In this document: piece by piece, positions 1 to 29,547 of the stretch
Layout of the letters: each line of letters starts with the position of its first letter
Position numbering within the stretch: the stretch's first letter is position 1
Position numbers and translations under genes: made by a program
Assembly: GCA_902761395.1 (NCBI GenBank)
Contig: CACWKJ010000003.1
Span: forward strand, 1 to 29,547
Length of the DNA stretch: 29,547 nucleotides
Reading direction: 5' to 3'
DNA from: an uncultured Elusimicrobium sp.
Lineage (GTDB): Bacteria > Elusimicrobiota > Endomicrobiia > Endomicrobiales > Endomicrobiaceae
Notes under the pieces: model-generated
The model's database searches: none
The model's input: only the letters and a program-made list of their open reading frames with translations
What the model was told of the DNA's origin: nothing

Positions 1-882
1 ATATTCCATTCTTTCGGGTTCACTTGCGGAATGGTTCTTCCTATAACAAGTGCCATAAAAGTTTTCTTTTATCCTACACCGTTACATTATAAAATTATTC
101 CTGAACTTATTTATGATACAAACTCAACAATTACATTTACTACACCTACTTTCTTTAGCGGATACGGTAAAAGTGCACATGCTTACGACTTTTATTCTAT
201 AAGACTTGCAGTTGCTGGTGCCGAAAGAGCAAAAGAAGAAACAGCAAAGAGTTTATTTACGAATTTCGGTATAAATCTTTTGGAAGGTTACGGAGCTACG
301 GAAACAGCCCCTGTTCTTTCGGTAAATACTCCTATGTATCATAAAAAAGGTTCCGTGGGTAGAATTTTCCCGGGAATGCAAATGAGATTGGATGAAGTTC
401 CCGGAATAAAAGACGGCAAAAAACTTGTAGTTAAAGGCAGAAATGTGATGTTAGGTTATATAAAGAGCGATAATCCGGGTATAATACAACCTTTGGAAGA
501 CGGTTGGTATGATACCGGTGATATCGTTTCCGTAGATAAAGATAATTTTATTACCATAAAAGGCAGAGCAAAGAGATTTGCAAAAATTGCCGGTGAAATG
601 GTTTCGTTAACCGCCGTAGAAGAAATGATAACGGCTCTTTGGCCTACTTATCAACATGCGGTTGTTACAATACCGGATGAAAAGAAAGGTGAACAGTTGA
701 TACTGTTTACTACAAGGCCTGACACTGTTTTCAGTGAAATAAGTGCTGCTTTTAAAGCGCAGGGTTCAAGTGATTTGTTTGTTCCTAAAAAGATAAAAGT
801 GTTGGAAGAAATGATTATTATGGGTAACGGTAAAGTTGATTATGTTACACTTGGCCAAAAAGCACTTGAGTTGTTTAACTAA
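1..882 (+). CDS. aas: Acyl-ACP synthetase / 2-acylglycerophosphoethanolamine acyltransferase, AMP-binding C-terminal part (5'-partial)
   Basis: Frame is open from base 1 (IFHSFGFTCGMVLP). Adenylate-forming motifs EGYGATE, WYDTGD, GRAKRFAKIAGEMVSL and GKVDY are present. Confidence 0.85.
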   Translation: MFHSFGFTCGMVLPITSAIKVFFYPTPLHYKIIPELIYDTNSTITFTTPTFFSGYGKSAHAYDFYSIRLAVAGAERAKEETAKSLFTNFGINLLEGYGATETAPVLSVNTPMYHKKGSVGRIFPGMQMRLDEVPGIKDGKKLVVKGRNVMLGYIKSDNPGIIQPLEDGWYDTGDIVSVDKDNFITIKGRAKRFAKIAGEMVSLTAVEEMITALWPTYQHAVVTIPDEKKGEQLILFTTRPDTVFSEISAAFKAQGSSDLFVPKKIKVLEEMIIMGNGKVDYVTLGQKALELFN

Positions 883-893
883 TTTAAATATCT

Positions 894-920
894 GTCATCC
901 CGTACTTGATACGGGATCTA
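894..920 (+). repeat. GTC-tagged REP-like palindrome
   Basis: GTC-ATCCCGTA-CTTGA-TACGGGAT-CTA, 11 nt after the aas stop. Confidence 0.85.
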
Positions 921-941
921 TAAAAAATGTTCTTTATATAC

Positions 942-1156
942 TTTTTAAAATTTCTCATTTTCAAGCACTAAAGCTATTCATTTGAAAATTTTAAAGCCGT
1001 GCTCCAACTTGAAAAATCCTAACAACCTAATGTAACGGATTTTTCTTTAAACATGTTCGCACTAAAAAACTTTAAGAGATTTATAGTTTTTTACTTTAAA
1101 ATTTTCTGCATTCATAGACAGCTTTAATTGTGCTTTTTAAATGAAAATTTTAAAAG
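942..1156. mobile_element. MITE-like element, copy A (~215 bp, imperfect ~26 bp terminal inverted repeats)
   Basis: Left end TTTTTAAAATTTCTCATTTTCAAGCAC, right end GTGCTTTTTAAATGAAAATTTTAAAAG. The interior is colinear with 7865-8084. Confidence 0.65.
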
Positions 1157-1276
1157 AATTATGGTATGTAAAAGATCCATTGTAGTTATGATTAAAATAC
1201 TATAATGGGTTTTAAAATATACAAAAAGATTTATAATGTATAATGTATTATACATAAAGATTAAGGAAGTTCGATT

Positions 1277-3127
1277 ATGAGTACAAGAGAAGATGTAAGA
1301 AATGTAGCAATAATAGCCCATGTTGACCATGGTAAAACAACAATAGTAGATTCAATGTTGAAGGTTGCCGGTGAATGGACAGTTAAAGATGATGAAGTTC
1401 AAGATACCGTTTTGGATTCCGATCCCATTGAAAGGGAAAGAGGGATTACAATCCTTGCAAAGTGTACTTCAATAAAATATAAAGATCATACCATAAACAT
1501 AGTAGATACTCCGGGACATGCCGATTTCGGCAGCGAAGTTGAAAGAGTATTGAAAATGGTGGACAGTGCAATTCTTATGGTGGATGCGGCCGAAGGTCCT
1601 ATGCCGCAAACAAGATTTGTTTTAAGAAAAGCATTGGAACTCGGTTTAAATCCCATAGTTGTTATAAACAAAATGGATAAACCGCAAGCCAATGCCAGTA
1701 AAGCAATAGATGATATATTTGAATTGTTTATGAAACTCGGTGCAACAGACAGGCAACTTGATTTTCCTATTTTTTATGCTTCCGGCAGGGAAGGTTGGGC
1801 AAGCACAAAGATAGATGCCAAAGGAACGGATGTTTCTCCGTTACTTGACGGCATAATAAAATATGTTCCGGCACCTGAAGCCGATAAAGATAAACATTTG
1901 CAAATGCAAATAACAATGATAGATTATAACAACTTTTTAGGCAGAGTGGGTATCGGAAGAATTTTAAACGGTTCAATAAAAAAAGGTCAAACGGTTCTTC
2001 TTGTAAATAAAGACGGATCAACTCAAGCAAAAGCGGTAAAAATAGAAAAGTTTTTAGGACTTTCAAAGGTTGAAGTTGAAGAAGCCTGGGCCGGGGATAT
2101 TGTTTCGATATCCGGTCTTGAAGGATTAAAAGTCGGTGACACAATTTGTGAATTGGAACATCCGTTACCGCTTGAGCCTTTAGCAATAGATGAACCGACA
2201 ATATCTATGGACTTTTTGGTTAACGATTCACCTTTTGCAGGCAGGGAAGGTAAATTTTTAACATCAAGACATTTAAAAGCAAGACTCGAAAAAGAAGCTC
2301 AAACCAATGTCGGTTTAAAAGTTGAAGAACTTGAAGGTGAAGGAAGATTTAAAGTTTCCGGCAGAGGTGAACTTCATTTAACCGTTCTTATAGAAAATAT
2401 GAGAAGAGAAGGTTTTGAACTTGCAGTATCAAGTCCTGAAGTTATTTTTAAAGAAGTTGACGGGAAAATGTGCGAACCTATGGAATATCTTATTCTTGAT
2501 ATAGATTCCGATTTTCAGGGAGTAGTTTTTGAACTTATCGGTAAAAGAAGTGCACAACTTGAAAATATGGTAAGTGAAGGTAAAGATCATTTAAGGTTGG
2601 AATATATTATTCCGTCAAGAGCATTGATAGGATTTAAAAACGAATTTTTAACCGCGACAAAAGGTACCGGAATAATGCATCACAGTTTTTACGGATATTT
2701 ACCGAAAGCGGATATTTCTTCTTTAAGAGGTAACGGAGTATTTATTGCTATGGCTCCGGGAAAAACCACCGCTTATGCTTTACATAATTTGGAAGACGGC
2801 GGAGAAATGTTTGTAGGTCCGGGTGAAGAAGTTTATGAAGGTATGATAGTCGGACAAAATTCCAGAGAAAGAGATCTTGTGGTTAATCCGTGCAAACCTA
2901 AAAAACTTACCAACATGAGAAGTAAAGCGGCAGATGAAGCATTAACATTAACACCGCACAGAGTTATGAGTTTGGAACAATCCGTGGAATATATTGCTCC
3001 CGACGAACTTGTGGAAATTACACCGACATCGTTAAGGTTAAGAAAAAAGATATTAAATGCTTTGGACAGAAAAAGAACGGCAAGAAACGAAAGATACGAA
3101 GAAGCCCAACTCGAGCAGGAAGATTAA
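1277..3127 (+). CDS. typA: Translational GTPase TypA/BipA
   Basis: RNVAIIAHVDHGKTT, ERERGITILAK, DTPGHADF, NKMD, GRGELHL, and the BipA C-terminal ELVEITPTSLRLRK. Confidence 0.97.
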   Translation: MSTREDVRNVAIIAHVDHGKTTIVDSMLKVAGEWTVKDDEVQDTVLDSDPIERERGITILAKCTSIKYKDHTINIVDTPGHADFGSEVERVLKMVDSAILMVDAAEGPMPQTRFVLRKALELGLNPIVVINKMDKPQANASKAIDDIFELFMKLGATDRQLDFPIFYASGREGWASTKIDAKGTDVSPLLDGIIKYVPAPEADKDKHLQMQITMIDYNNFLGRVGIGRILNGSIKKGQTVLLVNKDGSTQAKAVKIEKFLGLSKVEVEEAWAGDIVSISGLEGLKVGDTICELEHPLPLEPLAIDEPTISMDFLVNDSPFAGREGKFLTSRHLKARLEKEAQTNVGLKVEELEGEGRFKVSGRGELHLTVLIENMRREGFELAVSSPEVIFKEVDGKMCEPMEYLILDIDSDFQGVVFELIGKRSAQLENMVSEGKDHLRLEYIIPSRALIGFKNEFLTATKGTGIMHHSFYGYLPKADISSLRGNGVFIAMAPGKTTAYALHNLEDGGEMFVGPGEEVYEGMIVGQNSRERDLVVNPCKPKKLTNMRSKAADEALTLTPHRVMSLEQSVEYIAPDELVEITPTSLRLRKKILNALDRKRTARNERYEEAQLEQED

Positions 3128-3136
3128 TATAGTTGT

Positions 3137-3163
3137 GTCATTCCGGACTCGATCCGGAATCTA
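3137..3163 (+). repeat. GTC-tagged REP-like palindrome
   Basis: GTC-ATTCCGGA-CTCGA-TCCGGAAT-CTA, 9 nt after the typA stop. Confidence 0.85.
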
Positions 3164-3175
3164 TGGAAAATAGTT

Positions 3176-3229
3176 CTTTTAAAATTTCTCATTTACAAGC
3201 AAAAAAGCCATTCGTTTGAAATTTTAAAA
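3176..3229. mobile_element. Short (54 bp) derivative of the MITE-like element, copy B
   Basis: 3172-3221 is identical over 50 bp to 7861-7910. It is closed by GAAATTTTAAAA, a 12 bp inverse of the left end. Confidence 0.6.
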
Positions 3230-3254
3230 AACATATTTATTGTCGTTTTAAAAA

Positions 3255-3263
3255 TGGTATAAT
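3255..3263 (+). promoter_or_regulatory. Extended -10 promoter element
   Basis: TGGTATAAT located 34 nt upstream of the 3298 ATG, with GGAG SD at about 3285. Confidence 0.45.
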
Positions 3264-3297
3264 AGGAAAAAATTATTTTAAATAGGAGCAGGTAAGT

Positions 3298-4194
3298 ATG
3301 AAAAAGTTATTTTTATTGGCAGTAGCAACAGTTATGTTGTTTTCAACAGCAGTATTTGCAGGAACAAAAGAGGGTTTGGAATTGGAATTGAAACAATTGG
3401 CGGTTAGTATCACAAGTACCGAAGTTCACAATTCTTCAGTAGCATTTACAAATGCAAGATTAACAGCCGATCCGCAAACAGCAATTCAAGGTAAATTGGA
3501 TTTTGATGCAAGATATTTTTTACCTAAATTCTTGTGGACAAATAATCTTTATATGGAATACGGTAAAACAACAGTAAGACCGGTAGACAAAGAAGAACTT
3601 ACAACGGAAAATGCAGATAAAATTACCGTAACATCGGATTTAACATACAGATTATGGACAGTAGGAGAAGATTTTATAGGCGGTTTTGAAGCCGGTCCTT
3701 TTGTAAATATCGGTTATGAAACGGAATTTGATGCACCTGAAATCGAAATAGAAGAAGGAGTAAAAGAAACAGGTAACAGAAAACAAATTCTCAGAGGTAA
3801 AGCCGGTGCAAAACTTTTTGAAGGTAAATATTTGAAAGAATTGTATGCAGCATATGTTTTTGAAAGAGATTTTACTTATACACCGGAAACAAACAGATCA
3901 GCTTTTGAAGCAGGTTTCAAAGCAGAAGCTGAAATTAGAGAAGGTGTAAAATTAGTAGCATGGTCATATTACAGAGATTATTTATCACAAACAGAAGAAT
4001 ATATCAGCGATTTGGATTATGAAGTGGAAGCGGAATTAAGACTTGATGTAAAATTATGGAACAATCTTTCCGTAGCACCTTTTGTTAACTATTATTGTGC
4101 AGCAGCACAACATTTTAATTGTGTAGCAGACAATTGGTACACAGGTGTACAAATTTCTTACAGCACATTCTTTAAAAAAGCTGACGAAATATAA
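3298..4194 (+). CDS. Exported hypothetical protein, probable outer-membrane beta-barrel
   Basis: Sec signal peptide ending AVFA, alternating amphipathic strands rich in Y/F/W, and C-terminal YTGVQISY. Confidence 0.6.
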   Translation: MKKLFLLAVATVMLFSTAVFAGTKEGLELELKQLAVSITSTEVHNSSVAFTNARLTADPQTAIQGKLDFDARYFLPKFLWTNNLYMEYGKTTVRPVDKEELTTENADKITVTSDLTYRLWTVGEDFIGGFEAGPFVNIGYETEFDAPEIEIEEGVKETGNRKQILRGKAGAKLFEGKYLKELYAAYVFERDFTYTPETNRSAFEAGFKAEAEIREGVKLVAWSYYRDYLSQTEEYISDLDYEVEAELRLDVKLWNNLSVAPFVNYYCAAAQHFNCVADNWYTGVQISYSTFFKKADEI

Positions 4195-4212
4195 TTTTAA
4201 GTTAACATAATA

Positions 4213-4250
4213 AAAATAAGCTCTATTGTTAAAATAGGGCTTATTTTTTT
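4213..4250 (+). terminator. Rho-independent terminator
   Basis: AAAATAAGCTCTATT-GTTAA-AATAGGGCTTATTTT followed by a T-run. Confidence 0.8.
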
Positions 4251-4299
4251 TGTCAATAAATGGTAAAATTACTCTAATAATATTATAGGAGAATTTTAT

Positions 4300-4683
4300 A
4301 TGAAAAATATGCCGGAATTTAATAAAGTATCAAAACAATTATTACAGGCAATGCCTTACCAATATGTCGGTAACAACATAAATGTTTGTATAGAAACAGA
4401 CGAATTTACATGTCTTTGTCCGTGGACGGGACTTCCTGATTTTGCACATTTAAAAATTCAGTATGTTCCCAACAAAGTTGTTGTTGAACTAAAATCTTTA
4501 AAAATGTATTTGCAGTCTTACAGAATGGTTGGTATGGTTCACGAATCCGTAGTAAACAGTATTATGAAAGATATTAAAGCATTGTTAAAACCGAAACAAA
4601 TATACGTTGAACTCGTATTTAAAATCAGAGGCGGAATTACAACAACAGTTTCCGCAGGCAGCATTAAAGAAGGTAAAAAATAA
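4300..4683 (+). CDS. queF: NADPH-dependent 7-cyano-7-deazaguanine (preQ0) reductase, type I
   Basis: EFTCLCPWTGLPDFA, QueF motif ELKSLKMYL, HES and RGGI. Confidence 0.92.
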   Translation: MKNMPEFNKVSKQLLQAMPYQYVGNNINVCIETDEFTCLCPWTGLPDFAHLKIQYVPNKVVVELKSLKMYLQSYRMVGMVHESVVNSIMKDIKALLKPKQIYVELVFKIRGGITTTVSAGSIKEGKK

Positions 4684-6573
4684 ATGTCAAAATCGATAGC
4701 ATTTGTCGGTAACCCTAATGTCGGCAAATCGGTAATATTTAATAAACTTACAGGTCAGTATGCCGTTGTTTCAAACTACGCCGGAACGACAGTTGATGTT
4801 ACAAGAGGAAATATTACAATCGGCAGTGAACAGTACCAGGTTGTAGATACTCCCGGCACATACTCTTTAATGCCGTTATCCGAAGACGAGCAAGTTACAA
4901 GAGATTTAATAATAAAAGAAAAGCCCAACATTATAGTGCAGGTTTGCGACATGAAAAATATAGAAAGGTCGCTGCACTTGTTCTGTGAACTTGCATTGTT
5001 TAAAATTCCTATGGTGTTGGTTTTGAACATGAGAGATGAAGCCATTCAGTCGGGAATTAGAATAAATATAAAAAAATTAACGGAAATTTTGGGTGTTCCT
5101 ATAACCTGCTGTACGGCAACAACCGGCGACGGTGTAAGTGATATTTTAAAAATCATACCGCAGGCAACCGTAAGCAATTTAAACATCGAATATAAAAACA
5201 ATAAAGATATTTTAACAATAGAAAACGTTTTAAAAGATAAAACTTCAATATCTAAAGCGTTATCCGTATATTTGTTGTCGGGCGATAAAGATATAAAACA
5301 GTATGTTCCGCAAAAGTTGCAGGAAAAAGTTTTTAAGTTGGTATCGGATACAGTTAAAAACGAATACAAAATGTTTGCGGCACAAATATTTCACGATAAC
5401 AATGAAACAATATTAAAAATCGTTTCCGAAGTAAAAAAAATAAAACACAGAAAACATAAAAGTGTTATGGAAAAGATAGGCAACATTTGTTTGCATCCGT
5501 TTTGGGGAACGATAATAATGTTGTTCATTATTTTTATAATGTACGAATTTATAGGAGTGTTTGTTGCAGGTGTCGTTGTAGATTGGATACAAACGAAAGT
5601 TTTTGAAGAATTAATAAATCCGTTTATTGCAAACTGTTTTGATTATTTGGGAACGGGACCGGTTGTAAATTTTATAAAAGATTTGTTTGTAGGTCAGTAC
5701 GGAATTTTTACAATGGCAATACCGTACGCTTTTGCAATAATCTTTCCTATAGTTATTGCATTTTTTTCTTTTTTCGGAATATTGGAAGATTCAGGTTATT
5801 TACCGAGATTGTCGGTAATACTTAACAGGTTGTTTTCACTTGTAGGTTTAAACGGTAAAGCCGTTCTTCCTATGGTGTTGGGAGTAGGTTGCGGAACGAT
5901 GGCTGTGCTAAGTTCAAGAATACTTGAGACAAAAAAAGAAAGGATGATAGTTGTAATTTTGTTATCTCTTTCAATACCGTGTTCCGCACAGTTGGGAATT
6001 ATTCTTGCAATGTTATCGTCCGTATCATATAAAGCAACAATAGTTTGGTTGTTATGTATATTGTTTTCGCTTTTCCTGGTAGGAAAAATTTTAGATTTTT
6101 ATGTTAAAGGCGAGTCTACAAACTTTATTATAGAAATTCCTAAAATGAGAATACCGTCAATAATAAACATTTTATCTAAAGTTAAAATGAGACTTGTTTG
6201 GTACATGAAAGAAGTTGTTCCTTTATTTATTTTGGCTACGGTCGGTTTGTTTTTTATGGATAAAATTCATTTGCTTACAACACTTGAAAGATGGTTTTCA
6301 CCGATAGTAGTAAAATTTTTAGGGTTGCCTGTAGAAACGACAAGCACATTTATTATGGGTTTTTTAAGAAGAGATTACGGAGCATCCGGAATTTATACTT
6401 TGGCACAAGACGGACTTTTATCCGGAACACAAATTTTGGTTAGTGCGGTAGTTATAACATTGTTTGTTCCTTGTCTTGCACAAAGTTTGATGGTAATAAA
6501 TAGCGATAACGACTTATGCTGTATTGTTTGGCGGATTATTAAGATTTTTATTGTCGGGATTTTAAAGACATGA
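4684..6573 (+). CDS. feoB: Ferrous iron transporter FeoB, with 3' end altered by an apparent frameshifting deletion near 6499
   Basis: G1 GNPNVGKS, NYAGTTVD, DTPG, EDSGYLPR, PCSAQ and TLFVPC. The natural-looking last helix IAITTYAVLFGGLLRFLLSGF* lies in the +1 frame at 6500-6565. Confidence 0.9.
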   Translation: MSKSIAFVGNPNVGKSVIFNKLTGQYAVVSNYAGTTVDVTRGNITIGSEQYQVVDTPGTYSLMPLSEDEQVTRDLIIKEKPNIIVQVCDMKNIERSLHLFCELALFKIPMVLVLNMRDEAIQSGIRINIKKLTEILGVPITCCTATTGDGVSDILKIIPQATVSNLNIEYKNNKDILTIENVLKDKTSISKALSVYLLSGDKDIKQYVPQKLQEKVFKLVSDTVKNEYKMFAAQIFHDNNETILKIVSEVKKIKHRKHKSVMEKIGNICLHPFWGTIIMLFIIFIMYEFIGVFVAGVVVDWIQTKVFEELINPFIANCFDYLGTGPVVNFIKDLFVGQYGIFTMAIPYAFAIIFPIVIAFFSFFGILEDSGYLPRLSVILNRLFSLVGLNGKAVLPMVLGVGCGTMAVLSSRILETKKERMIVVILLSLSIPCSAQLGIILAMLSSVSYKATIVWLLCILFSLFLVGKILDFYVKGESTNFIIEIPKMRIPSIINILSKVKMRLVWYMKEVVPLFILATVGLFFMDKIHLLTTLERWFSPIVVKFLGLPVETTSTFIMGFLRRDYGASGIYTLAQDGLLSGTQILVSAVVITLFVPCLAQSLMVINSDNDLCCIVWRIIKIFIVGILKT

Positions 6574-7211
6574 AAACAAAACTTATAGAAAACAACAGTA
6601 ACGATTTAGTTGTGTTTTTAACAGGTTGGGGATGCGACGATAACCAGTTTAAAAATTTTTCTTCAAGCAAAAATTTGTTATTGTGTTGGGACTATTGTAC
6701 ATTGGATTTTGAGTTTGATTTCAGTAAATATAATAAAGTAAGTTTATTAACTTATTCTGCGGGCGTTTTGATAGCATGTTTGCTGCAGGATAAATTTCCT
6801 GAATTCGATAAAAAAGTTGCCGTAAACGGTAATCCGTTAATGACAGATAAGAAGTTCGGTATAAGCAAAAAAATTATAGATTTAATGTTGAACTTAAATT
6901 TAGATAACTGCATGGACTTTATATCAACCTATCTTGTCCACGATGAACAAGAACTTAAAAAGTTTCTGTCTGCACCTTCTTACAGACCGTTTGAAAGTTC
7001 AAAGCAGGAAATAATAAAGTTACAGGAATACTGTAATTTAAAGTTTACACCGATAGAATTTGATAAAGTGATTTTGTCCGATAATGATAAAGTATTTAAT
7101 CCGGCTACACAACAGGAATATTTTAAAGGTAATTTTGTGTTGCTGAAAAATGCGTCACATCATACACCGTTCTTACGATTTAGTTCCGTTGATGAAATTT
7201 TTAATTTGTAG
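6570..7211 (+). CDS. DUF452 / BioG-like pimeloyl-ACP methyl ester esterase (alpha/beta hydrolase)
   Basis: VVFLTGWG oxyanion motif, YSAG nucleophile elbow, AVNGNP, DKVF and HTPF. Confidence 0.7.
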   Translation: MKTKLIENNSNDLVVFLTGWGCDDNQFKNFSSSKNLLLCWDYCTLDFEFDFSKYNKVSLLTYSAGVLIACLLQDKFPEFDKKVAVNGNPLMTDKKFGISKKIIDLMLNLNLDNCMDFISTYLVHDEQELKKFLSAPSYRPFESSKQEIIKLQEYCNLKFTPIEFDKVILSDNDKVFNPATQQEYFKGNFVLLKNASHHTPFLRFSSVDEIFNL

Positions 7212-7226
7212 GTAAAAAGGGGAAAA

Positions 7227-7856
7227 ATGAATCCAAACCCAAACAAAATATTTCCTAACAGAAAAGTTAAAACAATAACAAATGTTAAACCTGCGATAAA
7301 AAACAAAAATATTATTGTCGGAGACTTTACTTATTTTGCAGATACCGATTTTGAAAAGCATGTAACACACCATTATGATTTTATCGGGGATAAACTGATA
7401 ATAGGAAAATTTTGTCAGATAGCTGCAGGTGTAAATTTTGTAATGAACGGTGCAAACCATCAAATGAATGCGGTTACAACATTTCCTTTTTATATTTTTG
7501 AAGGTTGGAAACAAAAAGTTCCGCCGTTAAACAAAATGCCTTTAAAAGGTGATACAATAATAGGTAATGATGTTTGGATAGGACAAAATGTAACAATTTT
7601 GCCGGGAGTACATATCGGGGACGGAGCAATTATAGGATTAAATTCCGTTGTAGGAAGTGATGTTGCTCCATACACGATAGTTGCAGGTAATCCTGCAAAA
7701 GTAATAAGAAAAAGATTTGATAATCAGTTGATAAAATTGTTGCTTAAGTTAAAATGGTGGGATAAAAGCATAAAAGAAATTAACGACTTAATCCCGATTT
7801 TAACGGATAATAATTTAACAGAAGTAAAGAAGAAGTTGAAGAAAATAGTTCTGTAA
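7227..7856 (+). CDS. Vat/CatB family xenobiotic O-acetyltransferase (hexapeptide repeat)
   Basis: MNPNPNKIFP N-terminus, VTHHYDFIGDKLIIGKFCQIA, MNGANH, TTFPF, KGDTIIGNDVWIG, GNPAKVIRKRF and KWWD. Confidence 0.9.
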   Translation: MNPNPNKIFPNRKVKTITNVKPAIKNKNIIVGDFTYFADTDFEKHVTHHYDFIGDKLIIGKFCQIAAGVNFVMNGANHQMNAVTTFPFYIFEGWKQKVPPLNKMPLKGDTIIGNDVWIGQNVTILPGVHIGDGAIIGLNSVVGSDVAPYTIVAGNPAKVIRKRFDNQLIKLLLKLKWWDKSIKEINDLIPILTDNNLTEVKKKLKKIVL

Positions 7857-7864
7857 AAACAGTT

Positions 7865-8084
7865 CTTTTAAAATTTCTCATTTACAAGCAAAAAAGCCAT
7901 TCGTTTGAAAATTGAAAACCAAAGGCCAACTCGCTTTTTTCTAACGACCTAATGAAACGAAAAAAGCTCAAACAATGACACATTGCCCTACGGGAAAAAA
8001 CTTGATTGATTTATAGTTTTTTGTTTTCAATTTTCTGCACTCATAGACGGCTTTAATCATGCTTGTAAACGAAAATTTTAAAAG
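7865..8084. mobile_element. MITE-like element, copy C (220 bp)
   Basis: Terminal inverted repeats CTTTTAAAATTTCTCATTTACAAGCA / TGCTTGTAAACGAAAATTTTAAAAG, with no ORF inside. Confidence 0.7.
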
Positions 8085-8087
8085 TCT

Positions 8088-8122
8088 GTCATTGCGAGGC
8101 GGTGTAACCGCCGTGGCAATCC
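8088..8122 (+). repeat. GTC-tagged palindrome, long bulged class
   Basis: GTCATTGCGA-GGCGG-TGTAA-CCGCC-GTGGCAATCC. Confidence 0.8.
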
Positions 8123-8177
8123 GGTCGTTGTCGTTTTGTCGTTGTCGTTAGATTTACAAGTTCGTAAACGAAACGAA

Positions 8178-8243
8178 GTGTTTTCAAAATGAAGTGTACT
8201 AAAAAGACAGCGGAGCGAATGAGTACATGATTTTTGAAAACAC
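8178..8243. repeat. Hairpin element with AATGAAGTGTA core
   Basis: 12 bp IR GTGTTTTCAAAA / TTTTGAAAACAC with inner GTACT/AGTAC. The core is shared with 26912-26971. Confidence 0.55.
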
Positions 8244-8295
8244 AAAGTTGCAGTTAGAAATTGCAAATCGTTATAATCTGTAAAAGGAGAAAAGT

Positions 8296-8964
8296 ATGGC
8301 TATTAATATTCATAAGAGTAAAGAAAACATAGATATCGAAGAAGCTCTCGGAGTAATCTGGACTTCTCTTCAAAGAAACGAAGACGATTTCGAAAAAGTT
8401 TCCGAAACAATAGAAAAAGGTGTATCAAAAAATATAACCAATATTCTCTTGGAAAAGAATTTTATAATTAAAGAAAAAAATAAAATAAAACTTACCGATG
8501 CCGGTGAAGATTTAGGTAAACAACTTACAAGAAGACACAGACTTACAGAAAGATTGTTGGCCGACGTTTTGGATTTTAACAGACAGGATATAGAAAAAAT
8601 TGCCTGTGATTTGGAACATAACCTTTCCACCGATTTGGCAGACTCTATCTGTACATTGCTCGGACATCCGAAACAATGTCCGCACGGAAACCCTATTCCG
8701 GAAGGAAACTGTTGTAAAAATTCGAGCAGCAAAATAGAATCTATCGTTGTTCCGTTATCAAAAATAGATATTGCCGAAGAAGTTACTCTTTCGTATATAG
8801 TTACAACAAATCACGACTATATGCACAAACTTTTATCTATCGGTTTGGTTCCGGGAACAAAATTGAAATTGCACCAAAAGTTTCCTACATATATCGTGAA
8901 AGTTAACGAAACACAAATTGCTTTGGACGGTGAAGTTGCAAATCTTATTTATGTAAGAAAATAA
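8296..8964 (+). CDS. DtxR/MntR/IdeR-family metal-dependent repressor with C-terminal FeoA domain
   Basis: LTDAG, RRHRLTERLL, ACDLEH, LGHPKQCPHGNPIP, and FeoA-like KLLSIGLVPG. SD AAGGAG. Confidence 0.9.
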   Translation: MAINIHKSKENIDIEEALGVIWTSLQRNEDDFEKVSETIEKGVSKNITNILLEKNFIIKEKNKIKLTDAGEDLGKQLTRRHRLTERLLADVLDFNRQDIEKIACDLEHNLSTDLADSICTLLGHPKQCPHGNPIPEGNCCKNSSSKIESIVVPLSKIDIAEEVTLSYIVTTNHDYMHKLLSIGLVPGTKLKLHQKFPTYIVKVNETQIALDGEVANLIYVRK

Positions 8965-8992
8965 AAGTGTAAAGTTTTGTATAATTTAGAGT

Positions 8993-9463
8993 ATGAAAGT
9001 TATAAAAATTGTAATATTAACATTATTGATAACATTTTTACTTTTTGCAGCATCTGTTTATATAACTTTTAAATATATTCTTACTCCGGAAAGAATAAAA
9101 AATTATGTGAGAACTTACATAGAAACAACAATAAGTGAACAGTTTGAAAAATATAAAAAAGAATTGATGGACAAACTCTTTATGTCGGGCTTTTCAAGTG
9201 ATAAAGAAAAAGAACAAAAAGTTGAAACCAAAGATACTAAAAAACTCGACGAGAACGTTGAAAGCGTTGAAGTATTGGAAAGTGTGGGGGATATAAATTC
9301 GTTGGCTGCAAGATATGCAAATATTGATGTGACACAGGGAATAAATGATATAAATGTTTTAACATCGGAAGTATTTAGCGATGTTAATACCAAAATGGAA
9401 AAATTAAAATATAAGATAACGGAATTTTTTGGAAACAAAGACCAAAATACCGAAGAGGAATAA
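8993..9463 (+). CDS. Hypothetical protein with single N-terminal membrane anchor
   Basis: Hydrophobic residues 4-30, then a charged helical region. Abuts murC. Confidence 0.65.
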   Translation: MKVIKIVILTLLITFLLFAASVYITFKYILTPERIKNYVRTYIETTISEQFEKYKKELMDKLFMSGFSSDKEKEQKVETKDTKKLDENVESVEVLESVGDINSLAARYANIDVTQGINDINVLTSEVFSDVNTKMEKLKYKITEFFGNKDQNTEEE

Positions 9464-9464
9464 A

Positions 9465-10817
9465 ATGTTTAACGGAAAACAAAGAATACATTTTGTTGGT
9501 ATCGGCGGGTCGGGAATGAGCGGTATTGCCGAGGTGGCATTAAATTTGGGACATCAGGTTTCAGGTTCGGATATTAAAAAAACCGAAGTGACACAAAGAT
9601 TAAAAGAGTTAGGCGCAAAAATATATATCGGTCATAAAGCCGAAAATGTAAAAAATGTGGATGTTGTCGTAACATCTACCGCAATTTCAAAAGATAACCC
9701 CGAAGTTAAACAGGCAATAAAAGAAAAAATAATCATTATTCCCAGAATAGAAATGCTTGCGGAACTTGCAAGATTAAAATATACAATTACCATTGCGGGA
9801 ACTCACGGTAAAACAACCACAACATCAATGACGTCTATGATATTGGATGAAGGCGGATTTGATCCCACAATAGTTATCGGCGGAAAACTGAAAAATTTAA
9901 AAACCAATGCAAGACTCGGTAAAGGTGAATATATAATTGCCGAAGCAGACGAATCCGACGGATCGTTTTTAAAACTTTCACCTGTACTGACAATAGTTAC
10001 AAACATAGATAACGACCATCTTGATTATTACGGTTCCATGGACAACTTAAAACAGGCTTTTATTAAGCACATAAACAGTCTTCCGTTTTACGGTTGTGCA
10101 ATGGTTTGTACCGACAGTCCTTTGGTTAAAGAAGTGTTACCTTATGCAACAAGAAAATATATCACTTACGGATTTAAAGGTAACCCCGACATAACCGCAA
10201 CAGATATTACCGTTGTTAACGGTAACACGGAATACAATGTTATTTATAAAGGTAAAAAACTCGGCAAAATATTGTTGAAAGTTCCGGGTGAACACAATGT
10301 GTTAAATTCGTTGGCGGCAATAGGTATAGGATTACAATTTGATATACCTTTTGTGACAATAAAAGAGGCTCTCTTTAAATTCGGCGGAGTAGGCAGAAGA
10401 CTTGAAGTTAAAGGTGAAAAAAACGGTATAACGGTTATCGACGATTACGGTCATCATCCAACGGAAATAAATGCCACCCTTTCGGCTTTAAAACATAACT
10501 ATCCTCACAAAAGGTTAGTTACAATATTTCAACCGCACAGATACACGAGAACACAAAATTTGTATAAAGAATTCGGTAAGGCATTAAAAAAAGCAGATGT
10601 CGTATATATAATGGATATTTATGCAGCAAGTGAAAAACCTATCAAAGGTGTAACCGCGGATTTAATAGTAACGGCTGCAAAACAAAATAAGTGTAATGTA
10701 GAAAAATTTACGGACATAAAATCTATAGCACAAACATTAAAAGAAAATGATATTTTGCTTACATTAGGTGCAGGTAATGTTTGGCAACAAGGTGAAGAAT
10801 TATTGAAAATATTATAA
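9465..10817 (+). CDS. murC: UDP-N-acetylmuramate--L-alanine ligase
   Basis: MFNGKQRIHFVGIGGSGMSG, GTHGKTTT, EADESDGSF, DDYGHHPTE and FQPHRYTR. ATG 9465 is preferred over the upstream TTG. Confidence 0.96.
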   Translation: MFNGKQRIHFVGIGGSGMSGIAEVALNLGHQVSGSDIKKTEVTQRLKELGAKIYIGHKAENVKNVDVVVTSTAISKDNPEVKQAIKEKIIIIPRIEMLAELARLKYTITIAGTHGKTTTTSMTSMILDEGGFDPTIVIGGKLKNLKTNARLGKGEYIIAEADESDGSFLKLSPVLTIVTNIDNDHLDYYGSMDNLKQAFIKHINSLPFYGCAMVCTDSPLVKEVLPYATRKYITYGFKGNPDITATDITVVNGNTEYNVIYKGKKLGKILLKVPGEHNVLNSLAAIGIGLQFDIPFVTIKEALFKFGGVGRRLEVKGEKNGITVIDDYGHHPTEINATLSALKHNYPHKRLVTIFQPHRYTRTQNLYKEFGKALKKADVVYIMDIYAASEKPIKGVTADLIVTAAKQNKCNVEKFTDIKSIAQTLKENDILLTLGAGNVWQQGEELLKIL

Positions 10818-10836
10818 TACAAAATAAGGAGAGAAA

Positions 10837-11589
10837 ATGATTAATTTTAAAAAGTTGGCAATCAGTTTTATTGCGGTTTGTTTTATTGTTCCAATGGCTT
10901 TTGCAGAAGATGAACTTATAATAAAAAATCAATACGGTGAATATGTTTACGAAATTATAATGAGCAAATTGGTTAGCAAGGGAATGTTCGATGAAATTAA
11001 ATTTGAAAATAAATCTTCGTATCCTTTAAAATTTATATCTTGTACGGTTAGAATTAACGGCAGAGATCACGATATGAGACCTATACCGTTGTTAAAACTC
11101 AGAGGTTCTGAAAATTTTGACGGCTTTTTTAAAGATGACATGATTAAAGAATTTCCGAAATTTTTCGGGAAAGACGGAAGATTTTCAAGCAAAAACAACA
11201 ATCTTGTAAGATTTACTTTTAAATTTATGGATCACGATTCGGATGTTGTAATAACCGATGTTTACGAAAAAGACAACGATATATGTTTTGTTGTTTCCGA
11301 TGTTACAAAAGATACAAATGTTACCGATACCGGTACCGTTGCCGATGAACAACCTGCCGTTGAATCTAAACACGAATCTAAACCTGAACCTGCAAAAACA
11401 CAGGAAAAAGTATCGAAACAAGAACCTAAACCCGAACCGGTGCAACAGACACAAGAACAAATTCCCGGAACAAATATATCGGAACCGGTTTCGGAGCTTG
11501 TACCTGTATCGACAGGTGATGATAAAATAGTTGTTATAGAAGGGAAAACTTATTTGCTTCACGAAGGTAAAGCGTATATTGTACAATAA
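10837..11589 (+). CDS. Exported hypothetical protein with Pro/Glu/Lys-rich linker
   Basis: Signal peptide ending MAFA and SD AAGGAG. Globular N-domain, EPKPEP linker and short C-terminal beta motif. Confidence 0.75.
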   Translation: MINFKKLAISFIAVCFIVPMAFAEDELIIKNQYGEYVYEIIMSKLVSKGMFDEIKFENKSSYPLKFISCTVRINGRDHDMRPIPLLKLRGSENFDGFFKDDMIKEFPKFFGKDGRFSSKNNNLVRFTFKFMDHDSDVVITDVYEKDNDICFVVSDVTKDTNVTDTGTVADEQPAVESKHESKPEPAKTQEKVSKQEPKPEPVQQTQEQIPGTNISEPVSELVPVSTGDDKIVVIEGKTYLLHEGKAYIVQ

Positions 11590-11639
11590 AGAATTATAAA
11601 ATACGGAAATATAAAATTGTAAGCGTTCGGGAGAATAAA

Positions 11640-12593
11640 ATTAATAATACGGAAGAATTTTTATCATCAATAAACTGTAATTATAAATGCAACGAACCGT
11701 TATCAAAACATACTACATTGTGTATCGGCGGTAATGCCGACTATTTTGTTGAAGTTGAAACAGAACAACAATTAGTATCGTTGTTAAAATTTATAAACGA
11801 AAACAATATAAAATTTTTTGTTATCGGCGGCGGTTCCAACCTGTTATTCGGTGATGAAGGTTTTAAAGGTATAGTAATAAAATTATCATTAAGTTCAAAC
11901 AGTGAATTTGCAAGAATCGGAAACAAAGAAGAAATAGATGCCTGGAACGATAATGAAACGGAATCACTCGATAATAATACGGTAAGAATTTGTTGCGGAG
12001 CGGCGGTAAGTTTGGCTTATTTGGCAATAAAAACAGCCGAACACGGTTTAAGCGGGCTGGAATATCTTTCGGCAATACCGGGAACCGTAGGCGGTGCGGT
12101 GTTCGGAAATGCCGGTGTAAAAAATTGTTCGATGTCCGACATTGTTGATAAAATAGAAGTTATAGATTATTCGGGTAACAAAAGAGTTTTAACTAAAAAT
12201 AATATTAATTTTGAATACAGGAAAAGTGACTTGCAAGGCAACATTATAACCAAGATATTTTTTATCTTGAAAAATGCTGATAAAAATGATATTTTAAAGA
12301 CGATTTCACAAGAGCGAAAAAGAAGAATAAATTCGCAACCAATCGGCACTAAAAATGCGGGGTGTGTATTTAAGAATCCCGAAAGTGATAGTGCAGGACG
12401 ACTTATAGACTCTCTAAATCTTAAAAATTACAGTGTCGGCGGAATAAAAATATCCGATGTGCATGCAAATTTCTTTGTTAACGAAGATAACGGCTGTGCA
12501 CAAGATATGTTAAAGTTAATCGATTTTGTAAAAGATGAAGTTTACAAAAAATATAGTATAAAACTTGAAACGGAAATAAAGATAATAAAATGA
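11640..12593 (+). CDS. murB: UDP-N-acetylenolpyruvoylglucosamine reductase (probable ATT start)
   Basis: NEPLSKHTTLCIGG lies upstream of the TTG at 11718. Also GGGSNLL, IPGTVGGAVFGNAG, NAGCVFKNP, HANF and LETEI. Confidence 0.93.
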   Translation: MNNTEEFLSSINCNYKCNEPLSKHTTLCIGGNADYFVEVETEQQLVSLLKFINENNIKFFVIGGGSNLLFGDEGFKGIVIKLSLSSNSEFARIGNKEEIDAWNDNETESLDNNTVRICCGAAVSLAYLAIKTAEHGLSGLEYLSAIPGTVGGAVFGNAGVKNCSMSDIVDKIEVIDYSGNKRVLTKNNINFEYRKSDLQGNIITKIFFILKNADKNDILKTISQERKRRINSQPIGTKNAGCVFKNPESDSAGRLIDSLNLKNYSVGGIKISDVHANFFVNEDNGCAQDMLKLIDFVKDEVYKKYSIKLETEIKIIK

Positions 12594-13489
12594 TAAATTT
12601 AAAAAAGAAAAAAATAGGTGTGTTGTGCGGCGGAACATCGTCGGAAAGAGAAATTTCTTTAATGTCGGGAAAAGCAGTTTATAATGCAATAAAAAAGTTG
12701 GGCTTAAAAGTTGTATTGATAGATGTAAACAAAAATGTAGCGCAGAAGTTGGTAAAAGAAAAAATAGATTTGGCATATATAACTTTGCACGGAACACCGG
12801 GTGAAGACGGAACAATTCAGGGTATGCTTGAAATTATGGGTATTCCTTATACGGGTTGCGGTGTGTTTTCCAGTTCTGCAACAATAGACAAAATAATATC
12901 GAAAAAAATGTTTGAAGCCGCAAAAATCCCGACGGCAAAATGGACAATAATAGAAAAACTAAAACCGTTTGAAGAAATATCGTATCCTGTAGTTGTAAAA
13001 CCGGCATCGCAAGGTTCTGCAATAGGAATATCGATAGTAAAAAATAAAAAAGAATTTGAAAAAGCCGTAAAACTTGCTTTTTCTTACGAAGACAGAATAT
13101 TGGCGGAAAAATATATTAAAGGTGTTGAAGTTACGGCAGGTGTATTAAACGGTAATCCGTTACCTGTTATAGAAATTGTGCCTAAAGGTAAATTTTACGA
13201 TTTTAAATCTAAATATACCGTAGGGCAATCAACACACATTATTCCTGCAAGATTACCGGAAAAAGTATTGAAAAAAATACAAAATATCGCACTTAAAGTT
13301 TACGACGAGTTCAGATGTAACGGAACATGCAGAGTTGATATGATAGTGGATAAAAATAACGATATATATGTTTTGGAAGTAAACACTCTTCCCGGTATGA
13401 CACAGACATCGTTGTTTCCCGATGCGGCAAAACATATGGGCTTAAGTTTTGAAGATTTGGTTTTGGAAATTTTAAAGTCGGCAAAATAA
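12590..13489 (+). CDS. ddl: D-alanine--D-alanine ligase
   Basis: GGTSSEREISL, LHGTPGEDG, VVKP, QGSAIG, FYDFKSKY, EVNTLPGMT and SLFP. Confidence 0.96.
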   Translation: MINLKKKKIGVLCGGTSSEREISLMSGKAVYNAIKKLGLKVVLIDVNKNVAQKLVKEKIDLAYITLHGTPGEDGTIQGMLEIMGIPYTGCGVFSSSATIDKIISKKMFEAAKIPTAKWTIIEKLKPFEEISYPVVVKPASQGSAIGISIVKNKKEFEKAVKLAFSYEDRILAEKYIKGVEVTAGVLNGNPLPVIEIVPKGKFYDFKSKYTVGQSTHIIPARLPEKVLKKIQNIALKVYDEFRCNGTCRVDMIVDKNNDIYVLEVNTLPGMTQTSLFPDAAKHMGLSFEDLVLEILKSAK

Positions 13490-13491
13490 AA

Positions 13492-14418
13492 ATGGCTATA
13501 AAAATAATTAAAGATAAAACAATAAAAAAGAAAACGACAAAAAAAACTGCTAAGAAAAAATCGAACAGCAGAAACACAAGATATGTTGAAATGGCTATGC
13601 CGTACAACACAATAAGTATTTCCAGAAAAACCAACAGCAAAAAAAAGAAATCAAGCAAGAAAATAATTTTAAAACTTTTTATGTTGGCTTTTATTGTTTG
13701 TTTATGTTTTTCTTCGGTGTATGCATATAACCATTTAAAAACTTATTTGTGTTCTCTTGAAAGATTCTTTATAGATACAATAGAAATTACGGGTTGCAAC
13801 AATGTTGCCGAATCGGAAATAAAAAAATTAATTCCGTTTGAAGTCGGTGAAAGTTCTTTTGCCGTAAATTTGGGCAGAGCGGAAAAAGAATTAAAAGAGT
13901 TTAGCGCCGAAATAAAAGATATTTCCATTTACAGAACAAACTGGGGTAAAAAAATAGTTGTTTCCTTAACGGAAAGATTACCTGAAGTGTTTATTATGGT
14001 CGGCGATAAAAAATTGGGATTGGATTTTGATAACAAACCTTTCAATTTAAGAGGTAACATGTTTTCAATGGCAGTTCCGACTTTAGTATTTGATACCGAC
14101 GAAGAAAGAAAAGAACTGTTAACTTTTTATTATAAAATAAAAAAGAAATTAGGCAACCTCGTTTCACAAATTACCGAAATAAAATACGGGGAAGTTGAAG
14201 ATATAGTTTTAACAATAAATAATAAAACTGTTTTGTATTGGGGTGTGCCCCAGGATAACAAAACAGACGAAAAAGTGGCAAAATTAAACAAAGTTTTGGA
14301 AAAGTTGTCGTGGAAAACAGATAACATCGATTATATAGATTTAAGTTTTATAGACGGCAACAAAAATAAAGTTTTTGTAGGTCGTTCGGTTGTTACCGAA
14401 GAAGAAAGCAAGGCATAA
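13492..14418 (+). CDS. ftsQ: Cell division protein FtsQ/DivIB
   Basis: Lys-rich cytoplasmic N-terminus, one TM helix, POTRA-like domain and YIDL motif. Located between ddl and ftsA. Confidence 0.8.
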   Translation: MAIKIIKDKTIKKKTTKKTAKKKSNSRNTRYVEMAMPYNTISISRKTNSKKKKSSKKIILKLFMLAFIVCLCFSSVYAYNHLKTYLCSLERFFIDTIEITGCNNVAESEIKKLIPFEVGESSFAVNLGRAEKELKEFSAEIKDISIYRTNWGKKIVVSLTERLPEVFIMVGDKKLGLDFDNKPFNLRGNMFSMAVPTLVFDTDEERKELLTFYYKIKKKLGNLVSQITEIKYGEVEDIVLTINNKTVLYWGVPQDNKTDEKVAKLNKVLEKLSWKTDNIDYIDLSFIDGNKNKVFVGRSVVTEEESKA

Positions 14419-14433
14419 AACAGGAGTAAAAAT

Positions 14434-15669
14434 ATGGAAAAGATAGATGCTCTTATAAGTTTGGATTTGGGTACAAGTTCTATCCACGGAGTAATTGCAA
14501 AAATAAACGAAGAAAATAAAATAGAAGTTTTGTCTGCGGATACATATGCTTCCGACGGAGTAAAAAACGGAGTAATTTCCGATATCGGTGCCGCGGAATT
14601 TACCGTAAAGAAATTTTTATCTAAAGCGGAAGAAGAATTTAATGTGGAAAATGTAGATTTATTGTGTGCCGTAAGAGGTGCTTTAATAGAAGTTAACAAT
14701 GCCAACACGAGAATGAAAATAGATGAAGAAGAAGGCGGTGTTGTTACCGACCAAACGGTTGCCGAACTTATGGAAAGATTGGAAGAAGGACACAAAATTC
14801 CCGACACAAAAGAAATAATAGATATAATTCCGCAACAATACAAAATAGATGAACAGGTAGTACAAAATCCTATTCGTATGAGCGGAAAACATTTGGAATT
14901 AACGGCTCTTGTTATTTCCGGAACAAAAAGTAATATGTCTAACATTAAACAGGCAACGGGCGGCGATAAATTAAGATACGGATACAGTTCCATTTCCGAT
15001 ACTTTGGTTTCCAACGACGATAAAGATTTGGGTTGTATATTGATAGATATCGGCGGTATGACAACAGGTATAGTTGTTTATGCCGAAGGTAAACTGAAAC
15101 ATTCTTTTGAGTTGGATTTCGGTTCCGATTATATTACAAGAGATATTGCCGCAAAACTTAAAATTACAAAAAAAGAAGCGACAAACATAAAAGAAAAATA
15201 CGGTTGTGTTTTGGAAGATCTTATAACCGAAAACACTGCATTCGAATATACGGTTCCGGGAAACAAAACACAGAAATATACCGTTAGAGATTTGATAGAT
15301 ATAATAAAACCTCAGGTTGAGGTACAATTGGACGAAATAGAAAAAGTATTCAAAAAGAAAGGTATTGTACCGGGTGAATATGTCGGAGGTTTTATTCTTA
15401 CCGGCGGAGGTTCTTTGCTCAAAGGTATGCCTGAAGCTTTTTCAAAATATTTCGAAGCGGTTACAAAATGCGCAAATTTCACCGATGAAGATTTTATATG
15501 TTACGATGATAATATAATAAATTCTCAAATTTATACTACGGCTCTTGCCTTGCTTAAAAATAACACAAAAAATTTGAGTACATCGGGTATGTCGGAAAGA
15601 AAAACCCGTAAACAGAAAGGACCCGGATTTATGGATACCATGAAATCTTGGTTCAGCAATTTTAAATAA
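14434..15669 (+). CDS. ftsA: Cell division protein FtsA (divergent)
   Basis: LDLGT, IIPQQYKID, PIRMSG, IDIGG and LTGGGSLLKG, with a C-terminal amphipathic helix FMDTMKSWFSNFK. Confidence 0.9.
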   Translation: MEKIDALISLDLGTSSIHGVIAKINEENKIEVLSADTYASDGVKNGVISDIGAAEFTVKKFLSKAEEEFNVENVDLLCAVRGALIEVNNANTRMKIDEEEGGVVTDQTVAELMERLEEGHKIPDTKEIIDIIPQQYKIDEQVVQNPIRMSGKHLELTALVISGTKSNMSNIKQATGGDKLRYGYSSISDTLVSNDDKDLGCILIDIGGMTTGIVVYAEGKLKHSFELDFGSDYITRDIAAKLKITKKEATNIKEKYGCVLEDLITENTAFEYTVPGNKTQKYTVRDLIDIIKPQVEVQLDEIEKVFKKKGIVPGEYVGGFILTGGGSLLKGMPEAFSKYFEAVTKCANFTDEDFICYDDNIINSQIYTTALALLKNNTKNLSTSGMSERKTRKQKGPGFMDTMKSWFSNFK

Positions 15670-15690
15670 AAATTTATCGGAGTTATAAAT

Positions 15691-16815
15691 ATGGAAAATT
15701 TGGAAATAAGATTTCCCAACAGCAATAATAATATTGTGGTGAACAAAACGGCTGATGCAAATATAAAAATTGTCGGTGTCGGCGGAGCCGGAACAAATGC
15801 CATAACAAGAATGATAACTGCAAATATTACCGGTGTTCAATTATATGCCGTAAATACCGATAACGGAAGTTTAAAAAAATCCGCTGCGGAAAACAGAATT
15901 GCAATAGGAACAGGTTTAGGTGTCGGCGGAGATCCCGTAAAAGGTGAAATGTATGCCGAAGAAGCAATAGATAAATTCAAAGATATGTTGCAGGGTGCCG
16001 ATATGGTATTCATTACCACCGGTATGGGCGGCGGAACGGGAACAGGTGCTGCACCGGTTATCGCAAGAGTATCAAAAGAGTTGGGAATATTAACGATAGG
16101 TGTTGTGACAAGACCTTTTACCGCGGAAGGACCGGAAAGAGTATCGAATGCAAATAAAGGTATTGCAAAATTAAGAGAATATACGGATGCTTTAATAGTT
16201 ATTCCCAACGACAGAATATTTTCTTCTTTAATAGACGAAAAAACTCATTACGAACAAGGTTTTGTTTTTATAGATGATGTTTTAAGAAGAGCAATAGAAT
16301 CTATAACCGATACAATAACAAAAACAGGAACCATAAACATAGATTTTGCCGATGTAAAAGGTGTATTATCAAATGCCGATAATGCAATTATCGGGCTTGG
16401 TGACGGTAAAAACTTTGAAGAAGCATTTCATAATGCTATCACAAACAAGTTTGTTGAAGGTGAAGATATAGTAAATGCAAACAGAATTTTAATAAATATT
16501 TCTTATTCCAAAGTAAGTGAAATAGCAATAAGCGATGCCAAGTTGGCATACGATTATGTTGCAAAAGAATTCAAACATTATAAATCGTTGAAAGTAGGAA
16601 ATATAGAAAATAACGATTTGGATACCAAAATAAGAGTGGCAATAATAGCTTCGTTCAGAAACGAAGAAGAAAAATCAAAAGCCAATGCCGATTTATTTGA
16701 AGATGCCAAACAACAAGAAGAAGAAAAGCAACAACAACGTGAAGCAAAAGAAGCGGAAAGCAACGATGTATTCGGCAGACCGGCCTACGAAACACACAGA
16801 CCTAAAAGATTATAA
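15691..16815 (+). CDS. ftsZ: Cell division protein FtsZ (divergent)
   Basis: IKIVGVGGAG, AVNTD, GMGGGTGTG, TRPF, IPND and T7 loop INIDFADV. Confidence 0.96.
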   Translation: MENLEIRFPNSNNNIVVNKTADANIKIVGVGGAGTNAITRMITANITGVQLYAVNTDNGSLKKSAAENRIAIGTGLGVGGDPVKGEMYAEEAIDKFKDMLQGADMVFITTGMGGGTGTGAAPVIARVSKELGILTIGVVTRPFTAEGPERVSNANKGIAKLREYTDALIVIPNDRIFSSLIDEKTHYEQGFVFIDDVLRRAIESITDTITKTGTINIDFADVKGVLSNADNAIIGLGDGKNFEEAFHNAITNKFVEGEDIVNANRILINISYSKVSEIAISDAKLAYDYVAKEFKHYKSLKVGNIENNDLDTKIRVAIIASFRNEEEKSKANADLFEDAKQQEEEKQQQREAKEAESNDVFGRPAYETHRPKRL

Positions 16816-16820
16816 AGGTT

Positions 16821-17486
16821 ATGCAAAAAGATAATATCGTAACTATCGAAAAAAACTTTGACACTTTTCATTTAACCACAACAAGATATTGCGGTAACAT
16901 GAAAGATATAAATGAAAGAGAAGCTTTTTGTAATTCCTTCGGTATCGATTCAACAAAAATAGTTTTTGCAAATCAGGTTCACGGAACAATGGTGAAAAAG
17001 GTTTCATCCGCCGATTGCGGAACTTTTATTGCCGATTGTGACGGTTTAATAACAGATGATAAAAATATATTTTTATGTATCTTTACCGCCGATTGTATGC
17101 CCGTATTTTTGGCTTCAAGAGATTATTCCGTGGTTGCCATGGTACATGCGGGTTGGCGTGGCCTTGCCGGCGGCATAATTGAAAGTGCGACAATAAGATT
17201 TTTGGAAGATTTCGGTATAAGCACACAGGATATATTCGCTTATGTAGGTCCGCACATAGGACAATGTTGTTATCAGGTGGGGGATGAACTTAAAAAAGCT
17301 TTTAACAGACCTGCCGATGAAGAATATTTTTCTTTGGCAAAAGAAGCACAAAGGCAGTTTAAAAAATTAGGCATAAAAAAATCATATATAAATTCTCATT
17401 GTACCTGCCATGAATATGAAATGTTTTTCTCTTACAGAAGGGAACCTACCGACAAAAGAATAATGTCGTTAATTAAATGTAAATAA
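16821..17486 (+). CDS. pgeF: Peptidoglycan editing factor / purine nucleoside phosphorylase PgeF (YfiH)
   Basis: NQVHG, DGLIT, TADCMPV, HAGWRG, GPHIGQCCYQV, CTC and FFSYRR. Directly downstream of ftsZ. Confidence 0.92.
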   Translation: MQKDNIVTIEKNFDTFHLTTTRYCGNMKDINEREAFCNSFGIDSTKIVFANQVHGTMVKKVSSADCGTFIADCDGLITDDKNIFLCIFTADCMPVFLASRDYSVVAMVHAGWRGLAGGIIESATIRFLEDFGISTQDIFAYVGPHIGQCCYQVGDELKKAFNRPADEEYFSLAKEAQRQFKKLGIKKSYINSHCTCHEYEMFFSYRREPTDKRIMSLIKCK

Positions 17487-17500
17487 AAATCAGTAAATAA

Positions 17501-17532
17501 AAAAAGCTTGGAACTGTTTGTTCCAAGCTTTT
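17501..17532. terminator. Bidirectional rho-independent terminator
   Basis: AAAAGCTTGGAAC-TGTTT-GTTCCAAGCTTTT between convergent pgeF and tRNA-Phe. Confidence 0.85.
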
Positions 17533-17548
17533 CAATATTTTTAAAAAG

Positions 17549-17621
17549 TGCTGAGGGGCAGAATCGAACTGCCGACACAAGGTTTTTCAGACCTTTGCTC
17601 TACCGACTGAGCTACCTCAGC
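17549..17621 (-). tRNA. tRNA-Phe(GAA), CCA not encoded
   Basis: GCTGAGG/CCTCAGC acceptor stem, AAGGT-CTGAAAA-ACCTT anticodon arm and GTTCGATTC T-loop. The 3' flank reads A-CTT. Confidence 0.95.
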
Positions 17622-17632
17622 ACTTTACTTCT

Positions 17633-17962
17633 TTATTCTTGTATAAGATCGTCTGTTTTTTCTTCAACAGGTGTAACTTCTTCTTCAACCGCCGGAGCTT
17701 GCTTTTTAAAAGCTTTTGAATATCTTGCTTTACCTTTTTCCACAAACTCGGAAACTTTTGTTCTGCTTTCGGCAACAAATTTCTTGCCTTTTTCTCTTAA
17801 ATCCGTTCCTACTTCACCGGCATCTTCAACGAAATCTTCAGTAAATTTTTTCAAATGAGCTCTTGTTTCTTTCCCTGTTTTCGGAGCATACAATAAAGCT
17901 GCTGCCGCACCTACAACTGCACCTAATAAAAAAGCAAAAAGACCGCTGTCTCTGTTACTCAT
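17633..17962 (-). CDS. YtxH domain-containing protein
   Basis: FLLGAVVGAAAALLYAPKTGKETR signature and SD GGAGG. Confidence 0.88.
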   Translation of the reverse strand: MSNRDSGLFAFLLGAVVGAAAALLYAPKTGKETRAHLKKFTEDFVEDAGEVGTDLREKGKKFVAESRTKVSEFVEKGKARYSKAFKKQAPAVEEEVTPVEEKTDDLIQE

Positions 17963-17972
17963 AATATGCCTC

Positions 17973-18242
17973 CTACTTCTTTTTTCTAAAGATCATAGCT
18001 GTTGCTGCAGGTAAAACTGTTGCTACTATTTTAACCCAAGCCTTCGGGAAAAAACTTGCAACTTCCAAAACACCTTCCGAAACTTTATGAACAGAATCTA
18101 ATTCAACATTAACTTTGTCTATAGTTTCTTCAAGCTTTTTTGTTGTTTTCGCAACTTGAACCAAAGTAAGTATAAGATAAATAATTGCAACTATAAGTGC
18201 TACTGTCAACAAAACTATACAAACTGTAATTATTTCGTTCAT
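17973..18242 (-). CDS. DUF948/YoxC-like membrane protein
   Basis: N-terminal TM helix followed by a coiled coil. Canonical pairing with YtxH. Confidence 0.72.
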   Translation of the reverse strand: MNEIITVCIVLLTVALIVAIIYLILTLVQVAKTTKKLEETIDKVNVELDSVHKVSEGVLEVASFFPKAWVKIVATVLPAATAMIFRKKK

Positions 18243-18251
18243 ATCTTTTAG

Positions 18252-18280
18252 ATTTTACCAAAAAAATATTTTTTTTTCAA
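18252..18280 (-). promoter_or_regulatory. Sigma70 promoter for the DUF948-ytxH-tRNA unit
   Basis: TTGAAA-17 nt-TAAAAT with TGn extension. Confidence 0.5.
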
Positions 18281-19384
18281 CTATATAATTGTTTTTCCGG
18301 ACTCAAGTTCAAATAAATGAATCTTTTTCAAATCAAAAACCAACTCTATAACCTGGTTGGGTTTCGATTTATTATTTGAATCCACTTTTGCAACCATTAT
18401 GTTTTTGCCGGTATTAAAATGCAAATAAATTTCGCTTCCCAAAGGTTCAACTATATCTACCGTTGCGGAAAATCCGCTGACTACCTGATGGGAAATACTT
18501 GCAAAAAGTTTATCGTAAATATCTTCAGGTCTTACACCCATAACGATTTTTTGATTAACAAACGGTTCAACTTTCTCTTTCATAAAGTCGGGAACTTTAA
18601 CATCAAAAGAACCTTCTTTTAATACTAAACCGTCATTTTCTTTATATACTTCAACATTAAAGAAATTCATCGGAGGTGTTCCTATGAAACCTGCAACGAA
18701 TTTGTTTGCCGGTTTATCATAAAGTTCCAACGGACCTGCTATTTGTTGAATAATACCGTCTTTCATTACACAAATTTTGTCACCCATTGTCATAGCTTCT
18801 GTTTGGTCGTGGGTAACATATATCATTGTACTTTGTAATCTTTCATGCAATTTTTTTAATTCGGCTCTCATTTGAACTCTTAACTTTGCATCAAGGTTGG
18901 AAAGAGGTTCATCGAATAAAAATACTTTAGGTTTCCTTACAATTGCTCTACCTACTGCAACTCTCTGTCTTTGTCCGCCGGAAAGTTGTTTTGGTTTTCT
19001 GTCCAACAAGTGGGCAATACCCAAAATGTCGGCAGCTTCTTTAACTCTTTTATCTATTTCTGCTTTATCATAACCTTTAAGTTTTAAAGCAAAGGCCATA
19101 TTTTGGTAAACTGTCATATGAGGATACAAAGCATAGTTCTGGAAAACCATTGCTATATCTCTGTCTTTTGGAGGAACATCATTAACTCTTTTGCCGTCTA
19201 TAAATATATCACCTGCGGTAATATCTTCAAGACCTGCAACCATTCTCAAAGTTGTGGTTTTACCGCAACCGGAAGGTCCTACGAGAATACAAAATTCTTT
19301 ATCTTTAATTTCCAAGTTAAAATCTTTAACGATTTTAACATCGCCATAACTTTTGTATACATTCTTTAAAATAATTTCGGCCAT
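18281..19384 (-). CDS. Sugar ABC transporter ATP-binding subunit (MalK/MsmX/UgpC family)
   Basis: GPSGCGKTT, FQNYALYPH, LSGGQRQR, DEPLSNLDA, YVTHDQ and a TOBE domain. ATG 19384 has a GGAGG SD. Confidence 0.93.
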   Translation of the reverse strand: MAEIILKNVYKSYGDVKIVKDFNLEIKDKEFCILVGPSGCGKTTTLRMVAGLEDITAGDIFIDGKRVNDVPPKDRDIAMVFQNYALYPHMTVYQNMAFALKLKGYDKAEIDKRVKEAADILGIAHLLDRKPKQLSGGQRQRVAVGRAIVRKPKVFLFDEPLSNLDAKLRVQMRAELKKLHERLQSTMIYVTHDQTEAMTMGDKICVMKDGIIQQIAGPLELYDKPANKFVAGFIGTPPMNFFNVEVYKENDGLVLKEGSFDVKVPDFMKEKVEPFVNQKIVMGVRPEDIYDKLFASISHQVVSGFSATVDIVEPLGSEIYLHFNTGKNIMVAKVDSNNKSKPNQVIELVFDLKKIHLFELESGKTII

Positions 19385-19428
19385 TAATTCCTCCAAAACA
19401 GCTACAAAAATACGATTGTTAGAATAAA

Positions 19429-19457
19429 ATTATATACTTTTGAAAAAAGATAGTCAA
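19429..19457 (-). promoter_or_regulatory. Sigma70 promoter for the MsmX-like gene
   Basis: TTGACT-17 nt-TATAAT on the minus strand. Confidence 0.65.
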
Positions 19458-19523
19458 TAAAAAATTGCCAAAAGCAATTTGTTGAAGAATAGAAGACCGG
19501 AGGTATAGAGGTATAGAAACAAA

Positions 19524-19592
19524 TAGATTGCCACAGGGCTAAAGCCCTTCGCAATGACAAGAGTTGTCATTACGAGCGAAGCGAAGTAATCC
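19524..19592. repeat. Head-to-head pair of GTC-tagged palindromes
   Basis: Minus copy GTCATTGCGA-AGGGC-TTTA-GCCCT-GTGGCAATCTA (19524-19558) and plus copy GTCATTACGAGCGAAGCGAAGTAATCC (19566-19592). Confidence 0.8.
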
Positions 19593-19669
19593 ATGTAGTT
19601 GCTGTTTCCATACATCCATGCGTCCATACATCCATTCTTCAAAAAATCGCAAAGCGATTTTGTTCAGGT

Positions 19670-19698
19670 TTGACACATTTTCCTATATAATGTAAAAT
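19670..19698 (+). promoter_or_regulatory. Sigma70 promoter upstream of the trpB2 leader
   Basis: TTGACA-17 nt-TAAAAT. Confidence 0.65.
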
Positions 19699-19706
19699 AA
19701 AAAGAT

Positions 19707-19778
19707 ATGTTTTACGAATATAACAAAACTTATATACAAGATTTTTTGTTTCAAAAGAATTTTGAGTTTCGATGGTGA
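19707..19778 (+). CDS. Putative 23-aa leader peptide MFYEYNKTYIQDFLFQKNFEFRW
   Basis: ATG is 8 nt after the predicted -10. 9 of 23 residues are aromatic, and the ORF ends CGA-TGG-TGA just upstream of trpB2. Confidence 0.4.
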   Translation: MFYEYNKTYIQDFLFQKNFEFRW

Positions 19779-19834
19779 AAAATATGCTGTTTCAGTATTT
19801 TTAACCGAAAAAAACTCAAAAGGAGAATTTTATT

Positions 19835-21211
19835 ATGTCAAAATTAAATAACAGTAAAAAAATAATGTTAAGTGAAGAAGATATACCTAAACAGTGGTAT
19901 AACATACAGGCGGATTTGCCTCATCCTTTGGAACCTGCTTTCAATACAAGAACAGGAAAAATCGCAACAAAAGAAGATTTATGCCAAATTTTCCCGGAAG
20001 CAATTGTTGAACAGGAAGTAAGCAGAGAAAGATGGATAGATATTCCGGACCAGGTAAGAGATGCTTACAAGATATGGAGACCGTCTCCTCTTATAAGAGC
20101 AACGAATCTCGAAAAGTATTTGGATACACCTGCAAAAATATACTTTAAAAACGAAGGTGTAAGTCCTTCCGGCAGCCACAAATCAAATTCCGCAATAGCA
20201 CAAGCTTATTATAATATGAAAGCCGGAACAAAAAGAATAGCAACCGAAACAGGTGCAGGTCAGTGGGGTTCGGCTCTTGCTATGGCTTGTAAAATGTTCG
20301 GTATAGAATGCGTGGTATATATGGTAAAAGTTTCTTTCCAACAGAAACCTTACAGAAAATCTCTTATGCAGGTTTACGGAGCAAATGTTTATGCAAGTCC
20401 TTCAATGCAAACCGAAGCAGGAAGAAAAGTGTTGGAAAAAGATCCAAACTGCACAGGTTCTTTAGGTATAGCAATATCCGAAGCAATTGAAGATGTATTG
20501 ACACACGAAAATGCAAAATATTCGTTGGGCAGTGTATTAAATCATGTTGCAATGCACCAAACTGTTATAGGTTTGGAAGCAAAGAAACAGTTGGAAATGG
20601 TAGATGAATATCCTGATATAGTAATTGCTTGTTTGGGCGGCGGTTCGAATTTCTCGGGTTTGGCATTTCCTTTCATAATGGATAAGATAAACGGAACACA
20701 TAAAAATTTAAGAGCAATAGCAGCGGAACCTTCGGCATGTCCTAAACTTTCCAAGGGTGTATATGCTTACGATTACGGTGATTTGTCAGGTTTTACACCT
20801 GCATTTAAAATGTATACATTAGGTCATACATTTATGCCGAGCGGGATACATGCCGGCGGATTAAGATATCACGGAGCATCACCTTTGGTTTCTGCAATAG
20901 TAAAAGAAAAACTTGCAGAATCCGTAGTGGTAAAACAAAGAGAAGTTTTTGAAGCGGCGGTAACTTTCGCAAGATGCGAAGGAATACTTCCCGCACCGGA
21001 ATCTTCTCATGCAATAAGAGTAGCAATAAACGAAGCATTAAAAGCAAAAGAAGAAGGCAAATCTAAAACTATATTGTTCAATTTGTCAGGTCACGGACAT
21101 TTTGATTTAACCGCTTACGAACAATATTTGGCAGGAAAAATTCAGGATTGCAATTATTCCGAAGAAGAAGTTCAAAAAGCATTAAAAGATTTACCGAAAG
21201 TAAACTTATAA
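19835..21211 (+). CDS. trpB2: TrpB-like PLP-dependent enzyme (TrpB2)
   Basis: WYNIQADLP, WRPSPL, SGSHK, TETGAGQWG, GGGSNF, HAGGLRYHG, PAPES and FNLSGHG. Confidence 0.93.
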   Translation: MSKLNNSKKIMLSEEDIPKQWYNIQADLPHPLEPAFNTRTGKIATKEDLCQIFPEAIVEQEVSRERWIDIPDQVRDAYKIWRPSPLIRATNLEKYLDTPAKIYFKNEGVSPSGSHKSNSAIAQAYYNMKAGTKRIATETGAGQWGSALAMACKMFGIECVVYMVKVSFQQKPYRKSLMQVYGANVYASPSMQTEAGRKVLEKDPNCTGSLGIAISEAIEDVLTHENAKYSLGSVLNHVAMHQTVIGLEAKKQLEMVDEYPDIVIACLGGGSNFSGLAFPFIMDKINGTHKNLRAIAAEPSACPKLSKGVYAYDYGDLSGFTPAFKMYTLGHTFMPSGIHAGGLRYHGASPLVSAIVKEKLAESVVVKQREVFEAAVTFARCEGILPAPESSHAIRVAINEALKAKEEGKSKTILFNLSGHGHFDLTAYEQYLAGKIQDCNYSEEEVQKALKDLPKVNL

Positions 21212-21215
21212 ACAA

Positions 21216-21314
21216 CAATTTATAATTTACAATGTACAATTTTTGATAAATAATTAGATTTTTTGCAAAGCGAAAAATACATTAATTATCAATTATAAAT
21301 TTTAAATTATAGAT
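21216..21314. repeat. Inverted degenerate heptamer runs flanking a small hairpin
   Basis: CAATTTA/TAATTTA/CAATGTA/CAATTTT, then TTTTTGC-AAA-GCGAAAAA, then AATTATC/AATTATA/AATTTTA/AATTATA. Confidence 0.5.
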
Positions 21315-21338
21315 TAAAAGATATGGAGTATTTGTATT

Positions 21339-22373
21339 ATGGCTAACAAGACAGGGATTATTTGTACAATGGGACCTTCCACAAGGTCTGCAAAAATAAT
21401 AAAGAGTCTTTCCGATAACGGAATGACCGTTGCAAGACTCAATTTTTCTCACGGAACTTTCGAACAATACGAAAAAGATATTGCTTTAATAAGATCCGTA
21501 AACAAGAAGTATAAAAGAAACATTAAAATTTTAGGTGATTTGGAAGGACACAGAATAAGAATAGGTATGTTGGAAGGCGGAAAACCTGTTGCACTGAAAA
21601 AAGATCAAAAGGTTGTACTAACCAACAAAAAACTTATAGGAAACTCAAAAACTCTTTCAATAGATTATTCCGGTCCTATGTCCGATTTAAAAAAAGGACT
21701 TGAAATTTTTATAGATGACGGGAACTTAAAACTTACCGTTGTATCTGCCGGTAAAGATTCCGTTACAACCGTAGTTGGAATGGATTATCTTTTAAAAGAA
21801 CATAAAGGTATAAACATACCTGCCGCAAAATTACATTTCCCGGAAATTGAAGAACACGATAAAAAACATATTGATTTTGCAATAAAAAACAAACTCGATT
21901 ACATTGCAAACTCGTTTGTAAGAAACAAATCCGATATGAAATATTTGAAGAAAATAGTTTCTCAACAACATCCGAAATGTCAACTTGTGGCAAAAATCGA
22001 AGACAGAGAAGGAATAGATAATGTTGCTTCAATTCTTGAAGTTTGCGACGGTATAATGGTTGCAAGAGGCGATATGGGAATATCTATTCCGTTATGGACA
22101 GTTCCGGTGGTTCAAAAATATATCATAAGAAAATGCAGATCAAGGCAAAAATTTGTTATAACAGCAACACAAATGCTTGAAAGTATGGTGGAAAATCCGG
22201 TTCCTACAAGAGCCGAAGTAAGCGATGTCGCAAATGCAATTATAGACGGCAGCAATTTTGTAATGTTGTCTGCGGAAACCGCCGTAGGAAAATATCCTGA
22301 AAAAGCAGTTGCAATGATGGGCAATATAATAAAATTTACAGAAAAAAATATTTACAGATTACCGTTGGTATAA
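21339..22373 (+). CDS. pyk: Pyruvate kinase, short form lacking the C-terminal alpha/beta domain
   Basis: ICTMGPS, ARLNFSHG, SFVR, AKIE, MVARGDMG, ATQMLESM, PTRAEVSDVANA and MLSAETAVG. Confidence 0.93.
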   Translation: MANKTGIICTMGPSTRSAKIIKSLSDNGMTVARLNFSHGTFEQYEKDIALIRSVNKKYKRNIKILGDLEGHRIRIGMLEGGKPVALKKDQKVVLTNKKLIGNSKTLSIDYSGPMSDLKKGLEIFIDDGNLKLTVVSAGKDSVTTVVGMDYLLKEHKGINIPAAKLHFPEIEEHDKKHIDFAIKNKLDYIANSFVRNKSDMKYLKKIVSQQHPKCQLVAKIEDREGIDNVASILEVCDGIMVARGDMGISIPLWTVPVVQKYIIRKCRSRQKFVITATQMLESMVENPVPTRAEVSDVANAIIDGSNFVMLSAETAVGKYPEKAVAMMGNIIKFTEKNIYRLPLV

Positions 22374-22374
22374 A

Positions 22375-23082
22375 ATGCAACAATTATTATTTTCTCTTTT
22401 AGCAATGTGTTCCGCACTTATAGGAACGTTTGTAGTGTTAAAATTTTCCGAATGGGCAAGAAAACATTCCATATTGTTAATAGGTTTTGCCGCAGGTGTT
22501 ATGTTATCCATAGCATTTGTTCATTTGTTGCCGGAATCGGTGGAACATAATCCCAACGCAATAATTTATGCTTTTGTCGGTTTTTTGTTTATGTTTGCAA
22601 TTCAACATTTTATATTCTTTCATCCTTGTCACGATGATCATTGTCATGTTCATTTGGGAACACTTTCCACTTTCGGTTTATCATTACATTCTTTTTTTGA
22701 CGGTATAGTTATAAGTATAGGGTTCGGAGCAAATGCTTATATAGGACTTATGACAACAATAGCAATAATGTTGCACAAGTTACCCGACGGTGTAACTATT
22801 ACGGGAATTTTGATGCATTCGAACAAATCGATAAAACAAATAATATGTTATTCGTTAACGGTAGCAACATTTACTCCTGTAGGAACACTTATAGGACTTT
22901 TCTTTTCTAACCAAATAGCACATTTAATAGGCAGTTTTTTGGCATTTACCGCAGGAACATTTATTTATTTATCTGCAGCGGATCTCATTCCGGAAACGCA
23001 TAAAGCATCCAACAAAAAAGCGGGACTCTGTTTATTGTTGGGAGTAATCATCGTTTCTTTTTTAGGTCATATCGCCCACTAA
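22375..23082 (+). CDS. ZIP family metal transporter
   Basis: AAGVML, His-rich loop HPCHDDHCHVH, LHSFFDG, LHKLPDG and AGTFIYLSAADLIPE. Confidence 0.9.
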   Translation: MQQLLFSLLAMCSALIGTFVVLKFSEWARKHSILLIGFAAGVMLSIAFVHLLPESVEHNPNAIIYAFVGFLFMFAIQHFIFFHPCHDDHCHVHLGTLSTFGLSLHSFFDGIVISIGFGANAYIGLMTTIAIMLHKLPDGVTITGILMHSNKSIKQIICYSLTVATFTPVGTLIGLFFSNQIAHLIGSFLAFTAGTFIYLSAADLIPETHKASNKKAGLCLLLGVIIVSFLGHIAH

Positions 23083-23123
23083 AAATAGTTTATAAGTTTA
23101 TAGGGTTATAAGGTTATAGGTTT

Positions 23124-23430
23124 GTCATCCCGCACGCCACCAATTGTCATCCCGCACTCGGTGCGGGCTCTTGTCGTTCGTCGTCATTCTGAACTTGATT
23201 CAGAATCTCGCCGTTCGTTGTCATTCTGAACTTGATTCAGAATCTATAAAAAAATAAAGACATGTGATAAAAAGGAATAAATATATTTGTATAGATTGCG
23301 GATCGGAGTCCGCAATGACACAAACATCGGTTTGTCATTCTGAACTTGATTCAGAATCTATAATTGCGGATCGGAGTCCGCAATGACACAAACATCGGTT
23401 TGTCATTCTGAACTTGATTCAGAATCTATA
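23124..23430. repeat. Cluster of 8 GTC-tagged palindromes (one half copy) including a 68 bp perfect tandem duplication
   Basis: Units start at 23124, 23146, 23183, 23220, 23292(-), 23334, 23363(-) and 23402. Segment 23295-23362 equals 23363-23430. Confidence 0.9.
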
Positions 23431-23452
23431 AAAAAATAAAATACCTTGTATT

Positions 23453-23743
23453 ATGAAACAATATTATGTTTATATACTATTTAGTGATAAAAACGGAACA
23501 TTATATATAGGTGTAACAAATAATTTAATAAAAAGAGTATATGAACATAAGAATGAATTTGTTAAAGGTTTTACAGAAAAATATAAAGTTAATAAATTAG
23601 GATATTTTGAAAAATATAATAGTATAGAAGAAGCAATAAAAAGAGAAAAACAATTAAAAAATTGGAAACGAGAATGGAAAGTTTCCCTTATAGAACAAAA
23701 TAATAGTGAGTGGGAAGATTTATACTATTCATTATTAGGATGA
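23453..23743 (+). CDS. Small stand-alone GIY-YIG nuclease (UPF0213/YhbQ-like)
   Basis: YYVYIL, GTLYIGVT, LIKRVYEHK, AIKREKQLKNWKREWK and NSEWEDLY. Confidence 0.92.
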   Translation: MKQYYVYILFSDKNGTLYIGVTNNLIKRVYEHKNEFVKGFTEKYKVNKLGYFEKYNSIEEAIKREKQLKNWKREWKVSLIEQNNSEWEDLYYSLLG

Positions 23744-23757
23744 AATTTATTGTTTTA

Positions 23758-23785
23758 TAGATTCCGTGTCGCAGCACGGAATGAC
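23758..23785 (-). repeat. GTC-tagged REP-like palindrome downstream of the GIY-YIG gene
   Basis: Reverse complement is GTC-ATTCCGTG-CTGCGA-CACGGAAT-CTA, identical to 28082-28109. Confidence 0.85.
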
Positions 23786-23887
23786 ATCTCAATATCATAA
23801 ACTTATACTCAATTTTATTTTGTAAAATTTAGTATAATCTGTGGTTAGTATAATATTAAAATGTTTTTATAAGAAGGTATAAAAATC

Positions 23888-26776
23888 ATGAAAAAATTAA
23901 AAATTTTGTTGTTTTCATTAGCAGGTTTAATTGTAGTTTTATCCATTGCTGCGGTTATAGCAATAAAAGTATTTTTGCCGGAAGATAAAATAAAATCTTA
24001 CATTACAGATTATGCTAAAAATAATCTTAACAGAGAAGTCACTTTCGACAAACTTTCAATTAAGTTTATAGGTATAGATTTAAAGAACTTTAAAATGTCG
24101 GAAAAATCCACACTTAACGACGGAACATTTATAAAAGCGGACGATTTTATAGTAAAAGTATCGCCGCTTCCGTTACTTAAGAAAAACATTAAAATCAGCA
24201 GAATCTTGTTGGATTCAATAGATATAAACATAACAAAAGATGAAAACGGTCTTTTCAATTTTGACGATATAATAAAATCGTTCCAAAGCGAACAGCCTCA
24301 ACAGGAACAAAAGAAGGAACAAGTTTCCGATACAAAAAGTTCGTCAAGTTCGTTCGATTTAAACATACATCGTTTCGATATAAAAAATGCAAACATAATT
24401 TATATAGATAAAACATCTAATTTAGAGGCAAGTATTAAAAACTTTAACTTAAAAACAAAAGATTTTTCGCTTACGGATATGTTCGGTTGTGAAACTTCTT
24501 TCGATTTGGCGGTTAAACAAAATAAACTCGATATTTCCTTACCGTTAAGAGCAAATTTTAAAACGAATTTGAACAATTTCGATATGGATAAGATGTATTT
24601 GGATGTTGAAACTTTTGAAACAAACTTTAATAATGCAACAATAAGTTTGCAGGGTAAAATAGAAAATATAAATGCTCCCAAAATAGATTGTAACCTTATA
24701 TTGAAAAATATAGATGAACAAACTTTTAAAGATTTCTTCGACTGTAAAACCAAATTTAAAGCGGATGAAATAACATTTAAAACAAAATCGTCGGTAAACA
24801 TTTCTTCAATGAATGCGGATATTGAAAGTTTAAGTTTGGTGTTGCCGAACTCAACCGCGGATTTGGTTGGAACGATAGATTGGGGAAAACAGGATGTGGA
24901 ATATAATTTAAAACTTAATCTCGATTTACTTATAGATAATTTTGCAAAACTTGTTCCGGAATACAATTTAACGGGAAGATTAAAAACAAATTTGGAAGCA
25001 ACTCAAAATTTTTGTGAAGGAACATTTGCTTTTGAAAACATTTCTTCCGATTCAAGTTTCGGTAAAGTTTCAAACTTAAATGCAGATCTTTATTTGAAAG
25101 CGGAAAACGGTTCACCGTTATACAAAGCAGACTTTTCCACACTCGGTATAGATTCTCTTGCTTTCAATATTAAACAGTTATCTTTAAAGTATAACGATGC
25201 AGACATTTCTTTGACGGGGGAACTTACAAAACAGTTAAGATCCGCACTTACATTAAACTTAAAATCTAAAAATATTACAAACAACACATTTAAGAATTTT
25301 TATAAATGTCCCGTAAAATTCATAGTTCCTACATTGGATATCGACACAATTTTAAGTTTTAACTTAAATACCAAAGCGGCGGACATAACAAAATTAAATA
25401 TAAGAATTCCGGATTCTTCCGCAAATGTTACCGGCTTGCTTAACTGGAAAAAGCAAAACAATTTTATTTACAACTTATCTTTAAATCTTAACTTGTTGTT
25501 GGATAACATTGCAAAAAATTTCCCGGAATATAAAATGAAAGGTAAAATTGTTTCCGATGCCAAAGTTTCAAACAACGATTTTTCAGGTAACTTAACTTGT
25601 TCAAATGTTGCATTCGAATATTTGCCGTTGGCCGCAATATCAAAATTTAATATAGATGCAACGGCAAAGTCCAAAAAGAACATAGTAATAAAAACAATTA
25701 ACGGTATATTTAACGAAGGCAAATTTGAAGGTAACGGCTCTTTAATAAACAAAGATATTAAATTTAACTTTAATATGGATAAATTAAAAATTTCCGAAAG
25801 TTCACAAAGTTCCAAACAGCAACCTAAAAAAGAAGAAAAGAAATCGTCGTCATCTACACAGGATTTTAATTACAATATTTATACCGATATATCAATTAAC
25901 GATATAAATACACCTTACCTGGTAACAAAAAAAGCCGCACTGAAAACCGCACTTACAAGCGTAACAAGCACATGCAACAAGGCTAACGGAACTTTTGTTT
26001 TCAATATGGATGCCGGAACAATATCCAATGTTAACAAATTAACAGATAACAAAATGGCAAACACTTTCTTATCTTTGTTTAATGTTGTAAACAATAACAG
26101 AACCAAAGAAACAAAAGGTAACAGCAAAAACGATATAAGTTTTCAAAATATTATTTGCGATGTGTTGCTTACCGACGGTTTAATAAAAACAAACGATGTT
26201 TCAATAAAAATTCCTACAGCAAAAATTATTGCTAAAGGTACAATAAATTTAAAAAATGAAGCATTAAAACTTGCCGTAACCGCCGGCGATTATACGGGAA
26301 TGAAAATTGAAGGAACAATGTCCAACCCGAAAATTTCTTACGATGTTGCTGCAGCGGTGGCAACCGCTTTAGGAGACAAATCCGTAGGTGATGCTTTAAA
26401 AAGTTTATTTAAAATGGATAACAAAAAAGAAAGTTCCAAAAAAGAATCCAATCAGGAAGTAAAACAGGAAACTGCACAGGAAAATACACAACCGGCAACA
26501 CAGGAAGAACCCAAACAGGAAACTGTAACACAGCAGGAAACAACCGAACCGGTTAAACAGGAAACATCAACAGTGCAGGAAGAACAAAAGCAGGAAACCG
26601 TTCAGGAAACAAAACAGGAACCTGTACAAGAAGTTAAACAGGAAGAAACAAATACACAAGAAACCGTAAAGGAAGAACCTAAACAGGAAACTGTCCAGGA
26701 AACACCGCAGGAAACAAAACAGGAAGAACCTAAGTCGGAAGAACCAAACGCAGAAGGAACTACCGAAGGGGAATAA
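23888..26776 (+). CDS. AsmA-family (repeating beta-groove) protein with low-complexity Q/E/T tail
   Basis: N-terminal TM anchor, AsmA-like N-domain (VSPLPLLKKNIKISRILL, NGLFNFDDI), C-terminal AKGTINL...GTMSNPK and KQET repeats. Confidence 0.85.
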   Translation: MKKLKILLFSLAGLIVVLSIAAVIAIKVFLPEDKIKSYITDYAKNNLNREVTFDKLSIKFIGIDLKNFKMSEKSTLNDGTFIKADDFIVKVSPLPLLKKNIKISRILLDSIDINITKDENGLFNFDDIIKSFQSEQPQQEQKKEQVSDTKSSSSSFDLNIHRFDIKNANIIYIDKTSNLEASIKNFNLKTKDFSLTDMFGCETSFDLAVKQNKLDISLPLRANFKTNLNNFDMDKMYLDVETFETNFNNATISLQGKIENINAPKIDCNLILKNIDEQTFKDFFDCKTKFKADEITFKTKSSVNISSMNADIESLSLVLPNSTADLVGTIDWGKQDVEYNLKLNLDLLIDNFAKLVPEYNLTGRLKTNLEATQNFCEGTFAFENISSDSSFGKVSNLNADLYLKAENGSPLYKADFSTLGIDSLAFNIKQLSLKYNDADISLTGELTKQLRSALTLNLKSKNITNNTFKNFYKCPVKFIVPTLDIDTILSFNLNTKAADITKLNIRIPDSSANVTGLLNWKKQNNFIYNLSLNLNLLLDNIAKNFPEYKMKGKIVSDAKVSNNDFSGNLTCSNVAFEYLPLAAISKFNIDATAKSKKNIVIKTINGIFNEGKFEGNGSLINKDIKFNFNMDKLKISESSQSSKQQPKKEEKKSSSSTQDFNYNIYTDISINDINTPYLVTKKAALKTALTSVTSTCNKANGTFVFNMDAGTISNVNKLTDNKMANTFLSLFNVVNNNRTKETKGNSKNDISFQNIICDVLLTDGLIKTNDVSIKIPTAKIIAKGTINLKNEALKLAVTAGDYTGMKIEGTMSNPKISYDVAAAVATALGDKSVGDALKSLFKMDNKKESSKKESNQEVKQETAQENTQPATQEEPKQETVTQQETTEPVKQETSTVQEEQKQETVQETKQEPVQEVKQEETNTQETVKEEPKQETVQETPQETKQEEPKSEEPNAEGTTEGE

Positions 26777-26794
26777 GAATTAATGTACAATGAA

Positions 26795-26848
26795 GGTGTC
26801 CTGCGGACTGATTTTTTATAGATTCCGTGTCGAGCACGGAATGACACC
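26795..26848. repeat. Degenerate half palindrome plus minus-strand GTC-tagged palindrome
   Basis: GGTGTC...GACACC bounds the region. 26819-26845 reverse complement is GTC-ATTCCGTG-CTCGA-CACGGAAT-CTA. Confidence 0.75.
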
Positions 26849-26911
26849 ATATTTTCTTTTCTTGTTTTTTTTGGTGTCGTTCAAGACCTTAAGATTTTGA
26901 GTTAGAATGAA

Positions 26912-26971
26912 GAAACTCAGGAATGAAGTGTATATGGATCCCGTAAGGGCATACTCGATTTCCTGAGTTTC
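26912..26971. repeat. Hairpin element with AATGAAGTGTA core
   Basis: 12 bp IR GAAACTCAGGAA / TTCCTGAGTTTC. Confidence 0.55.
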
Positions 26972-27023
26972 AAGAGTTTCAATATTATAACCAAAATATT
27001 AAGGCCGCCATAGGTCGTTTAGA

Positions 27024-27953
27024 TTAATTGAATCTAAACGACAATGCTATGAAATGAGAACCGTAAGATTCTTCTATTTCAAAAGGCAACTCAAATGCAT
27101 AATCTATTACCAATGTTGAATCGTTCAAGAATGTGAACTCGTATCCGAAACCGATATTAATTGCTTCTTCTCTGCCGCCGAGTCTTATTCCCAACTTGTC
27201 GTCCAACACATAACTTTCCAAACCTAATCTAAACTTTAATTCTCCGTCTATAAATATCAAATCCAAATCTGCCGTAAATGTCGGTATGTTTACATACGGC
27301 AACAATTCACTGAAATATCCTATACCCAACACATTCATGTTGCTTACACTGTCTTTTTCTTCGTAACCGATATCGGGACTTGTTAAATATTTGCTGCTGA
27401 AACCCAACCTTAATCCGTTTTCAAATGTTGCCAATATACCGATATCGCCCGTTACCGCACCTTTACTGTTGGAAAGGTCTTTATCTTCTTCATCAAAGTT
27501 TATTTCCTGTCTTAAATATTTTATGTTCAAACCGGCAGACAAGTTTACATAATAGTCATCTATTCCGGTAATATCGTTTATTTTTCTTGCATAACCTAAA
27601 TTGAATGTATCGTATCTTGCAAGGGCCGGTGTTCCCAGTGACGACCATGCAAAAGATACCGATCCCCATTCATCTGCTATAGGATATACTGCACCCAAAT
27701 AGTTTGCACTTATTTCCACTCCGTCAAGACCGGTAAACAGTCTTGAACCCATTAAGGTTATTTCTTTTTGTACACAGTTTGCTATACCTGCAATATTATA
27801 CAAAGGTGCATTAGCATCGTTCACTACGGCGGTAAATGCTCCGCCCATACCTAATGCTCTTACTCCCCAATAGGTATCTTCAAAAGCCGCAAACACAGTT
27901 TGTGCCGATACCAACAATATTAAGAATGATAAAACTAAAAATACTTTTTTCAT
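27024..27953 (-). CDS. PorV/PorP-like (FadL/UPF0164-type) outer-membrane beta-barrel
   Basis: Signal peptide, GVRALGMGGAFTAV..D....YN.AG signature and C-terminal Phe (LSFRF-N). Confidence 0.82.
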   Translation of the reverse strand: MKKVFLVLSFLILLVSAQTVFAAFEDTYWGVRALGMGGAFTAVVNDANAPLYNIAGIANCVQKEITLMGSRLFTGLDGVEISANYLGAVYPIADEWGSVSFAWSSLGTPALARYDTFNLGYARKINDITGIDDYYVNLSAGLNIKYLRQEINFDEEDKDLSNSKGAVTGDIGILATFENGLRLGFSSKYLTSPDIGYEEKDSVSNMNVLGIGYFSELLPYVNIPTFTADLDLIFIDGELKFRLGLESYVLDDKLGIRLGGREEAINIGFGYEFTFLNDSTLVIDYAFELPFEIEESYGSHFIALSFRFN

Positions 27954-27964
27954 CTTTTTTTTCT

Positions 27965-28109
27965 GTCGTTGCGGACTTGATCCGCAATCTATCCGAATAT
28001 TTTTTCTGTTATTCGGTGTGCCTACGGCACTAATTTTTTATAGATTCTGAATCAAGTTCAGAATAACAACTTGTTTTTAGTGTCATTCCGTGCTGCGACA
28101 CGGAATCTA
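27965..28109. repeat. Cluster of three GTC-tagged palindromes between co-oriented genes
   Basis: 27965-27991(+), 28041-28067(-) and 28082-28109(+), plus a GTGCC-TAC-GGCAC mini-hairpin. Confidence 0.85.
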
Positions 28110-28129
28110 TCCAAATATCTTTTCTTCCG

Positions 28130-29263
28130 CTACTTAACAAATGCTATCGTGCCGCTGATGAGTTTACCTTTAACTTTTATCTGGTAAACATAAATACCGC
28201 TGGATGCATAATCGCCGTTATCTTTTTTGCCGTCCCACTTAAATCCGTCGGCATCACCGGAACTGATTTCTCTGATCTTTTTACCGCCGGTAGTGTAAAT
28301 TTTAACACTGTCGCCTTGTTGTAATCCGTTAAACCTGAATACATCTCTGCCTTTAACAACAACTCTCTTTTTCGGTCTGTAACTCTTATCTTCTTCTTTA
28401 ACTTTTTCAAATATACCGTAATACCCTAAACTGCTGATGTATGCCATAACGGTTTTGTTTTGTAAGTCCGTATTGGATATTGATATATCTTTCCAATTGT
28501 CCGAATCCTGTTTTTTATACTTTAACACAAATTTGTTGGATGTCGGATTTAAACCGTAATAAAAAGTTGCTTTTATCGGCGACAATATTTCTATGTTGTC
28601 CGGTATGGAATAAACCTGATACAATGCCGCCATTTGTTCCGTTGAAGAAATGTAATCTTCTATCGTTAACTGTTTAATTATTATTTGTGCATCACTGCTT
28701 AACGAGTTCGGTGCAATTTCAAGTTTTGAACTTTCGTACTGTTGGTTACCTGAATTAAATTCCACAATACCGCCGGCAGATGCTGTAACATCTTTTGTTA
28801 CGGTATCCGTAAGTTCGGCATGTTGAGGTTGTGTTCCCGAAGGGAACGTGACGGTTTTAATAATTGTGCCCTGCTCGTCGCGGAAATCTATAACTATTTG
28901 GTAATCCACATTTGTGTTAGATTCCAAAAAGTCGGGCAGTTGTATAAAAAATTCTTCGTTGTTTTTAATGGTTATTCCTTCACCGGGCGGTTCCTGCTCG
29001 ACAGAGCCGCCGTCAACGGAATAATCTATTCTTGCGGTTGCGGTGGAATCGGAATAGTCACCGAAATCCACCGATATTTTTGCATTTAATATCTTATCTA
29101 TCGACGATACCGTTTCTATCGCCGTGTGAGTTATCGTAGGAAGAATAACACCGCCGAACTTTACATACGCAGATAATACCTTTAATGGTTCTGCTGCATA
29201 AATATACACAGAAACACCAAGCAAAACTATTAAAGATAATAGACCTGCTATTTTCTTTTTCAT
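28130..29263 (-). CDS. Exported protein with ZU5-like region and T9SS-type/FlgD-Ig C-terminal domain
   Basis: Signal peptide, GGIVEF...KLEIAPNSL, and C-terminal VKIYTTGGKKIREI...WDGKKDNGDYASSGIYVYQIK...SGTIAFVK. Confidence 0.82.
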   Translation of the reverse strand: MKKKIAGLLSLIVLLGVSVYIYAAEPLKVLSAYVKFGGVILPTITHTAIETVSSIDKILNAKISVDFGDYSDSTATARIDYSVDGGSVEQEPPGEGITIKNNEEFFIQLPDFLESNTNVDYQIVIDFRDEQGTIIKTVTFPSGTQPQHAELTDTVTKDVTASAGGIVEFNSGNQQYESSKLEIAPNSLSSDAQIIIKQLTIEDYISSTEQMAALYQVYSIPDNIEILSPIKATFYYGLNPTSNKFVLKYKKQDSDNWKDISISNTDLQNKTVMAYISSLGYYGIFEKVKEEDKSYRPKKRVVVKGRDVFRFNGLQQGDSVKIYTTGGKKIREISSGDADGFKWDGKKDNGDYASSGIYVYQIKVKGKLISGTIAFVK

Positions 29264-29266
29264 TTT

Positions 29267-29547
29267 TTATTCAAAAACTAACTCCGTTACAACATTTGCC
29301 GTATATGTTAAACCTTGTACCAATCTGTTCCTCCGGGATCTAACCCTCTATCATATAAGCCGTCATCGCCATTTTTTCCTATTAACAATGTAAAATTGTT
29401 TGAAGATACTAAATCCGGTCTCATTCTCCAAGCCATAGGTAAAACAATTTCGCTGCCGTCACTATCAACACAATATAACCCTGTTCTTGATGCTTTGCCA
29501 TTATTCAAATAAATTCTTACATACCAGTTGTAGATTTCGTTATAACT
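29267..29547 (-). pseudogene. 3' end of a hypothetical gene entering from the right edge, with a probable single-base frameshift near 29311-29320
   Basis: The frame is open from 29547 (SYNEIYNWYVRIYLNNG...) to TAA at 29308. The shifted frame continues GLTYTANVVTELVFE* and stops 3 nt before the next ATG. Confidence 0.55.

Follow-up and report, generated by a model that had tools for sequence, protein, structure and literature searches.

It has been proposed, in an initial annotation made from sequence alone, that the trpB2 gene of an uncultured Elusimicrobium sp. (Endomicrobiaceae) is preceded by a leaderless Trp leader peptide and an attenuator, in which a ribosome stalled at the terminal Trp codon would cover the 5' arms of a hairpin and of a long-range helix and thereby switch the gene on. 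Whether this view is sustained by comparison with relatives, and by which mechanism such control might operate, is the question raised by this locus of the window, that is, of the whole stretch of 29,547 nucleotides analysed here. Every element on which the proposal was built, namely the promoter, the 23-codon ORF, its CGA-TGG-TGA end, the hairpin, the complementary arms and the overlap of the 3' arm with the Shine-Dalgarno (SD) sequence, is present at the position assigned to it (Table 1). The promoter scores 11 of 12, the highest value found by a promoter scan on the plus strand of 19300-21500, and its sole equal is the divergent minus-strand promoter of an ABC ATPase gene. Trp is the last or nearly last codon in leaders of this kind, in the window the stop codon TGA (19776-19778) follows directly after TGG, and the two arms of the helix, here called P1, are 10 nt long and 100% complementary. 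With regard to the gene itself, its product scores 734.6 bits (cut-off 366) and 655 bits (cut-off 518.85) against the NCBIfam TrpB2 models NF009057 and TIGR01415, respectively, and does not reach that of TIGR00263, the model for canonical trpB (169.4 vs a cut-off of 392.45), indicating that it encodes a TrpB2-type enzyme.

Table 1. Features of the trpB2 leader region in the window, together with the T-box of the trp operon in the same genome.
Feature	Position	Strand	Remarks
Sigma-70-type promoter	19670-19698	+	-35 TTGACA 19670-19675, 17-nt spacer, -10 TAAAAT 19693-19698
Leader ORF	19707-19778	+	23 codons + TGA, without Shine-Dalgarno; ATG 8 nt past -10 box
Codon pair Arg CGA (19770-19772) and single Trp TGG (19773-19775)	19770-19775	+	Conservation, codon rarity
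P1 5' arm	19760-19769	+	Within last leader codons; complementarity, RNAalifold consensus, pair counts
Inner hairpin + T-run	19784-19802	+	ATGCTG 19784-19789 / CAGTAT 19793-19798, T's 19799-19802; weak, doubtful terminator
P1 3' arm	19812-19821	+	Overlaps first two bases of Shine-Dalgarno
Shine-Dalgarno AAGGAG of trpB2	19820-19825	+	9 nt before ATG
trpB2, TrpB-like PLP enzyme, 458 aa	19835-21211	+	NF009057, TIGR01415, Pfam PALP
trp operon T-box	G000 contig C8, ~15070-15360 (locus L052:119-412)	-	RF00230

Judged on the window sequence alone, the RNA structure is marginal and hardly beyond chance: a perfect inverted repeat of at least 10 nt occurs in 4.1% of composition-matched shuffles, and the 91-nt fold of -17 kcal/mol (z = -1.62) is matched by 14 of 200 shuffles. 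It is because of the relatives, and not because of the window alone, that the structure is counted here as more than chance.

The DNA on either side of the leader and its gene has peculiarities of its own. An insertion of ~190 bp (19470-19660) lies between the promoter of the ABC ATPase gene and the divergently oriented one of the trpB2 leader; it is missing from the orthologous spacer of genome G003 (L007) and contains 8-bp tandem repeats, GAGGTATA x2.2 and TCCATACA x3.6, as well as a GC-rich hairpin repeat at 19540-19590. Other species of the window's genus possess different repeat-rich inserts at the same site, just 5' of the -35 box. On the 3' side of trpB2, the pyruvate kinase gene (21339-22373) encodes the barrel domain only, a product of 344 aa which aligns to positions 2-338 of a 476-position model and is without the usual C-terminal domain.

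To place the leader among its relatives, the upstream regions of all TrpB2 loci were read in 89 species genomes of Endomicrobiaceae. TrpB2 is encoded by 39 of these 89 genomes and is absent from 44 reduced genomes of genus g2, and a short leader ORF precedes trpB2 in 26 of the 39, representing rumen and gut Endomicrobiaceae of several genera with TrpB2 identity down to 76%. All 26 leaders begin with ATG, extend over 18-25 codons to one Trp codon and stop 1-17 codons later, at 22-70 nt 5' of the trpB2 ATG; each contains one Trp codon and no more, and this TGG is invariant (26/26). Wherever a C(G/T)ATGG block is found in the upstream region, an in-frame ORF accompanies it: an in-frame ATG located 17-26 codons upstream, with a stop-free path between, is present in 17 of 17 representatives compared to 1.6-4.3% of shuffles, and, with one exception, both remaining frames of these representative leaders are closed. 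A profile HMM made from the 26 peptides and applied in a six-frame search of the 89 genomes returned 26 matches at E <= 2e-4, one per genome, each directly 5' of trpB2 and nowhere else. The next matches (E >= 0.005), weak ones in G010 and G096, were rejected as leaders on inspection, as was an Arg-Trp block look-alike revealed by a motif search on contig C39 of the window's own genome, which is located inside the signal peptide of a real gene. A genome-wide scan for promoter-proximal short ORFs before long genes detected no further amino-acid-type leaders. The alignment of trpB2 upstream regions which the initial annotation had recommended thus recovered a uORF, a Trp codon and a helix that are conserved in 26 species genomes, with compensatory changes present; the lack of conservation of the uORF and its Trp codon, named at the time as an outcome that would speak against the proposal, was not observed across these genomes.

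Further variants of the leader design occur on rumen metagenome contigs, and the leader ORF was not found in order-level relatives nor in ~64 distant TrpB2 loci. Being missing outside the family and patchy inside it, the leader appears to be a family-specific invention of which several lineages of Endomicrobiaceae have since been deprived by loss. In 13 genomes of the family trpB2 stands without an intact leader (11 have none, one has a degenerate copy and one is unreadable), indicating that the leader is dispensable. The 11 loci concerned are L010, L014-L016, L019, L021, L036, L042, L043, L046 and L051, several of which have a promoter directly before trpB2. The degenerate copy, in G023 (L017), reads Val-Gln-Trp and has no ATG, and the unreadable case is that of G002, whose contig begins inside trpB2.

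That the leader can be dispensed with in about one third of the trpB2-bearing family genomes, and that it offers a single Trp codon, would also be in line with a constitutive uORF which sets basal trpB2 expression by translational coupling or mRNA stabilisation, without any amino-acid sensing. However, the Trp codon is invariant in leaders of a family where, as determined for the window's genome, Trp amounts to 0.77% of codons, the element is linked to a Trp-synthesis gene only, and the sequence that masks the ribosome binding site always adjoins the Trp codon, so that a purely constitutive function is considered very unlikely.

The amino acid sequences of the leaders provide signs that the frame is used. 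Their C-termini read Phe/Leu-Glu-Phe-Arg-Trp in genera g1, g5 and g12, Pro-Gly-Phe-Arg-Trp followed by the stop codon in g10, g29 and part of g11, and Ser-Glu-(Phe/Leu/Ile)-Arg-Trp with five extra codons in g8, the Arg before Trp being kept in 25 of the 26. The last codons vary at their wobble positions (Gly as GGG, GGC, GGT or GGA; Pro as CCC, CCG or CCT; Phe as TTT or TTC), which is the signature of a translated frame, and translation of the leader ORF may be assumed on this basis. Periodicity over the whole ORF is weak (entropy 1.03, 1.04 and 1.16), the mid-part of the peptide is variable and its aromatic bias matches the AT-rich composition; for these reasons selection on the whole peptide is not claimed.

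In 21 of the 26 leaders a promoter scoring ~10-12 of 12 is located 8-14 nt before the ATG of the uORF, and this ATG is not preceded by a Shine-Dalgarno sequence. A transcript beginning ~7 nt 3' of the -10 box would have a 5' UTR of ~1-8 nt, and of 1-3 nt in the window. Promoter spacing and absence of an SD together make it plausible that the leader ORF is leaderless or nearly so.

The second conserved component is the long-range helix. RNAalifold analysis of 16 distinct sequences of group A returned P1 as the only consensus element, in which nine bases just 5' of CGA are joined to bases just 5' of the Shine-Dalgarno. Two pairs are changed on both sides (G:C to A:U and U:A to A:U), and in a 12-pair version of the helix 87% of cells are paired. 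The covariation score of P1 is 0.149 as compared to 0.082 +/- 0.014 in shuffles and is reached by none of 500, for a set of related sequences with few compensatory changes. A control in which the pair count is slid by +1 does no worse than the true register, the P1 arms being A/U runs, and the support that pair counts lend to P1 is best regarded as moderate.

In relatives, the GG or GGAG of the Shine-Dalgarno is found inside P1. Leaders of the Pro-Gly group have, inside the ORF, an anti-SD CUCC that pairs with GGAG; a GGnUUU block pairs with AAAnCC, and at the Phe wobble base of this pairing U:A has been replaced by C:G in L040. The anti-SD of g8 is situated 4-12 nt 3' of the Trp codon. In 19 of 26 leaders, the segment that pairs best with the SD region is found between -20 and +15 nt from the Trp codon, as compared to ~32% expected for a uniform distribution; the remaining seven comprise six leaders of the window's own subclade, in which the partner segment nevertheless contains the P1 arm, and this arm belongs to the partner in 25 of 26 leaders overall. 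Across lineages, therefore, the sequence masking the ribosome binding site is the segment that a ribosome waiting at UGG as its A-site codon would hold. The window's own subclade provides the least complete example, as only the AA of its AAGGAG takes part in P1, GGAG remaining unpaired. When SD accessibility was modelled with a masked footprint, this subclade showed no gain (0.56 free vs 0.51 stalled), and the mean of the 26 leaders rose modestly from 0.33 to 0.47 on stalling; the model is given little weight because the A/U-rich upstream sequence pairs spuriously in it. A comparison of cognate and non-cognate duplexes (-13.5 vs -11.2 kcal/mol) was hardly discriminating, because SD and anti-SD sequences are common to all leaders.

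These observations argue for a ribosome-mediated translational attenuator of trpB2 which senses tryptophan supply via Trp-tRNA, a reading that we hold to be probable. From the conservation described above we infer that the leader ORF is translated, that ribosomes stall at UGG, that P1 limits initiation and that Trp-tRNA is the signal. According to this proposal, transcription would begin a few bases before the leader AUG, and the short ORF would be translated without a Shine-Dalgarno sequence. On free mRNA, the last leader codons would pair at or just 5' of the trpB2 SD, forming P1 and lowering initiation at trpB2. Under a shortage of charged tRNA-Trp, the ribosome on the leader would pause with CGA as its P-site codon and UGG exposed in a vacant A site, and its footprint would occupy the 5' arm of P1 together with the beginning of the inner hairpin; with this arm held, the SD would stay single-stranded and TrpB2 would be made. 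When tryptophan is plentiful, the ribosome would pass UGG and terminate 1-17 codons later, allowing P1 to re-form. Among the points that count against the attenuator, each leader has one Trp codon only, and in the subclade to which the window belongs part of the SD is left uncovered by P1; the result of the slid pair count, the small number of compensatory changes and the family genomes that do without an intact leader are to be added.

The inner hairpin and its T-run suggest another way in which the same stalled ribosome might act, namely classical transcription attenuation, where hairpin and T-run would be an intrinsic terminator, a ribosome at UGG would cover the 5' arm and permit readthrough, and P1 would be secondary. 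For example, a good hairpin with a U-run follows the Trp codon in g12 (-12 to -14 kcal/mol), L041 (-15.8 kcal/mol) and g8 (-5 to -8 kcal/mol), beginning 0-13 nt after UGG, and the window has its ATGCTG/CAGTAT stem and T's. On the other hand, the hairpin of the window's genus is weak (~-4 kcal/mol with 2 G-C pairs), that of the window fails the criteria of a terminator scan, and in L003/L142 it is disrupted despite 99% TrpB2 identity. Among the 26 leaders examined, a hairpin with U4 was not found in about half, and hairpin and T-run are left out of the RNAalifold consensus; no antiterminator alternative was found, nor was a conserved pair of terminator and antiterminator in the leaders. Moreover, the leader ORF of g12 spans the hairpin, so that ribosomes would block it whether stalled or not. 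Since the hairpin is neither conserved nor part of the consensus, control is better read as translational, and transcription termination would be a lineage-specific addition at most and not the core of the device; as its main mechanism, it is unlikely. The switch first proposed for trpB2 is thus retained with regard to the uORF, the Trp codon and the helix at the SD, all of which are conserved, and has to be given up with regard to the hairpin and T-run, which are not.

How a translational attenuator might work with one Trp codon leads to the codon before it. Arg is encoded there by CGA in 25 of 26 leaders (CTA once), whereas other Arg residues of the same leaders are encoded by AGA, AGG, CGC or CGT. 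In long ORFs of the window's genome, CGA represents 1.7% of Arg codons, or 0.5 per 1000 codons, and AGA represents 86.5%. The tRNA-Arg anticodons in the assembly are ACG, CCG and TCT, with no tRNA-Arg of anticodon TCG (UCG) among its 26 tRNAs, and the TadA deaminase is encoded in the genome (190.5 bits). Reading of CGA through inosine-adenosine wobble is usual in bacteria (PMC3711424), and in view of this tRNA-Arg set and of TadA it is presumably the way in which CGA is read in the window's genome. CGA and the preceding hydrophobic residue are conserved even where they lie outside P1. It may be speculated, although we regard this as rather unlikely, that the unit of a hydrophobic residue, Arg(CGA) and Trp(UGG) serves as an amplifier that lets a single Trp codon act as a sensor: CGA in the P site, with its inosine-adenosine wobble and perhaps together with the nascent peptide, would slow decoding of the next codon, and a slight fall in Trp-tRNA would then produce a long pause at UGG. 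As far as could be found, such a codon-pair 'hungry codon' design has no description for bacterial amino-acid attenuators, and the invariant rare CGA is the most interesting unexplained feature of the leader.

The same block could alternatively be conserved as RNA, with UUYCGAUGG and the helix binding a protein, a tRNA or a metabolite, and the ORF being incidental or used for RNA unfolding only. CGAUGG is indeed kept at the nucleotide level, the synonymous third base of CGA included, and in L018, L039, L045 and L047 its pairing with a CCAUCG-like segment further downstream surpasses that in shuffles. This pairing was set aside as a general reason for the conservation of CGA, since it is confined to some genera, to which that of the window does not belong. 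Several other observations are difficult to reconcile with an element made of RNA only: all 26 leaders, though strongly divergent, retain the in-frame ATG, the ORF length and a frame free of stops, the wobble pattern is periodic, the promoter is placed 8-14 nt 5' of the ATG as for a translated leaderless ORF, and Rfam yielded nothing relevant over the whole window, nor for the leader at E <= 10, the best match, SAM-III at 18 bits, being at chance level. We therefore consider this alternative highly improbable.

An arrest peptide of the TnaC or SpeFL kind, whose hydrophobic-Arg-Trp nascent end would stall on free tryptophan or indole, would account for the importance of the peptide end in a different manner. 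The last residues are conserved as amino acids with synonymous variation, CGA and its hydrophobic neighbour being retained outside P1 as mentioned above, and with 18-25 residues ahead of Trp the peptide would be long enough for the exit tunnel to be filled; furthermore, indole is the substrate that TrpB2 enzymes are thought to salvage. Nevertheless, invariant residues are confined to the very end, where RNA pairing imposes constraints as well, the middle is variable with an aromatic bias that fits 33% GC, and the stop codon varies in position. Four leader peptides had no match (E <= 10) to any leader or arrest family of NCBIfam, TnaC included, and induction by free Trp would be senseless for a Trp-forming enzyme. 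TnaC-type arrest peptides are characterized by a Trp ~12 residues before the stall site, an Asp and a terminal Pro. Peptide-specific arrest is thus an improbable explanation, and translational attenuation through Trp-tRNA is preferred to it.

Sensing of Trp-tRNA would not be foreign to this organism. Its genome, a 1.41-Mb assembly with 32.6% GC, also contains a complete canonical trp operon (trpE, G, D, C, fused trpF-trpB and trpA) followed by aromatic-pathway genes, and trpE is preceded by a T-box with a UGG specifier (93 bits), indicating that Trp-tRNA sensing is already used for its Trp genes. Before the trpB2 of the window there is no match to the T-box model RF00230 and none to RF00513 (Rfam, E <= 10). 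The two Trp-forming loci would consequently be served by two different Trp sensors, a T-box and a putative leader peptide.

Elsewhere, no T-box at gathering threshold was present at twenty distant bacterial trpB2 loci. In a Dehalococcoidaceae MAG (L123), a T-box with a terminator precedes trpB2 at 60-330 (79.7 bits, E 1e-17, below the Rfam gathering score), and a 16-codon ORF with Trp-Arg-Trp and its own Shine-Dalgarno is located at ~375-425 between T-box and gene, a tandem layout as in the B. subtilis anti-TRAP operon. A Methanofastidiosum sp. MAG (L101) and an uncultured Thermococci MAG (L115) have, between a phosphoglycerate mutase gene and trpB2 and ~130-225 nt 5' of the latter, an ORF (25/32 codons) ending in Trp-Trp-Trp-Arg-Tyr, with a TTTATAA box before it and a hairpin after it; it may be a Trp leader peptide, on contigs that are archaeal or misbinned. 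The initial annotation knew of no described attenuator for a stand-alone trpB2. In agreement with this, no leader before a TrpB2-type gene was found described in the literature, the only match, the 'trpB2A' operon of C. diphtheriae, being discarded as its trpB2 is a second copy of canonical trpB; control of trpB2 by Trp at the RNA level is as such not unique, as illustrated by the T-box of L123.

Compared to established systems, the leader shares with leader-peptide attenuators a short upstream ORF containing a codon for the product amino acid, and differs in having one such codon, as classical attenuators contain two or more regulatory codons. With translational attenuators it shares a predicted RBS-masking helix, one arm of which would be inside the footprint of the stalled ribosome, even if in the window's subclade only the AA is paired. 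It falls outside the trpL, T-box and TnaC families. The enterobacterial trpL (RF00513), as is proposed for the trpB2 leader, reports Trp-tRNA supply to a Trp-synthesis gene through the Trp codons of a leader peptide, but it has two of them, whereas the trpB2 leader has one, no Rfam match and no conserved terminator or antiterminator, and its output is likely translational. In ermC, in the manner proposed for trpB2, a ribosome stalled in the leader ORF opens a helix that masks a downstream Shine-Dalgarno; however, the ErmCL stall depends on a macrolide and a specific nascent peptide and not on amino-acid supply. TnaC is similar as a peptide of ~24 residues that links tryptophan to ribosome stalling, yet it responds to free Trp by means of a Trp residue located 12 positions away from where the ribosome stalls, with Rho mediating the effect, whereas in the trpB2 leader the Trp codon itself is the proposed stall site.

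In the anti-TRAP (rtpA) operon of B. subtilis, according to work attributed to Chen and Yanofsky (2003 and 2004, among the references of PMC10327191), the leader peptide rtpLP reportedly controls translation initiation of the next gene in response to Trp-tRNA charging. It resembles what is proposed for the present leader, a short Trp-codon peptide acting on translation initiation in a host that also uses a Trp T-box. It differs in its three consecutive Trp codons and in its mode of action, the terminating ribosome covering the Shine-Dalgarno without any long-range masking helix; T-box and rtpLP also stand in tandem on one transcript, whereas in Endomicrobiaceae the T-box belongs to the separate trp operon.

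The closest match for the proposed mechanism is a published precedent from mycobacteria, where ribosomes stalled on leaderless polycysteine short ORFs block structures that sequester the downstream RBS, forming a 'Cys ribulon' (Canestrari et al., bioRxiv 10.1101/834739). There, a leaderless short ORF is the first cistron and control is translational without a terminator (bioRxiv 10.1101/834739), and the probably leaderless ORF before trpB2 would act in the same way. The mycobacterial ORFs carry runs of Cys codons and constitute a regulon of Actinomycetota, whereas the leader of Endomicrobiaceae, in the phylum Elusimicrobiota, has a single Trp codon after a rare CGA, one locus per genome and an unrelated sequence.

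In conclusion, the element is most likely a family-specific, single-Trp-codon and probably leaderless leader peptide that controls trpB2 translation, operating on a known principle and belonging to a leader family for which no description was found. Recognition of its design may assist annotation, since such ORFs of 20-40 codons are missed by gene finders, and if the CGA-UGG pair makes one codon sufficient, it would offer a compact rule for building and recognising minimal amino-acid sensors. The leader would add a leader-peptide sensor to the Elusimicrobiota, a phylum whose RNA-level regulation is almost unstudied. It would also tie trpB2, the physiological role of which is debated, to tryptophan limitation, which fits a salvage or back-up role beside the T-box-controlled trp operon.

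Follow-up and report, generated by a model that had tools for sequence, protein, structure and literature searches.

Within a 29,547-nucleotide stretch of DNA from an uncultured Elusimicrobium sp. (contig CACWKJ010000003.1, analysed in full and hereafter the window), a 96-residue GIY-YIG reading frame sits among a crowd of short tagged palindromes, which raises the question of whether gene and repeats belong together and, if so, in what kind of system. A first-pass annotation made from the sequence alone took the protein for the cognate hairpin nickase or mobiliser of a REP-like repeat family and knew of no established mechanism. The latter point has been overtaken: the biochemistry of such a system, Ssn/SRM (NTS), was described in 2025 (Chenal et al., Nat Commun; PMC11893778), and since both system and mechanism are published, our finding is an independent rediscovery. 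The locus is, with high confidence, an Ssn/SRM cassette, in which an Ssn-family GIY-YIG endonuclease is flanked by its cognate hairpins with their tags facing outward; as such, it is a new example of the published system and not a new kind of element.

The gene and the site preceding it are positioned as follows:

23453 to 23743, plus strand: ssn, encoding an Ssn-family GIY-YIG nuclease of 96 aa and a single domain (Pfam, BLASTP, AlphaFold)
23402 to 23442, plus strand: candidate promoter-like site within and after the gene-proximal hairpin (consensus scan, 9 of 12 matches)

The reading frame, from an ATG at 23453 to a TGA at 23743, encodes a protein that matches the Pfam GIY-YIG family (PF01541; E 2.6e-15, residues 3-76) and is modelled by AlphaFold as one compact GIY-YIG domain (pLDDT 95.3); an NCBIfam search returned a weak match to a group I intron endonuclease only, under its cut-off. 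Homology to SsnA was measured against the N. gonorrhoeae orthologue, taken from the chromosome sequence as a stand-in for the N. meningitidis protein, and amounts to 49% identity over 93 gapless residues (BLASTP, E 7e-38). That orthologue is a 94-aa open reading frame with 12 NTS copies in its flanks, counted out to 600 bp each way, and its Y6, Y17 and E64 align with Y7, Y18 and E65 of the window protein, a catalytic Tyr/Tyr/Glu set that is invariant in 29 homologues. The gene is present in one copy per genome here, and at 21.3% G+C it compares with 32.6% for the genome, the annotated count of 48 G+C in the 240 nt of 23461-23700 (20%) being correct. Carriage by phage was considered and rejected, as the protein has no match among 50,697 phage records; rejected likewise was an I-TevI-type GIY-YIG homing endonuclease, a class encoded within introns or on its own in phage, as the protein has one domain only, with no separate DNA-binding domain, and the same records again return zero matches.

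Around the gene, the following hairpins and repeat units were called:

23122 to 23143, plus strand: truncated repeat copy (tag and 5' stem half), the outermost left end of the inserted block (read from the sequence; homology to the cassette-free allele of relative G001 stops at 23121)
23146 to 23243, plus strand: three tandem same-orientation SRM/REP hairpins (23146-23169, 23183-23206, 23220-23243) with 13-nt spacers
23295 to 23430, no strand assigned: two exact 68-bp tandem units, 100% identical (repeat search and hairpin calls)
23757 to 23785, minus strand: inverted SRM/REP hairpin 3' of ssn, tag outward, close to where the inserted block ends on the right (hairpin calls; junction GAATGAC/ATCTC conserved in relative G006)

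Upstream of ssn, seven complete GTC-tagged palindromes with 8-bp stems (beginning at 23146, 23183, 23220, 23334 and 23402 on the plus strand and at 23295 and 23363 on the minus strand) share the 23122-23425 interval with the truncated one, adding up to the eight copies first annotated and forming the largest repeat cluster in the genome. Each 68-bp unit joins an inverted copy (23295-23319; 23363-23387) to a forward one (23334-23357; 23402-23425), their tags facing each other across a 14-nt spacer; this heterodimer is found again on contigs C5, C35, C78 and C116. The gene-proximal plus-strand hairpin (23402-23425) ends 27 nt upstream of the ATG and contributes, from its loop and 3' stem, the TTGATT of the promoter-like site, which is followed after 17 nt by TAAAAT, 10 nt before the start codon; the ssn orthologue of G001 is preceded by the same arrangement (TTGATC-17-TAAAAT), also a candidate promoter. 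Past the stop codon, the inverted copy (core 23761-23785, tail from 23757) starts 13-17 nt downstream, depending on whether tail or core is counted, in agreement with the 14 nt initially given, and, as annotated, it has the same sequence as the 28082-28106 copy with its tail. Hairpin repeats thereby stand on both sides of ssn, matching the NTS-ssn-NTS layout, and a terminator scan at the locus found none.

In N. meningitidis, SsnA (NMB0047/NMV_0044) is a 94-aa endonuclease that cuts ssDNA only and is encoded in an NTS-ssnA-NTS architecture; Y6A, Y17A and E64A each abolish its cutting, cleavage requires the GTC tag, and binding the 3' C (PMC11893778). More generally, Ssn proteins are single-domain GIY-YIG enzymes whose cut falls a few nucleotides 5' to the tag of the flanking hairpin, which they bind as ssDNA; the family corresponds to cd10448 (GIY-YIG_unchar_3) in CDD, was delimited by a homology criterion of E < 1e-10, and has had protein-repeat pairing demonstrated biochemically for four homologues (PMC11893778). 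The determinants reported as functional for SsnA, namely the GTC tag, palindrome and 3' C, are all present in the host repeats. By homology to the Neisseria enzyme, the window protein would bind the repeat only as a single-stranded, folded hairpin. Binding would depend on the palindrome and the C immediately 3' of it, cutting on the GTC tag, with the strand hydrolysed a few nucleotides to the 5' side of that tag; the approximately 75 genome copies, nearly all extragenic, would serve as dispersed target sites. The biological role of such cutting could lie in limiting the recombination of incoming or replicating ssDNA, or in spreading the repeats.

That the family is scattered across the window, as annotated, is borne out by four further copies:

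894 to 917, plus strand: dispersed copy of the hairpin family, the sole one in the window fitting the published SRM pattern
3137 to 3160, plus strand: dispersed copy
26822 to 26845, minus strand: dispersed copy
28082 to 28106, plus strand: dispersed copy, identical to that downstream of ssn

Across the 1.41-Mb assembly, a GTC tag followed by an AT-stem hairpin and a C occurs 75 times, against 2.5 in dinucleotide-preserving shuffles, and 72 of these copies lie outside long open frames, in sequence that makes up only about 8% of the genome. The copies share an 8-bp stem starting with AT and a loop of 5-6 nt, most often with a TGTC tag (72/75) and a CTAT tail (60/75), and their computed folding as ssDNA yields -5.6 to -8.2 kcal/mol (z -2.8 to -4.7). 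Adjacent pairs number 19, with tandem same-orientation ones commonest (9), followed by head-to-head (6) and tail-to-tail (4). On contig C188, the two repeat variants of the ssn cassette recur as a doublet that lacks the gene, and contigs of this shape were seen in three other metagenomes; when the spacer of such doublets is aligned with the ends of ssn, only the first ~15 nt match clearly.

At least six fully compensated stem variants, among them ATTCTGAA, ATTGCGGA, ATTCCGTG, ATTCCGGA and ATCCCGCA, coexist with the one ssn gene. In N. meningitidis, alteration of the stem with the hairpin kept leads to loss of SsnA activity, and given this stem-dependence, a single gene facing so many variants counts against the Ssn/SRM assignment (PMC11893778). 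By analogy with the characterised enzyme, we infer that the window protein may be specific for ssDNA in its cutting and may recognise all of these at least six variants. Also counting against the assignment, the published degenerate SRM pattern finds only 14 of the about 75 genome copies (0.6 in shuffles), all of them ATCCCGYA-stem variants and none of them flanking the gene. As the pattern misses most copies of the AT-rich variant, pattern-based surveys undercount such systems.

The association of gene and repeats extends well beyond this genome. Counted over 80 homologous loci, drawn from more than 10 phyla, the density of tagged hairpins is 2.06 per kb up to 300 bp from the ssn homologue and 0.076 per kb further out, a 27-fold enrichment of the kind sought by the first check proposed in the first-pass annotation; at least one tagged hairpin is found at 62 loci, hairpins on both sides at 47, and the plus/gene/minus layout at 35. 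On the second, the co-phylogeny of protein and repeat, repeat class clusters on the protein tree, changing 7 times where shuffles average 10.25 (a value this low arose in 9 of 2000). A Tepidisphaeraceae genome contains just four exact Neisseria-type NTS, all of them flanking a 57%-identical homologue, and several homologues end in C-terminal tails such as LDSGSSPE, which on manual back-translation read as the inverted repeat. In the host's family outside its genus, an Ssn match (E <= 1e-29) and repeats (4-46 copies) occur together in three genomes, and the remaining genomes, including one with an Ssn pseudogene only, have 0-1 repeat copies. Four species-representative genomes rich in the Neisseria DNA uptake sequence carry 1-57 NTS copies and no ssn, the only small GIY-YIG protein found in them being of the UPF0213 type, 26% identical to the window protein. 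On the hairpin-nuclease part of the initial proposal, the homology to SsnA, the 62 of 80 loci and the lack of a Y1 transposase associated with the repeats speak with one voice; its mobiliser part has the standing of a hypothesis only.

Could the cassette nevertheless move? The comparison of alleles within the genus, the third check proposed, did reveal presence and absence at two chromosomal sites. In the ZIP-AsmA spacer, the cassette is found in the host (G000) and in G006 and is absent from G003, the closest relative of the host, and from G001 and G002. An ssn orthologue in G001, 85% identical, lies after a tRNA-Ser gene, and the same site is empty in G002, where the empty allele was read, the flanking genes of the G001 locus being missing from the incomplete G000 assembly. 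On the left, the cassette ends at the flanking repeat's outer GTC tag, where the alignment with the G001 allele that lacks the cassette breaks off, at 23121; on the right, the border is less sharply defined, as the empty alleles do not align again until about 23797, 11 nt or so beyond the tag at 23785. Among contigs of four metagenomes compared with the locus, one from X2, 90% alike and possibly from a relative, joins 23083 to 23882, skipping 798 nt, and is consistent with an empty allele. For single repeats, the insertion footprint is not definable, because the orthologous spacers of G000, G003 and G006 differ as a whole, with flanking genes 93-100% identical.

These alleles also decide the fate of the 11-bp inverted repeat (23091-23101/23797-23807) that had been annotated as bounding the unit:

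23083 to 23121, plus strand: octamer tandem-repeat array (TTATARGN type), part of the target site and holding the left 11-bp arm (present in the cassette-free G001, G002 and G003 alleles)
23797 to 23807, plus strand: right 11-bp arm, which probably remains from the target site's inverted octamer array (comparison with G001)

The inverted repeat exists, and was rejected as the cassette ends: it is statistically marginal (11 bp is reached in 7 of 2000 shuffles and in 1.5% of real AT-rich segment pairs, and the 11-mer occurs 14 times in the genome vs. ~9 estimated from base composition), and it lies in an octamer element that alleles lacking the cassette also have and that recurs at an unrelated locus of G001, where a 43-nt stretch of the array is 100% identical. 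An 11-bp inverted repeat built from these octamers, with its arms 25 nt apart, is likewise found in the empty G001 allele.

One reading of these data, compatible with the Ssn assignment and considered here less likely than not, is that ssn and the repeats around it form an autonomous mobile element, single repeats and doublets being its non-autonomous derivatives. Ssn would nick extruded or replicating ssDNA just outside the outward tags, and host replication or repair would finish excision and copying, because GIY-YIG enzymes only hydrolyse. It is possible, though we would not count on it, that this is a self-contained element moving via ssDNA with its ends at the GTC tags, and that Ssn is the missing mobiliser of the whole CGTC-tagged REP superfamily; if true, a hydrolytic GIY-YIG nuclease would be the functional counterpart of RAYT transposases. 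Such mobility accords with the presence and absence of the cassette in the ZIP-AsmA spacer, with its left border at the outer tag, and with the empty G002 counterpart of the tRNA-Ser site, as it does with the gene-less C188 doublet sharing the cassette's two repeat variants and the like contigs in three other metagenomes. It also accords with ssn lineages that within one genus are only 63-69% identical, no closer than homologues of other phyla, with the 21% G+C of the gene vs. 33% of the genome, with the many homologues on very short contigs, and with repeats lacking an associated RAYT. However, neither a target-site duplication nor an excision junction was seen, strand transfer is not known for hydrolytic GIY-YIG nucleases, G003 keeps 86 repeats with no detectable ssn (a point against the Ssn/SRM assignment too, as are two ssn-bearing relatives with zero copies of the host repeat variant), and spacers in the genus are replaced wholesale between close relatives, so that the "empty" alleles may reflect recombination rather than transposition. 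The Ssn authors themselves raised mobilisation merely as a hypothesis (PMC11893778).

We consider it rather unlikely that Ssn is instead a domesticated host function, cutting incoming or exposed ssDNA by the repeats and thereby shortening homology tracts and modulating recombination or transformation, with the repeats maintained by the host. The transformation assays in N. meningitidis argue for it (PMC11893778), as do the single ssn per genome, the almost exclusively extragenic repeats, and a ComEC-type competence channel encoded in 13 of 13 genus relatives. The distribution of ssn is patchy: no copy was found in 5 of the 13 relatives, four of these 5 having a marker-gene completeness of 97-100%, which speaks against an essential function in the host, and ComEC was not found in the host's own incomplete assembly; to our knowledge, nothing is known of competence in Endomicrobiaceae, which we also count against this reading. 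Finally, the repeats could be spread by another enzyme, or be terminator or RNA elements, the GIY-YIG gene having merely landed in a repeat-rich spacer. That the largest repeat cluster of the genome sits in the ssn spacer, which could so be an insertion hot spot, and that G003 has repeats without ssn would fit such a coincidence, but the terminator scan was empty, four homologues have direct biochemical pairing (PMC11893778), and the 27-fold enrichment at 80 loci of many phyla comes with a conserved plus/gene/minus orientation. Coincidence is highly improbable, and effectively already refuted by that enrichment together with the published biochemistry.

With the Ssn/SRM assignment as the preferred reading, the locus adds ruminant-gut Endomicrobiaceae to the hosts of Ssn/SRM pairs; the word stem "Elusimicrob" is absent from the main text of PMC11893778. 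It also makes explicit the tie between Ssn motifs and the CGTC-tagged REPs, an "orphan" superfamily described in 2013, and the natural occupied and empty alleles at two sites in one genus provide material for testing cassette movement, a question left by the Ssn authors.

Compared with known systems, UPF0213/YhbQ-like proteins (PDB 1ZG2, 1YWL) have the same size and fold and are the best solved-structure matches, but identity is 26-28% only, and an example from an uptake-sequence-rich genome has no adjacent NTS among the matches listed. REP/REPIN-RAYT systems combine GTAG-tagged REPs with an HUH Y1 tyrosine transposase that forms a covalent intermediate. The likeness to them is one of architecture only, a single-copy gene between inverted copies of a hairpin that is dispersed, extragenic and recognised as ssDNA, whereas here the tag is GTC rather than GTAG and the enzyme a hydrolytic GIY-YIG nuclease of other fold and chemistry. 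The annotated absence of a RAYT from the window extends to the whole 89%-complete host assembly and to G001, G003, G009 and G012, none of which has a Y1_Tnp (PF01797) match; the sole match in G006 lies on a 2.2-kb contig without such repeats. A RAYT was rejected as mobiliser, no Y1 transposase being associated with the repeats in host or relatives.

The first-pass comparison with Neisseria dRS3 and Rickettsia elements was apt: judged by sequence, the host repeats and SRMs are CGTC/TGTC-tagged REPs, fitting the superfamily of Di Nocera et al. 2013, which lacks a transposase and includes dRS3 and RPE-4/RPE-6 (PMC3733652). Shared are the unpaired (C/T)GTC tag, the 8-9-bp stem with A-T at positions 1-2, the short tail, the extragenic location, the dimers and the lack of an associated transposase; the loop is 4-5 nt there vs. 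5-6 nt here, the tail CCA in the published consensus vs. CTA here, and tandem same-orientation pairs are commonest here. That study, which PMC11893778 leaves uncited, did not identify the GIY-YIG partner (PMC3733652). From SsnA/NTS, the present pair differs in its host, an Endomicrobiaceae member (Elusimicrobiota) from the ruminant (cattle) gut, and in having an AT-rich 8-bp stem, CTTGA-type loop and CTAT tail where NTS have GCG(M)A(V)GC and CYRG, as well as in its several stem variants facing one ssn gene and the poor fit of its repeats to the published pattern. Features in common with SsnA/NTS are a ~95-aa single-domain GIY-YIG protein, 49% identical to that of N. gonorrhoeae and with the same catalytic Tyr/Tyr/Glu, and repeats on both sides with outward tags, a GTC tag, an AT-starting stem, a C after the palindrome, and dozens of dispersed copies.

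The spacer between the ZIP-family transporter and AsmA-like genes measures 805 bp and carries ssn, a small GIY-YIG gene, flanked by GTC-tagged hairpin repeats:

22375-23082: ZIP-family transporter gene
23453-23743: ssn, an ORF of 96 codons encoding a GIY-YIG domain (Pfam E 2.6e-15)
23888-26776: AsmA-like gene

Seven complete palindrome copies and a truncated one precede ssn and a single inverted copy follows it, so that the first-pass annotation was right in counting eight upstream and one downstream, as it was in its coordinates, its GC figure and the identity of the downstream copy with the one at 28082. The gene has a G+C content of 21% vs. 32.6% for the genome, and the AlphaFold model of its product adopts a GIY-YIG fold (pLDDT 95.3) whose best solved neighbors are UPF0213 proteins, Slx1 and the UvrC N-terminal domain; searches by sequence and by fold brought up no close relative with a solved structure. 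In the gene-proximal hairpin, the loop and 3' stem read TTGAT(T/C), followed 17 nt later by TAAAAT (window 23414-23442), an arrangement kept 5' of the orthologue in the relative G001 (locus L083:1461-1489), and the -35 box of the ssn promoter may come from this repeat. Comparison with pyruvate kinase homologues assigns the organism to the Endomicrobiaceae, phylum Elusimicrobiota, and the sequence is present in bovine, sheep and other gut metagenomes.

Proteins of the Ssn family are single-domain GIY-YIG proteins (CDD cd10448; 94 aa in Neisseria meningitidis SsnA) that bind a 28-nt hairpin repeat, termed NTS or, in its degenerate form, SRM, only when it is single-stranded DNA, the cut falling a few nucleotides 5' of the repeat; cutting is governed by GTC, the base triplet that directly precedes the palindrome, binding depends above all on the C that directly follows it, and the SsnA substitutions Y6A, Y17A and E64A abolish cutting (Chenal et al., Nat Commun 2025, PMC11893778). 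Comparison with SsnA was possible because a 2.17-Mb, almost unannotated Neisseria gonorrhoeae chromosome is listed as a plasmid in PLSDB (NZ_CP119140.1, locus L106). It encodes a 94-aa ORF that has Y6, Y17 and E64 and is flanked by twelve NTS copies lying no more than 600 bp away on its two sides. The window protein can be aligned to this ORF without a gap (49% identity, E 7e-38), and its Y7, Y18 and E65 fall opposite those three residues. By homology and architecture, we assign the locus to an Ssn-type endonuclease and its predicted cognate hairpins. The same grounds support the first-pass proposal that the GIY-YIG protein is the cognate hairpin nuclease, but the idea had already been published in 2025 (PMC11893778).

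The window protein has thousands of homologues, the best 120 matches being 62-100% identical; those with an organism name fall into different phyla, and many lie on very short contigs. We surveyed 80 loci from species-representative genomes of alpha-, beta-, gamma- and deltaproteobacteria, Saccharibacteria, Planctomycetota, Cyanobacteria, Flavobacteriia, Chloroflexota, Nitrospirota and Omnitrophota. Tagged hairpins occurred at 2.06 per kb within 300 bp of the gene vs. 0.076 per kb in the other 1.05 Mb of flanks, which bears out the enrichment anticipated at the flanks of homologues; 62 of the 80 loci had at least one nearby hairpin, 47 had hairpins on both sides and 35 combined a forward copy ~23 nt 5' with an inverted copy ~19 nt 3' of the gene. 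In the published survey SRMs lay near 71% of homologues, and the NTS-ssnA-NTS layout was likened to an insertion sequence (PMC11893778). A Tepidisphaeraceae genome has four exact Neisseria-type NTS in all, and these four flank its 57%-identical homologue. Flanking-repeat class clusters on a tree of 83 proteins, albeit a poorly resolved one (7 changes vs. 10.25 on average after shuffling; 9 of 2000 shuffles gave as few), which lends modest support to the protein-repeat co-variation envisaged at first pass. Three aligned homologues (P0012, P0032 and P0092) end in C-terminal tails like LDSGSSPE, which on manual back-translation yield the inverted repeat; the repeat thus appears to abut the gene there, and such tails may be either an annotation artefact or a real repeat-encoded extension.

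The window's own genome, G000, in which the window is contig C3, is metagenome-assembled (1.41 Mb, 236 contigs, 89% complete) and holds ~75 repeat copies by strict definition vs. 2.5 in dinucleotide-preserving shuffles, 72 of the 75 outside long open frames. Each consists of (T)GTC, an 8-bp stem starting AT(T/C), a 5-6-nt loop (CTTGA, CTCGA, CTCCGA or CTGCGA), the complementary stem, C and mostly TAT; the common variants combine an AT-rich stem with a CTAT tail, and the positions that never vary are GTC, the AT with which the stem begins, the G at stem position 6 and the C on the 3' side. The stems fall into at least six variants, every one fully compensated, and each copy, taken as single-stranded DNA, is computed to form the expected hairpin at -5.6 to -8.2 kcal/mol, leaving tag and tail unpaired. 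The copies are grouped as 43 single, 10 in pairs and 2 in triplets, the sole large cluster being the one 5' of ssn, and recurrent composites comprise head-to-head heterodimers of ATTCTGAA and ATTGCGGA variants (spacers 12-14 nt), tandem pairs (11-14 nt) and tail-to-tail doublets (51-54 nt). The degenerate SRM pattern has 14 matches in the genome vs. 0.6 in shuffles, all but one ATCCCG-stem variants, and none among the copies around ssn. A second, longer GTC-tagged palindrome class with a GC-rich inner stem, GTCATTGCGAGCG.AGCGTGGCAAT, occurs at C20:2114-2138 and C82:3189-3213 (the first-pass annotation additionally lists window 8088 and 19524) and is nearer to the NTS-like repeats of other phyla.

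Occupancy of the ZIP-AsmA site varies among close relatives:

The ZIP-AsmA site and ssn in the window's genome and relatives (PK, amino acid identity to G000)
G000: occupied, 805-bp spacer; ssn present
G006 (PK 94.8%): occupied, over two contigs breaking in repeats; ssn 94.6% identical
G003 (PK 98.5%): empty, 134-bp spacer; no ssn detected
G001 (PK 96%): empty, 173-bp spacer; ssn 85% identical, at another site
G002 (PK 88.7%): empty, 145-bp spacer; no ssn detected

The three empty spacers contain neither repeat nor gene, and the G001 orthologue lies after tRNA-Ser between a forward and an inverted repeat, at a junction that lacks the cassette in G002; empty-site alleles, which the first pass had proposed to seek, thus exist at both sites. 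Homology to the G001 empty allele stops on the left at 23121, immediately 5' of the first GTC, and is weakly regained on the right from ~23797, ~11 nt past the outward-facing tag (23785) of the downstream copy. One contig from a different metagenome connects 23083 with 23882, which would fit an empty allele of a strain or relative that co-occurs there. G003 carries 86 repeat copies and no ssn, its only GIY-YIG match lying within a 436-aa UvrC-length frame; in other genus members ssn is just 63-69% identical to that of the window. Beyond the genus, three genomes of the family combine an Ssn match of E 1e-29 or better with 4-46 repeat copies, and the remainder have 0-1 copies, including one with an Ssn pseudogene alone.

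Ssn is predicted to cut single-stranded DNA on the strand that bears the tag, at a site a few nucleotides 5' of GTC; in the cassette this site would fall just outside each end, on opposite strands. The polymorphism data lead us to lean towards mobility of the cassette as their explanation. However, intergenic spacers in the genus are swapped wholesale between close relatives, and recombination of spacers therefore remains an alternative source of occupied and empty alleles: in window 885-1194, 3128-3260 and 21213-21338, compared with G003:C27 and G006:C56 (L108-L111), the spacers are exchanged while flanking coding sequence is 93-100% identical. The system may perform a host service, such as trimming incoming single-stranded DNA as in Neisseria, or may serve the spread of repeats and cassette; for the host role, ComEC is encoded by 13 of 13 genus relatives. 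On contig C188, the two variants that bracket ssn, a forward ATTCTGAA and an inverted ATTCCGTG copy, recur as a pair 51 nt apart vs. 335 nt in the cassette, and contigs of this form occur in three other metagenomes; the doublet spacer clearly matches the cassette only over its first ~15 nt, so that an origin by internal deletion is no more than plausible.

Spacers in the genus are hypervariable cassettes of differing repeat types. Many genes are followed by an 8-nt tandem array (TTATAAGG, TTTACAAT or GATTAGAG types), next by a hairpin resembling a terminator or a short spacer, and finally by the same octamers in inverted orientation:

Window 23083-23121, 21213-21330 and 3128-3260: octamer arrays
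Spacers of loci L094, L093 and L096: octamer arrays
L083:1186-1262: octamer array

The 11-bp inverted repeat that the first pass took to bound the unit is real, if statistically marginal, but we rule it out as a boundary: its left arm lies within a TTATARGN octamer array 3' of the ZIP stop codon that is also found in empty alleles, the G001 empty allele has its own 11-bp inverted repeat of such octamers, 25 nt apart, and a 43-nt stretch identical to 23081-23123 follows an unrelated gene in G001. The cassette therefore appears to sit within a pre-existing palindromic spacer element. A MITE-like element of ~215 bp, already noted at first pass (window 942-1156 and 7862-8088), is multicopy in relatives, with at least 10 matches in G003 at 84-88% identity and several in G006 and G001.

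The first pass had stated that the window lacks a RAYT, and no Y1 transposase was found in G000 or in the relatives G001, G003, G009 and G012; the single one in G006, of IS200/IS605 type (C8:1640-2002, L107), sits on a contig of 2.2 kb, and GTC-tagged repeats are absent from its vicinity. The repeats of G000 match the CGTC-tagged REP superfamily, to which dRS3 and Rickettsia RPE-4/6 belong and which is marked by a CGTC/TGTC tag, a stem of 8-9 bp with AT at its start, and a loop and tail that are both short. Di Nocera et al. (2013, PMC3733652) stated explicitly that this superfamily has no dedicated transposase; their study goes uncited in the Ssn paper (PMC11893778). The Neisseria enzyme loses activity when the stem sequence is altered, even with the hairpin retained (PMC11893778). 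In G000 a single ssn gene stands alongside six or more stem variants. The system itself was anticipated by the 2025 paper (PMC11893778), and the locus described here is a further member of it.
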